Shown here piece after piece: positions 1 to 64,000 of a stretch of DNA of 64,000 nucleotides (its first letter is position 1; each line of letters begins with the position of its first letter). The translations under genes and the position numbers were made by a program. Source of the stretch: Torpedo marmorata (Eukaryota). Location: assembly GCA_977017645.1 (NCBI GenBank), contig OZ360247.1, positions 16,430,001-16,494,000 on the forward strand. The letters run 5' to 3'. The notes beneath the pieces are model-generated. The model was given only the letters and a program-made list of their open reading frames with translations, was not told the DNA's origin and ran no database searches.

Positions 1-544
1 CATCCATTAGTTCCCTTCTATTTAAACCAGATGTTTTCAGGGTAAATCTCACCCCGCCATGTTCGCTGTACATTTAAAGGTTGATACTTTGGCAGCTTCG
101 TTTTATAACAATAATCGTAAACCTAATTTTAGGCGGTAGGTCAAATTTTTAATCTAGATTATTGACAGCATGACACTTAATCAAGTAAAGTACAATAAAA
201 TCAAATGTAACGAATTTTTATGGGCTTATGGTAACCGAGCAGTCTGTGAAAGTTTACGAAGCTGGTTGTTGATATCTTCCGAGTTTGTCTGAAGTTTATT
301 TTATACAAATAATGATCATTTTTGGAAGACAGCCTAAACTAAAGGGTTTAGCTGTAGGATAATGCTGAATCTGAACGCTATTAAAATAGTTTTGTGGACG
401 GCCCAAGTGAAATTTGTAACATTCGATCTGAGCTCAAAGTAAGATTTCCCCCCTCCCTCCTAACGCCCCCGCCCCCTCCACCTCACCCGCACTTCTTCTA
501 TAGTCTGGAAAAGCCGGGAATCAAGATCAGCCATGGCATCTGTT

Positions 545-759
545 TTGCTTGTTTGGTGAAGGCTATTCATGTCATTTGCTTTTGAGTGTGTAAGATGGAT
601 TCACACCCGTTCCACTATTATTCCGTGGTTCTTCTAACCTTAGGTCAACTGCCAGGAGGCTATTGGAAGAAAGCGTCACGTGAATCGGGGTGCCAATGTT
701 ATTCGATAAGGGTGTCAGGACCCTGACAGTTTGTGAAATAAATATTGGGAAACTGCGAG
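545..759 (+). promoter_or_regulatory. Conserved Hox3 5' region: probable 5'UTR splice acceptor (TAG at 641-643), E-box GTCACGTGA and the TTTGTGAAATAAATATTGGGAAA leader
   Basis: Pyrimidine tract TTCTTCTAACCTTAG; the leader motif before the ATG resembles that of other vertebrate Hox3 genes (from recall); AGATGGAT Pbx/Hox-like site at ~592. Confidence 0.5.
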
Positions 760-1174
760 ATGCAAAAAACGACATTCTACGACAACTGTACTCTATTCGG
801 TGGATACACATACCAGGGAGCAAATGGTTTCAGCTATGAAGTGGCGCAGGAACCCTATCCACCATCTTCTCACGTTGAAAGTGATTATCCAAGGTCGGCC
901 TGCTCCCTGCAGCCAGCTGGCACCAGTGGTCCGCATGCCAAATCTAAAGACATCAATGGAAGCTGCATGCGTTCGAACCTCCCTGAACACCGCCAACCTC
1001 CACCTGTCTCACCTCCCCAAAACCCCAGCAGCAACTCGACACAGCCAGGCACCAGCAAGACTCTGCCCAAATCTTCCCACACCTCCACACCCAGTCTCAC
1101 CAAGCAGATATTCCCATGGATGAAAGAGACACGGCAAAACTCCAAGCAAAAAAATAGCAACAGTCCTAGCACAG
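760..1174 (+). CDS. hoxb3: Homeobox protein Hox-B3, coding exon 1 (joins 1943..2712; ~394 aa)
   Basis: MQKTTFYDN...LFGGY...SACSLQ...[14 protein letters not shown]-terminus typical of HoxB3; hexapeptide IFPWMKE; phase-1 donor ACAG|GTACAC at 1174/1175. Confidence 0.93.
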
Positions 1175-1942
1175 GTACACTGTTTTTTTTTGTGCCGTTT
1201 TCGTACCCAATGAAATGGCTGCACGGTTATTTAAATCAAAACATTAAAAACACGATTTCCAAACGTGTGCAGCACGTAAAGCCTTCGCTGATACTTTAAC
1301 ACTTTGTTGATACACTGTTAACATTAAGTCATGCTGTCTTCCTGTAATTCCAGTTTGTCGATTTGTTATAATTTTGTACTGAAACATGTAATTACACCAA
1401 ATATATACATCATGTTACTCTTTCTAGACAACCCAGAATGCGTAAAGGTCACATTCTGGTTGATTGTGAAACAAGAAAGTTGATATCATAAAAAAGTGAA
1501 ATACAAACAAGTGCCACAAACCCATAAAACATTCTTAGGTTTGTTCTACGATTATAGCTGTTGAGACAAGTATTAACGTCTTCAATGTAGCATTCTTTGA
1601 TTTTGAACATGATCTTGAATTGGTCAGAAGTATGTTTACTCATTTTGTTCTGTTTCAATCCACCATTTAGCCTGTAAGCTCATCAACTGTGGAATATGTT
1701 GATCTAAACATAGATTCAATATAATTATGATTCAATGTTCTGAATTCTGGAGATTCCACATTTTATTTCTGGTGTTGGGGGTGTAGTACTTTTAATATTA
1801 TCTGACGCGAAAGTTATGGATATTTGAATGTTAAATTGGACACCTATTTTTCTTTCTTGTGTTATTAAATGTTTTTGGAGAACTTTCTTGTTTAGATGAG
1901 TGCACCTTAAGCAGGTAATTGTCTTTATCTTATTGCTCACAG

Positions 1943-2712
1943 CTGAAAATGTCAGTGGGGACAAAAGTCCACCGGGATCTGCCTCAAAGAGAGCGCGCAC
2001 TGCCTATACCAGCGCACAACTGGTGGAACTGGAAAAAGAATTCCATTTTAACCGTTACCTTTGCAGACCTCGCCGAGTGGAGATGGCGAACCTGCTCAAT
2101 CTCAGTGAACGGCAGATCAAGATTTGGTTCCAAAATCGCCGGATGAAATACAAAAAAGATCAAAAAATAAAAGGCATGGTGAGTTCTTCTGGAGGACAGT
2201 CGCCCACAGGAAGCCCTCCACTTTCTGTCCAAGCCCCCACTGGGTTTGTAAATGCCATGCATCCACTTGCTAACAATTCTGCCTACGATGACCCTTCACC
2301 GCCGCCTTTCAATAAACCTCATCAGAACGCTTATACCATGACCACGAGTTACCAAAACCCAATGAAAAGTTGCCCAACTCAGCAACAGAAAAGATATCCT
2401 GGAACAGCTCCAGAATATGATCCCCATGTACTACAGGGGAGTGGCAATTATGGGACAACAAACATGCAGAGTAGTCCAGTGTATGTTGGTGGGAACTATG
2501 TGGATTCTATGTCCGCTTCAGGGCCTTCTCTCTTTGGCCTCAATCACCTCTCTCACCCTGCCACTACAAGCATGGACTACAACGGTGCTGCACAGATGAC
2601 CCCCAGTCAGCACCATGGACCTTGTGACTCACATCCAACCTACACAGACCTTTCATCACATCATCCTTCTCAGGGAAGAATTCAGGAAGTTCCCAAACTG
2701 ACCCATCTGTAG
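1943..2712 (+). CDS. hoxb3: Homeobox protein Hox-B3, coding exon 2 (homeodomain and C-terminus)
   Basis: Acceptor TTGCTCACAG|CT keeps the frame; PG3 homeodomain [58 protein letters not shown]; conserved end [12 protein letters not shown]-stop. Confidence 0.95.
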
Positions 2713-3766
2713 CAGATGCAAGTGGGGTGCTTGACTGAGGAAAAGTATTAACCTTTCCGTTTCTCATTATTCCCCTTTGATCCATTCTCTATGTGTTTTC
2801 TTATTCATGTATGCTGGCTTGTATGAATATATGTTGCTTATATTGTTCCCTCACCAAATCTGTCCTCCTATGTAGAGAATGCTTGATCCATCCCCTCCCT
2901 ATTCCCCTCTTTACTACCACCTCTTCCCCTCCCAAACAAGCAATCATTACAATCTTTAGGGTAAAATAATACTTGGTAATGCAAAAACCCGAGAGGTTGT
3001 ACATTTATTTCTTGGACTTAACGTGAAACAGGGTAAATGAATAAATCTTCTGTCCTTTGAGAAAAGCAAAAGTGAAGACATTTTTGGGTATTTGCTGATG
3101 CTTGATTTCCTTTGGACACCTGTATTGCACTTATAGTTTACATTTCAATGGGTGAAACAGCTCATATGAGGCAAACGATTCCAACTCGGCCTTGAAGGAA
3201 TCTTAAGAATGAGTAGCTGGTGCGTCTTTCAATATGTGTGTATTCTGGTGAACATTCAGATATATTTATTGATCAATGCCAGGAAAATATTTCTTTTTTG
3301 TATTATTTATCCCCAACAATGCGTATTTATATAAAAAAATAAAATTCTGTACTTTTTAGCCTGTCAAAACAGTTGTATTCATGTCTCTGTAAACAAGTTT
3401 ATTTTAGTTAATGTTAACTAGAACAAAATTGTAGTTTTCTGTTACCATTGTACCTACAAATAATGTAATTAGTTATATTATAGGCATGGGAACAGAATTG
3501 GACAGTAATTGTATAGTCTTGATTTAGAAAAATATAGCAAATTCTCCTTTTCTGAGACTCTTGCCTTCTTTGTAGTTATTTTCCTTGCTAACAGTTGTCT
3601 GTCAAACAATTCTGGAATAAATCTCTTGTTAACATATTTTCTTGTATGGATTATATATTCATGATCATACATTTATGACTACCAAAACCTCACCAATATA
3701 CATTTTACATTAACACCCTATTTTTGAGTGGACAGCTGTGATAGCTAAATTATTCAATTCATGCTT

Positions 3767-3769
<3 letters not shown>

Positions 3770-3810
<41 letters not shown>
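3770..3810. repeat. (CT)n microsatellite
   Basis: About 20 perfect CT units. Confidence 0.95.
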
Positions 3811-3813
<3 letters not shown>

Positions 3814-6014
3814 ATCACAAATAAGCACACATACACACAGTGGTGGCATTGGAGCCAATATCTTCTTTCTATTTATTGCCTTATTATTCCTCTGCTTTCA
3901 ATCTATTTTGTTCCAATATCAGGACTCTGTATGTGTGAGGGGGCTGGGGTAGTGATTTGTGAATGGAAATGTCTTTAATTATTGCTTCTTACAAAACCAA
4001 AGAAAGAAGCACTTCTTCATCTTGTAAATATCTTTATTACCAAACAAGAACTAGAGACTTACACAAACATTCAGGAATTAAGGGGTAAAAAGTTTCCATC
4101 CGGTGTAATGAGACACCACGTGGTGTCTGGACAGAGCAGTCATTGGACCTGCAAGAGAAACAAAGACCAAAGCATGAGCTGCCTGCCAAAGTACACAGAC
4201 CTTTCCAGCTCATTCCATTCACAATGAAAGATATTTTTCTTGGTCTAGCAATCAACTGCTTTTAAAGTGATGTTATCAGACTAAGATATGCATGACTTTG
4301 AATGAAAAACGATTTTACACTGAAGTTTCTATAAACTCTAAATCCTGGGAAATAGCTGAGAGAAAGTGGTATCTGCCTTGAAAGCAAAATTGAAAGCCGT
4401 GTTATTCTGTTTCTGAAACGAAAATGCCAATGCAAATGCTTGTAAATATGGTCGACAGGTTAACAATTTTAACAAAACTTTTACTGTGTTCTTTTAAAAT
4501 TAAGTTTATTGGATTTTGAGTATAAATGTGAGTGAACTGGGTCTAAGAGTTAGAGCGCCAACCACTGTAATCAAAAACACACATTGTAACAATAGGTTTC
4601 AGTTAACCTATCAGCGACCTCGGAAAAGAAAAGCCCAAAGTGATTCTAGTTATCTGTTCACATCGTGCATTTATTTCGAATTAATGACATCGTCTTTTTT
4701 TTTTAATTTTCTGTGCACCAATTCTTTAGGAAGCAAGAAATGATTTTCTACAATGTTCATTTATGGTCCGAGCAAAGTTCGGTGTTCATTATAAAAACAA
4801 AGTATTAAATCATTTTCCAATCCATTTATTTCTCAAGGCAAGATTTCATTAATATTTGCATTCCGCTAATCTGCCAGTAATAAAACAATCAATCTTTTTC
4901 ACGGATTTAGCTATGAAGGCACAAGAATTAGAGTGGACGTCAGTTTTAAATTCAGATATGCAATGCAAGATCACCGAGAATCCTATTTCATGTTTATTTA
5001 ACTCATGTGAAAACATAATATCGTCAATATGACTATCGTCTGATTTTTGCAAAAGCAAGTTAATATATTTATAGAAACTTTTTTATGCTTCTGTGACATC
5101 AATATGAAGGAGCAAGCTACTCCAAATCGGTTCCTAATTATATATACTGCGATATGGACCATTAAAAAGCCACAAATCTGTGTGAAAGTTTTCCTGAGAT
5201 CGAATAACAACTCTCCAGGGTTTTCTAAACACAATTTTGCAGCTGATGTCAACCAGAGCAACAAAAAAAAGATTCGGCGCCATATTGTTGGATTTTCGAC
5301 CCTTCGCCGCCACCCCCCCCCCGCCCCCCCCCCAAATCAATCTACCAGCGAATAAAAGTCCTTAAATTTTGCATTTGATAGCAACCCGCAGGAATGTTTT
5401 AATTGTCCCGCATTCCTTGGATATCATGGAAATTAACCAGCCTCTTAATATCCAGCGCCCGTTTTATGTATTGCATTCATCTTAAATCTGTGCATCCTTC
5501 TCTATTCAATGCATTAAATACTTGTTTACAATGCTATTTCACTCTCCATATCGGATTCCATTAGAAATTTGTACGGTTTATAACAAAGCATAGCAAGAGA
5601 CTGTGTATAAAACTGTAGCAAATAAACTGTAGAAAATATTTAACTTGATTCCGTTTTAACTCGTAAATCTTTCGGGCAACTTATTGTTATTTATTAAAGT
5701 CGTTCTCAGGACCAGGAACAAGCGCACAATGAAGATAAATCCGCAGCTACCAGTTCAAAACAAAACGACACGCCATGTTACTGCCTTTTTCTCACGTCAT
5801 ATTTTAACCAATTATTCCTCGGTTTATGCTCCCCTAGCAACTTCCACACTCCAGCTATGAGTAACGCGGCTACAATTATTAATTTCAGTGCCCGGGTTTG
5901 GCGCATTGAACTATTTTATTTGGAATACTTTCTTCCTGATTTAAGAATAGATTCCTTCGCTTCAGAACAGTTTCAGTGTTGCAATGTCCTGTGAGTGGCC
6001 GCGCTTAAATACTT

Positions 6015-6120
6015 GCAACCCCACACATGCTTTGACAAACAAAGGATTTCAGGCCCATTTCGCGAATTCATTTCACATCCCACACAGTGTTCACCAGGAG
6101 GTTTGGGAAACCCACACAAG
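6015..6120. promoter_or_regulatory. Candidate Hoxb2 r3/r5 Krox20 (Egr2) enhancer
   Basis: Three CCCACAC (GTGTGGG) motifs at 6020, 6079 and 6111 plus an ACAAAG Sox/Box1-like site, just upstream of the r4 module, as in the mouse Hoxb2 upstream enhancer. Confidence 0.6.
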
Positions 6121-6380
6121 ACAATCAGTTAAAATCCATTCCCCCTTGGAAATGAAAAAAAATCTAATCTATCTATATGTTTTCGTTTGCTGTTTTACTC
6201 CGTTCTCCCAGTCACCGGTTTGTTATTGATATAGTAAGTGCTGGCAACTTAGAGTTTAAAAAATAAATGCTTTTCATCGCCCCTTTTCTTTAAGAAAAGA
6301 TGGTTAGAAAGGAAGGCCAGTTTCACTTCCTGGCATTTGATATGGGAAGCCAAATTCTTCTGCGGACTCCCGAGCCTTAG

Positions 6381-6413
6381 CTGTCAAGCTGTTCTGTGGA
6401 GAAAGATTGATCG
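6381..6413 (+). promoter_or_regulatory. Hoxb2 rhombomere-4 enhancer core (Meis/Prep CTGTCA + Pbx-Hoxb1 AGATTGATCG)
   Basis: CTGTCA at 6381-6386 and AGATTGATCG at 6404-6413; the same bipartite site pair as the known mouse Hoxb2 r4 enhancer, ~1 kb upstream of the ATG. Confidence 0.8.
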
Positions 6414-7279
6414 TGGCTGTCTTTATTTCCTCGGGTCTATCTTTTTTTTAAAGGGTAACTATTGTAACACTAATGTCGGTCACACTGAAACAGTTTCTTA
6501 AAATGTTTCCATTTCACATAATGTTCGACAAACCACAGCTTTGGAAATACATTTTCAATAAACTTTCCTACTTTCAAACTCATTTTTAGTTTTTTTTTTG
6601 TCAACACAACACAACAAAATGGAGAATCTACCTATAAAGTTTGAGTGAACGGATTAATAGATCAATGATCAATGAATAGAAAGTAAAATGCTGCACAAAT
6701 TTGGACTAGATGATAAGATGAGTAGAAATTGGTTAAAATAATTTACTCAACAGTTCATCGCTATTGGCAGCCCTTGTTCAGATTAAAAACCGATACTTAC
6801 CTGGTTTCAGAAACCTCTTCTGCACTTAAAAAAACTACCGTATAGCTGTTAAATCCGTCCGAGAATTGGAAAAGGCACACTTTGTCACTTGTGTCCAGTG
6901 ATACTGATATTTAAAGGGATTGGATTTTTCCTAGAGGCCTATAGCAAATGCCTGGCTGATCCTGGGAAAGTTCCATTTTGTCACTGGCCCTTGTTGTCAA
7001 AACTTTGAAGATTAATGAGGTACCTTGTTAATTACTCAAGTCACCAGATTTTAGGTGCAAATCTTCTTCACTTGAATTGCAAAATACTGAGGTGTAATTG
7101 GGAGAGATTTTTAAAATAAAACCTCAACGTCCAATCCCTAAAATAAAAAAGAAAATACACAATTAAAAGTGACAAAATATAATTGTAAAATTAAAACTGT
7201 GACTTGAAAAAAATAAAGTGGAATTATTTTCTTCACTTTTTTTGAATGAATTGCAGAGATAATAGTTTCTTTTCATTAG

Positions 7280-7345
7280 ACACCAAATTGCCATTGGGCA
7301 ACGCCAATCATGTGACAACGAATTTGGTCCAATTTCAATATAGAC
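7280..7345 (+). promoter_or_regulatory. hoxb2 proximal promoter (CCAAT boxes, CATGTGAC E-box, AATATA)
   Basis: CCATTGG, GCCAATCATGTGAC and GTCCAAT clustered 130-190 bp before the ATG. Confidence 0.5.
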
Positions 7346-7469
7346 CTCAGCTTAATAGAGCCGGTCCCCATACGCCTTGTAATATCAGAGATACAGAATT
7401 AAAGCCTCAAAATATTATTTTCCTGACCTATAATATTCATAACTTTCTCCATTCGGCATTAAGAAGGCC

Positions 7470-7833
7470 ATGAATTTCGAATTGGAGCGAGAGATTGGTT
7501 TCATTAACAGCCAGCCTTCGCTCGCCGAATGCCTGACGTCCTACCCTGCTGTCGTTGATACATTTCAAAGTTCATCAATCAAGAACTCGGCGCTTTCACA
7601 CTCGACACTAATTCCTCCTCCTTTTGAGCAGACCATCCCAAGCCTGAATCCCAGCAGCAACCAGCCGCGGCCAAGTCGCGAAAAGCGGCCTCCAAATGGC
7701 CCATTCTCATCTGCTGCCGGGGCCGAGTTCCCGTGGATGAAAGAGAAAAAGTCGTCGAGGAAAAACAACGAAGCGCCTCTGTCATTGTCAGCACCAGTCC
7801 CTGGGTCCTCTCCAGCCGCGGAGTCTCCGACAG
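7470..7833 (+). CDS. hoxb2: Homeobox protein Hox-B2, exon 1 (joins 8459..9174; ~359 aa)
   Basis: [26 protein letters not shown]2 N-terminus (MNFE is B2-type); hexapeptide EFPWMKEKK; phase-1 donor ACAG|GTCTGC. Confidence 0.9.
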
Positions 7834-8392
7834 GTCTGCCCACAGCCCACACTTTCTCTGCATCATTTAAATGCTTGCTTTAAATCAACAATTCTGGCTT
7901 TTCATTAGTCACATTTTAACCCACTGAGTTTGAAAGAGTTAGAACGTGAATGAAAGGTTAGAATGGGGTAATTGCAATGTGATTGGGGTTTAATTTATAA
8001 AATGCATTTATAATTATGCTGCGCTTCCAAAGTTTAGCCTCCACGTGCGGATTTATTGTAACATTTTTTAATGTCGTTGATTGTGCGATTTGCCTCATTA
8101 CATTGTGAAAATACACGGCTGTGTTTTAGATGCTGACATTTGCATTTTCGGCGGCCATGTTGATCAAACTCGAACAAGCTGCGGGAAGTCGAGAGTAAGG
8201 ATGTGATTCGCTGTATCAAATTATCAATGTGAGGATATTTATGTCAAGGATAAGGATTCTTATTGTCCGATTGGAAGAAAGAAATCTGTCACAGAGCTAA
8301 TTTGAATGGAATTTATGAAAGAAAGAAAATACCCAACCGTAGTTGTGTCATTTGTTTTCACTGTGGATGTTAAAGTATTTGTTTTTACTCCT

Positions 8393-8417
8393 ATCTCTCT
8401 CTCTCTCTCTCTCTCTC
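8393..8417. repeat. (CT)n microsatellite within the hoxb2 intron polypyrimidine tract
   Basis: CT dinucleotide run ~40 bp upstream of the acceptor. Confidence 0.85.
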
Positions 8418-8458
8418 ATTCTCTCCCTTTCTGTGTTTCTCTTCCCCTCTCTTGTTAG

Positions 8459-9174
8459 ACGGTCAGGGAGAGCAGGATAACAGCAATAGTGCGCGGCGAT
8501 TGAGGACGGCCTACACAAACACTCAGCTGCTGGAGCTGGAGAAGGAATTTCATTTTAACAAATATCTGTGCAGACCACGCAGGGTGGAGATCGCAGCCCT
8601 GCTCGACCTGACCGAGAGACAAGTTAAAGTTTGGTTCCAAAACCGCCGCATGAAACACAAGAGGCAAGCACAATATAAAGAAAATCAAGATAGCGGAGTA
8701 CGTTTTTGTAACAAATCGCTGCCAGAAGACGAAGCCCAGGAGTCAGCACCTTATACTCAACCGATCGAAGCGTCGGGAACTTACTTAGAAAATAAAAACT
8801 GCGCCGATCAGTCACGAAAGCAAAGCCAAAACACGCTTAGCAAAGAACTCCAAAATCTGCAAGATCTGACAGCGTGCAGCAGCGACGCCAAGGCAAGGAG
8901 TCCTTTCTATCTAACGGGGACAGCTGATAACGGTTATACAACAGGCCAGAATTCTTTGGCTGGTCTGGACACCGTCAGCCTGGAAGCCCTGGAATTAATC
9001 TCCCTCCCAGATTTAAACATGTTTTCTTCGGATTCGTATCTGCCATTCTCCGATGGATTATCTCCCAGTTTGCAGGGTTCTATCGACAGTCCTGTGGATA
9101 TCCCTGAGGACAGTTTTGATTTTTTCACCAGCGCTCTCTGCACAATAGACTTGCAGCACCTCAGTTATCAATAA
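8459..9174 (+). CDS. hoxb2: Homeobox protein Hox-B2, exon 2 (homeodomain)
   Basis: Long CT-rich tract then TTAG|AC in frame; [58 protein letters not shown]; C-terminus [15 protein letters not shown]. Confidence 0.93.
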
Positions 9175-12100
9175 CGATTGACAAGTTGTAGGGCCATTGT
9201 AGAAATTCAGCCATGTTTAAAATATGTTCAGTGTTTCCTATTTAAAAAAAGTAATGTGGAACAATAAAATCTGTGTGATATAGGATTGATCTCACAGTAA
9301 ATATTTTATTCTTCAGCCTTGTCCAGGAGTCTACAAGAATTGCAGTCTTTATTGCACCAGGTATTTAATTAAATATAGTTTTATTCAGTTGCAGTTTCGT
9401 AAATTACGACTAAATTGTAGATTCTCCTCTTCAATACTCAGGAAAACATGTGTCGGATTTGTATTTATAGTAAAGCTGATTTATCTCATAGCTTCCAAAA
9501 GGATAACTGTGACGAGTTATTTTATGTTTTAGAGGTAGCCTATTTATTGAAAATATTGAAATAGTGAATTTTAAATTATTTATTGTACATTATTTTCATA
9601 GCTTAAATAAAACAACTTAATTCTTTAATGAACCTTTACTCTCTGTGTTTCAAGATGGCTGTTCGTGTGCTTTGTTAGAGAGAATTTATAATTTGCATCA
9701 TCGATGTCTGGTACAGAAAACATTTGCCGTAACCTGACAAAAATAACGCGATTGCCAACATTTCTAGCGAAGGGAAATCTCTAACCACTGAATGTTAAAA
9801 TTGGTCATGATGGACCCATCACTATTTTATCGTATAAATGATATGATTATGTAAATAAGTTGTGCCATTCTACAACTTTAACCAACTCACTCGGTAAATA
9901 GACAAATATTTCAATCTCATTTGGACCTCTAAGCTCTGTTTTTTTTTGTGCTGTCAGTTGACATTTTGTTGGGTTCACTTTACTCTCAAAGATGGTTTGT
10001 GTTTGATAACCATGCCCCTCCCCCCATTCTTGAACCCAAATCACGCAATCAGGTCAAGGTGCAGGTGCCAAATTGGAAGATTCTAATTCCTCGCTTACTC
10101 ATATTTCTGAAACATAATCTTCTAAAATGTTGTAAGGTGATGGGACAAATAAATATTCGAAGAAAATTTTAAACTACGACAGTGATTGGATTAAAATAGA
10201 TGTCTCCAACAAGGAACTTCAGAGCTCGATGGACAGAATGGCCACCTCTTAAAATTGCTCTTCTAATTTTTAAATGAATAGTTTTAAATATAATGCATGG
10301 TTCTTGTAAGGTATGTAAAGCAAAACTTTAAAAAGCGAAAAGCTCAAAGTTTATTCTAAATACGAAACAGATGATGCGTCGGATGGGGAGGGGCATCGAG
10401 ATACATTTCATCCATCCAAACCTGTCTGCTTTATTTCTATTTCTTACCGAATGGAATAATTTAAAGGAGACTTTCAAAAGAGAATTGGTATCTCATTCTT
10501 TCCCTGAATCATGAAAATTAATCCGGTGTTCTTGGTACATAATATTTTGTTATGAATCCACCAGAATTGCAGAGAATGCATGAAGTTGCCACGTTTTCTC
10601 TCTCTCTCTCTCTCTCTCCCCCCCCACCCTTCTGAAGTATATCGCGAAGAAACAAAAAATAGCGCGAGCAGCAAACTCAATGAGGAGACAGGAAGTAAAA
10701 CTTCGGCAAAGCAGAAGATAATCGAATTTAACAAATAAAAATACGAGGCTGGAGTCTGAGGAGCAAGACCTCGCGTAACTCGCCAAAAAATAACTACCAA
10801 CATCGATCATCCGCTCCATTTTTTATTCACAATTGTACTCCACTTTCCGGGGCTCCCACTCGCCCTCGCGCCCCGCCAGGGGAGCCTTATTTACAAGATG
10901 TATTTTTTTTTACTTAAAGTCATACATCAAGTTGCTTTATGAATGAAGGGGGTCATTTCGAGAAATCAATCGTAGTGACACGAAAAATAAATCATATTAC
11001 GCATTTGCCTAGTCACGGGTGTTTCCCAAGCATGGTAGAAATTTGGTGGTGACTTCGTAAACGCTCTGCAGAACGGGCTGAACAATCTCCAAGTCTATCG
11101 GATCTTTCTGCAAAATGGCGTCGTGTTTGCAACGAACACAAAACACTTACCATTTACCGATTTTTACTGCAATATTTTCAACTGCATAAAAATATACCCA
11201 TTTCATTGTTCCACAGGATTTTACAAGCTCGGCTAGTTTCTCAATTATTTTTTAAAGATGCGTCGAAACATTTAAACAACCGGGTCCTGACTTAATTAAT
11301 TTGAACTTTCCACCGCCGACCCCTTTAGCTTTTCCTTAACATGATCTTACATATCGATCATCTTTACATCTTTAGTAATTCAGACACAGTTCTTATTTTA
11401 TTAAGTCACGACGTTTACCCAATTCTATTACAGCCTGCAGTTAGTCTGTAGTTGCCTAGTTATGGTTCTAACTCCTGCAAGGAAAGATGTTTGCTTGTTC
11501 AACAGTGCTTCCCCGCTAATGCAGAGTTCACATGGGTGAGTCACGAGCTGGTGTGACAAAGCAGACAAACGATAGAGACCGAGAGACATAAAATAGATTA
11601 AAAAAAAGAGAAAGCAGACGTAAAGCAGTATATAGATTGGATGAATTAAAGGAGAAAGGGAAGACATTTGAGGCAGAACAAACTCGATAATACACGCAGT
11701 ACAGGCAGGTACAGAAATACACATAAAGGAGAAAATACAACGATTCAAGCAACCGGAGAGTGGGAAGGAAATCGAGAGAGGGAGACTTTCATGTTCATTC
11801 AAGAGAGATTCTGAAAACAAATGTCGAAATTTGTTCTTTATTTAGAGGAATTTTGTTCATGTGTTCAATAGAATCTGAGTGCCCAGCTTCCAGGAAACTC
11901 TAGGGTTAAATCTTGGCGCAGAGTTATGTATTTTCCTTTATCCCAATATAAATACACGAAGGTTTAATTGAATAGAAACTCCTTCAATTTACGTGTGCAA
12001 ACCTTGACGTGTTATCAATACAGATCTCTAACGAGCACCTCTTTACATAGCATAATGACCAGTAAAACTTGCTGCCCGTCCAGGGAACACGCCAGTGACA

Positions 12101-15100
12101 ATAACAAATCAATTCAACGCCCACAGAGCAGGCTTAATAAATGGGAACTAACCACTCCATCCAACCTTCCTGCAAGACATAAAGCGTATCCCCTTTCCCT
12201 CCTCCTTCATGTCAATTTTTGACCAATTTTATAAATTTAAAATCAATCGACTAGACATATTCCTCCATGTTCTCTTATTGGCTTGGAAACCAGGCAGTCA
12301 ATACATTTATAGTTGAAATAAAACTTACTTTTTTAAACAACCAATGCAATAAATAACAATTAAACACTAAATGTCAATAATAAAGCTGTTGCATAAGGCA
12401 AAATGAAAAATTCCAGATACTGCATTTGGATATTGCTAGATTCTAAATTGGACTTGAAAACCCCTTGGGATAAAGTGAATAGTGTTTTAAGAAATCTGCC
12501 TGGTGTTTACACATAACTTTACAAATCACATCCAGACTTAAGAGCTCCTATTGCTTGTTCCAATTGAATCGTATACTGGTAGTGGCTAAAATATTACAAC
12601 CTGCAACACATCGCACGGTTTCTAGATTTAGCGAAGTTCCATTTTTTCCCCCACATCGCTTCACTTCCCATTATAGAGACGGGAGTACTAACCGCCACTA
12701 CTATATTGCTACACATATGCTGTCCCATCAGACCTTCCAACATGGACACCCACCGTTAGCAGACAGGTCACCGTGGCAACTGTAGTGCATGACAGTTTTG
12801 CATAAAAATAACGTATTACAGCAGATTTTACACAAGCACCAAGTTTAATAGTGCTGGGCTGTGCCTTTCTAACTATTATCCGACAAACATTCTTGGCGAC
12901 TCTTTAACCCATTCTTCACCAGAATCTCAAATCTTTTGGTGCCACCGAAATCATTGTCTTTCAATCCTCCATTCATTGACTATAATCAATTGTCCAGCTT
13001 GTTCTAAATTGTCCAGAACTTTGACATGATGTCTAGTTATTCTGGATTAAAACATTTCTCACTTCTTGAATGTATTCTTGGTTTTTCAACAAAATAACCC
13101 ATTGGGTTTCAATCCGAGTTTGATTGTAAGCCTGGGAAGAAAACTAGGTATAGATGAAAATTGTTTAGGGGGGGGGGGCAAGACATGCTTAACTCTGCCC
13201 TTTGATAGCACCTTATCGTTCATTGAGTAGAACAGATGGGACCTCATGTGGTACCTCAGACATGAGTGCCCCCTTAAGTCCGCAATAGGGAATCAGTACC
13301 AATTTGATGCAGTGGTGAAACGAATAAAAAACAACAACTACTTTTAACTTTGAAGAATCTTCGGCAAAGTTTTTGGCACAAAAAATGCAAGTCATCTACT
13401 CACATCACGAGGGGATGGTGTTGGAGTGTACTGGGTGGAAAACTTTCCCAATGCAATACGAGTGATCAAGCTATTCTGAAAAATGGTGTTACCACGAACA
13501 GAAGAAGGGGCTTACACTTTGTTGTGTTTATATATTGATCACAAGAAAGAAGCAAATCTGGTGTTTCTCAGTGAACTGAATAATCTAACACGAGCATTGA
13601 TAGACAGTCAGATATAAGGAATTACAGATGTGTGCAATCACATTCTTAGAGGACTTTGACATTTGAAAAAGAGATCTATGCCAAAGATTCTGTCACTTTA
13701 GGGGAATCACGAAAGATAGCGATCCTTCATATTTATTGAAACGTTACAAATATATAAACTGCTGTAGAATGGGCAAAACGAACCCCTCCGTTTTGCTGCG
13801 AGTTACAAATTTATAATATTCTGCCAATTATTAAAGAACGGCGTTACAGCTCCAAGAAAGGTCTACCATCCTGCATCAACTCGGAGTCCACGTCACAACC
13901 ATTGAGCGCCATTTCTTTCGCATTTAAAGTGAGGCAAAGTGTATTCCGAACATACACTCGGTGTGATCCCCGGTTACAACAAGGTTCAATTGGTTTCAAT
14001 GCATCATAGATGTATAGGATACAATATGGGGCAGGAAAACACCTACTTGATATCAATTCAATGAAATAATTAACACTAATACTGCAAAAGGTGGTGTCAA
14101 ATTCCTTACCCCGATTTCCAACTATGCTAATCAATAAAACAATCTAGTACAATTTGGAAGTACTATTCATTTCTGTCAAGCTCGTTCTTTCCACTTACAT
14201 GGAACTTAATATGGAAATTGGTGGTTTATTAAGTAATTCGTGTCACTACTGTTATTTTTAAATGATTAATGAAATGTCTTTCATTGTAGGTTCAATGCAC
14301 AGGATGGGGACATTGCGGGAAACTGGTCTGTTTTGCCAAAATACAGAAGAGGCAAGCAATCCAGTGGCTTCGTACTGATTGAATAGTTTTCGCAGCACAC
14401 ATATTTTAGCCGCCAAAGGCGTTTCATTTGACCAACAGTGGCTAGATTTCACATCGCGTTGCACGCAGCTAATAGATGAACTACATTCATGGCGCTCACT
14501 CATAATCCTGTGCCAGCACGTGCTAAATTATTGGACCGGCGAAACCCCAGCATGTGGCTATGTTTGGAATACTTACAGCCATGAAACTTTTGTAAAAATA
14601 CTTATGTGTTCAATCGCAAACAGAACACTTTTTTTGGCTTATAATTTCGGTATTGGGGTTCCCATTCGATAATTTGTTACAATGACGGCCGGTCTCTTTA
14701 TTTGCAATCTATCTCTATTATAGTTGTGCTTCAAATAACACCTCAATGTCTCTGCCCAAGTCACCTGTATCGCTAATTCTATTTATTTTTCGATTTTTTT
14801 TCCCTCCTTTGCCACTCGGGGCCTGTGCACCTTCCTTTGTGTCCACTTCTCTCCTTATCTTTCTTCTTTCCATAGTTTGGAGTTTTACACTCGTGTCTTT
14901 CCCTATTCTTGCCAGCCCCCTTTCATTCTCTACCCCCTTTTCCTTCGTTCCCTTTATGTCCTTATTCCCCTTTATTCCTCCCCCCCCTCCACCCACCCCG
15001 GGGAAGTGTGCAGTAAGCAGTAGCAGAATGGAGCTGACATCAAACATTTAAATTGCTCGCTGCCAGAACTGCCTTTGACATATGGATCCACCGACTGAAT

Positions 15101-16720
15101 GAGTGAAGGCAAAAATAATGTTTCTTGAATTTGGTGACAGTGATAAGGTATCATTATGTAGAAAATATAAGCTCTCCATGAACCTAACAGATGGCGGGCG
15201 ACGAACGTCTTCAATGTCTAGGTGCAACAGTGACACATCACATACTGTACAATTAATCTTTTTCTGTTAACCGAGTAAATTAGTATAATTGTAGGCCCCG
15301 GGCTTCCAGCTAATCACCACTAAACTGTGTGTATATATGTAATAACCCGGAATGTAAAGGGAAAACCATCTTATTATGTTCAACATATTAAATGTGCTTA
15401 AATGCTGAGTTAATAGTAGATACCCGTGACAGTTAACGAAACTCGACTGTGAAGGATATTATGTGAAATGCCTTCAATTCCGTCAAAATATGAATAATCA
15501 CCACTCCCTTTGTCAAGGTATTCGCTCTCTTCTAGGTAACGGGTTTGCTGACTTAAGTAAAACATATTTCAAAACTTTGAAATGGGAAACATTACTGATC
15601 CATGGAACAACTCCCTCCCGAATATCCCACCCCCTCACTGCCATTTTCCTCTAGTGCATAGGGGGAAAAGCTTCAGTCTGAATGCTAGAAAGTAATATAT
15701 GGTACTCACTGAAAAATTAGATGATTGATTTCACCCGTAGTGCTGTCAGCACGGCATCTATTACAGGTACCCATAAACTTTATAACAAGGCGAAGAGCAC
15801 ATAAGATGAATATTTCAAAGTTTTAAAAGCACACAAAAAAGTTTTATTTAAAATTCAAAAGCAGTAATTTATTCAGCTCACAACGTTGATTTATCTATCA
15901 CCTTATTGATAAATTGATTAAATATATTACTTTTTCAAGACAAGCAGTTCTTCACAGCAGAAATATGCCCCTTAAATATACATTATCTTTGTTTTAATGT
16001 TGTAATCAGGCTGAATTTTCAAATTATGGAAAAAGATCCAATCGGATTGACATCATATTTTTTTATGTTTCGTCTTTCTATGAATTGGCTACATATTTTC
16101 ACTGCAAGAACATAAATGACAGTATGGTTATGTTTTATGACACCACATTTCTAAATTTAACTCATAATTTTATGACTTTTTAGCAGATACCAACGAATTA
16201 CAAAATTGGGACATAAAAACGGTGATTAAGTAACATTTGTTATAAGCCCTTTAATCAAAAATCCCACGAGAAACATTACCTTTCCAAAAATCATACGTAC
16301 ATCTCGTAGACTTTAGTACAGAAGCCTTCACCAAAAGATCATTGCAATTTATTTAGAACTGATTCCCCCATCCCCTTCCCCCATCCAACCAACTTGCATA
16401 CGTGCATTAATTTTCACCTACTCTAGACTTGTAAACTACGTAAACTAGAATGTTCCACATCTCTCAACCTGCGCATTTAAAAAAAAATCCCACATCGACC
16501 ATTAGACAATGTCCCTTGCAAATGTTACATTATTCAGATGAAACATAAAGTATGTATTGCAATACCTACTTGAGCTCTGCTGTGCTTCTGTGAGATAGTA
16601 TGCCCAGGTTTTGTAGACAGCTGTTGTTTTTGGTTTGACCAAATCTTTTTAACACTTTAAAGACAATCTTGAATAATTCCAACTTTCTCCCCCTCCCCTC
16701 TCTTTTTTTGAAGGCCGATT

Positions 16721-16806
16721 TGACATTTAAGTGTTGCTATCAGATTGATGCGGATAACTTTGATTGAAAGCTTTTGTGATGTAAATGTCACCCCGGTGAT
16801 GGATCA
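16721..16806 (+). promoter_or_regulatory. Hoxb1 r4 autoregulatory element (ARE): R1, R2, Sox/Oct, R3
   Basis: R1 AGATTGATGC 16742-16751; R2 TGATTGAAAG 16761-16770; Sox-Oct CTTTTGTGATGTAAAT 16771-16786; R3 TGATGGATCA 16797-16806; TGACAT Meis/Prep-like site at 16721. Same order as the mouse ARE. Confidence 0.88.
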
Positions 16807-16991
16807 CCTCATGCAGTTCACTAACATCAGGAGGTCTCTGGCCATTGGTGACTCGAGGTCACGTGAATGTCCTTTTGAGTGATATCGTTTGATTGCTAGC
16901 GAGCCATGGAGGAAGTTTGCTGGGTGACATAGTGCTTGGGGTTTCAGGGGCAGGGAGAATCCCGAACAGGTTGGCCGTCCATCATTAACAG

Positions 16992-17583
16992 ATGGACAAT
17001 ACGAGGATGAACTCTTTCTTAGAGTACGCAATTTGTAATCGTGGGACAAGCGCCTACTCATCCAAGAGTTACCACCATTCAGAACAAGGGATAACAGCTT
17101 TCGCTCCTTGTGCAGGTAATGTTGACAATTACAATGGTGATGGACGATTCTTAGCAGGAGGAAGCGCGCACAATGCACTTCAGCATCAGCACCAGCTAGC
17201 TGGTTATTCGCATCATTCCAACCTGACGAATCCTTATACTACTTCAGGCCCCAACAACTACACGACCCAAACTTCTAACTCTGGTTACAATCACCATTAT
17301 TTTCTCACTCAAGAGTCGGACGAGACGTACTTTCAAACCTCGGGGTACACTGGAAATATAGGACCCACTGTCAATCCACTTTCAGACGCTTATTGTGGTG
17401 TCTCAGGGCCGGGTCAGTATCAGCCTTCGTACAGCCAAGAGCAACAGGGTTTGGCTTATGGAACTTATGCCAATCTGTCGCTATCTCAAGAGGGGGAAAA
17501 GGAAGCTTCCTGCACCTCAGATTCATCTTCTTCAGGCCAAACGTTTGACTGGATGAAAGTGAAAAGAAACCCTCCTAAAACAG
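16992..17583 (+). CDS. hoxb1: Homeobox protein Hox-B1, exon 1 (joins 18334..18677; ~311 aa)
   Basis: MDNTRMNSFLEYAICNRG N-terminus; hexapeptide TFDWMKVKRNPPKT; phase-1 donor ACAG|GTTAGT. Confidence 0.93.
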
Positions 17584-18333
17584 GTTAGTATGAGAGCGGT
17601 CCGAGCCTTTATTTACCTGTAAATGACTTAAGGAAATTGGAGGGGGCAGGGGAATCCAGTTGAAAGACGAATTCAATTTTGCGATTTAATTCTTTATAAA
17701 ATCCCAAACATTTAAAACGTTTAACGTAAATGTTAAAAAAGAAACTTTTGTTGCAAGTTAACACCCAAGATTTCTTCGAATCGTTTTGCCGTGACTTGTT
17801 TGCCCCTCCCCCTTCCCAGAATCAATTGGTCTAAATAAGAGATAAACGGTGGGGATGATTTCGAATTTATGAAAGTGAGCTGAAAATGGCAGGCAGGTCG
17901 TGTGGAAGGCGGGACCGTAGTTTGAAGTGTGATGTGCAATGATCTGTCCGTGGATTTCCACTCGGTGAAACATGATCTCAGAATATAAATGACCAATGTA
18001 TTATTTGAGCGCTGTGTTTCACTCTGAGATGGTTTAGCGCATTTCAGTGAAACAGCTGGGCCAACATTTATTTAAGGAGCCCCAAGCAGCGAAGGGGGGG
18101 GGGCAATTTTTTCTCTCCCATTTATGGCTTGAATAAGGGTTATATTTTGTTCCAGAGCCTTCTTCAATAAGTTGAGTTGAATCTAAACTATAAGGCTCAT
18201 ACTCTTTATGATCTCTTGTTTCTACCAAGTTCCGGGGCACCAAGTGCTGTAGTTGTTGGTGAATGGGGGTTGACTGTGGGGTGGAATTCCTCATGTTGGT
18301 TCGTTGTAATTGTTTTGCCTTGTACGTTTCCAG

Positions 18334-18677
18334 CCAAAATCGCTGATTATGGACTAGCTGGTCAGACGAACACAATACGAACCAATTTCACCACCAAGCA
18401 ATTAACTGAGCTGGAAAAGGAATTTCACTTTAACAAGTACCTCACCCGCGCCCGGAGAGTAGAGATAGCGGCCACGCTCGAGTTGAATGAAACTCAAGTC
18501 AAAATCTGGTTTCAGAATCGCAGGATGAAGCAGAAGAAGCGAGAGAAAGAAGGTTTCGCTCCCAACTTCTCCACTTCCGCAGCGAGAGAAACCGGGGAGG
18601 GATCGGATAAGTCGTCAACCACATCGCCATCCACGTCGCCCAGATCTTCGACATCAGAGAACATCCATACCTCTTAA
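18334..18677 (+). CDS. hoxb1: Homeobox protein Hox-B1, exon 2 (homeodomain)
   Basis: Acceptor TTTCCAG|CC in frame; [56 protein letters not shown] (AATLEL is diagnostic of B1). Confidence 0.95.
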
Positions 18678-18993
18678 CTCTTGCTGTCAAACAAATAGCA
18701 ATACCAAAGGGGAACTTGACTTAATTTCCTTCAATGCAGTTCACCAATGATAATTGCCTTCCTTTTCATGTCACGGTTGTAATAAACTCAGGGAAACTAC
18801 CAAAAAAATATTAGCATTGCACTTTCCACCTGTTTACGCTACTAGAATCACATATCTCGATACCGACGGTTGTACTACCACATGCTATCTGACTGATTGA
18901 GAATATATATTTTAATATGTGGTTTTGACTACCCGCCTTAAGTTATTATTAACTTTGCAAGGAGCGTGGCTTCATTGAGCCTTACTGTACTCG

Positions 18994-19370
18994 CATAGAT
19001 TTCAGACTGTTTTGCATTTAAAAATCATGATTTCAGACCGAATTGTTTGTATATATCAGAAAGCGAGAAAATACACGATTTTTCTGTGGTTTGAAGTATG
19101 TTTCAAGAGATCTGTGGAACTTACTTTGTGATTGCACTACTAATACTGTAACAGGGTTATCGATTCTAAAACATTAGGTTCAGTGAAAGAATGGCTTTAA
19201 GGAATGTAGCGGGCGTACATTGTGTTAACAGGTGTATTAATCTTCGTTCACTTATGTGGCATTTTATGTTCATACTATCTTTTGGGCAAAGTTTGAGTTG
19301 TCTTAAATCGGACACTGAGACTAGACCTTTCCTTACAACAGATGCACATATTTTGCAGAATGTGACAATG
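18994..19370 (+). repeat. hoxb1 3' UTR/flank segment duplicated at 37525-37900 (probable donor copy)
   Basis: CATAGATTTCAGACTG...GAATGTGACAATG occurs at both loci, ~95% identical by eye. Confidence 0.92.
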
Positions 19371-20253
19371 TTGGACCTTTCAATTGTTTTCAAGTCTGAG
19401 AGCAAGCCTCAATGTGAGGTGAAAGCTGCCCCCACCACAACCGCAGAAATGCCTGTTATCATGTTAGCAAAGCGCATCGATGGAAATTTCCTCTGGTCGT
19501 TACTGCTGGACTGTACAATTTCGTTAGAAATGATTGCTGGTGGGCATCTGCAGAAGTTCTACTCTGGTGATGATGCTGTGATTGAATCATCATTTTGTGA
19601 GGGTTATCAGTTGCCTCACAGCTCGTTGGCAGCTCCGCAAACGAGCTCAACATGTTCAATTTTCAACGCAAGTGTTCAGCTACCTCATTCCAATAAAGTT
19701 GATTTGATTATTATAACAATGTGCTTCCTGGTTGTTTTCGTTGCTCTTGGCGTCCTTTCACAAAATAATGCAAAATTATGGGATGTATCTTTGGTCTGCG
19801 ATCGAGCTATAATATCAGGAACAATGCAATGAACTGGACATGTTACATTCTCTGTTCATATTCCACTTTGTCCACTATGAAGTATTCCAATCTCCAGCGA
19901 GTAATCTATCTGTTGGCAGACCATAAATAAACCAATTCACAAAACGAGACCAGGAGATGATTGCTTTCAGCAAATAAAATGGACCTGATATTGGCAAAAC
20001 CCATTAGAAAATAAATACCAGAGTTTTAAACCGTAGAGTTAAGTACAAATGGCTGAAAGAAAACACCCTGTCTGCACATGTGGGTAATTTTTTAAATTGC
20101 TTAATTTGGTGCAGCACAGCAAAGCAGGAACGTGAAGGAAGTTCGTCCAAAATCTCGTTGGTGAATGACATTAAACATATACCCTTCACCGCGTCTTTAA
20201 AGTGAACGTAGAGGCGAAGGAAGGACTGCAGCAGTAAACTCCGGATGCACGGG

Positions 20254-20267
20254 TGACCTTTTTACCT
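20254..20267 (-). promoter_or_regulatory. Hoxb1 3' DR2 retinoic acid response element
   Basis: Reverse strand reads AGGTAA-AA-AGGTCA, matching the known Hoxb1 3' neural DR2 RARE; 1.6 kb past the stop codon. Confidence 0.88.
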
Positions 20268-21002
20268 CCAAACGCCTCTGGGATTAACAAACAAGTCAAT
20301 AAAAGCCGCTTGAGGATGACACCATTGTCCACCTCAGGTGGAAACACTCATGTATATCAATATAGAATGTGTGTATGAGGGAGAAGGGTAAATGGGGTGC
20401 AGAGGGAATGGCAACTTTCAGAGTAAATTGGTTTGCAATTAACGCTGTTAATCAGGATTCGTGTTTTAAACGCAATCATTTCTTACTCCTGCGAGCATTC
20501 CGGACTAAAAGTGGTTTTGGATGAGGGGCATACATCGAAAAGGTAACAAATTATTTTGAGATCGAAAGTGACCAAGACCACCATGTCGAATTCAAACCTG
20601 GCATTCTAACAATTATAAATAAATTCATCCCACACACAAATGCTCTGTCCTTATATTCATTATCATACTCATCAAAATACGCATTGAATCCGACATAGGA
20701 ACATCTTCCTTTTACTAGTTCATGCACCCATTGATGGTCGCAAAATCCATGCATTCGCGGACAGCGAATTAGATATACACAATATTAATCGTCGGGTGTT
20801 TAATACTCACACAACACATAAAAACATATGTATATATACACTCACGAACACAATTGGGTGTACTGGCAACACATTTTCACATTTCACCTTCAAAGCAAAG
20901 TATGAACATTTAGAGGCATTATAACCAATCATTCTTCAATGAGGTATTTTGTTTATACAAAGAGAACTGTGCCCAAATAATTAGACTAGAAATAGTTTGA
21001 TG

Positions 21003-21003
<1 letters not shown>

Positions 21004-21054
<51 letters not shown>
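21004..21054. repeat. (GT)n microsatellite
   Basis: About 24 GT units. Confidence 0.95.
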
Positions 21055-21055
<1 letters not shown>

Positions 21056-23311
21056 GGCGTATGAGTGAGAGAGAAAATGGGTGGGGGTCTGGGTGGAAGG
21101 AAATAATGCTGGAGTTTTAGGAACTGTGGACGCGCTTTTGTTCTCTTTCTGAATGATGTTTAAATATACTAGCTTCGGGAAGAAAACACAGTCGCATTTA
21201 AGAAGCTGAGGAATAAATGGTTTAAACTTGAACCAAAAAAAAAACATTCCCGAGAATGGTGAGAAGTTGTGTAACTTTTTTTCAGGAATGAATGTTTAAT
21301 GTAAAATTTGTCTCCGCCGGTCACTTTCATTCCAACGTTTGTTGACTTTCAATGTATGCTTAGGAATAGTACAAACTTCTACCCAGCCAGCATCCTGTTC
21401 ACCACCGCATGCATGAACAATGCATTTCAATAGAATATCCATGCTGCAGAACAATGATGGAACCAGGGATTCCTATCTGGTTTAGCTTGTGTTGCAGTTC
21501 ACAACAAAGGCGTACAGCTTCCACTGAATTCGGACAGTTGTTACAGAGAATAGTTGCTAACAACGGGGCTCGCTATGACATGTGCCTTTGTCCATTCTTA
21601 CTGTATTGTAAGCACGCTGGGAATTCGTCATCTGTTCATATCACCAAGAAATTCCGTTGAACAGTTTATATTTACACTGCCTTGTACATCAACATTTTAT
21701 TTACATGTGTTTAACTCTCCCCCAACAGTGAGCACATGTGCGAATTATATACTTCTCACGCGACACTTTCAAACGTGCCTTTTGCATTTCGTTGAATCGG
21801 AGAGGGAAAACTTTTGAGAGTGAAAACTTTTGAGAGTGAGTGATCGGCAAAGGTTAGAACAAATTCTCGCGTGGCCCCTCCTCCTTTAAATAATTATATA
21901 AATTAATAGATGACCGCGGAATCCACCACAAACCCTTCAAAGAAATCTGGAAACAAATAAAAGGCTAAAACGCCAATGTCTATTGCTCGATGGCTGCAGG
22001 GGATTTTTTTTTTTAAAAAAGATAAAGAAGTATTTTCAAAGGGACTAACATGTCCTTCGCGAACAGAGAACGCAGCCATCTGCTCCTGACGAGTTTGTGC
22101 TAATTGCGCTGGTTTTGTGGGGGGTTTTTGCCCACCTTTTGATGGAAAGGAAACCACGCTCATAAAATGTATGCCCAGCTTCCTTTGAACTCCCAGCAGA
22201 CCTTTGTCATTCGTATTTCACCCTCTATAAGTTCGGAGTTGGATTGGCTGTAACTTCACGCATTTTAAAATCAAATGCTTGTTCTTCTTTCCCCACCCCA
22301 AAAGTAAATCAATCACGGTTCTTAAAACCGACTTAAGAAGTACGAAACAACGTTCAAAGGTTTAAATACCTTTCAGCATTTCAGCTCTTTCATATCGACA
22401 TCAAGCTTTTATTTTATTTACATTTATATTTCATTCTGCCTACCTATTATTCCTACAAATATACTTCTTAAAAAGTTACATCATATATTGGCCGCGGACT
22501 ATGGTCCAGGTTAGTCCAACCTCCACTGTAGAAGAGAGGGGAATGGGACAAAGAAATTATAGAAACCAAGAAATTAAAAGAGGATTTTACCCATGGACCA
22601 CTAATTTTGTCTGCCCAAATGTGAATTTAGAATTTCTTTCTTTCCTTTTCTTCCTTTCTTTTGAGATCGTTTCATTCCAAATAACCGGAGTGGATAGCAT
22701 CAGAGAGTTGAAAAATAACGCGCAGGTAATCAAGATTTAAAAAATAATCGCAAATAACTTTTTGTATGCAACCTTTTTTGAACGGAGTAAATTGAGAGAT
22801 AAGGAAAATTCGGGCATTATTTTGTCAACATAATTCTACATGCATCAGGATTCCATGAACCAATCTTACATCATATGCGTCTTTTATTTTATTAAAATAA
22901 CTCATTTTTTGTCAGACCACAGAAACGAAACATAGAGTTAAGCAAGTTACCAAATTTATGAAGTACCACCCGTTTCCTGTATTTTCACTAAAAGCGAGAT
23001 TGTAAAATGTTATTGAGTGATTGGGGAGGGAAGGAGCATATGGCAGCTCCTATCTTTTGAATTTAATTGCTGATCACCTCCGCTTCGCTTTACTTAGCAA
23101 GCAGGTGAAGGAGAGTTTGACCTCAATGAAAAACAATGAAGAAGGTGCATTACAATGTTCAGCTCCTTGTGGTTTTACCCCCTTTAAGTTTACATTTGCT
23201 TGACAGGACCATTTCATTCCGGCCATCAGATGGACTCGTTCAATATTTACTCAGGCTGAAAGGTTTGCCCAGGGCCAGCCGCAAGAAGCCAGTTCTCCTT
23301 CTACAGTCCTT

Positions 23312-23328
23312 GGTTCACGGAGAGTTCA
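23312..23328 (+). promoter_or_regulatory. Hoxb1 3' DR5 retinoic acid response element
   Basis: GGTTCA-CGGAG-AGTTCA, a canonical Hox-type DR5 distal to the DR2, as for the mammalian Hoxb1 gut RARE. Confidence 0.88.
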
Positions 23329-23723
23329 CGCCGAAATTAATTCAGCAGTCTGGGTCACTCTTGATTAAGCGTTGGTAGCTCCACGTTTTGGGTCAACCTT
23401 AAACCAGAGGGAACCGCTCTTCTCGTTCCCTGTAGTCCAAGGGCATTGGAGTTGTAAAGCAAATTCTCCTCTTTTTCAAACTCACCTCAAAATTATTTAC
23501 TAAAGTTTGCAAATGTCAAGATAAAGAGCAAGCCGCATCTCATCGAGATTTGGAAAGGTCAAAGGTCGCATCTACACTGAATAAATGAATAGTTAATAGC
23601 AGTTTATGGAAGGCGTTAACCACCCCTGTCTCAACCTCAGAATTTGGAGATGGGGGTATTACAGTCACAATGAAACGGAAATACATTAAAAAAACTATAA
23701 TTTATACCCTCTGAAATAGTGGA

Positions 23724-23790
<67 letters not shown>
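23724..23790. repeat. (ATCT)n microsatellite
   Basis: About 16 ATCT units. Confidence 0.95.
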
Positions 23791-24834
23791 ACACACATTA
23801 AGAAAGGTGAAGACAATTTTTGAAATTTCCAAAGGCTTTCTTTTCTATATTACTAGAAAGTTGGTTTATGCGATGTGCAATCGCTTTAATTATTTAAACA
23901 TTATCCACTATATTATATCAAAATCCATCAATATTTGATTTAACTCAACACAAGAGCGATAAAATATTCGTAGCAAAATCTGTCTCAGATGAATCCATGT
24001 TGCATTAATGAATGTTCTCATTTGGCTTATTTTTTTGTACAGGGGTCACAAAAGCTTAGTTCTCATCTATCAAAGAAACAAGACTTTACGGTAATAACAC
24101 AGCAGCGATGAACTGCTCCAGCAATGCATTATTACAGCCATAAATTCTTATTCATTACATTATGAAAAACAGAAGGGCAAGGGAAATTACTGCAGAAAAC
24201 ACCGCATCTGAAATTTAAGCATAAATATCACAAATGATGACTATTGTCTTTTAAAAATCGAACGCATCAGCGCAAACCCATTAAAAGTATTCGCAAAAGG
24301 ATTCGTTTCGTCTCAAATTCTGGCGTCACAATTAATATCATTCAACTTCATTAAAGTAAAAAATGTGGTTTGGAAGATTTTTTTTTAAAGGTCCCGGAAA
24401 TATCTGACACCAAAGCCTTCCTTCTCCATCAGCGGATGGACACAGGGAAAAAAATCAGGTTAAAATAAAGTTAAAAGTTTCCGTTCATTAAATGCGACAT
24501 CTTAACTAAACCAACCGGGATCTCCATTGTGATACACAGAACCTTGCGTTCAGAAAGCATAAAGCAATGCATTTGTAGGAAGTTAATTATTTTCTTTGGA
24601 TATTTTCTGAAACTTTTTCCTTCGGTTTGCGAATTTAATGCACAAGGGATAAGATACTAAAAACTGAAGTTCACATCTACTTTTACAATGCATGGAGTGT
24701 GCACATATTATGATGGGGACATTTTCACGATTTGACCGTAACTGTTAACAAAAAAAAATACAGTTTTGTGTTTTTCTTAGCACAGAGGTAAGTTTAGTGA
24801 AAGATACACACAAGGCAGACGTCAATATTCCAAT

Positions 24835-27800
24835 ATGGAAATGAGGGGATTGAGGGGAATGAGGGAAATGAGGGGAATGAGGGGAATGAGGGAAATGAGG
24901 GGAATGAGGGAAATGAGGGGAATGAGGGAAATGAGGGGAATGAGGGGAATGAGGGGAATGAGGGGAATGAGGGAAATGAGGGAAATGAGGGGAATGAGGG
25001 AAATGAGGGGAAGGAGGGAAATGAGGGAAATGAGGGGAATGAGGGAAATGAGGGGAATGAGGGAAATGAGGGGAATGAGGGAAATGAGGGGAAGGAGGGA
25101 AATGAGGGAAATGAGGGAAATGAGGGGAATGAGGGAAATGAGGGGAATGAGGGAAATGAGGGGAAGGAGGGAAATGAGGGAAATGAGGGGAATGAGGGAA
25201 ATGAGGGGAATGAGGGAAATGAGGGAAATGTGGGAAATGAGGGGAATGAGGAGAATGAGGGAAATGAGGGAAATGATGGAAATGAAGGGAAATAAGGGAA
25301 ATGAGGGGAATGAGAGAAATGAAGGGAATGAGGAGAATGAGGGAAATGAGGGGAATGAGGGAAATAGGGGAATGAGGGGAATTAGGGAAATGAGGGGAAT
25401 GAGGGAAATGAGGGGAATGAGGGGAATTAGGGAAATGAGGGGAATGAGGAGAATGAGGGAAACGGAGGGAAATGAGGGGAATGAGGGGAATGAGGGGAAT
25501 GAGGGGAATGAGGGGAATGAGGGGAATTAGGGAAATGAGGGGAATGAGGAGAATGAGGGAAACGGAGGGAAATGAGGGGAATGAGGGAAATGAGGGGAAT
25601 GAGGGAATTGAGGGGAATGAGGGGAATGAGAAGAATGAGGGAAATGAGGGGAATGAGGGAAATGAGGGGAATGAGGAAAATAAGGGAAATGAGGGGAATG
25701 AGGGGAATGAGGGAAATGAGGGGAATGAGGGAAATAAGGGAAATGAGGGGAATGAGGGAAATAAGGGAAATGAGGGGAATGAGGGGAATGAGGGAAATGA
25801 GGGGAATGAGGGAAATGAGGGGAATGAGGGGAATGAGGGAAATGAGGGGAATGAGAGAAATGAGGGGAATGAGGGGAATGAGGAAAATGAGGGGAATGAG
25901 GGAAATGAGGAGAATGAGGGAAATGAGGGGAAAGAGGTAAATAAGGGAAATGAGGGGAATGAGGGAAATGAGGGGAATGAGAGAACTGAGGGGAATGAGG
26001 GGAATGAGGGAAATTAGGGGAATGAGGGAAATGAGGGAAATGAGGGAATGAGGGGAAATGAGGGAAATGAGGGGAATGAGAGAAATGAGGGGAATGAGGG
26101 GAATGAGGGAAATGAGGGGAATTAGGGAAATGAGGGGAATGAGGAGAATGAGGGAAATGAAGGGAATGAGAGAAATGAGGGGAATGAGGGGAATGAGGGA
26201 ATGAGGGAAATGAGGGAATGAGNNNNNNNNNNNNNNNNNNNNNNNNNNNNNNNNNNNNNNNNNNNNNNNNNNNNNNNNNNNNNNNNNNNNNNNNNNNNNN
26301 NNNNNNNNNNNNNNNNNNNNNNGGAAATGAGGAGAATGAGGGAAATGAGGGGAATGAGGGGAATGAGGGGAATGAGGGAAATGAGGGGAATGATGGGAAT
26401 GAGGGAAATGAGGGGAATGAGGGAAATGAGGGGAATTAGGGAAATGATGAGAATGAGGGAAATGAGGGGAATGAGGGGAATGAGGGAAATGAGGGGAATG
26501 AGGGGAATGAGGAAAATGAGGGGAATGAGGGAAATGATGGAAATGAGGGAAATGAGGGAAGTGAGGGAAATGAGGAGAATGAGGAAAATGAGGGGAATGA
26601 GGGAAATGAAGGAAATGATGTAAATGAGGGCAATGAGGGAAATTAGGGGAATTATGGAAATGAGGAGAATGGGGGAAATGAGGAAAATGAGGGGAATGAG
26701 GGAAATGAGGGAAATGAGGAGAATGAGGGAAATGAGGGAAATGAGGGGAATGGGGAAATGAGGGGAAAGAGGGAAATTAGGGCAATGAGGGAAATGAGGT
26801 GAATGAGGGAAATGAGGAGAATGAGGGAAATTAGGGAAATGAGGGGATTGAGGGAAATGAGGGAAATGAGGGGAAATGAGGAAATGAGGGAAATGAGGGG
26901 AATGAGGGAAATGAGGTGAATGAGGGAAATTAGGAGAATGAGGGAAATTAGGGAAATGAGGGGAATGAGGGAAATGAGGGAAATGAGGGGAAATGAGGGA
27001 AATGAGGTAAATGAGGGGAATGAGGGAAATGAGGGAAATGAGGTGAATGAGGGAAATGAGGGGAATGAGGGAAATGAGGGAAATGAGGAAATGAGGGGAA
27101 TGAGGGAAATGAGGGAAATGAGGGGAATGAGGGAAATGAGGGGAATGAGGAAATGAGGGGAATGAGGGAAATGAGGGGAATGAGGGAAATGAGGGAAATG
27201 AGGGAAATGATGGGAATGAGGGAAATGAGGGAAATGAGTGGAATGAGGTGAATGAGGGGAATTAGGGGAATGAGGGAAATGAGGAGAATGAGGGAAGAGG
27301 GAAATGAGGGGAATGAGGGAAATGAGGGAAATGAGGAGAATGAGGGAAATGAGGGGAATGAGGGAAGAGTTAAATGAGGGGAATGAGGGAAGTGGGGGAA
27401 TGAGGGGAATGAGGGAAATGAGGGGAATGAGGGAAATGAGGGGATTGAGGGGAATGAGGGAAATGAGGGGATTGAGGGGAATGAGGGAAATGAGCGAAAT
27501 GATGGTAATGAGGGAAATGAGGGGAATGAGGGAAATGAGGGAAAGATGGGAATGAGAGAAATGAAGGGAATGAGGAAATGAGGAAAGTGAGGGAACGGAG
27601 GGAAATGAGGGGAATGATGGAAGAGGGAAATGAGGGGAATGAGGGAAGTGGGGGAATGAGGGGAATGAGGGAAATGAGGGGAATGAGGGGAATGAGGAAA
27701 ATGAGGGGAATGAGGGAAATGATGGAAATGAGGGAAATGAGGGAAGTGAGGGAAATGAGGAGAATGAGGAAAATGAGGGGAATGAGGGAAATGAAGGAAA

Positions 27801-29230
27801 TGATGTAAATGAGGGCAATGAGGGAAATTAGGGGAATTATGGAAATGAGGAGAATGGGGGAAATGAGGAAAATGAGGGGAATGAGGGAAATGAGGGAAAT
27901 GAGGAGAATGAGGGAAATGAGGGAAATGAGGGGAATGGGGAAATGAGGGGAAAGAGGGAAATTAGGGCAATGAGGGAAATGAGGTGAATGAGGGAAATGA
28001 GGTGAATGAGGGAAATGAGGAGAATGAGGGAAATTAGGGAAATGAGGGGATTGAGGGAAATGAGGGAAATGAGGGGAAATGAGGGAAATGAGGGGAATGA
28101 GGGAAATGAGGTGAATGAGGGAAATTAGGAGAATGAGGGAAATTAGGGAAATGAGGGGAATGAGGGAAATGAGGGAAATGAGGGGAAATGAGGGAAATGA
28201 GGTAAATGAGGGGAATGAGGGAAATGAGGGAAATGAGGTGAATGAGGGAAATGAGGGGAATGAGGGAAATGAGGAAATGAGGGGAATGAGGGAAATGAGG
28301 GAAATGAGGGGAATGAGGGAAATGAGGGGAATGAGGAAATGAGGGGAATGAGGGAAATGAGGGGAATGAGGGAAATGAGGGAAATGAGGGAAATGATGGG
28401 AATGAGGGAAATGAGGGAAATGAGTGGAATGAGGGGAATGAGGGGAATTAGGGGAATGAGGGAAATGAGGAGAATGAGGGAAGAGGGAAATGAGGGGAAT
28501 GAGGGAAATGAGGGAAATGAGGAGAATGAGGGAAATGAGGGGAATGAGGGAAGAGTTAAATGAGGGGAATGAGGGAAGTGGGGGAATGAGGGGAATGAGG
28601 GAAATGAGGGGAATGAGGGAAATGAGGGGATTGAGGGGAATGAGGGAAATGAGGGGATTGAGGGGAATGAGGGAAATGAGCGAAATGATGGGAATGAGGG
28701 AAATGAGGGGAATGAGGGAAATGAGGGAAAGATGGGAATGAGAGAAATGAGGGGAATGAGGAAATGAGGAAAGTGAGGGAACGGAGGGAAATGAGGGGAA
28801 TGATGGAAGAGGGAAATGAGGGGAATGAGGGAAGTGGGGGAATGAGGGAAATGAGGGAAATGAGGGGAATGAGGGAAATGAGGGGAATGAGGGAAATGAG
28901 GGGATTGAGGGGAATGAGGGAAATGAGCGAAATGATGGGAATGAGGGAAATGAGGGAAATGAGGGGAATGAGGTAAATGAGGGGAATGAGGGGAATGAGG
29001 TAAATGAGGAGAATGAGGTAAATGAGGGGAATGAGGAAAATGAGGGGAATGAGGGAAATGAGGAGAATGAGGGAAAGGAGGGAAATGAGGGGAATGAGGA
29101 GAATGAGGGAAATGGGGGAAATGGGGGGAATGAGGGGAATGAGGGAAATGAGGGGAATGAGGGAAATGAGGAGAATGAGGGAAAGGAGGGAAATGAGGGG
29201 AATGAGGTGAATGAGGGGAATTAGGGGAAT
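24835..29230. repeat. 9-bp purine-rich satellite (GAAATGAGG / GGAATGAGG) with a ~1185-bp higher-order repeat; assembly gap at 26223-26322
   Basis: Hundreds of tandem 9-mers; rare variants recur at a fixed spacing (TAAATGAGGGC at 26621 and 27806; AAGAGTTAAA at 27365 and 28551). Confidence 0.97.
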
Positions 29231-29779
29231 GTGTTTGTCTATAAATGGTGACTCGCTCGGACAAAGTATTAGTTGAGGTTACTAAGATAAACGTGCTTAA
29301 TAGAAATAAGCACTAGAGAGAGAGAGAGAGAGAAATATAAGGATATTTCGATGTACGCTCGAAGAGGTCTATTTGGCATATAAAGACCATTGAAGGCCAG
29401 TTTCTTTGTAGCAGAAGCCATTCGGCCCAACCAGTCTGTGCTCACTGGTTTATACTTCATCTGGGCCTTCTCCGAGATGTCAATATAATCAAATGAATTG
29501 AAGTAATGGAAACGTACAGAATGGAAACAGGCCTTTTGGCCCAGTAGACCACGCGAAAGACTAAGACCGATCTGATTACACCATGACACATCCCTAAATG
29601 TGTTTTGTTGCATCTTCGAGTTAACCTTTTTAAACAGGTATAATTCGTTTTATTTTCTCTTAGAAAATAACATTTATATTTTTAACAAATAAAGCAAATT
29701 CTTTGAATTGTCTGCATCTGTTATCAAGAATTTCCTGTAAAGTTTGCGGTTATGTATTTTTACCGTTGCTATATCAAGG

Positions 29780-29860
29780 ACACTGTTTGACCTGCTGAGT
29801 TTCTCCAGCTTTGTGTGTTTTTACTTCAACCACGGTGTCTGCAGACTTTCGTGTTTTACC
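29780..29860 (+). mobile_element. Penelope-like pLTR fragment
   Basis: TGACCTGCTGAGTTTCTCCAGC...TCTGCAGACTTTCGTGTTT is the reverse complement of the terminal motif at 32660 and 42570. Confidence 0.7.
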
Positions 29861-32657
29861 ACCGTCTTTAAAAGGTAACCTAGCTCATCCCTCGCTTCAA
29901 AGAGCCCGGTTGCTCCCATCACAAGTATTTGCATATATACCTACATAAACAAACACACGCCTGCCTCCAAGAGGTGATCTTCCTGCACCCCCTCGAACAC
30001 AGAAGTGTGTCGGCACCGGGCTGTCAAATATGCCAAACCGTATAGTACCTTGTTTAATGTACCACAAATAACGTCCAAGAAACTTCATAAAACCAATGTT
30101 TGGTGAATAATTGACCACGCAAATTCAAATCCTCGATCTATCGAGGTATTTATGCATACAACTGCGTGATAATTTAATAAGGAATTCAATGAAGAGATTT
30201 CTGTCTTTGCATTTCTTGATTTGTGAGAATAATTCTACATAAACTGCATGGATTGATAGTGCCGAAAAACAGACGGCGAAAAGGTTGTCAAAATGGCAGG
30301 AAAGACGATTCGAACTCTGTTGGAGTGAGGTTGTTCCATTATTAAATATATTTCGAATAATTGACAGGACGTTTTAGAATTGGAAACTTCTCTGATTACA
30401 ACTCTAATGGGGAATGGATTCCTGTGCCTCATAGTCATAGTCATTACAACACCAGGCTCCTGCTTTCCAGTTAATCCTCTTGCTACGATGAGACCTTGGG
30501 GAGTAGAAACGGATGAATCGAGGTCGCAGTGGGCAGGATTGGGGTCTTTGTATCCCTATCCTTCGCCAGAGTGGGGGAATCGAAGGAATATCTCAATGTA
30601 ATGATCTCTAATAGAGTAAGCATTTGACATTTCATAAATATATCCCAGTAACCATGTCCCATAAATACAAGCGACTATCACAAATCCGGTAGATCTACAT
30701 CATTCGCAATTATAACTCAATTTTAATATCTTACAGTGTCTATAAATTCCATAAATATCTTGCGAATGTTATATTCCATAAGAAAATAAAAACAGAAGAA
30801 ATAAGAGTACGTATTTAATCTTCAAACATACACGCTGGAAAAGGCCACATTGAAAAATTCAGTTGCGTTGAGTTATTTGTTTTGAATAGATTGGGTATGT
30901 TTTTTAAAAGATGTTTTACCGCTTTTTAATCACTCTGCATTATTCGATATTAAAGATGCACACCAAAATCTGTGCCAAGGAAAGACCGGGATTCGGATAT
31001 TTTAGAGAATGTATTTTATCTCAACGGTATCTTTTCAACAGATTAAAATTCTGTCAATAAATGCTCTTACTTTGAAGTGAAACACTGGCTAACCCCACAG
31101 AGCGTCATTAGGAGATCATTAATTTCACTTTTAAGAAGCGCACGGACTCCTTTTAATATATTACAGCTATCCCCAGACCAGGGAATACATCAAGGGAAGG
31201 GTACCAGATAATGAATTGCAGCTAATGAGCAATTATAAATATATAATTCTTTGCATAAATTAAAATACATATGTACATATAAATTAAACCCAATCAGACT
31301 TAAGTGTACTGCGACCGGATCATCTCTCCAGAGAAGTAAAATAAATAAAATGCTGGAATTTTTAGGTGGCCCTGCTAAAACGCAAAGGTTAATATATTAA
31401 ATGTATAAATATAAAATCTCCCTGCGGTTTTCCTCTTCTAAGAGTCATTGTACGGCAGGAAATTAAAAAGTCATGTTACTGGTATATTTTTGTATTTTGA
31501 GAGGAGCGGAACGTTTTCTCCATTGGCTGGAACCCGAATAGCTGTTGATAGAAATGTACCACAAACAAACTCAAAAACGTGCAATTGGGTGGACATTTTT
31601 TGGGGATAAATTTAAATATGATATATTCTCAGCTTTTCTAATGGTCCTTATGAGGCAAAGGAGAGAACAGACAGCAAGAATCTCAGCCGAGCATTTTTAA
31701 CATGCATTTTTGTGCATTGTTTTGGGGACATTCAAATTTTATTTCCGTGATCTTAATTGCGGAAACTGGCAACAACTAAGTTCTCGTGACAATTGCAGTT
31801 ACGAAATGTGAAAACATGGGCGTGCCGTTCCTGCATTGTGACTCATCTGAGAAGCACAGGGCTTTTAAGTACAAATGCAATGTCACATTAGTACTGTAAT
31901 ATCAGAGCGGAGAGCGTTCCGTCAGCTTTGAGGCCAGGTACAAATATACCTGTGGAGATCTTGTAATTTATATTGTTTTAAGTTCTAATATAGAGCACCT
32001 GGTACAGTCATCCAGTTTCCAGGAGGACGCATGGAATTGAGATCTCGTTGTTTGCCATTTCACTTTAGGTTAATGTTATTAAATTTCTGATAAAGTATTT
32101 GCACTGTATTAACTCCCACATTTTTTCTCCAAAGATTTGAACACTGGTTACATATGAGAAATTAAATCACCTTTTAAAAGGCGAAATATTTCAACAAGAA
32201 TCTTCAGAAGTGACTCGGGTTTCGCATATTGTTTTGAGTCAGCGGTTCCGGGAGGAGAGATATTGACTTTGACTCTGGCCTCGAAAGCTGATTCTTACTC
32301 ATGTCCTTTACATGGTAGATATTCCACATTTTTCTCATTATTTCCCCATCAGCTCAAGAACGCGTGTCTCTGTGCAATCGGTAAATAATCCACTTCACCT
32401 ATAATTGGTGGTGTTGATGCAGGGGAGCTGCCCACAAGATCTAACCGACCTGGACAGAACCTTTCCCTTTGCTGTCATTCCCGGGCGGTGGAGCTTAATT
32501 CGCTGCTGCAGTTATTGACCTGGTGTTGGCCGTTATCTTTTAATGGCTGGAAATCCCGTAGTTCCAACAGTTATGTGGACAGTTGCAACCTATTCAGCAA
32601 CAGTGAATAGTGGAGCACGGTTAGATCAAAATTTTCGCTTGCTCATTTGACAAAGAA

Positions 32658-33290
32658 GTGAAACACGGAAATCTGCAGACGCTGTCATTGCAGTAAACAC
32701 ATACAGTAAATGCTGGATGAACTGGGTGGCCACTGGGAGATCCGCGCTATTGCGCCGGACAGAGCCGAGGTGCTCAACAAAGCGATCTCCCAGTCTATGC
32801 CCAGTCGCTCCGATGTAGAGGAGACCACAACGGGACCACCGGATGCAGTAGATGATCCCTGCAGATTCACGTGAAGTGTTGCTTCACTTGGAAGGACTGT
32901 TTGGGGCCTGGAATGGTGGTGAGGGAGGAGGTGTGGATGCAGGTGGAGCATTTCCTGCGATCACAGGGGACAATTGGTGGGGAGGGAGGAGTGGACGAGG
33001 GAGTCACGGAGGGAGCAGTCCCTGCGGAAGACGGAGAGCGAAGGAGAAGGGAATACATATCTGGTGGTGGGATCACGTAGGAGGTGGCTGAACCGGTGGA
33101 GGAGAATATGTTGGACACGGAGGCTGGTGGGGTGGGAGGTGAGGACAGGGGAAATACTGTCCTTGTTGTGCGTGGGGGTGGAGTGGGCCAGGGCAGATGT
33201 GCGGGCAATGGAGGATATTGGGGTGAGGGCCGAGTTGATGGTGGTAGAAGGAAAGCCACATTGTTTGAAGAAGGAGGACATCTCTGATGA
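32658..33290 (-). mobile_element. Penelope-like retroelement 3' fragment with GIY-YIG endonuclease (frameshifted)
   Basis: The minus strand encodes ...SLRDSLVHS...QSFQVKQHFT / CESAGIIYCIRWSRCGLLYIGATGHRLGDRFVEHL (GIY-YIG), followed by the pLTR motif. Confidence 0.88.
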
Positions 33291-33538
33291 ATTTGAGAAA
33301 CATCTAATTTTCCTCTCTGAAAGGCAGCTTTGGTGGCAGCTCCACTCTCTTCACTTCTTTAATCAATTTAACTTACTTTTTTTGAGTAAGCTTTTGCTAA
33401 ATATGCACATTTAAACACTGCAACTGCAATGGATTATTGATATTATTGGATACAAACGTACATATAGAAGTAGGTAACGAGTTGCTGACTGCAACTCCAA
33501 TATTACGGACGAGGTTTATTCTATCCAACAGCTCACAA

Positions 33539-33541
33539 GCG

Positions 33542-33579
<38 letters not shown>
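33539..33579. repeat. (GC)n(AC)n compound microsatellite
   Basis: GCGCGCGCGCGC directly followed by ~14 AC units. Confidence 0.9.
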
Positions 33580-33580
<1 letters not shown>

Positions 33581-35146
33581 CCTTAAATGAATATAAATAA
33601 TAACTCGTTTGTATCAAAATATATACAACTTAAATAAATTCCGTGCACAAATGGTGATCAAAAGAATTGTCTGCGTTTCTCTGCTTTTCTTTACATTTTG
33701 GAAAGGTTTGAGAGTAATTCCACGTTCATTCTCTGTTTCATTGCTGTGTATAAATCTGGTGAATGGGCATTAACGACCAACGTAAGACAAGGACACGGAT
33801 TCGATTCTAATATGTTTGAGCCAATAAGAACAAATCATGTTCTTGTTAAAAGAATTCCAAGATAAACAAAAGTCCTGTGAAAAACATGGGCCTCGATAGT
33901 GGCAAATATTCGATGTTATTGCTTAAAATTCGACATAGAATTGTTCTGAACTCCGAGCCGTGTGCCAGTTGTTAAGCATTTGGCAGGCGGTTGGACCTAC
34001 AGAACTACATAATATCATCACACGTCGTGAACTGTTGACGGTGACCTTACAGGTGCGAAACACGAGCCGTAATGAATATAAACCAAGACAGCTGGTATCC
34101 AGGAAATGAATAATTGTTAATACCGGTAAAAGGGCTGATGTGGACACGGTGACAGTGGGCAAACTTGACGCTTTCGCTTCAGACTTCCGCCTTGAGTGCC
34201 TTAGAAAAGATGTCGAAAACTTTCAACGGGTCATGAATAAAATATAATTTACTTAATAAAATAAACATTTTTGGCGTAGCCCCTGAACACGGGGCCAGAA
34301 GCCAGGAGGATGTTTACATCATGTTTCAAACAATAATCCAGCAAATATAAAACGCAATATACTTGAAACCCTCTAAACCCTTAGATTTAAAAATATAAGC
34401 GTGCCCTATGCTTTTGCCTTAGTGTTGAAATCTATTCCCTGCGCATTGGTTCTTTTATCGGAGTCAAAATACAATTCAACTCTTCTTGGACGAGTTTGGT
34501 TGAAAGGTTATCTCTGTGTAAATGCTTGGACTCAGTAAAACCTGTTTGAAGAAAAACAGATGTGATTCGCAGCATATTTGAAGGCTATGCACCCTGGGCG
34601 TGTGCACACGCCATTAAAACCACATCAGGCACTTGCTAAAGGGGAACATTGAAAACCAATAGCGATAATGTCAACTCACTTTATTGGGTTTTATCAGTTG
34701 GGGAGAGATCTAGAACCAACATTAAAAAATATTTTTTTCTCTCGACAACCAATCATTCTTGATAAGAAGCCAAAAAGTATATTTGCTTGATGTAATCTAA
34801 TACTTGATTATTTGGGTTTCTGAGAAATTAATGTCGCGACCTTTGTTAAGTAATGGGACAATATTTATTACAATACAATGTAATCTGTTAGAATATATAG
34901 CCTGTTTAGTAATGTTCTGCAAGTGATTTCCTGATAATACTGTAGTAATGATGTCACCAAGGAGGTTAATTAACAGAGCATATGGTGGGGTTTAAAACGA
35001 CACTGAACCTTTTGGTTGGAGGTATTGAAGTGAAATCACTGGCATCAATAAAAACCAACAAAGTTCAGCAGGACCGTTCTTTTGAAGCATTGTTCAAATT
35101 TTAAAAAATCATCTCAACCATTTGTGTTGGTGTGTACGAAAATATT

Positions 35147-35386
35147 ATTACAGCACCAATAGCCTGAATACGACTGGGATTGTCTGATCTCGGAAAGCTA
35201 AGCAGGTACAGGACTGTCAGTACTTGGAGGGGAGACCGCCTTGGAACACCAGATGCTGTAAGTTTCTGTGAGGGGCGCTGGACAAAGTAGCGACTCTCTG
35301 TCTGCCTTACGGTAGACAAAAATTAAAGAATTTCATGTATGTTACATTCTAAATGTAGTATTACATGACAATAATGGAACCTTTAC
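35147..35386 (+). mobile_element. 5S rRNA-derived SINE (SINE3-type), apparently full length
   Basis: 35147-35265 aligns to 5S rRNA (AGCCTGAATACG...GTCTGATCTCGGAAAGCTAAGCAGG...GTACTTGGAGGGGAGACCGCCTTGGAACACC...TGCTGTAAGTTT), then a ~120-bp non-5S tail that recurs at 54785. Confidence 0.85.
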
Positions 35387-35391
35387 ATGTT

Positions 35392-35532
35392 GAAAATAAA
35401 ATCAGCAGATGCTGGAATTCTGAAATAAAATCTGACGAAAAGCCTTTGACCTGAAACATTAAATCTGTTTTTCTCTTTCCACAAAATGCTGCCTGACCTG
35501 TTGAGTGTTTCCAGCATTTTCTGATTTTATCA
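35392..35532 (+). mobile_element. Penelope-derived pLTR relic with degenerate hammerhead core
   Basis: GCAGATGCTGGAA...CTGACGA...GACCTGAAAC...TGCTGCCTGACCTGTTGAGTGTTTCCAGCATTTTCTG. Confidence 0.65.
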
Positions 35533-35610
35533 AAAATATGTTTTTTTCTACAAATTCATTCTTTGTGTGTTGGCATTATTGGAAAGGCTGGTATTTATCT
35601 TGTTGCTCTG

Positions 35611-35940
35611 AGAATCAGAACCAGAATCAGAATCAAGGTTTATTGTCATCAATTTGTCGTTTTGCATTCCAGGTGCAAAATTGTGATAAATTACATTTCC
35701 TTAAATACAGTATTTAAAAATAAATAAATAGTGCAAAAGAAGAGTAGAAGTGAGGTAGTGTCTGTGGTTCATTGTCCATTCAGAAATCTGACCATGGAGG
35801 GGAAGAAGCTGTTTTTGTGCCGCTGGGTGTTCGTCTTCAGACTCCTGTACTTCCTTCCTGATGGGAGAAGTGAGAAGAGGATGCCTGTGTGGTGAGGGTC
35901 CTTGATGATAGAGGCTGATTTCTTGAGACACTGCCTCTTA
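35611..35940 (-). mobile_element. Rex1/Babar LINE 3' fragment
   Basis: (CAGAAT)n tail on the + strand; similar to the 3' end of the copy at 55743-56744 (LLPSG..YRSL motif). Confidence 0.8.
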
Positions 35941-36534
35941 AAGAAGAATATTATGAGCTATTTTCATGACCCACGGCTGTAGTGATTTGGACCAAGATTG
36001 AAAACTAGCCACAGTGGTCTGGGGCTCAGTTACAAATGACAGCGATGTTTATTTCCCTGTGGACCAGCTGAGATTTTTTACCATCTACAGCTTTGAGGTC
36101 ACTTTTATTGAATCATGTTTTCTTTCTTTCAACAAAAAAAAACAAATTGTCAAATTGCCTTCAAAGAATAAGAACCTCCACCCCAATTAGCATACATATC
36201 TTTGTTGCCAATAATGATAGGTTTGTTGCAGTTGCATGTATTACACAGTAATACAGCAAAGACATCGGTTATTTGCCTTTTTCTCCATACAAGCCTCTTC
36301 CCGCCCAACTTTGTCTAACCCTAGCCTTGCTCCTGCAAGTAGTTACTCAGCTTCCCCTTGGAAGCATAGACTTGATTTGCCATAACCTTTCCCCATTGGA
36401 AGAATTCCCACATTTAAATCTCTTTCTTGGTAAAGAAGTTTTTCATGAATTCCTAAGTAATTTTGTTGCTGTATTTTTTATGCATTTATGTGCCTTAAAT
36501 TTGGATTTTCCTCATGTAAAAATATCTCGTCTAC

Positions 36535-36800
36535 AGAGGCAGCATGGTTAGTGTAGAGGTTAGCACAATGCTATTACAGCGCCAGTGACCCAGGTTCAAA
36601 TCTGATGCTGTCTGTAAGGAGTTTGTACATTCTCCCCATGTCGGCATGGGTTTCCTCCAGGTGTTCTGGTTTCCTCCCAAGTTCAAAAGACGTACAAGAT
36701 GAGTAGGTTAATTAGTCATATGGCTGTATTTGGGCAGCGTGGACCTGTGGGCCGGAAGGACTTGTTACCGTGCTGTATCTCCAAATTTAACAAATTAAAT
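36535..36800 (+). mobile_element. tRNA-derived V-SINE (HE1-like)
   Basis: A/B boxes (GGTTAGCAC...GGTTCAAAT) and V-domain GGAGTTTGTACATTCTCCCCATGTC...GGTTTCCTCCC; AT-rich tail. Confidence 0.85.
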
Positions 36801-37259
36801 TAAAAGTAAATATCTAACCTTGTCATTAATCCTTAATGTGACTATTAATAGACATCTCTAATTTTCCAAATCATTAAATTAAAAAGAGCAGCCACCCAGT
36901 GAGGATAAAACAAATAAGGTCAGAAGATGAATGACCAAAGCTCAAGGACTGCGTGTGGCTTTGATGTGAGAGGTTTGAAAGCCTTTCTGGATTTTGCATT
37001 GCTTCCACTAACTCTTCAGTGAATCATTTATATGGTTGAGGTGACATGAACAGAATGAAATTAGCTTTTCTGCTTTGATAACAGAGGGTGTGACTCATTT
37101 GCTTCACATGTCTTAATGCATTCATTACAATAGCTGATGGAAGAATTACCTATGAAGATATTAACATATCATCAAAATAATTTGTGCTTCAAAATTTCAT
37201 GCTAAACATGTGACCCATCCAGTAATAAAAACGTTTTTTAGCATCTTTCATTACCTTCG

Positions 37260-37975
37260 AATGTTGAAAACATCTATAGCCAACTAGATACTTTTGAACT
37301 GTAGAAAATTGGGTCACAGAATCTATGAATATCAACTTCCTCCCCCCAAATTTAAATGACTGGATAATGTGTTTAAGGTGTTAGCTAGATCAATGGTGAG
37401 GACTTCTTCAGAAAGTACCATGGAAACTTTTCAGTTGGTTAGATAAAATCTCAGTGTACAAATATATCCAAATAGTACCCCTAGCAGCACTTGTTTAGGG
37501 CAATATAAAAATATCAGCATTTATCATAGATTTCAGACTGTTTTGCATTTAAAAATCATGATTTCAGACCAAATTTTTGTATATATCAGAAAGCGAGAAA
37601 ATACACGATTTTTCTGCGGTTTGAAGTATAGTTCAAGAGATCTATGGAGCTTATTTTGTGATTGCACTACTAATACTGTAACAGGGTTATCGATTCTAAA
37701 ACATTAGGTTCAGTGAAAGAATGTCTTTAAGGAATGTAGCGGGCATACATTATGTTAACAAATGTATTAATCTTCGTTCACTTATGTGGCATTTTATGTT
37801 CATACTATCTTTTGGGCAAAGTTTGATTTGTCTTAAATCCGACACTGAGACTAGACCTTTCCTTACAACAGATGCACATATTTTACAGAATGTGACAATG
37901 ACAGATCTCAGGATTGTGGGGGGGGGGGGAGGAGATAGGGTTAATCCACAATTTTCTGACCCAGAGTTGAGAGTT
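37260..37975 (-). mobile_element. Old Deu-SINE (SacSINE1/AmnSINE1-like) relic interrupted by the hoxb1-derived segment
   Basis: CTTCTTCAGAAAGTACCATGGAAACTTTT...GCAGCAC...ATCAGC to the left and ATCCACAATTTTCTGACCCAGAG to the right resemble consecutive parts of the reverse Deu-SINE consensus (from recall). Confidence 0.5.
37525..37900 (+). repeat. Copy of the hoxb1 3' segment 18994-19370
   Basis: Direct ~95% identical match; also seen as the paired ORFs 19191 and 37721. Confidence 0.92.
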
Positions 37976-38814
37976 CCATGCAGTAAGGCAAGACATTGTT
38001 TACAAAAGATATCAGGGATCTTGCTCTGCATAAATTAATTGTCGTCCTTCCAACAATATAAAAGTGATTACAATTCAAAATAACTGCAATGGCTATGAGG
38101 TACCTGGGACGTTCTGAGACTGTGAAAGACGTGATAGATTTCTCATCCTTTTCAAGGAACACATAAATTTTTCAGCTTTGCAGTTGCACTGACTGGAGCT
38201 GTGTGGAACTGTCTAAACTTCACTGTAGGGTGTTCTTCTTTGTCTCATTGCAGTTAAGCAGAACTGACTGTGCGAAGCTGGGTCGCCATTGGCTAATGTT
38301 GCAAAAACAAATACTGGCATTAAACCACCCTGTGCATATTCAAGACAACAAATGACTGACATAAATCTCTGATATGACTTTTAAACCAGTAATAACAGTG
38401 ACAGCTCTGGACATAACACTTACAGAGATTTAAGGAAACTATAATTAAATCATCTAAATGTGACGCTCATTATGAATATACTTGTAATTGTGTGATTCTT
38501 ATCACTAACGCTGTGATCTAATACCCTGTCAATGTAATTATACTGCAGAACCCAGGTCCTCAGTGCTGGAGGAGAAATTTCCAACAAAACAGAGAATACA
38601 TATGTTATAGAAAATGAGATTGCCAGTCACTTTATTCAGGTACAAATTGATCTATTAATATGTGAACAAATATCTTAAAAATATCAAGATTATAAATGTA
38701 TATTTGTATCAAATATATATTTTTTCCACTTTTTATGACTGGTATAGAATAGGTATTATGTTTTAACGATTTATTTATTGACAATAGTCTTACTTCATTT
38801 GAACAATTGGCAAG

Positions 38815-39900
38815 CAAATTTGCTTTACCCAAAAGTCATTTTTTTAGGTATTTGCAGATTAGAAACTTTCTCCACTCTCAATTATCTGAGTTTCCCAATG
38901 CTCCTGACCCAAATATTATGATGCAATTTTTAATTTACAACCTTCACAGAAAGGTTTAATATCTACTATTTATGAAATGTTGTTGAAATTGCATCAAGCT
39001 CCTTTAGATAAAATTAAAAAAGCATGGGAACAGGACTTACATTTTTCAATATCTGAAGAGTTGGGATTTGATCTTTAAATTGGTTAATACCTCATCATTA
39101 TGTGCTCATCATTCTCTCTTACAATTTAAAGAAGTCCATAGAGATCACATGTCCAAGGATAAACTTTCTCGTATCTACCCGAATATGAGTCCTCATTGTG
39201 ACAGATTTAACAATAGGGATGCTACATTAATCCATATGTTTTGGACTTGTTCGAGCCTTAGAAGATACTGGACAGAGGTTTTTCAGACTTTATCAATAAT
39301 CCTTGATTTAAATTTAGAGCCTAATCCTTTAGTTGCTCTTTTCGGCACTACTGGAGAGAACGGTGTGACTTTAATGCCAAATAAACGTCAAATAATATCT
39401 TTTACTTCCCTTATGGCAAGACGTGCAATACTACTTAGGTGGAAGGATGCTGCTCTGCCCACTCATGCTCAATGGTTATGTGAAGTTATGTCTTGCCTTA
39501 ATCTAGAGAAAATCCGATGCTCTGTAACTGATATGAATATGAATTTTCAAAATATGTGGGGACCATTTGTGAACTATTTTCAGAACTTCTAGAACAATAA
39601 CAATTTCGATGATAATTTTATGTTCTTTTTTCGCTCTTTCTTTTTCTGAAACAGAATACTAATTTTTTTACCATACAACTCCAGTCTAGGTAGTGGGGAT
39701 AGATATTATATATTATAATAAAATATTTCATATCATTCTTTAATTTAGTGTTTAGAAGTGATTTGTGATAGGGGTACTGATTAGAATAGCTTTGTATAAA
39801 GTGTTGTGTTACTTTCTGTACTTATTATGTATTCCATATACACTATGTGTTTATATGTTTTATTATTATAAAATCAATAAAAAGATTGAAAAAGAAAGAA
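38815..39900 (+). mobile_element. L1-clade LINE, 5'-truncated (ORF2 C-terminal cysteine-rich domain, 3'UTR and A-rich tail)
   Basis: HCDRF...TLIHMFWTC...LEKIR...WGPF; AATAAAAAGATTGAAAAAGAAAGAA tail. Confidence 0.85.
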
Positions 39901-42560
39901 ATATATCTTTATTCCTGTACTCAAAGCCAATATACCATTTTCCTTCTTAATTGCTTGTGTCACCTGCATGGTAATGTTCAGTATTCTGTCTGTAAGGAGA
40001 CTTAACTTTTCCCAATATGTTTCTATTTTAGTGTTTTGTGAAATGGATGATGTTACTTTTTTCTCCGTAATATTGCATCTGTCATTCACACCCATTCACT
40101 TAACATGCCTCTATCCCCTTGAAGCCTCTTTATATCCTCCTCCCTCCTCACAAACTCCCCTGGTTTTGGAACATCAACAAACTTAGTGACATCTGGATCC
40201 CATAGTTAAATGAGATTATGAATAGCTGTGGTCCAGAGACCATCACTGCATTAGCCCACTTGTCACAACCTGCCCACCTGAGAAAAAGCGGCATATTCCC
40301 ATTCTTCACTTTCCAACTGTTAACCAATCGTTAATCCATGCTTGTATAGTACTCCCAATTCCTTATTGAACAAATTATTATGGGGGACCTCATGGAAAGC
40401 CTTCTGCCCTGAACAGGTTAGAACAGGTGGAGAGGGGTTAAGACCACATTGGGACTGGAAAATAGTGATGGTGATTTTAAAGTCAAAGCATTGCTATATT
40501 CAGAGTTAATGTAGTTCATTGACCAGAAAGGGGTAGGACTTGGTGTAAGTCAGGATACCAGCAATAGAGTTTTAGATGAGCTGAGCATATAGAAGGTGCA
40601 GGTTCTGAACATTCTTCCAATGTTCCAGTCAAACCTCACCCCCCACCCCCCCCCCCTCAACTATCACCACCTGAAACATGTTAGCTGAGCATTTAGCTTG
40701 GTGTGTTTCTGGACCCCTGTTAATGGGCAAATTGACTGTCGTGTTTGCATTTGCAGCAAGAATGACTGCATTTCAAAACGTATTAATTGCTTGTGTTAGC
40801 ACTTTAAGAATGATTAAGTGCTATGCAAATTCAAGATATTTCTCAAGCCAGTAAATCCCAACAAATGAGTTGATGTCTGGCATGCATGTACCATAGGCAA
40901 TTATCTATTTCTCTCCCTTACATAATCAATTGTTTGAAATTCTGATTCTAATGAACGGAATTCACACTAATCAACCAGCACTGGTTATGGTTAACATTTT
41001 CGTTGAACTGCTGCATGCACTAGACAGGGATCAGATTGCAAGCCTGACAACATGTGCTAGCATTTTCCTTTAGGGAGATAAATGGCAAACATTAGAATCA
41101 GGCTATTGCATCTCAACTCTAATCTCCATGCTGTATAGTCTGAAAACTAGCATCTGGATGTCAGTGTCTTTTTTCCATTGTAACTTTTTTTTAAAGCTGG
41201 CTTTGTTCACTCTGCTCCTAAACATGACTTCAATTTCCACAGCACAATTGACAACACACTAAAGCACTTTTCAAGAAATTAGGTACTTGTAAACTGTTGC
41301 CAATGCAGAGAATGTGGGAAACATGGGAGGCAATTTGGGTACAACAAAATTTCTCAAATAACAGTGGGATAATCATCAGGTAATCTGCTGACCGAGGGAA
41401 TCAATAAAAGCAAAACACATGAGAAATAGCAGCAGGAACAGAGCATGTTGGTTCTCTACCCTGCACCATCACTCAGCACGTAATGGCTGATTTTGTCTTT
41501 AGCCTCAAATTTATTTTCCTAGTCAATCTCTGCAACCATCTCCGAGGAGTAATGCCTCCTCAAGCTCATCTTAGCCTAAGACTTTACCCCAATTTTAACC
41601 TCCCACCCTGTTAATTTCGCTCAAACCTTTTATGATTCAATGAAGTCACCTCTCATTCTTCTAAATTTCATATTTTTCTCAAAAATAAACTTTAGTCACA
41701 ATAAATTGTTCTTCTGGTTCACCCTGAGATTCTTGTATGACAGCTCCAAGATCTTTTTTAACATCAATATTTGCAAATTTCACTGCATGAGGATGGTATT
41801 CTGTTTTCTGCTCTTTCCATCACTGTTGCTAATGTTACATTTGTTCCCATTATACACCCCTTGCCATTTTTTAACTCATCATTTTAGCCTATCTGTGTCC
41901 CTGTCCAAGTACTTTGTGTTCTCCTCACAATTCACTTTCCCATCTTACTTTATATTGTCAGCAAACATAAATATATTACACTCTAACTTCATCTAAGTCA
42001 CTAATATTGACTATAAATTTAAACTTCAGGTTTGATCCCTGAGGCATCCCACTGGTAACAGCTTACCAACTTGAAAATGACTTATTTACCCCATAGTCTC
42101 TTTTTCCCTCTGTAACTCCATCCTCTATCCATAGTAACATGTTATCCTCAACCCCATGAGCACTTAGTGTGTGTCTTTCATTCAGCAGTGTATTGAATGC
42201 TTTCTTAAAATACATGTACACTCATTTGTTGGCTTTTCTTTGTGCATTCTGCTACTTACCGTATATCCTGAAAGAACTCCAATAAATTTGATAAACATGA
42301 TTTCCCTTTCATAAAATCATGTTGACACTGTCTAATTATGTTTCATGTTTTGAAGTGATCTGATCATTTCAATACTGATAGATTCTGCAAATGTTGTGAG
42401 GATGACTGCTTTGCCAATCTCTGTATTCATTCCCATTTCAGTTAAATTGTTTACTTTTTCTAATCTACAGAAATCTCTGAATATACAGAATTTTGGAAGA
42501 TGACAAACAATGCATCCACAATCTCAACAATTCCCTTATTTGGAATGGTAGGATGCAGAC
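39900..42560. mobile_element. Highly decayed CR1/L2 LINE and Deu-SINE remnants
   Basis: Motifs such as TTGTCAGCAAAC, GATCCCTGAGGCATCCCACT and TTGAATGCTTTC (reverse-strand RT FADD/PQG/DF.KAF relics); Deu-SINE tail-like segments at ~40730-40830 and ~41240-41400. Confidence 0.5.
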
Positions 42561-42569
42561 CATAAGGAG

Positions 42570-43613
42570 TGAAACATGAAAGTCTGCAGACGTGATTGTA
42601 GTAAAAACACAGAAATGCTGGAGGAACTCAGCCAGTCTCGCAGTGTCCATAGGAGGTAAAGATATATAACTGACATTTTGGGCCTGAGCCCTTCTTCGTG
42701 GTATGAGTAAAAAGCAGGCGGGCACCTGAATTAAAAGGCTGGGGAGAAGGGAAGAATGGGCAGGGGGAGGAGTGCAGACCAACAGACAAAAGGTGTTAAT
42801 TGGAAATGGATAGGACACAGGAGAGAGGAAAGATGAAAATTGACTGGGGGGGGTTGTTGTTTTTGGTTTTGTGGAAACAGAGCTGGGGGAAAGGAGACAG
42901 AGGGAAAAGCAAAGAAAGAGAGACAGCTAGACAAAAAAAGACGGAAAGATGGCAGGGGTCTTAAAGTACAAGGGATCTGTCAATCTCATTAATTTGCTGG
43001 TACGATTTCTCAAATTCTTGGTCTGCTTTCAGCTTCTGCTACAATGAAGACAGATGCAAAGTATTTGTTTGCAAAATGAACTACAGGAGGAACTCAGCAA
43101 ATCAGGTAGCATCGATTGGAGGGCAATGGACAATTGATATCCCAATGACAGTTGAGATCCTTCATTCAGACTGAAAATGTAGAGGGGAGAAGGTCAGTAT
43201 AAAGACTATACATATTTTGGCAGACAGAAATGGGTGGGAGAGGGAAGAGGAAGAGTAGAGACAGAGTTTGATAGGTGATTGATAGAACCAGGTCAGGGAT
43301 GATGGGAAGATTGGAAACAGGTTGGGGATGGGATAGGAAAGGTGAATCAAGGGAGAAGAATAGTTATGGAGTTGATGCGCTGTGGGTAACATTTGGGTAA
43401 TGGGTTGGGCAGGGGGAGGAATGGAAAGGTGAACAAAGGGAGACAGAAATTAGGTAGGCTGGTGAGAATGGGAAAGGAACACAGGGGTCTTGGTTATCTG
43501 AAAACTGAAAAATTCAAGGTACATAATATTGGGTTGGAGTTTACTTAGGTGTAATATCAGGTGTTATTCTTCTAGTTTGCAGAGGAGAAGGCTGAGAACA
43601 GAGAAGTCAGTAA
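42570..43613 (-). mobile_element. Penelope-like pLTR/3' relics (two nested or adjacent copies)
   Basis: GTCTGCAGACGTGATTGTAGTAAAAACACAGAAATGCTGGAGGAACTCAGC and GGAGGAACTCAGCAAATCAGGTAGCATC motifs followed by purine-rich tracts. Confidence 0.7.
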
Positions 43614-43621
43614 TATGCAAC

Positions 43622-44058
43622 CAGGGGCGTATCTAGGTTATGGCAGGTATACCACATGCCCGGGGCGCCACTTGAAGGGGGGTCGCCACTTGAAGGGGGA
43701 AACGACTTGAAGGGGGGCGCGACTTGAAGGGGGGGCACAACTTGAAAGGGGGACGCGACTTGAAAGGGAGGGCGCGACTTGAAGGGGGGGCGCGACTTGA
43801 AGGGGGGAAGCGACTTGAAGGAGCGGCGGTGGCGGCCCCCCCCGCTGAGTGCCGTCGCCACCACCCTGGACATTCAAGGAACGCATGCTCGGTACACTCG
43901 TCCTCCTTCCTCCTCCTAGCATTCGCTCTCAATTATACAATGCCAAATACAACATGGCGGCCACCAAGGCCAGCTCTCACGAGACCTCCTTGTCGCCGTT
44001 TATTTGGACGCATTGGCCACCCCTGCCATAGGCGCTATTTTGCGTAGATACGCCCCTG
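43622..44058. mobile_element. Non-autonomous hAT DNA transposon (MITE), 437 bp
   Basis: Perfect 14-bp TIRs CAGGGGCGTATCTA / TAGATACGCCCCTG and an 8-bp TSD TATGCAAC (43614-43621, 44059-44066). Confidence 0.92.
43662..43822. repeat. ~18-19-bp G-rich minisatellite (GCGACTTGAAGGGGGG) x ~9 inside the hAT MITE
   Basis: ACTTGAA core repeated about nine times. Confidence 0.9.
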
Positions 44059-44229
44059 TATGCAACTGGAGGGTCAAGATATCCATTGCAGACAGAGAGC
44101 AGGTGCTCTGTGTTATCCAGAGGAGCATCCAACAGGTCGGACATGAAACTGCTCCAAACAAAGGATAATCCATGTGCTTGCTCCTGGAGAGTCATCTGAC
44201 CAGGCAAGTCGGAAGTTACCTCATCTGCC

Positions 44230-44610
44230 AATCAAAGCTTAGCCCGTTCACGTGAGAACACACACCTTGCTATTGGCTCATTTAATAGCACACACCTTCC
44301 CATTGGCCCCCCTAATCATCATGCCTATTTTGGGCACACCTGAGCCGGCCCCTCCAGCTGGCTGCTGTATAAAGTCCAACACTTCCTCTTTTCCCTGAGG
44401 ATCCAACCCTAGCTCCACTCCAGGTGGCGAGTCATGGGCGACGCTGGAGAGACCATTACCATTGTTAGGTGCGCACCGTTAAAGGGTGGGGAGCTATAGT
44501 TGGTGCATGCCCGTGAGATTGTTGCAATTTATTCTTATCTACTGTAGTGCCGCGCCTGCTGGTTATCTAGGGATGGTGGGTACTGTTTTATACTGTCTTT
44601 CTATACGGAT
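44230..44610 (+). mobile_element. Possible LTR relic (duplicated CACACACCTT-ATTGG boxes, TATAAA)
   Basis: Two inverted CCAAT boxes in a short tandem duplication and GTATAAAG at ~44367; ends not defined. Confidence 0.35.
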
Positions 44611-45055
44611 TGTAGCGTATATTATGTGTACGCCTACAGGCGTATGATGTCATCACGTCGACGTGATGACGTTCTGACTGATATATACTGTGTGTGGCGG
44701 GAGAACCATTTTCAGATTTGTATTAAACGACTAACGAAGCATCATGCCTTTGTCTGCTGTGTATTTCTTAACATAGAATACATGATCGATTGGCGAGGAG
44801 GATTCAAACGGACCTCCTCTGTGCTCCAAATATTGGAGTGAAGATTTAAAAAGGAAACGCTGGTGGTCCCCACAAGCTCAAGAACAAAGAAGAAGAGAAA
44901 TACTCAGAATGGCTGAAGCACCGTTTGGAAAGTTCGTGGACTCCGAAGAAAACTGCTGTAAGAGCCGTAGGCTCAATAACTTACCTTTGCCGCGGCGCTC
45001 CGATGCCTCGTCGGGTTGTGGAGAGCTCGCGACGTTCGTAGGCCGTCCTCGGCCT
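44611..45055 (+). mobile_element. Gypsy-type LTR (TGTA...TACA, ~44611-44782), PBS-like TGGCGAGGAGG and start of gag, truncated by L1
   Basis: Inverted terminal tetranucleotides, TATATA, ATTAAA, TGGCGA at 44791, ATG at 44909. Confidence 0.5.
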
Positions 45056-45056
45056 G

Positions 45057-47720
45057 TTTGTAACTATAATCCCCTTGTGTTAATGCCATAATTTCACTTT
45101 TATCAGAATTAATCTTATAACCATATATTTCCCCATATTCTCTCAATGAAACAGTCAATTGTATTAAAGAAGTAATAGGTTTTGTCATATAAATCAATAC
45201 ATCATCTGCAAATAAACTAATTTTATGCTCTTCTCTTCCAACTTTAATACCTGCAATCTTAATATCTTGTCTAATTAATTCTGCCAAACGTTCTATTGCT
45301 AAAATAAACAATGCTGACGACAAAGGACATCCTTGTCTAGTTGACGTAGTCAAAAAAATTTTTGAAGAAATTTGTCCATTTGTCACCACTTTAGCAGATG
45401 GTTCTTTATATATCAGAATCAGAATCAGAATCAGAATTTATTGTCATGAACAAGTCATGAAATTCGGTGTTTTGCGGCAGCATCATAGTGCAATTAACAT
45501 TCATATTAACTATCTAACGACATTACTATAAAAAATTATAAACAATAGTGCATGAAAAGTAAGGCAGTGTCTTTGGTTCATTGATTATTCAGGAATCTGA
45601 TGGCAGCGGGGAAGAAGTTGTCCTTGTGCCGTTGAGTGCTCGTCTTTAGGCTCCTGTACCTTTTTCCCGATGGTAGCAGAGTGAAGAGGGCATGGCCTGG
45701 GTGGTGGGGGTCCTTGAGGATAATCCAATTAATAAATGTAGTTCCAAAACCAAATTTCCCCAATACCTTAAATAAATAATTCCACTCTAATCTATCAAAA
45801 GCCTTTTCAGCATCTAATGTTAATACTAATGCTAAATCATCTTTCTTTTTATCCACATTAATTAAACAAATTAATCTAGCTATGTTATCCTTTGAATATC
45901 TATTCTTAATAAAACCGGCTTGATCTACATGGATTAAATCTGGTAAATAATTAGCCACTCTATTTGCTAAAATTTTTGCCATTATCTTATAATCCACATT
46001 TAACAATGAAATAGGTCTATATGATTCTGTTTTCAACACATCTCTATCTTTTTTAGGTATAACTGTAATTATTGCATTTGAAAATGTTTCCGGTAACGAA
46101 TGAGTTTCCGTTATTTGTTTCAACACAACCATATATGGAGGTATCAATAAATATTTAAACTCCTTATAAAATTCTGATGGGAAGCCATCTTCCCCTGGAG
46201 ATTTATCACTCGTTAAAGAACTAAGAACATCATTAACTTCCTTCATTGAGAAAGACGAGTCTAAAAATTCTTTACTTTGAATATTTAATCCAGGTAACTT
46301 AATTTTAGATAGAAATTCATTAATTTTAGAATCATCTTCATCAATCTGAGATTTATATAAATTCAAATAATAATCCTTAAAAGAATCATTTATTTCTCGA
46401 GGTTTATATGTTATTTTCTTAGTATTCTTTTTTATAGCATTTATAGTTCTAGAGGTATGATCTTTCTTTAGTTGCCACGCCAACATTTTATGTGCTCTTT
46501 CTCCCAATTCATAATATCTTTGCTTAGTTCTTTCAATTAATTTTTCCATTTTATATGTTTGTAACAACTTATAATGCAATTTTTTCCCAACTAAGTTTTT
46601 CCTCTTTTCTTCTTATCTCTTTTTTTGCAAGTCCTTCTCCAAAGATTCAATCTCCCTCTCCAAATTATCTACCTCCTGAACATAGTCCTTCTTAATTTTT
46701 GCTGAATAACTTATTATTTGGCCTCTTAAATAAGCCTTTAAAGCTTCCCAAATAATAAATTTATTATCAATCGAATTAGAATTTATTTGTAAAAATTCTT
46801 GAATTTCTCTTCTTATATAATCACAAAAATCCATTCTTTTTAATAAAGAAGAATTAAATCTGCACCTATATATAGTTTTTTTCTTTTTCTGGAATTATAC
46901 AAGACATTAATAGAGGCGAATGATCAGAAATTATTCTTGCTTTATAAGATGCTTGTGTTACCCTATTTTGGACTTGTGAGGACAATAAAAACAAATCTAT
47001 CCTTGAATATGAATCATGTCTGAAAGAATAAAAAGAATAATCATTTTCTCTAGGGTTCAATTTTCTCCAAATATCTATTAAATTTAAATCTTTCATCAAA
47101 CTAAGAACTCTTTCAGCAATTTTAGATTTAACAACTGATCTTGATGTTTTATCCATTATCGGATCTAAACAACAATTAAAATCCCCACCAATTAAAATGT
47201 TATCATTAGCTTCTGACAAATGCATAAAAGAATCTTGAATAAATTGTTCATCTTCCACATTTGGTACATATATATTCATAAGTGTCCACAATTCTGAATA
47301 TATCTGACAATGTATTAAAACATATCTACCTACCACATCTATAACCACAGATTGTATTTTAAAAGTCAACTTTTTATTAACTAATATAGCCACTCCTCTT
47401 GCTTTAGAATTAAATGAAGAAGCAACCACTTGGTCAACCCATTCTCTCTTCAACTTCTGATGTTCTAAATCTGTCAAATGCGTCTCTTGTAAAAAAGCTA
47501 TATCTACATTTAACTTTTTAATATACGCTAAAGTTCTCTTTCTTTTAATCAGGTTATTTAGCAGATTTATATTAATACTTACTACATTTATTGTTTTACT
47601 ATCCATCATTACTAAATCTTAATAAGTCTCTCTCCATCAGATCCACCAGCACTCTCCTCCACATTCGTAATCTATTTGACATCTCCTTAAAAAGAAAAAG
47701 AAAGAAAAAGAAAGTAGAAA
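45057..47720 (-). mobile_element. L1-clade LINE (AT-rich lineage A), ORF2 endonuclease and RT, disrupted
   Basis: APE motifs FLQETH, GGDFN, YSRID, SDH; RT motifs SPGEDG, YRPISLLNVDYKI, LDAEKAFD, RQGCPLS, FADD. Confidence 0.93.
45413..45720 (-). mobile_element. Rex1/Babar LINE 3' end inserted into L1 ORF2
   Basis: ILKDPHHPGHALFTLLPSGKRYRSLKT...RFLN and a (CAGAAT)n tail; near identical to 55743-56050. Confidence 0.9.
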
Positions 47721-47722
47721 AG

Positions 47723-49232
47723 ATCTCCAGGGGAAGATGGTTTTCCATCAGAATTTTATAAGGAGTTTAAAGATTTATTGATACCTCCATATATGGATGT
47801 GTTGAAACAAATTACGGAAACTCATTCGTTACCAGATACATTTTCAAATGCAATAATTACAGTTATACCTAAAAAAGATAGAGATGTGTTGAAAACAGAA
47901 TCATATAGACCTATTTCATTGTTAAATGTGGATTATAAGATAATGGCAAAAATTTTATCAAATAGAGTGGCTAATTATCTACCAGATTTAATCCATGTAG
48001 ATCAAGCTGGTTTTATTAAAAATAGATATTCAAAGGATAATATAGCTAGATTAATTAGTTTAATTAATGTGCATAAAAAGAAGGAAGATTTACCATTAGT
48101 ATTAACGTTAGATGCTGAAAAGGCTTTTGATAGATTAGAGTGGAATTTTTTATTTAAGGTATTGGAGAAATTTGGTTTTGGAATTACATTTATTAACTGG
48201 ATTAAAACTATATATAAAGAACCATCTGCTAAAGTGGTTACAAATGGACAAATTTCTTCAAGATTCCCTCTGACTAGGTCAACTAGACAAGGATGTCCTT
48301 TGTCACCAGCATTGTTTACTTTAGCGATAGAACCTTTGGCAGAATTAATTAGACAAGATGTTAAGATTATAGGTATTAAAGTTGGAAGGGAAGAGCATAA
48401 AATTAATTTATTTGCAGATGATGTATTGATATATATGACAAAACCTATTACTTCTTTAATACAATTGACTGCTTTATTGAGAGAATACGGGGAAATATCT
48501 GGGTATAAGATTAATTCTGATAAAAGTGAAATTATGGCATTAATGCAAGGGGATTATAGTAAATGTAAAGAAATTACACAATTTAAATGATCAAAAGAAG
48601 GAATTAAATATTTGGGTATAAAGATTGATACAAAATTAGTTAATTTGTATAAATTAAATTATTTACCATTGTTTATGAAAATTAAGAAAGGTTTAGAAAG
48701 TTGGAAGGATTTACCTATAACTTTAATGGGAAGGGTAAATTGTATTAAAATGAATGTTTTTCCAAGAATTCAATATCTCTTTCAATAAATTCCTTATGAA
48801 ATTCCTCAAAATTTTTAAAAAGATTTAAACTTAATTATTAGGAAGTTTTTGTGTAAAGGAAAGTTGACTAGGGTAGGTATAGAGAAATTAACTTGGAATT
48901 ATGAAATGGGTGGTTTACAACTTCCTAATTTTCAAAATTATTATAAAGCAGCTCAATTAAAATTTGTTAATGAACTTTTTGATTTAACTAAGTCTTCCGC
49001 CTGTATTTGAATAGAATTAAATAATTTAGGAGAAGATTCCAAAGAAGAAGTTATTTATAAATGGAATTCTAAATTAATATCAACAAGAAGGAAGAATTCT
49101 CCTATCTTTTAACATTTGCTAGAAATATGGAATAAAGTGGATAAGGAGGAAAAGGGTTGATTTCTCCAAAAATGCCTCTATATGAAAATGAACTTATTCC
49201 ATTTACTGTTAACAATCAATTATTTAAAATTT
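47723..49232 (+). mobile_element. L1 lineage A ORF2 RT fragment in inverted orientation
   Basis: The 270-aa ORF at 47778 closely matches the minus-strand RT at 45057-46202. Confidence 0.92.
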
Positions 49233-50097
49233 GTAAAAGTTAATTTCTTTGCTGCTCCCAACCTGTAAATGAGTCTTCTACTTTATCAACTCTATCTTTA
49301 TAATCCATCATTTCTTCATAGTGTTCTTTAACCTCTTTTTCAATTTCTTGAACTTTCGCTTTTACTGTATTCACAGTATTTATCTGTCTTCTTATATCTT
49401 GTTTAATATCTTTCATTTCTTCTTCAATTCCATTAAGTCAAAATTCCAAACGATGTTCCATCCTTGAGATAGCTTTAAGTATTTGTTGAGCTACCGATAT
49501 TTCAATCTCTTCTCCATTTGAATCCTCAGCCTCTCCCTCCATTTCTCCCATTTCTTCTTCCATCATTCCTTTCTTCTCTTTCTTCTTATCCTCTGAATCT
49601 GATGAAATTTCAAGTCCCACAACATATTGTGATGGTTGTGGGACGTCTCTTTGCTGTCAGCTTTATCTGACAGCTCCCGTTGTCTATCGCGCATGTGCAC
49701 CGTTTCGCACATGCGCGGTTGCTCCGTTAAAATTTGTAGTTTTGTAGTTTTTCTTTGAGCACCGGCGCCATCTTCCCCAGCTCTCTGGGACAGCAGCGCC
49801 GGCGCTGCAGTCGATCTAGGCGCCCTCGTTCGAGTAGTTCTGGGAGGGAGAGGAACTTGAACCTGAGGCTCCATCAAGCAGGTAGGCCGAACTTCATCTT
49901 GAAATAAACTTTGTTGTAACATTGCTTTCCTTGCCTTTTGTTCTTTCGTTTTTCTTGAGGCAATTGTTAGACTTTTAATAAACACTCTTAGCCTATTTTA
50001 AAACTAAATAAAATATCTTATAAACGGTTTTTGATTAAATCTGTGGGGAGAGGTGTATTTCAACGTCTCCGACCTATGCCATCAAACCACGCCCCGC
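49233..50097 (-). mobile_element. L1 5' UTR and N-terminal/coiled-coil part of ORF1 (probably lineage A)
   Basis: GC-rich 5' end GGGGCGTGGTTTGATGGC; acidic and coiled-coil-like frames (EIEISVAQQILKAISRMEHRLE). Confidence 0.65.
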
Positions 50098-50361
50098 ATA
50101 TGAGCAAATCTTGAATAGCCTTTCCGTAACACAGTTTTCTATGAAACTGCCTAACATTTTATGAACTTGTCATTAGGATTACCTTTGCCAATTTGATCTT
50201 CCCAGATTATATAAAGACCATTGTTCCCATGATCACTCCCTTAACTTTGATGTATTACTTCTCGACTGACAGACTGTCAAACAGCTCAGCAAATGTTAAG
50301 AGACCTGACGACTACCCTTAACCAGTATTTTCTGCCTCTTGGCACCTCCACCTCAACTCAA

Positions 50362-50665
50362 AATCAGAATCAGGTTTATTGACATGAACGTATGTCATGT
50401 AATTTGTTGTTTTGCGGCAGCAGTGTGGTGCAGGACAAGGTGCAAAAATTACTATAAAATTACAATTACGTAAATACAATATTTAAAAGAAATTAGTACA
50501 AAAAAGAGAAAATGTGAGGTAGTGTCTATAGGTTCATTGTCTGGTCAGAAATCTGATGGGAGAGGGGAAGAAGCTGTGTTTGTAATATTGAGTGTGTGTC
50601 TTTAGGGTCCTGTATCTCCTCCCTGACGGTGGCAATGAAAAAAATGGCATGGCATAGGTGATGAT
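50362..50665 (-). mobile_element. Rex1/Babar LINE 3' fragment (older copy)
   Basis: AATCAGAATCAGGTTTATTGACATG tail; CAGAAATCTGATGG..GGGGAAGAAGCTG. Confidence 0.75.
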
Positions 50666-52001
50666 TTCTAATTTCCTGAGGTAAGATCAATTCTTTTTGG
50701 TGTTAGAATATCATCCTTGTTAACAAAACTAACTACCCACTCACCTCTTTTACATTCTGCCTCTTCCCAAATCAAATCAGATTGAACTACATTGCATTAT
50801 TTATCATTTTTTAAAAATATATTTTATTTTTCATTTTCAGAAATTTTCACAAAACATTAATAAACCATCACAAAATATACATAAGTTTCAAACGTATCGA
50901 ATACAGAATACATTACCCCCCTTAACCCTCCCTTCCCCAACAAAAAAAGGAAAAAAATAATAAAACCAAAACAAGAAGAAAAAGAAAAGAAAACTAAACG
51001 TACTGTCAGTGCTTACAACTTTTGTTCAAGTATTTGGGGATGTCACACCCTTAAAATAATTACACATTACAGTATACCATACCTCCGGGGTTAGATTACA
51101 ACTGAGCACCAATGTGCTTCAAGTACGGTTGCCACACTTTAACAAAGTTATCATATTTATTTCTAAGACTATATGTAATTTTTTCCATGGGGATGCAGCC
51201 GAATATTTCCGTAGACCATCGAGTGATGAGAAGGGGGGAGTCGGACTTGCAAGTAACTGCGATGCATTATTTTGCTACGGACAGAGCAACTTTTACAAAT
51301 TGAATTTGGAATTTAGATAATCTGTTGCTTATGTCCATGAGGTTTCCTAAAAGATACAACTCCGGGTCTAGTGGAAAGGCTACTCCCGTAATCCTAGTTA
51401 GTGCGTTAGCTAAATCATGCCAAAAGGGCCTTACCTTTGCACATGACCAAGTGGAGTCTAAAAAGGATCCAATTTCTATCCCACACCTGAAACACATTTC
51501 TGATATTTCTGGTTTTGACTTGTGTAGTTTTTGTGGTGTGAGATACAATTGGTGTAGAAAATTATATTGAACCAGCCTATATCTGGCATTAATGACTACT
51601 GTCATGCTATCTAAACACCAGTCTGACCAGCATCGTTCGTGAATTGTTATGCCCAAGTCTGACTCCCACCTCTCTCTCGATCTTTGTAGGCCCGGCTTAG
51701 GGCTTTCTCTTTGGAGTATGAAATACATTCTCAATATGAATTTAGGTGCATTTCCCAATCGAAGCAACTCTTCCATTTCATTACACCTAGGTGGGGTCGT
51801 TGTAGGACCTCATCTATCCCTCAAGAAGGACCTTAGTTGAAGAAAACAGTAAAAGGTTCCATTAGACAAATCATATTTACTCTTCAATTGCTCAAAAGAC
51901 ATAAGTTGTCCTTTCTCATAACAATCTGCTGCCAGATATTTAAGATTTTGTTACCCAAAGCCATGGGTTTAGTTTCATTTTGGATCAAAGGTGCCTTTGG
52001 T

Positions 52002-53007
52002 AAATTAGGAGATAATTTGATTACTCCAAGATATAATGAGTTGGAATTATTAATTACTAAAACAAATATTAATAAGTTTATTTCTCAAATGTATAAATTA
52101 CTTCAGAAAAAAATGCCTAAAGTAGGGTTACATAAATCAAGATTAAGATGGGAATTAGATTTAAATATTAGTATAGATCAAAAACATTGGGAGGATTTAT
52201 GTAAGTTAAGTATGACTAAAGTTATTAATGTTAGGTATAGATTGGTACAATATAATTTTTTTCATCAATTATACTTAACACCAAAAAAACTAAAGAAATT
52301 TAATCCGGCATTGTCAGATTTGTGTTTTAGATGTAAGAATGAAGTAGGTTCTTTTGTTCATTCTACATGGTCATGTCCTAAGATTCAAGATTTTTGGTTT
52401 AAAGTTAAGGATTTTTTAGAAAGAGTTTTCAATGTTAGGTTTTTATTGGACCCTATGTTATTTTTATTTGGAGATATTAGAAAATTTAGTATTAGGAACA
52501 GATTGAATATGTATCAGGTAGAGTTTTTACGTATTGTTTTAGCGGTTTCAAAAAAATGTATCGCTATTACTTGGAAATCAGATTTAGATTTGAATTTAGA
52601 TAGATGGCATGCAGAACTTCGTTCATGTATTCCTTTGGAAAAAATTACCTATAATTTACGGAATAAATATCATTTATTTTTAAAAATTTGGAGCCCATAC
52701 ATGAGGGTTATGGGTTTGAGGATTTGAAATTTTTTGGGAACTAGGTCTATTGGCGAGTTTAACCTCCAGATTAGAATTAGTTTTTAGATGGCTCTCTCCT
52801 CATTATTAATCTCTTTCTCTTTTTCTCTTTATTTTTCTTTATCTATTTTATTTTTAGTATAGTGGGACTGGGGGGTTGGGGAGGGGTGGGAGGGAGTGGG
52901 GGGAGGAAATTTATATCACTGTATTTTGGAATTATATATTTTGGATTTTGAATTATGTATTATGTGATTTAAAAAATTTAAATAAAATAATAAAAATAAA
53001 AAAATAA
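52002..53007 (+). mobile_element. 5'-truncated L1 (AT-rich lineage) inserted antisense into lineage B ORF2
   Basis: ORF2 C-terminus, G-rich 3'UTR, A-rich tail, and a 15-bp TSD AAAGGTGCCTTTGGT at 51987-52001 and 53008-53022. Confidence 0.92.
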
Positions 53008-54784
53008 AAAGGTGCCTTTGGTGATATTTCCACCCTTCCTCCAGCACATTCATTGATTTCCTGCCAAATCTTAATCATGTGTTTTAGAATGGGGTTGTCC
53101 ATTCTTCCAGGTATTAATTTGGTGTTCCATTTGTAAATAAAATCTTTCGTTATTTTCACTCCCATGGTGTGTAGTCCAATTTGGACCCACGAGGGGGGAT
53201 CGTCCCCCTTGAAAAAGGATGAAAGAAACCTCGATTGGGCTGCTAAATAATATTTCTTAAAATCCGGTAATCGCAAACCCCCCAAATTGTAATCCCATGT
53301 CAGCTTCTCCATGGAAGCTCTGGAGACCTTACCACTCCAAATAAATTGCCTTACATATCCATTAAGTGTTTTTAAAAAGACACGTGGCAATGGAATTGGT
53401 AAGGACTGAAAGAGGTATTGCAGTCTCGGCATCACCTTCATTTTAATGTAGTTCACCCCGCCCACTAGAGTAATGGGCAGGTTCCTCCACCTAAGTAAAC
53501 CGTCTTCAATCTTTCGAAGCATAGGGAGGTAGTTAAGTCTATACAAATTCTGAAAATTATTATCAATCATTATTCCTAAATATTTAATACCGTTTAGTTG
53601 CCATTTAAAACGACTCCTTTGTTGATTTTCCCCGTAATCAAATTTTGCCAACGGCATGATCTCACTTTTTTCTAAATTGATTTTGTAACCCGAAATCTTG
53701 CCGTAATCTTCCAGTGTGGTCTGCAACCTGGCCAAGTACTCGGCAGGGTGTGTCAAATACAACAGCACATCATCTGCAAATAAATTAATTTTATGATCCA
53801 CCTGGTCCACCCTGAATCCTTTTATGTCTGGATCCCACCTAATAGATTCCGCCAGTGGCTCAATTGCCAAAATAAAAAGTCCTGGAGACAGTGGACAACC
53901 CTGTCTGCTAGACATACTTAAGGGGAATGTTGACGATATCTGGCCATTCGTAATAATATTAGCCCGAGGTTTGTCCAGTACCTTGAATAAAAACGGCCAT
54001 TCCAGTCTATCAAAATATTTTTCCGCATCCGAAGACTTGGCTATACTCGGGTCTGCCTTTGATTGTGCCAAATGTGTAATACTCAATAGTCTGCCCAAAT
54101 TATTGGCCGAGTGTCTCTTCTTAATAAAGCCGACTTGGTCTGGATTTATCAATTTTGGTAAATATCGACCCAATCTATTAGCCAATGCCTTGGCTATTAT
54201 TTTGTAGTCTGCATTTAATAATGAGATGGGCCTGTATGAAGAAGTTTTTAATGGGTCTCTATTTTTCTTTGGTATAACTGTAATAATAGCTGCTGAAAAG
54301 GATTCCGGGAGAGTCCGTGTTTCCGCTGCCTGGTTAACTACATTCATAATAAGAGGCATCAACAGATCGTTAAACTCTCTGTAGAACTCAGGAGGGAAAC
54401 CATCTTCTCCCGGCGATTTATTCGCCTGTAGAGAACCCAAGACGTTTTCAATCTCCTCTCCGGAGAAAGGGGCATCTAATTCCATCCGATCCTCCTGATC
54501 CAATTTTGGCAATTCAATCATGGACAAGAACTCATCTATTTTAGTTGAGTCACTTGATGACTCTGACTCATACAATTTTATATAAAACTGTTTAAAAGTG
54601 TCATTAATCTTTTTTGGATTGTACAATATATTATCCGGTCCCGACTGAACTGCATTAATTATCCTCGAGGTCTCCTCTGCCCTCAATTGCCAAGACAAAA
54701 CCTTATGTGCTCTTTCCCCTAATTCGTAGTATATCTGCTTGGATCTTAAAATATCCTTCTCCATTTTGTATGTTTGTAAAGTAT

Positions 54785-54895
54785 GGACATAATAGCGACC
54801 CTCTGTCTGCCTTACGGTAGACAAAAATTAAAGAATTTCATGTATGTTACATTCTAAATGTAGCATTACATGACAATAATGGAATCTTTACCTTT
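54785..54895 (+). mobile_element. 5'-truncated copy of the 5S-derived SINE inserted in L1 ORF2
   Basis: Near identical to 35279-35386; splits the L1 peptide KKLKY / TLQTYK. Confidence 0.88.
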
Positions 54896-55742
54896 TTTAT
54901 ATTTAAGTTTCTTATTTACCAAAATTTTGTATTTTTCTTTCGACCCCGACTGTTTGTATTCCTTTTCCAATTTTAAGATCTCCCCTTCCAAATTATTTAT
55001 TTCCTCCATATATTTTTTATTGACACTTTTGGTGTATGAAATTATTTGCCCCCTTAAATACGCCTTCAATGTGTCCCATATTATAAAACTATTATTAGTG
55101 GAGGGGCAGTTTGTTTCGCAAAACAGGTTTATCTGACCCCTTATAAAACTACAGAAATCCAGTCTTTTCAACAGCGTAGAATTAAGGCACCAACTGTACG
55201 CATTAGATTGTTTTACTTGCATTACCATAGCCAAGATCAAAGGCGCGTGATCCGATAGAAGTCTGGCTTAATATTCTGATTCAATCACTCTGCTTTCTAG
55301 TTGTGCCGACATCAGGAAATAGTCAATTCTGGTGTAAGAATCATGGGGCTTTGAGTGAAAGGAGTAGTATCTAGCTTTAGGGTGCAACTGTCTCCATGCA
55401 TCTATTAGATTTAAACCCTTCATGAAAGCCAAGGTGGTTTTAGCCGCCCTGGCTTTCTGAACTGTCCTTGCCGATTTATTCAGAATGGGATCCAAACAGA
55501 AGTTAAAATCCCCAACAATCAAAACATTCTGTCGTCCTTCTGCCACTCTCAAAAAAATATCCTGCATAAATTACTCATCATCAAAATTTGGTGCATAGAG
55601 ATTCAAGAGTGTCCAGGGTTCTGAGTAAATCTGACAATGTACCATTACATATCTTCCTGCCGAGTCCACAACCGTGTCCCCAACCACCACCGGAACATTT
55701 TTATTTATTAAGAAAGCTACCCCACAAGAAGATGCAGCTACC

Positions 55743-56744
55743 TGAATCAGAATCAGAATTTATTGTCATGAACAAGTCATGAAATTCGGTGTTTTGCGGC
55801 AGCATCATAGTGCAATTAACATTCATATTATAACCATCTTACGACATTACAATAAAAAATTATAAATAATAGCGCACGAAAAGTAAGGCAGTGTCTTTGG
55901 TTCATTGATTATTCAGGAATCTGATGGCAACGGGGAAGAAGCTGTCCTTGTGCCGTTGAATGCTCGTCTTTAGGCTCCTGTACCTTTTTCCCAATGGTAG
56001 CAGAGTGAAGGGGGCATGGCCTGGGTGGTGGGGGTCTTTGAGGATAGAGGCTGCTTTTTTAAGACACCGCCTCATGTAGATGTCCTCGATGGAGTGAAGT
56101 TTGGTGCCTGTGATGTCACAGGCTGAGTTAACAACCCTCTGTCCTGAGAGTTGGCGTCTCCATACCAGGCAGTGATGCAACCAGCCAGAATGCTCTCCAC
56201 GGTACACCTGTAGAAGTTTACGAGAGTCTTTGGTGACATACCGAATCTCCTCAGACACCTCACAAAGTATAGCTGCTGACGAGCCTTCTTTGTGATTGCA
56301 TCAACGTGGAGGCTCCAGGACAGATGCTCGGAGATGTTGACACCCAGGAATTTGAAGTTCTTGACCCTCTCCACTACTGAGCCCTCGATGAGGACTGGGT
56401 CATGTTCCCCTGACTTCCTCCTGAAGTCCACAATCATCTCCTTGGTTTTGCTGACGTTGAGCTCAAGGTTGTTGTCGTTACACCATTCAATGAGCTGATC
56501 TATCTCCCTCCTGTACGCTTCCTCATTGCCGTTTGTAATTCTGCCGACAACTGTGGTATCATCGGCAAACTTGTAGATGGCATTGGAATTGTGCCTGGCC
56601 ACACAGTCATGGGTGTATAACGAGTAGAGCAGTGGACTTAGCATGCATCCTTGGGGTGCGCCTGTGTTGATAATCAGTGAGGAGGAGACGTTGTTTCCAA
56701 TTGGTACTGACTGTGGTCTTCTGACCACAGTCAGTACGAATTGG
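55743..56744 (-). mobile_element. Rex1/Babar LINE, 5'-truncated, RT C-terminal half
   Basis: GAPQGCMLSPLLYSLYTHDC...KFADDTTVVG...NVSKTKEMIVDFRR...FKFLG; (CAGAAT)n tail; inserted in the L1 endonuclease. Confidence 0.93.
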
Positions 56745-58384
56745 GTGTCCCACCCAACCTCTTTTTAATTTGCTATGCTCTTGCTTTGTAAGATGAGTTT
56801 CCTATAAGAAAACTATATCTGCCTGTAGCTTTTTAAGGTGTGCCAAGATTCTTTTCCTCTTTATGGATCCGTTCAATCCATAACATTAAAGCTAAGAAAC
56901 CTTAAAACTCATTTGGATATATACACAATTCTATCCTATTTTCATAGCCCCTTTGTATATTTTTTCTATGGTGTGACTGTCCCCTTTTACAATAACATAT
57001 ATGTCTCTTCAGTACTGGCGATGACGCTAAAAAAAACCCCAAAAACCTGTGAAAAAAAGCAACGGATTAAAAAAAGTATCCCTTTTCCTTACTCCGGCAC
57101 CAATAACAACACCTACTCCTTTGTCTCCATCAACCCCCTCAAGATGGGATACACTTAATGCCTTCTTTAGCATATTTGATTAACTGGCTAAATAGGTTCA
57201 TTGCCTATTTATATTATTTACCTTAAAAGCCATTATTTGCTCGATGTAACTCAATATAACGTTGCTATTACAGAAAACCAAACCATCCCTCTTAACCAAC
57301 GTACCATTTCAAATTCAATCAAACTCTTTCTTCTCTCCTTTTTTCCTCCAAACCGTAGGATCTCCCCAGAAGGTCTCGAACAAAGTCCACAGCTTCCTGG
57401 GGCATCTTAAAGAACTTTCTGCCTCCTTCTGGTGTATCGAGCCTCAGCGTCGTGGAGTGGAGTAGCGCATATGGGATCCCCTTCGCTCTTAGTTGCTGCT
57501 TTACTGCGTCGAACGCCTTCCGACGCTTCACCAAAGCCGCGCTCAGGTCTGGGAAGAAAAATACCTTCCCCCCCCGGATCAATGGGCCCGCTATCTTCTC
57601 ATGCACGTGCGGTTGCCGCGCGTAGGATCCTCTCCCAGTCCTAGTGATTTAGCAACCGCACCAGGACTGGTCTTGGTCATTGACCTGGGTCTGGCCAGGG
57701 TCCGAGGGTCCGGTGGGCCCTTTCTATAGATAAAGTTTAAAAAAAATTTTTACTGGCCCAGGATCTTTGGGATCCACCCTTCAAAAAAAACCCACCGGAT
57801 CTTTCCCCTCTTGCCCCTCCTTCAGTCCAATTATCCTGATATTGTTTTTTCTGCTGAAATTCTCCAGCCTGTCGATTATTTCCAGGATATCGTCCCTCTC
57901 CAGTCTCCAGATGTCCATGTTATCTTCCTGCTTTTCCAGCCTCTCTTGGATGCTCTCCATTTTTTCTTCAACCTCCCCCAGGCAGGAGGTTAAAACTCCA
58001 AACGAGCCCTTGATCCCATCTGTGATCTCTCTAAACTTGGCATCTAGCCCAGAGAACCTGGCCTCGAGCCCGGTAATCCTGTCTTCAAGCCCCGTGATCC
58101 TGCTGGCAAGAGCCTGCACAGCGTGCAGGACATCTCGTGACGTGGGCTCTGGGGCCCCGCTCGCCTGTTCCAGTGCCGGTGCCATGATGGAGGCTCCCAA
58201 ACTGCTGCTCCTGTGAAGGGAATCGCCCGGCGATGTCGGCGATCTGGAGGCTTCTTCCTCCACTTGTTTACTTGTTTCCATTTCTCCCTACTTTGACCCT
58301 ATTTTCTGGTACACTATTACTGTAATAGGCTCTTGTCCCTCATTTGCAACGGTGTCATGTTATCGTATGTGTTCACCCAGAATA

Positions 58385-58540
58385 ACATACAGGGACCTAT
58401 TTTAAACTGCTGGCTCTCCAACAGTGTAGTATGATCACTGTCCTGCATTTGGAGTGTCAGATTTTAAGCTTCAGTCTCTGGGGTGGGACTTGAACCCAGA
58501 GCCTTCTGGTTCAGAGGCAACTGTGCTACCAACTGGACTT
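58385..58540 (-). mobile_element. Deu-SINE (SacSINE1-like) tRNA-derived head relic
   Basis: The minus strand reads GGTAGCAC...CCTCTGAACCAGAAGGCTCTGGGTTCAAGTCCCAC...CTGACACTCCAAATGCAG. Confidence 0.6.
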
Positions 58541-58569
58541 TAGACAGCACACAGCACTAGATCATGAGC

Positions 58570-58670
58570 AAACAATGAGGTGCTGGTGGAACTTAGCAGA
58601 TCAGGCAGCATCCATGGGTAGAAATGGCCAGTCAACATTTTGTATCAGGACCCTTCATCTAGATTCTAGA
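58570..58670 (-). mobile_element. Penelope pLTR relic
   Basis: TGCTGGTGGAACTTAGCAGATCAGGCAGCATC...GTCAACATTT...GACCCTTCATC. Confidence 0.65.
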
Positions 58671-59305
58671 ATAAAGTTAAAAGGGGTGAATTTCGTACAT
58701 GAAGGGAGAAAGAAGCTGGGAGCAGGCCAAGAGGTGGTAAATTATTGGAAGGTTGAGAGCACCAGAGCAGCCATTCTCAACGGGACCCGACTGTCCCCAG
58801 GGGGCCACAACACATTTAAGTAAAAGCCTTGTTTTCTTTTCACCTTGCGTAACATAAATATTTTTTTGTTTTTTATGTAGTTGGTAGGAGAGAAGAATGG
58901 AAGAAACCAAAACTTGACTGCTTCACAGGAAAGGGGGCCCATAAACTTCAAACAGAGTCCTTTTGGGTGGTGAGGGGGGCCATAGTCGAGAAAAGGTTGA
59001 GAATGGCTGCATTTGATTATGGTTCTTGCAGGCACTCCAGAACCTGCCTTGGGGTAATTCTTCAGAATACAGTCGAGGCAAGAAGTCCCATTTGCAATAT
59101 GATAAGATAAATGTCACAGCCAAGTCCTTCTTCACTCTCAAATAAATGCAGGAGAGTGAAGGAAAAGAAAAAAAGAGCTTAAATTTATTTGTACATCTAT
59201 TCTTTTATATTTTTTTTCTCTTTTACTGTCTAATGGCATATTGGAGTAAATTAATTTATACTACTGTTGTTGGTGTATCTTAAATTGTATCTTAAAGTGT
59301 ATCTT

Positions 59306-59555
59306 AGGGGCGGCATGGTTAGCGTAACGCTGTTACAGCACCAGTGATCGGGACCGGGGGTTCGAATCCCGCACTGTCTGTAAGGAGTTTGTACATTCTC
59401 CCCATGTCTGCATGGATTTTCGCCAGGGGCTCCGGTTTCCTCCCACCCTTCAAAACGTACCGAGGGTGTAGGTCAATTGGGTGTAATTTGGCGGCATGGA
59501 CTCGTGGGCCAAAAGGGCCTGTTACCGTACTGTATGTCTACATTTTTTTTAAAAA
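59306..59555 (+). mobile_element. tRNA-derived V-SINE (HE1-like)
   Basis: B box GGTTCGAATCCC and V-domain GGAGTTTGTACATTCTCCCCATGTCTGCATGG...CTCCGGTTTCCTCCCAC. Confidence 0.88.
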
Positions 59556-59595
59556 CCTGCGTGGCTGCAGCAAGTAAGAATTTTCGTGTCCCTGT

Positions 59596-59829
59596 TGATG
59601 AGTCCATCAATAACTTCAAAAGACTAGAAGTTGTACTTGAACTGAAAGGCTTTTATTAGCAAAAGAATGGAGTCACATCCATGCTGGTAATCTGTCCTGG
59701 ACTGGGGGAGGAGTGGTGGCACAATCGCCTTTATTCAGGGAGTCTGTGGGAGGAGCCACCGGGACAGTCAGCAGAGGGCATGTCCAGACATATCACCCAG
59801 CCACAACCTATACAAAGTGGTTTACCACA
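59596..59829 (-). repeat. 3' LTR of the Gypsy element (234 bp, TGT...TCA)
   Basis: Matches 63890-64000 with 2 differences in 111 bp; preceded on the minus strand by the PPT. Confidence 0.92.
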
Positions 59830-62800
59830 TTCACCCCTCCTTTTAAAAGAGTCCCACGGGGTGAAGGGTGTAACAATATTTACAAAAGAAATTACAAATT
59901 AGTATATTTAGAGGTTGAGTCGATCAGGCGGCTGAGTCCGCCACTGTGATCGGTGCAGTACTTGTGGTGATGGGACAGGCGGCGGTGTTGCCTCCTGCCT
60001 GATTGGAGGTACCAGCACGTCTGGCGTCAGCAAAATCTCGTGTGTGTACGCCACGGCCGGTACGGGGGTCTCGTTTTGTGTTAGTTTTGAATTGGGTGGT
60101 GCCTCCTGTGTGTCTCTAGTGGTCGGTGCAGGAGTGACAGTAACCATGGATTGTTCGGGGGCGGGCACCAGTGCTCCTGCTGGCGCCAAGTCCCGGATGG
60201 AGACCGTGTCTTCCCGCCCATCAGGGAAAACCACGTAGGCGTACTGGGGGTTGCATGTAGTAGTTGAACTCTCTTGACCATATATTATTGCTCCTGACAT
60301 GTTTCCGGAGCAGCACTGGCCCTGAGGATGTCAGCCATGCTGGTAGGGTAGTCCCAGTGGTCGACTTCCTGGGGAAGGAAAAGAGTCTCTCATGAGGGGT
60401 GGCATTGGTGGATGTACATAGCAGGGAGCGGATGGAGTGGAGTGCCTCGGGAAGGACTTCCTGCCAGAGGGAGACTCGTAATCCCTTAGACCTGAGGGCT
60501 AAGAGTGTGGCCTTCCAGACCGTGGCGTTCTCCCTCTCCACTTGTCCATTCCCCCGGGGGTTATAGCTCGTGGTCCTGCTAGTCGCGATCCCCCTGGCCA
60601 GCAGGTATTGGCGCAGCTCGTCACTCATAAATGAGGACCCTCGGTCACTATGGATATAGCAGGGGTATCGAAACAATGTGAAAAGTGTGCGGAGGGCTTT
60701 TATGACCGAGGTGGTCGTTGTATCGGGGCAGGGAATGGCGAAAGGGAACCGCAAGTACTCGTCAATGATGTTAAGAAAGTACACATTGCAGTTGGTGGAG
60801 GGGAGGAGGCCCTTAAAGTCGATGCTCAGTCACTCATATGGGCGGGTTGCTTTGATCAATTGTGCCTTGTCAGGTCGGTAGAAGTGCAGTTTGCACTCTG
60901 CGCAGACTTGGCAGCTCCCAGTCATCGTCCTGACCTCTTCCAGGGAGTACGGCAGGCTACGGGCTTTCACAAAGTGGAAAAGCCGGGTGACTCCAGGGTG
61001 GCAAAAGTCGCAGTGGAGGGCATATAACCGGTCAATCTGTGTGCTGGCGTACGTCCCCCGGGATAGGGCATCGGAGGGCTCGTTGAGCTTCTCGGGCTGG
61101 TACATGATATCATAGTTGTAGGTGGAGAGTTCGATTCTCCACCTCAGTATTTTATCGTTTTTGATTTTACCCCGCTGCTGATTGCTGAACATAAATGCGA
61201 CTGAGCACTGGTCAGTCAGCAGGGTAAACCTTTTACTTGCAAGATAGTGCCTCCAGTGCCTGATAGCTTCCACTATGGCCTGGGCCTCTTTCTCCACCGC
61301 TGAGTGCCGAATTTCTGGGCCTTGCAGGGTACGGGAGAAGAACGCCACCGGCCTTCCCGCCTGGTTGAGGGTAGCAGCCAGTGCGAAGTCGGACGAGTCG
61401 CTCTCGACTTGGAAGGGGATGGACTCGTCCACCGCGTGTATTGCTGCTTTGGCAATGTCCCCTTTGATGAGGCTGAAGGCCGCACGTGCCTCAGCTGAGA
61501 GGGGGAAAGTGGTGGACTTGACTAGGGGGCGGGCCTTGTCCGCATAATTAGGGACCCATTGTGCATAATATGAGAAGAAGCCCAAGCACATTTTGAGGGC
61601 TCTGAGGGTGTGGGGAAGCGATAGTTCTAGCAGGGGGTGCATGCGGTCAGGGTCGGGGCCGATGACTCCGTTCTCCACAACGCACCCCAGGATAGCGAGT
61701 CGGGTGGTTCCGAACACGCACTTACCCTTGTTATAAGTGAGATTAAAAGTTTTGGCTGCCTGGAGGAACTTCCGGAGATTGTTATCATGGTCCTGCCGGT
61801 CGTGACCACAGATAGTAATATTGTCCAGGTATGGGAACGTGGCCTTTAATTGGCACTAGTCCACCATCCTGTCCATCTCCCTCTGGAAGACAGATATCCT
61901 ATTTGTGACCCCGAAGGGGACGCGCAGGAAGTGATAGAGCCTGCCGTCCGCCTCGAAGGCGGTGTAAGGGCGGTCCTTCCGGCGGATGGGGAGCTGGTGG
62001 TAGGCAGATTTGAGGTCTATAGTGGAGTATAGCTTGTACTGAGCTATCTGATTCACCATATCTGCAATGCGTGGTAGAGGGTACGCATCGAGCTGTGTCA
62101 ACCTATTGACGGTCTGACTATAATCTACCACCATCCTATTTTTCTCCCCGTTCTTAACGACAACCACCTGGGCCCTCCAGGGACTTGTGCTCACCTCAAT
62201 GATCCCTTCCCTAAGCAACCACTGCACCTCCGACTTAATGAAGGCCCTGTCCCCTGCACTGTATCTCCTGCTTTTGGTTGCCACAGGTTTACAGTCAGGG
62301 GTCAGATTGGCGAACAGCATTGGGGGAGGGATCTTGAGGGTGGATAGGCCGCAAGTAGTGTCTGTGATGCGGCTGCGCGTGTGGTGTGGCGGCATACGTC
62401 TACCATGTTTGAGTAATTGATGGTTACCAACAGTAATTGGTGGAAGGGGCCCGTCATATTCCATCGTCACACTTTGAAGGTGGCTCTGGAAGTCGAGCCG
62501 CAGTATTACAGGGGCACATAGTCGGGGCATGACCAATAGTGTAAAGTCCCGATATTCAGTGTCCTGCACCACTAGCGTCGCTACACAACCCCCCCGGATG
62601 TCTGTTGTGTGCGACCCGGAAGCCATGATGACCCTCTGGCTTACTGGCTGTGTCGTGAGTCCGCAACGCTACACCGTGTCTGGGTGGATGAAGCTCTCCG
62701 TGCTGCCTGAGTCGAACAGGCAGCTTGTCCTGTGTCCCTCCACCAGAATGTCCATCATAGACCTCGCGAGTTGGTGGGGTGCACTTTGGTCGAGTGTAAC

Positions 62801-63889
62801 GGATGCCAAAGTTGAGTCGCTGTCTTGATCTGACGCGATGGAGTGCTGGGTGTTCCGGGATTGCGGCACCCGTAAGTCGCTGTCTTGATCAGACGCGATG
62901 GAGTGCCGGGTGTTCCGGGATGGCGGCACCCGTGGGTCATGTCGGCGCGATGGCGGCGAACAAAATGGCCGCTCCCATGACTCGCACGTGTTGGCCGCGG
63001 GTATGTAAGATGGCGGCGACGGAAATGATGAAAAACAAGATGGCCACCCCCATGTCTCGCACATGGTGGCAGCGGACGGGCAAGATGGCAACGGCAACAA
63101 TGGCAACTCCCATGCCTCGCATGCGGCGCTGCTCGATCCCGCTCGCGGTTTTGACTTACAGACCTTGGCGAAATGGCCTTTCTTCCTGCAGCTGGATCAG
63201 GTCGCTTCTCAGGCTGGGCAACGTTTCTGGGGGTGCTTTTCGAGTCCGCAGAAGTAGCACTTCTCGGACTCGCGACTGACGGCAGCTGTGGTCGATTCGC
63301 TGGTGTGGTGCAGGGTCTGCGGTATCCACGGAGCCGGTGGGAGATCGCGCGCCTGGATAGCGTCGGAGTTCTGCAACGCGGCTTCCAGCGTGTCTGCCAG
63401 CTCTATCGCCGAGCGTAAGGTGAGGTCGGCTTGCTCCAGCAGGCGTTGGCGCACATACACCGACCTGGTCCCAGTGACGAAAGCGTCTCTTACCAGGAGC
63501 TCCGCGTGTTCTCCGGGCGTCAGTTCCTGGCAATCGCAGGCCCACACGAGTGTCTGTAGGGCCCGGATGAACTCCGCACTCGACTCACCAGGCCGCCGCT
63601 GCCGCATCGCTAACCGGTGTCGCGCGTATACCGTATTAACTGGCCGTATATATTGTCTTTTATGAGCGTTCATCGCGTCTTCGTAGATCTGCAGGTCTCG
63701 GATCATCGAGTAGACCCGTGAGGACTTTACGTTTTGAAGCGTCTTCGTGCACCTTGATTTCCTCCAGGAACGACTCAAAGTAGGCTAGCCAGAGTTCAAA
63801 AGCGTTGCCGGCCTCTGGTGTTTGTTGGTCGAGGTCCAGCTTGTCGGGTCTCAGGACATTTTCCATGCTTAAAATTTTGCTAATAAAAT

Positions 63890-64000
63890 TGATGAGCCCA
63901 TCAATAACTTCAAAAGACTAGAAGTTGTACTTGAACTGAAAGGCTTTTATTAGCAAAAGAATGGAGTCACATCCATGCTGGTAATCTGTCCCGGACTGGG
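63890..64000 (-). repeat. 5' LTR of the Gypsy element (partial)
   Basis: Direct repeat of 59596-59706. Confidence 0.92.

What the first reader, a model, noticed from the sequence alone, without database searches (positions are those of the whole stretch)
35147..35386. 5S rRNA-derived SINE whose tail resembles the Rex1/Babar LINE 3' end
Seen: a diverged ~120-nt 5S head with internal promoter boxes (AGCTAAGCAGG; TACTTGGAGGGGAGACC) and no T4 terminator, followed by a tail ending GAATTTCATG...CATGACAATAA. The Rex1/Babar copies in this window end GAATTTCATGACTTGTTCATGACAATAAA(TTCTGA)n, the same two blocks. The tail also has stem-loops (TGTCTGCC/GGTAGACA; TACATT/AATGTA). Known: SINEs borrow the 3' end of their partner LINE, and zebrafish SINE3 has a CR1/L2-type tail. 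Inference: this is a 5S-SINE/Rex-Babar partnership in a cartilaginous fish, possibly an undescribed family.
Basis: partly seen in the sequence, partly recalled or inferred. Interest (0 to 1): 0.7.

Follow-up and report, generated by a model that had tools for sequence, protein, structure and literature searches.

The report
Young 5S-headed SINE, Rex1-type tail
This is one copy of a young, abundant jumping element (over 15,000 copies) that joins a piece of the 5S ribosomal RNA gene to the tail of an older non-coding repeat, and it is likely copied by Rex1 retrotransposon enzymes, a pairing I did not find described for this kind of element.

Summary
The element is real: a 237-nt SINE (35150-35386) made of 5S nt 5-119 plus a 122-nt tail. 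Head and tail are linked in 40 of 40 best genome hits and 28 of 30 tail-anchored loci. A tail 19-mer occurs 15,734 times, copies are about 98% alike, and another organism has the site empty. The tail does not align significantly to the window's Rex1 tails (10-nt block; 46-49 of 500 shuffles reach it). It aligns end to end (about 80%) to the 3' end of an older ~850-nt non-coding retroposon ('X'), the likely donor. Rex1 is still the likely mobiliser: the terminal motif follows 25 of 50 Rex1 ORF ends but 1 of 49 CR1 and 2 of 30 L1 ends, and the terminal hairpin is shared. A weaker signal ties the SINE's middle to the Rex1 5' end. A tRNA-Thr-headed sister shares the tail (1,283 matches). The scan noted this family before, in this genome and in others. 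Repbase, Dfam and SINEBase could not be checked; salmon OS-SINE1 (5S head, RSg-1 tail) may be a precedent.

The parts
35150..35386 (+). Full-length SINE copy, 237 nt, 97% identical to the family majority
35150..35264 (+). 5S-derived head = 5S nt 5-119. Family majority matches the host's own 5S gene at 94 of 115 positions (32/45 in nt 5-49, 43/48 in nt 50-97)
35196..35210 (+). Box A of the type 1 Pol III promoter (14/15 to the host 5S gene in this copy; box limits recalled from the Xenopus 5S promoter)
35213..35217 (+). Intermediate element; this copy lacks one base that the family majority has
35225..35242 (+). Box C (16/18 to the host 5S gene)
35265..35386 (+). Tail homologous over its whole length to the 3' end of non-coding repeat X; also shared with a tRNA-Thr-headed sister family
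   Evidence: (nhmmer E 7.6e-20)
35274..35304 (+). Segment weakly similar to the extreme 5' end of Rex1 family A (possible bipartite origin); overlaps predicted hairpin 1 (35270-35298)
35299..35318 (+). Predicted hairpin 2; the matching stem is paired in 45-47 of 48-49 X/SINE tails per position
35333..35374 (+). Predicted terminal hairpin (35333-35368) followed by unpaired CAATAA: the Rex1-type end
35380..35386 (+). (CCTTTA)n terminal repeat, about one unit here, 1-3 in other copies
54784..54891 (+). Second, 5'-truncated SINE copy (95% to the first) inserted in an L1/Tx1-type LINE with about 1 nt of target overlap
55744..56700 (-). 5'-truncated Rex1-type LINE, family A (RVT_1 + PF09004); candidate mobiliser family
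45411..45722 (-). Second truncated Rex1 family A copy

Best explanation
This is a young 5S-headed SINE family of over 15,000 copies whose tail matches the 3' end of an older non-coding retroposon (X), and it is likely transcribed by RNA polymerase III and likely copied by a Rex1-type LINE. Shown: family, boundaries, linkage, tail homology to X, an empty orthologous site, lack of target duplications. Inferred: origin by a template switch from an X transcript onto 5S RNA; transcription from the retained A/IE/C boxes through the tail to a T run in the flank; recognition of the terminal hairpin + CAAUAA + short repeat by the Rex1 protein, most likely of family A, which is abundant and similarly young; insertion by target-primed reverse transcription. 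A tRNA-Thr-headed sister uses the same tail.
For: Linkage: 40 of 40 scored hits span head and tail at 95-97% (includes the query itself; selected for similarity). Of 30 loci anchored only on a tail 19-mer, 28 have 5S-head sequence upstream, 2 are truncated, 0 have a LINE or X upstream; mean identity 97.8%. 8 of 8 copies in 800 kb of position-chosen DNA are head+tail. Insertion as a unit: one contig of organism C joins the two flanks without the element (skips 244 nt). Donor: about 80% end-to-end alignment to X; X shows a 5'-truncation staircase in 30 loci and no coding frame. Rex link: motif RTGAYAA(A)TAA within 350 nt after 25 of 50 Rex ORF ends, 1 of 49 CR1, 2 of 30 L1/Tx1, background 86 of 5000. 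The TGA is predicted paired in a stem (mean probability 0.83 in 42 Rex tails, 0.82 in 50 X tails, controls 0.53 and 0.57). No long target duplication in 41 SINE or 35 Rex A copies. No L2 or RTE reverse transcriptase was evident among 105 RT loci in 864 kb. Family A has frames up to 1034 aa and 1,725 matches to its 5'-end pattern; its young copies are 93-98% identical to one full-length copy.
Against: No autonomous LINE with the X/SINE tail was found: best SINE-tail score to any true Rex tail about 23; family H has a different tail; no Rex ORF lay directly upstream of 78 X-type tails. The SINE's terminal repeat (CCTTTA) differs from family A's (TTCTGA). The SINE's own terminal stem is not significant alone (41% of shuffles reach 0.8; z -1.3), and the Rex A tail folds no better than shuffles (z -0.37). 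CR1 also fits a lack of target duplications (recalled). Only about 2 Mb of 6,221 Mb was read, so a rare partner may be missed. Transcription and mobilisation were not tested.
Confidence: 0.75

Rival explanations
1. The tail was borrowed directly from the 3' end of the Rex1 family seen in the window, with X not involved.
For: The SINE shares the exact 10-mer GAATTTCATG with Rex A, whereas the closest X subfamily differs at that block; both are young.
Against: Local score 20, reached by 46-49 of 500 shuffles, against up to 112 for X; X aligns from the first base after the 5S head to the terminal repeat.
Confidence: 0.05
2. X and the SINE depend on another, unsampled or extinct LINE (a rare Rex1 lineage with the X tail, or a different CR1-group clade).
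For: No sampled LINE carries the X tail. X is old (78-90% to its consensus), so its first partner may be gone. Zenon and L2 elements are reported in sharks and rays (PMC13343379, passages).
Against: The SINE is about 98% homogeneous, so an active partner existed recently; among sampled LINE types only Rex1 has the terminal motif.
Confidence: 0.18
3. A chance 5S pseudogene next to another repeat, or a variant 5S rDNA unit spread by DNA-level duplication.
For: The head alone scores at Rfam's 5S cut-off.
Against: Unique flanks and sharp shared ends in 30 of 30 aligned loci; fixed differences from the tandem 5S genes on C25, which end in a T run; 5' truncations and a variable terminal repeat; an empty site in another organism.
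Confidence: 0.01

Closest known systems
OS-SINE1 (salmon and trout DeuSINE; PMC3747384 Table 1, PMC3272025 and PMC5135761, passages read)
   Same: 5S rRNA head in a fish; tail shared with tRNA-headed SINEs (SlmI, HpaI) and traced to a LINE (RSg-1). I recall RSg-1 as Rex1-like, which would make it a precedent; the passages I could read do not give its clade.
   Different: OS-SINE1 is listed as a DeuSINE. Here the X-derived tail begins right after the head, leaving no room for a core domain, and the tail matches a non-coding repeat rather than an autonomous LINE.
Zebrafish SINE3 / AmnSINE1 (PMC3747384 table; PMC7245038 passages)
   Same: 5S head in a vertebrate SINE moved by a CR1-group LINE.
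   Different: DeuSINEs with CR1-4_DR-type tails; PMC7245038 says vertebrate SINE3 families are moved by the CR1 clade. This tail carries the motif found after Rex1 but not CR1 ORFs in this genome.
CoeSINE5, Ped-1, HaSE3 (PMC5786205 passages; PMC3747384 table; PMC3272025 passages)
   Same: 5S head joined to LINE-derived ends, each with a tRNA-headed sister sharing the 3' part (CoeSINE4, Ped-2, HaSE1).
   Different: Those use RTE-clade LINE ends. PMC5786205 lists only RTE, Ingi, Vingi and R2 as sources of bipartite non-autonomous LINEs; PMC6740152 adds CR1/Zenon. Rex1 is named in neither (0 hits for the term).
SINE2-5_NV with Rex1-24_NV (sea anemone; PMC3747384 table)
   Same: A SINE paired with a Rex1 LINE tail, so Rex1 partnership itself is known.
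   Different: tRNA head, cnidarian host.

Membership tests
SINE (SINEBase definition, PMC3531059 passages) | Short (<1 kb), interspersed, at least 100 copies | tested here: met
   237 nt; 15,734 exact matches to a tail 19-mer on both strands; unique flanks
SINE (SINEBase definition) | At least 60% identity to 5S rRNA over at least 60 nt | tested here: met
   94 of 115 positions match the host 5S gene
SINE (SINEBase definition) | Not an RNA pseudogene: extra body and shared diagnostic changes | tested here: met
   122-nt tail and shared substitutions in 30 of 30 aligned copies
SINE3 (5S-headed) | Retained internal A/IE/C promoter, no internal T4 | tested here: met
   43/48 in 5S nt 50-97 versus 32/45 upstream; longest T run 3; box limits recalled
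SINE3 (5S-headed) | Transcription by RNA polymerase III | not testable with these tools
   Only assembled contigs were available; they cannot show transcript starts or ends
DeuSINE (SINE3-1, AmnSINE1, OS-SINE1) | Central Deu domain | tested here: not met
   The X profile aligns from 35266, two bases after the head, to 35384, leaving no room for a core; no Deu consensus was available for direct comparison
Rex1-partnered SINE | 3' end homologous (tens of nt) to a specific autonomous Rex1 family | tested here: not met
   Best score to a true Rex tail about 23; 18-20 for window copies, not above shuffles
Rex1-partnered SINE | Shares the Rex1-specific terminal motif and stem | tested here: met
   25/50 Rex versus 1/49 CR1 and 2/30 L1; stem pairing 0.83 and 0.82 versus controls 0.53 and 0.57
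Rex1-partnered SINE | Mobilised in trans by Rex1 protein | not testable with these tools
   Needs a retrotransposition assay
Rex1/Babar LINE (family A of the window) | Single ORF with AP endonuclease and RT, no ORF1, conserved 3' UTR plus oligonucleotide repeat (PMC6274825 section 4; PMC13343379 passages) | tested here: met
   L144: 3.25 kb, one 1034-aa frame from the 5' end; RVT_1 and PF09004 above cut-off, endonuclease families weak and below cut-off. Link of PF09004 to Rex1 is recalled
Rex1/Babar LINE (family A of the window) | RT phylogeny within the Rex1 clade | not tested
   No reference Rex1 sequences were available; only separation from the genome's CR1 and L1 types by similarity
Bipartite (5'+3' LINE ends) SINE, as CoeSINE5 or Ped-1 | Middle segment homologous to the partner LINE's 5' end | tested here: inconclusive
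   SINE tail versus first 60 nt of Rex A: 1, 2 and 64 of 1000 shuffles reach the score under three scorings; 0, 0 and 3 of 100 other Rex A windows. X shares a 13-mer. Noticed first, tested afterwards

The most novel reading that the evidence does not exclude
X is a very high-copy non-autonomous retroposon built from Rex1 ends, and its last 120 nt form a bipartite module (Rex1 5' end + Rex1-type 3' end) that was captured twice, by a 5S and by a tRNA-Thr promoter. This would add Rex1 to the few LINE clades that yield bipartite non-autonomous elements and SINE middles.
Probability: 0.35. Interest if true: 0.6.

Novelty: new variant of a known kind. Interest (0 to 1): 0.42.

Why it matters
5S-headed SINEs are uncommon (2.3% of the first SINEBase release, PMC10946416 passage), and the vertebrate ones are described as CR1- or RTE-dependent. 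A young Rex1-dependent one, with its likely tail donor, a tRNA-headed sister and long-frame Rex1 copies all in one genome, gives a testable case of what Rex1 recognises: apparently a stem plus CAAUAA rather than long sequence identity. Presence or absence of copies (one empty site seen) could serve as phylogenetic markers among related species. It does not change the general SINE model.

Tried and rejected
(1) The idea that the segment after the head is a remnant tRNA-SINE head: dropped when X aligned to it from 35266. (2) Search for an autonomous LINE bearing the X tail: none among 76 Rex 3'-end hits, family H tails or 78 X-type tails. (3) X 5' part as a Rex1 5' UTR: the X profile gave no significant hit on 30 family A 5' regions; on 30 family H regions the two strong hits were neighbouring X copies; only a short 5' motif is shared. 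(4) Rfam scan of four loci, three or more holding X: no family matched X. (5) First pattern for a tRNA-headed sister: 0 matches, because the pattern did not fit; a second pattern found it. (6) Pattern for X copies with the SINE junction: 3 matches only. (7) PF14529 genome search gave places that I did not follow. (8) Expression: no RNA holder listed; contigs only. (9) The X control kept one tail through a trimming error and was redone; the alignment fold there recovered hairpin 2 but not the terminal stem, and showed mostly one-sided changes. (10) Copy number: exact count 15,734 (includes the sister family); 5 of 8 sampled copies carry the 19-mer, giving about 25,000; sample density (8 per 800 kb) gives about 60,000; the estimates disagree and rest on 8 copies. 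(11) Literature: 9 searches answered; none listed a paper on a 5S SINE with a Rex1 tail in sharks or rays, and none gave the clade of RSg-1. Two papers sought by id were not held; the SINEBase supplementary table, which may bear on novelty, could not be read; PMC3472496 had no hits.

Full report
Observation. The stretch holds a 5S rRNA-like head (Rfam 35146-35264, 38.2 bits, E 2.7e-4) followed by a tail. The tail folds into three predicted hairpins (z -4.47, 0 of 200 shuffles). A second, 5'-truncated copy lies at 54784-54891 (95%).

It is a family. A genome search returned 40 scored hits of 2,532 candidates, all spanning head and tail. Alignment of 30 of them fixes the element at 237 nt, starting at the equivalent of 5S nt 5 and ending in (CCTTTA)n, with unrelated flanks. 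Because those hits were selected for similarity, I used two further samples. In 80 position-chosen 10-kb stretches (8 of them next to the window), 8 of 8 copies were head+tail at 93-98%. In the first 30 loci of an exact tail 19-mer search, 28 had 5S-head sequence upstream, 2 were truncated, none had a LINE or X upstream; mean identity 97.8%. The 19-mer occurs 15,734 times; true copy number is probably 25,000-60,000. Contigs of six coded organisms (A, B, C, D, E, G) cover both head and tail, a seventh (F) only in part; B, C and G show shared variant letters. One contig of organism C joins the two flanks of this very locus without the element, with no duplication and a loss of one or two target bases (single contig).

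Head. The host's tandem 5S genes on C25 end in a T run. The SINE majority matches them at 94 of 115 positions: 32/45 in nt 5-49 and 43/48 in nt 50-97, the internal promoter (limits recalled). No T4 lies inside; the first T4 in the flank lay 1-351 nt downstream in 42 copies. This fits Pol III transcription but does not show it.

Tail. The window's Rex copies are Rex1-type by Pfam content and by the structure of a full-length relative (3.25 kb, one 1034-aa frame). Yet the SINE tail aligns to them only through a 9-10 nt block, which 46-139 of 500 shuffles reach. It aligns instead over its whole length, at about 80%, to the 3' end of another repeat, X (score up to 112). X is about 850 nt, 58% G+C, without a coding frame, with a fixed 3' end, a (CCTTGAA)n-type repeat and stepwise 5' truncation in 30 loci. 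It is abundant (27 3' ends in 800 kb) and older than the SINE (78-90% to consensus). The X profile aligns to the window from 35266 (E 7.6e-20), so the SINE is head plus X tail with no core domain. No autonomous LINE with this tail was found.

Why Rex1 is still the likely mobiliser. Several Rex1 subfamilies with different 3' UTRs end in the same motif plus a microsatellite. The motif follows 25 of 50 Rex ORF ends, 1 of 49 CR1, 2 of 30 L1/Tx1 and 86 of 5000 random stretches. In Rex and X tails its TGA is predicted to close a stem (0.83 and 0.82 versus 0.53 and 0.57 in shuffles) and the following CAAUAA stays open. For the SINE alone this stem is not significant. Neither SINE nor Rex A copies show long target duplications; reconstructed empty sites mostly show a few bases lost or shared. 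Among 105 RT loci in 864 kb, 36 were Rex-like, 31 CR1, 25 L1 and 13 decayed; none looked like L2 or RTE. Family A is young and has 1,725 matches to its 5'-end pattern; family H is also young but has a different tail. Stem-loop recognition is established for other stringent LINEs (PMC5135761, passages); for Rex1 it is inferred here.

Bipartite signal. The first 60 nt of Rex A share a 13-mer with X near its 3' end (0-1 of 2000 shuffles reach that length). The SINE segment 35274-35304 aligns colinearly to it; 1, 2 and 64 of 1000 shuffles reach the score under three scorings. One internally deleted Rex A copy (5' end + 3' end) was seen among 30 (L170). The signal was noticed first and tested afterwards, and other shared blocks in X are out of order, so I rate it 0.35. 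I recorded it before reading earlier scan notes that report the same for other genomes.

Sister family. Earlier notes and loose ends pointed to a tRNA head on the same tail. A junction pattern gave 1,283 matches; 8 of 12 loci were called tRNA-Thr(TGT), 1 tRNA-Lys, 3 uncalled, all 12 with the tail at 95-99%.

Comparison and novelty. Passages read: PMC3747384 (pair table), PMC5786205, PMC7245038, PMC5499810, PMC3272025, PMC5135761, PMC10946416, PMC13343379, PMC6740152, PMC3531059, and section 4 of PMC6274825. Rex1 partnership is known for a tRNA SINE (SINE2-5_NV). 5S heads with LINE tails and tRNA-headed sisters are known with RTE (CoeSINE5, Ped-1, HaSE3) and with RSg-1 (OS-SINE1), whose clade I could not confirm. 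PMC13343379 reports rays among the species richest in Rex1. Nine searches listed no paper on this family; the repeat databases could not be searched. The host group was not tested here. Verdict: a real SINE3, a new variant of a known kind, already noted by this scan; interest 0.42.

Noticed in passing
L007:535-1319, L005:1900-2640, L064, L076 and others: Repeat X: ~850-nt, GC-rich, non-coding retroposon with a Rex1-type end, 27 3' ends per 800 kb (roughly 200,000 copies). Origin of its 5' 700 nt and its promoter are unexplained.
   Followed up: partly
L304-L315 (G000:C1): tRNA-Thr(TGT)-headed sister family on the same tail, 1,283 junction matches.
   Followed up: yes
window 35150-35157 and 35251-35259: In the family majority the first 8 nt are the exact reverse complement of a stretch at the end of the head, and the first four 5S bases are missing in nearly all full copies.
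   Followed up: no
L117:9353 region, L277, L284: SINE copies with short duplications of their own 5' end, or with an internal deletion.
   Followed up: no
L078: A SINE copy split by a later insertion with about 15 nt of the SINE repeated on both sides.
   Followed up: no
L170: A single internally deleted Rex1 A copy of about 290 nt, made of the 5' and 3' ends only.
   Followed up: partly
L194-L243: A second young Rex1 family (H) with many frames of about 1000 aa and near-identical copies; about 50% protein identity to family A.
   Followed up: partly
window 45063-48560: L1/Tx1-type LINE with inverted arms (482 and 351 nt, 93-95%) and a Rex1 insertion.
   Followed up: no
window from 24792: Long 9-bp tandem array (over 270 units), with N runs nearby.
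   Followed up: no
window 33536-33686: Rfam SCARNA7 hit below cut-off, driven by a GT repeat; likely spurious.
   Followed up: no
G000:C25:86.20-86.56 Mb: Tandem array of genuine 5S rRNA genes with a unit of about 3.1-3.8 kb.
   Followed up: partly
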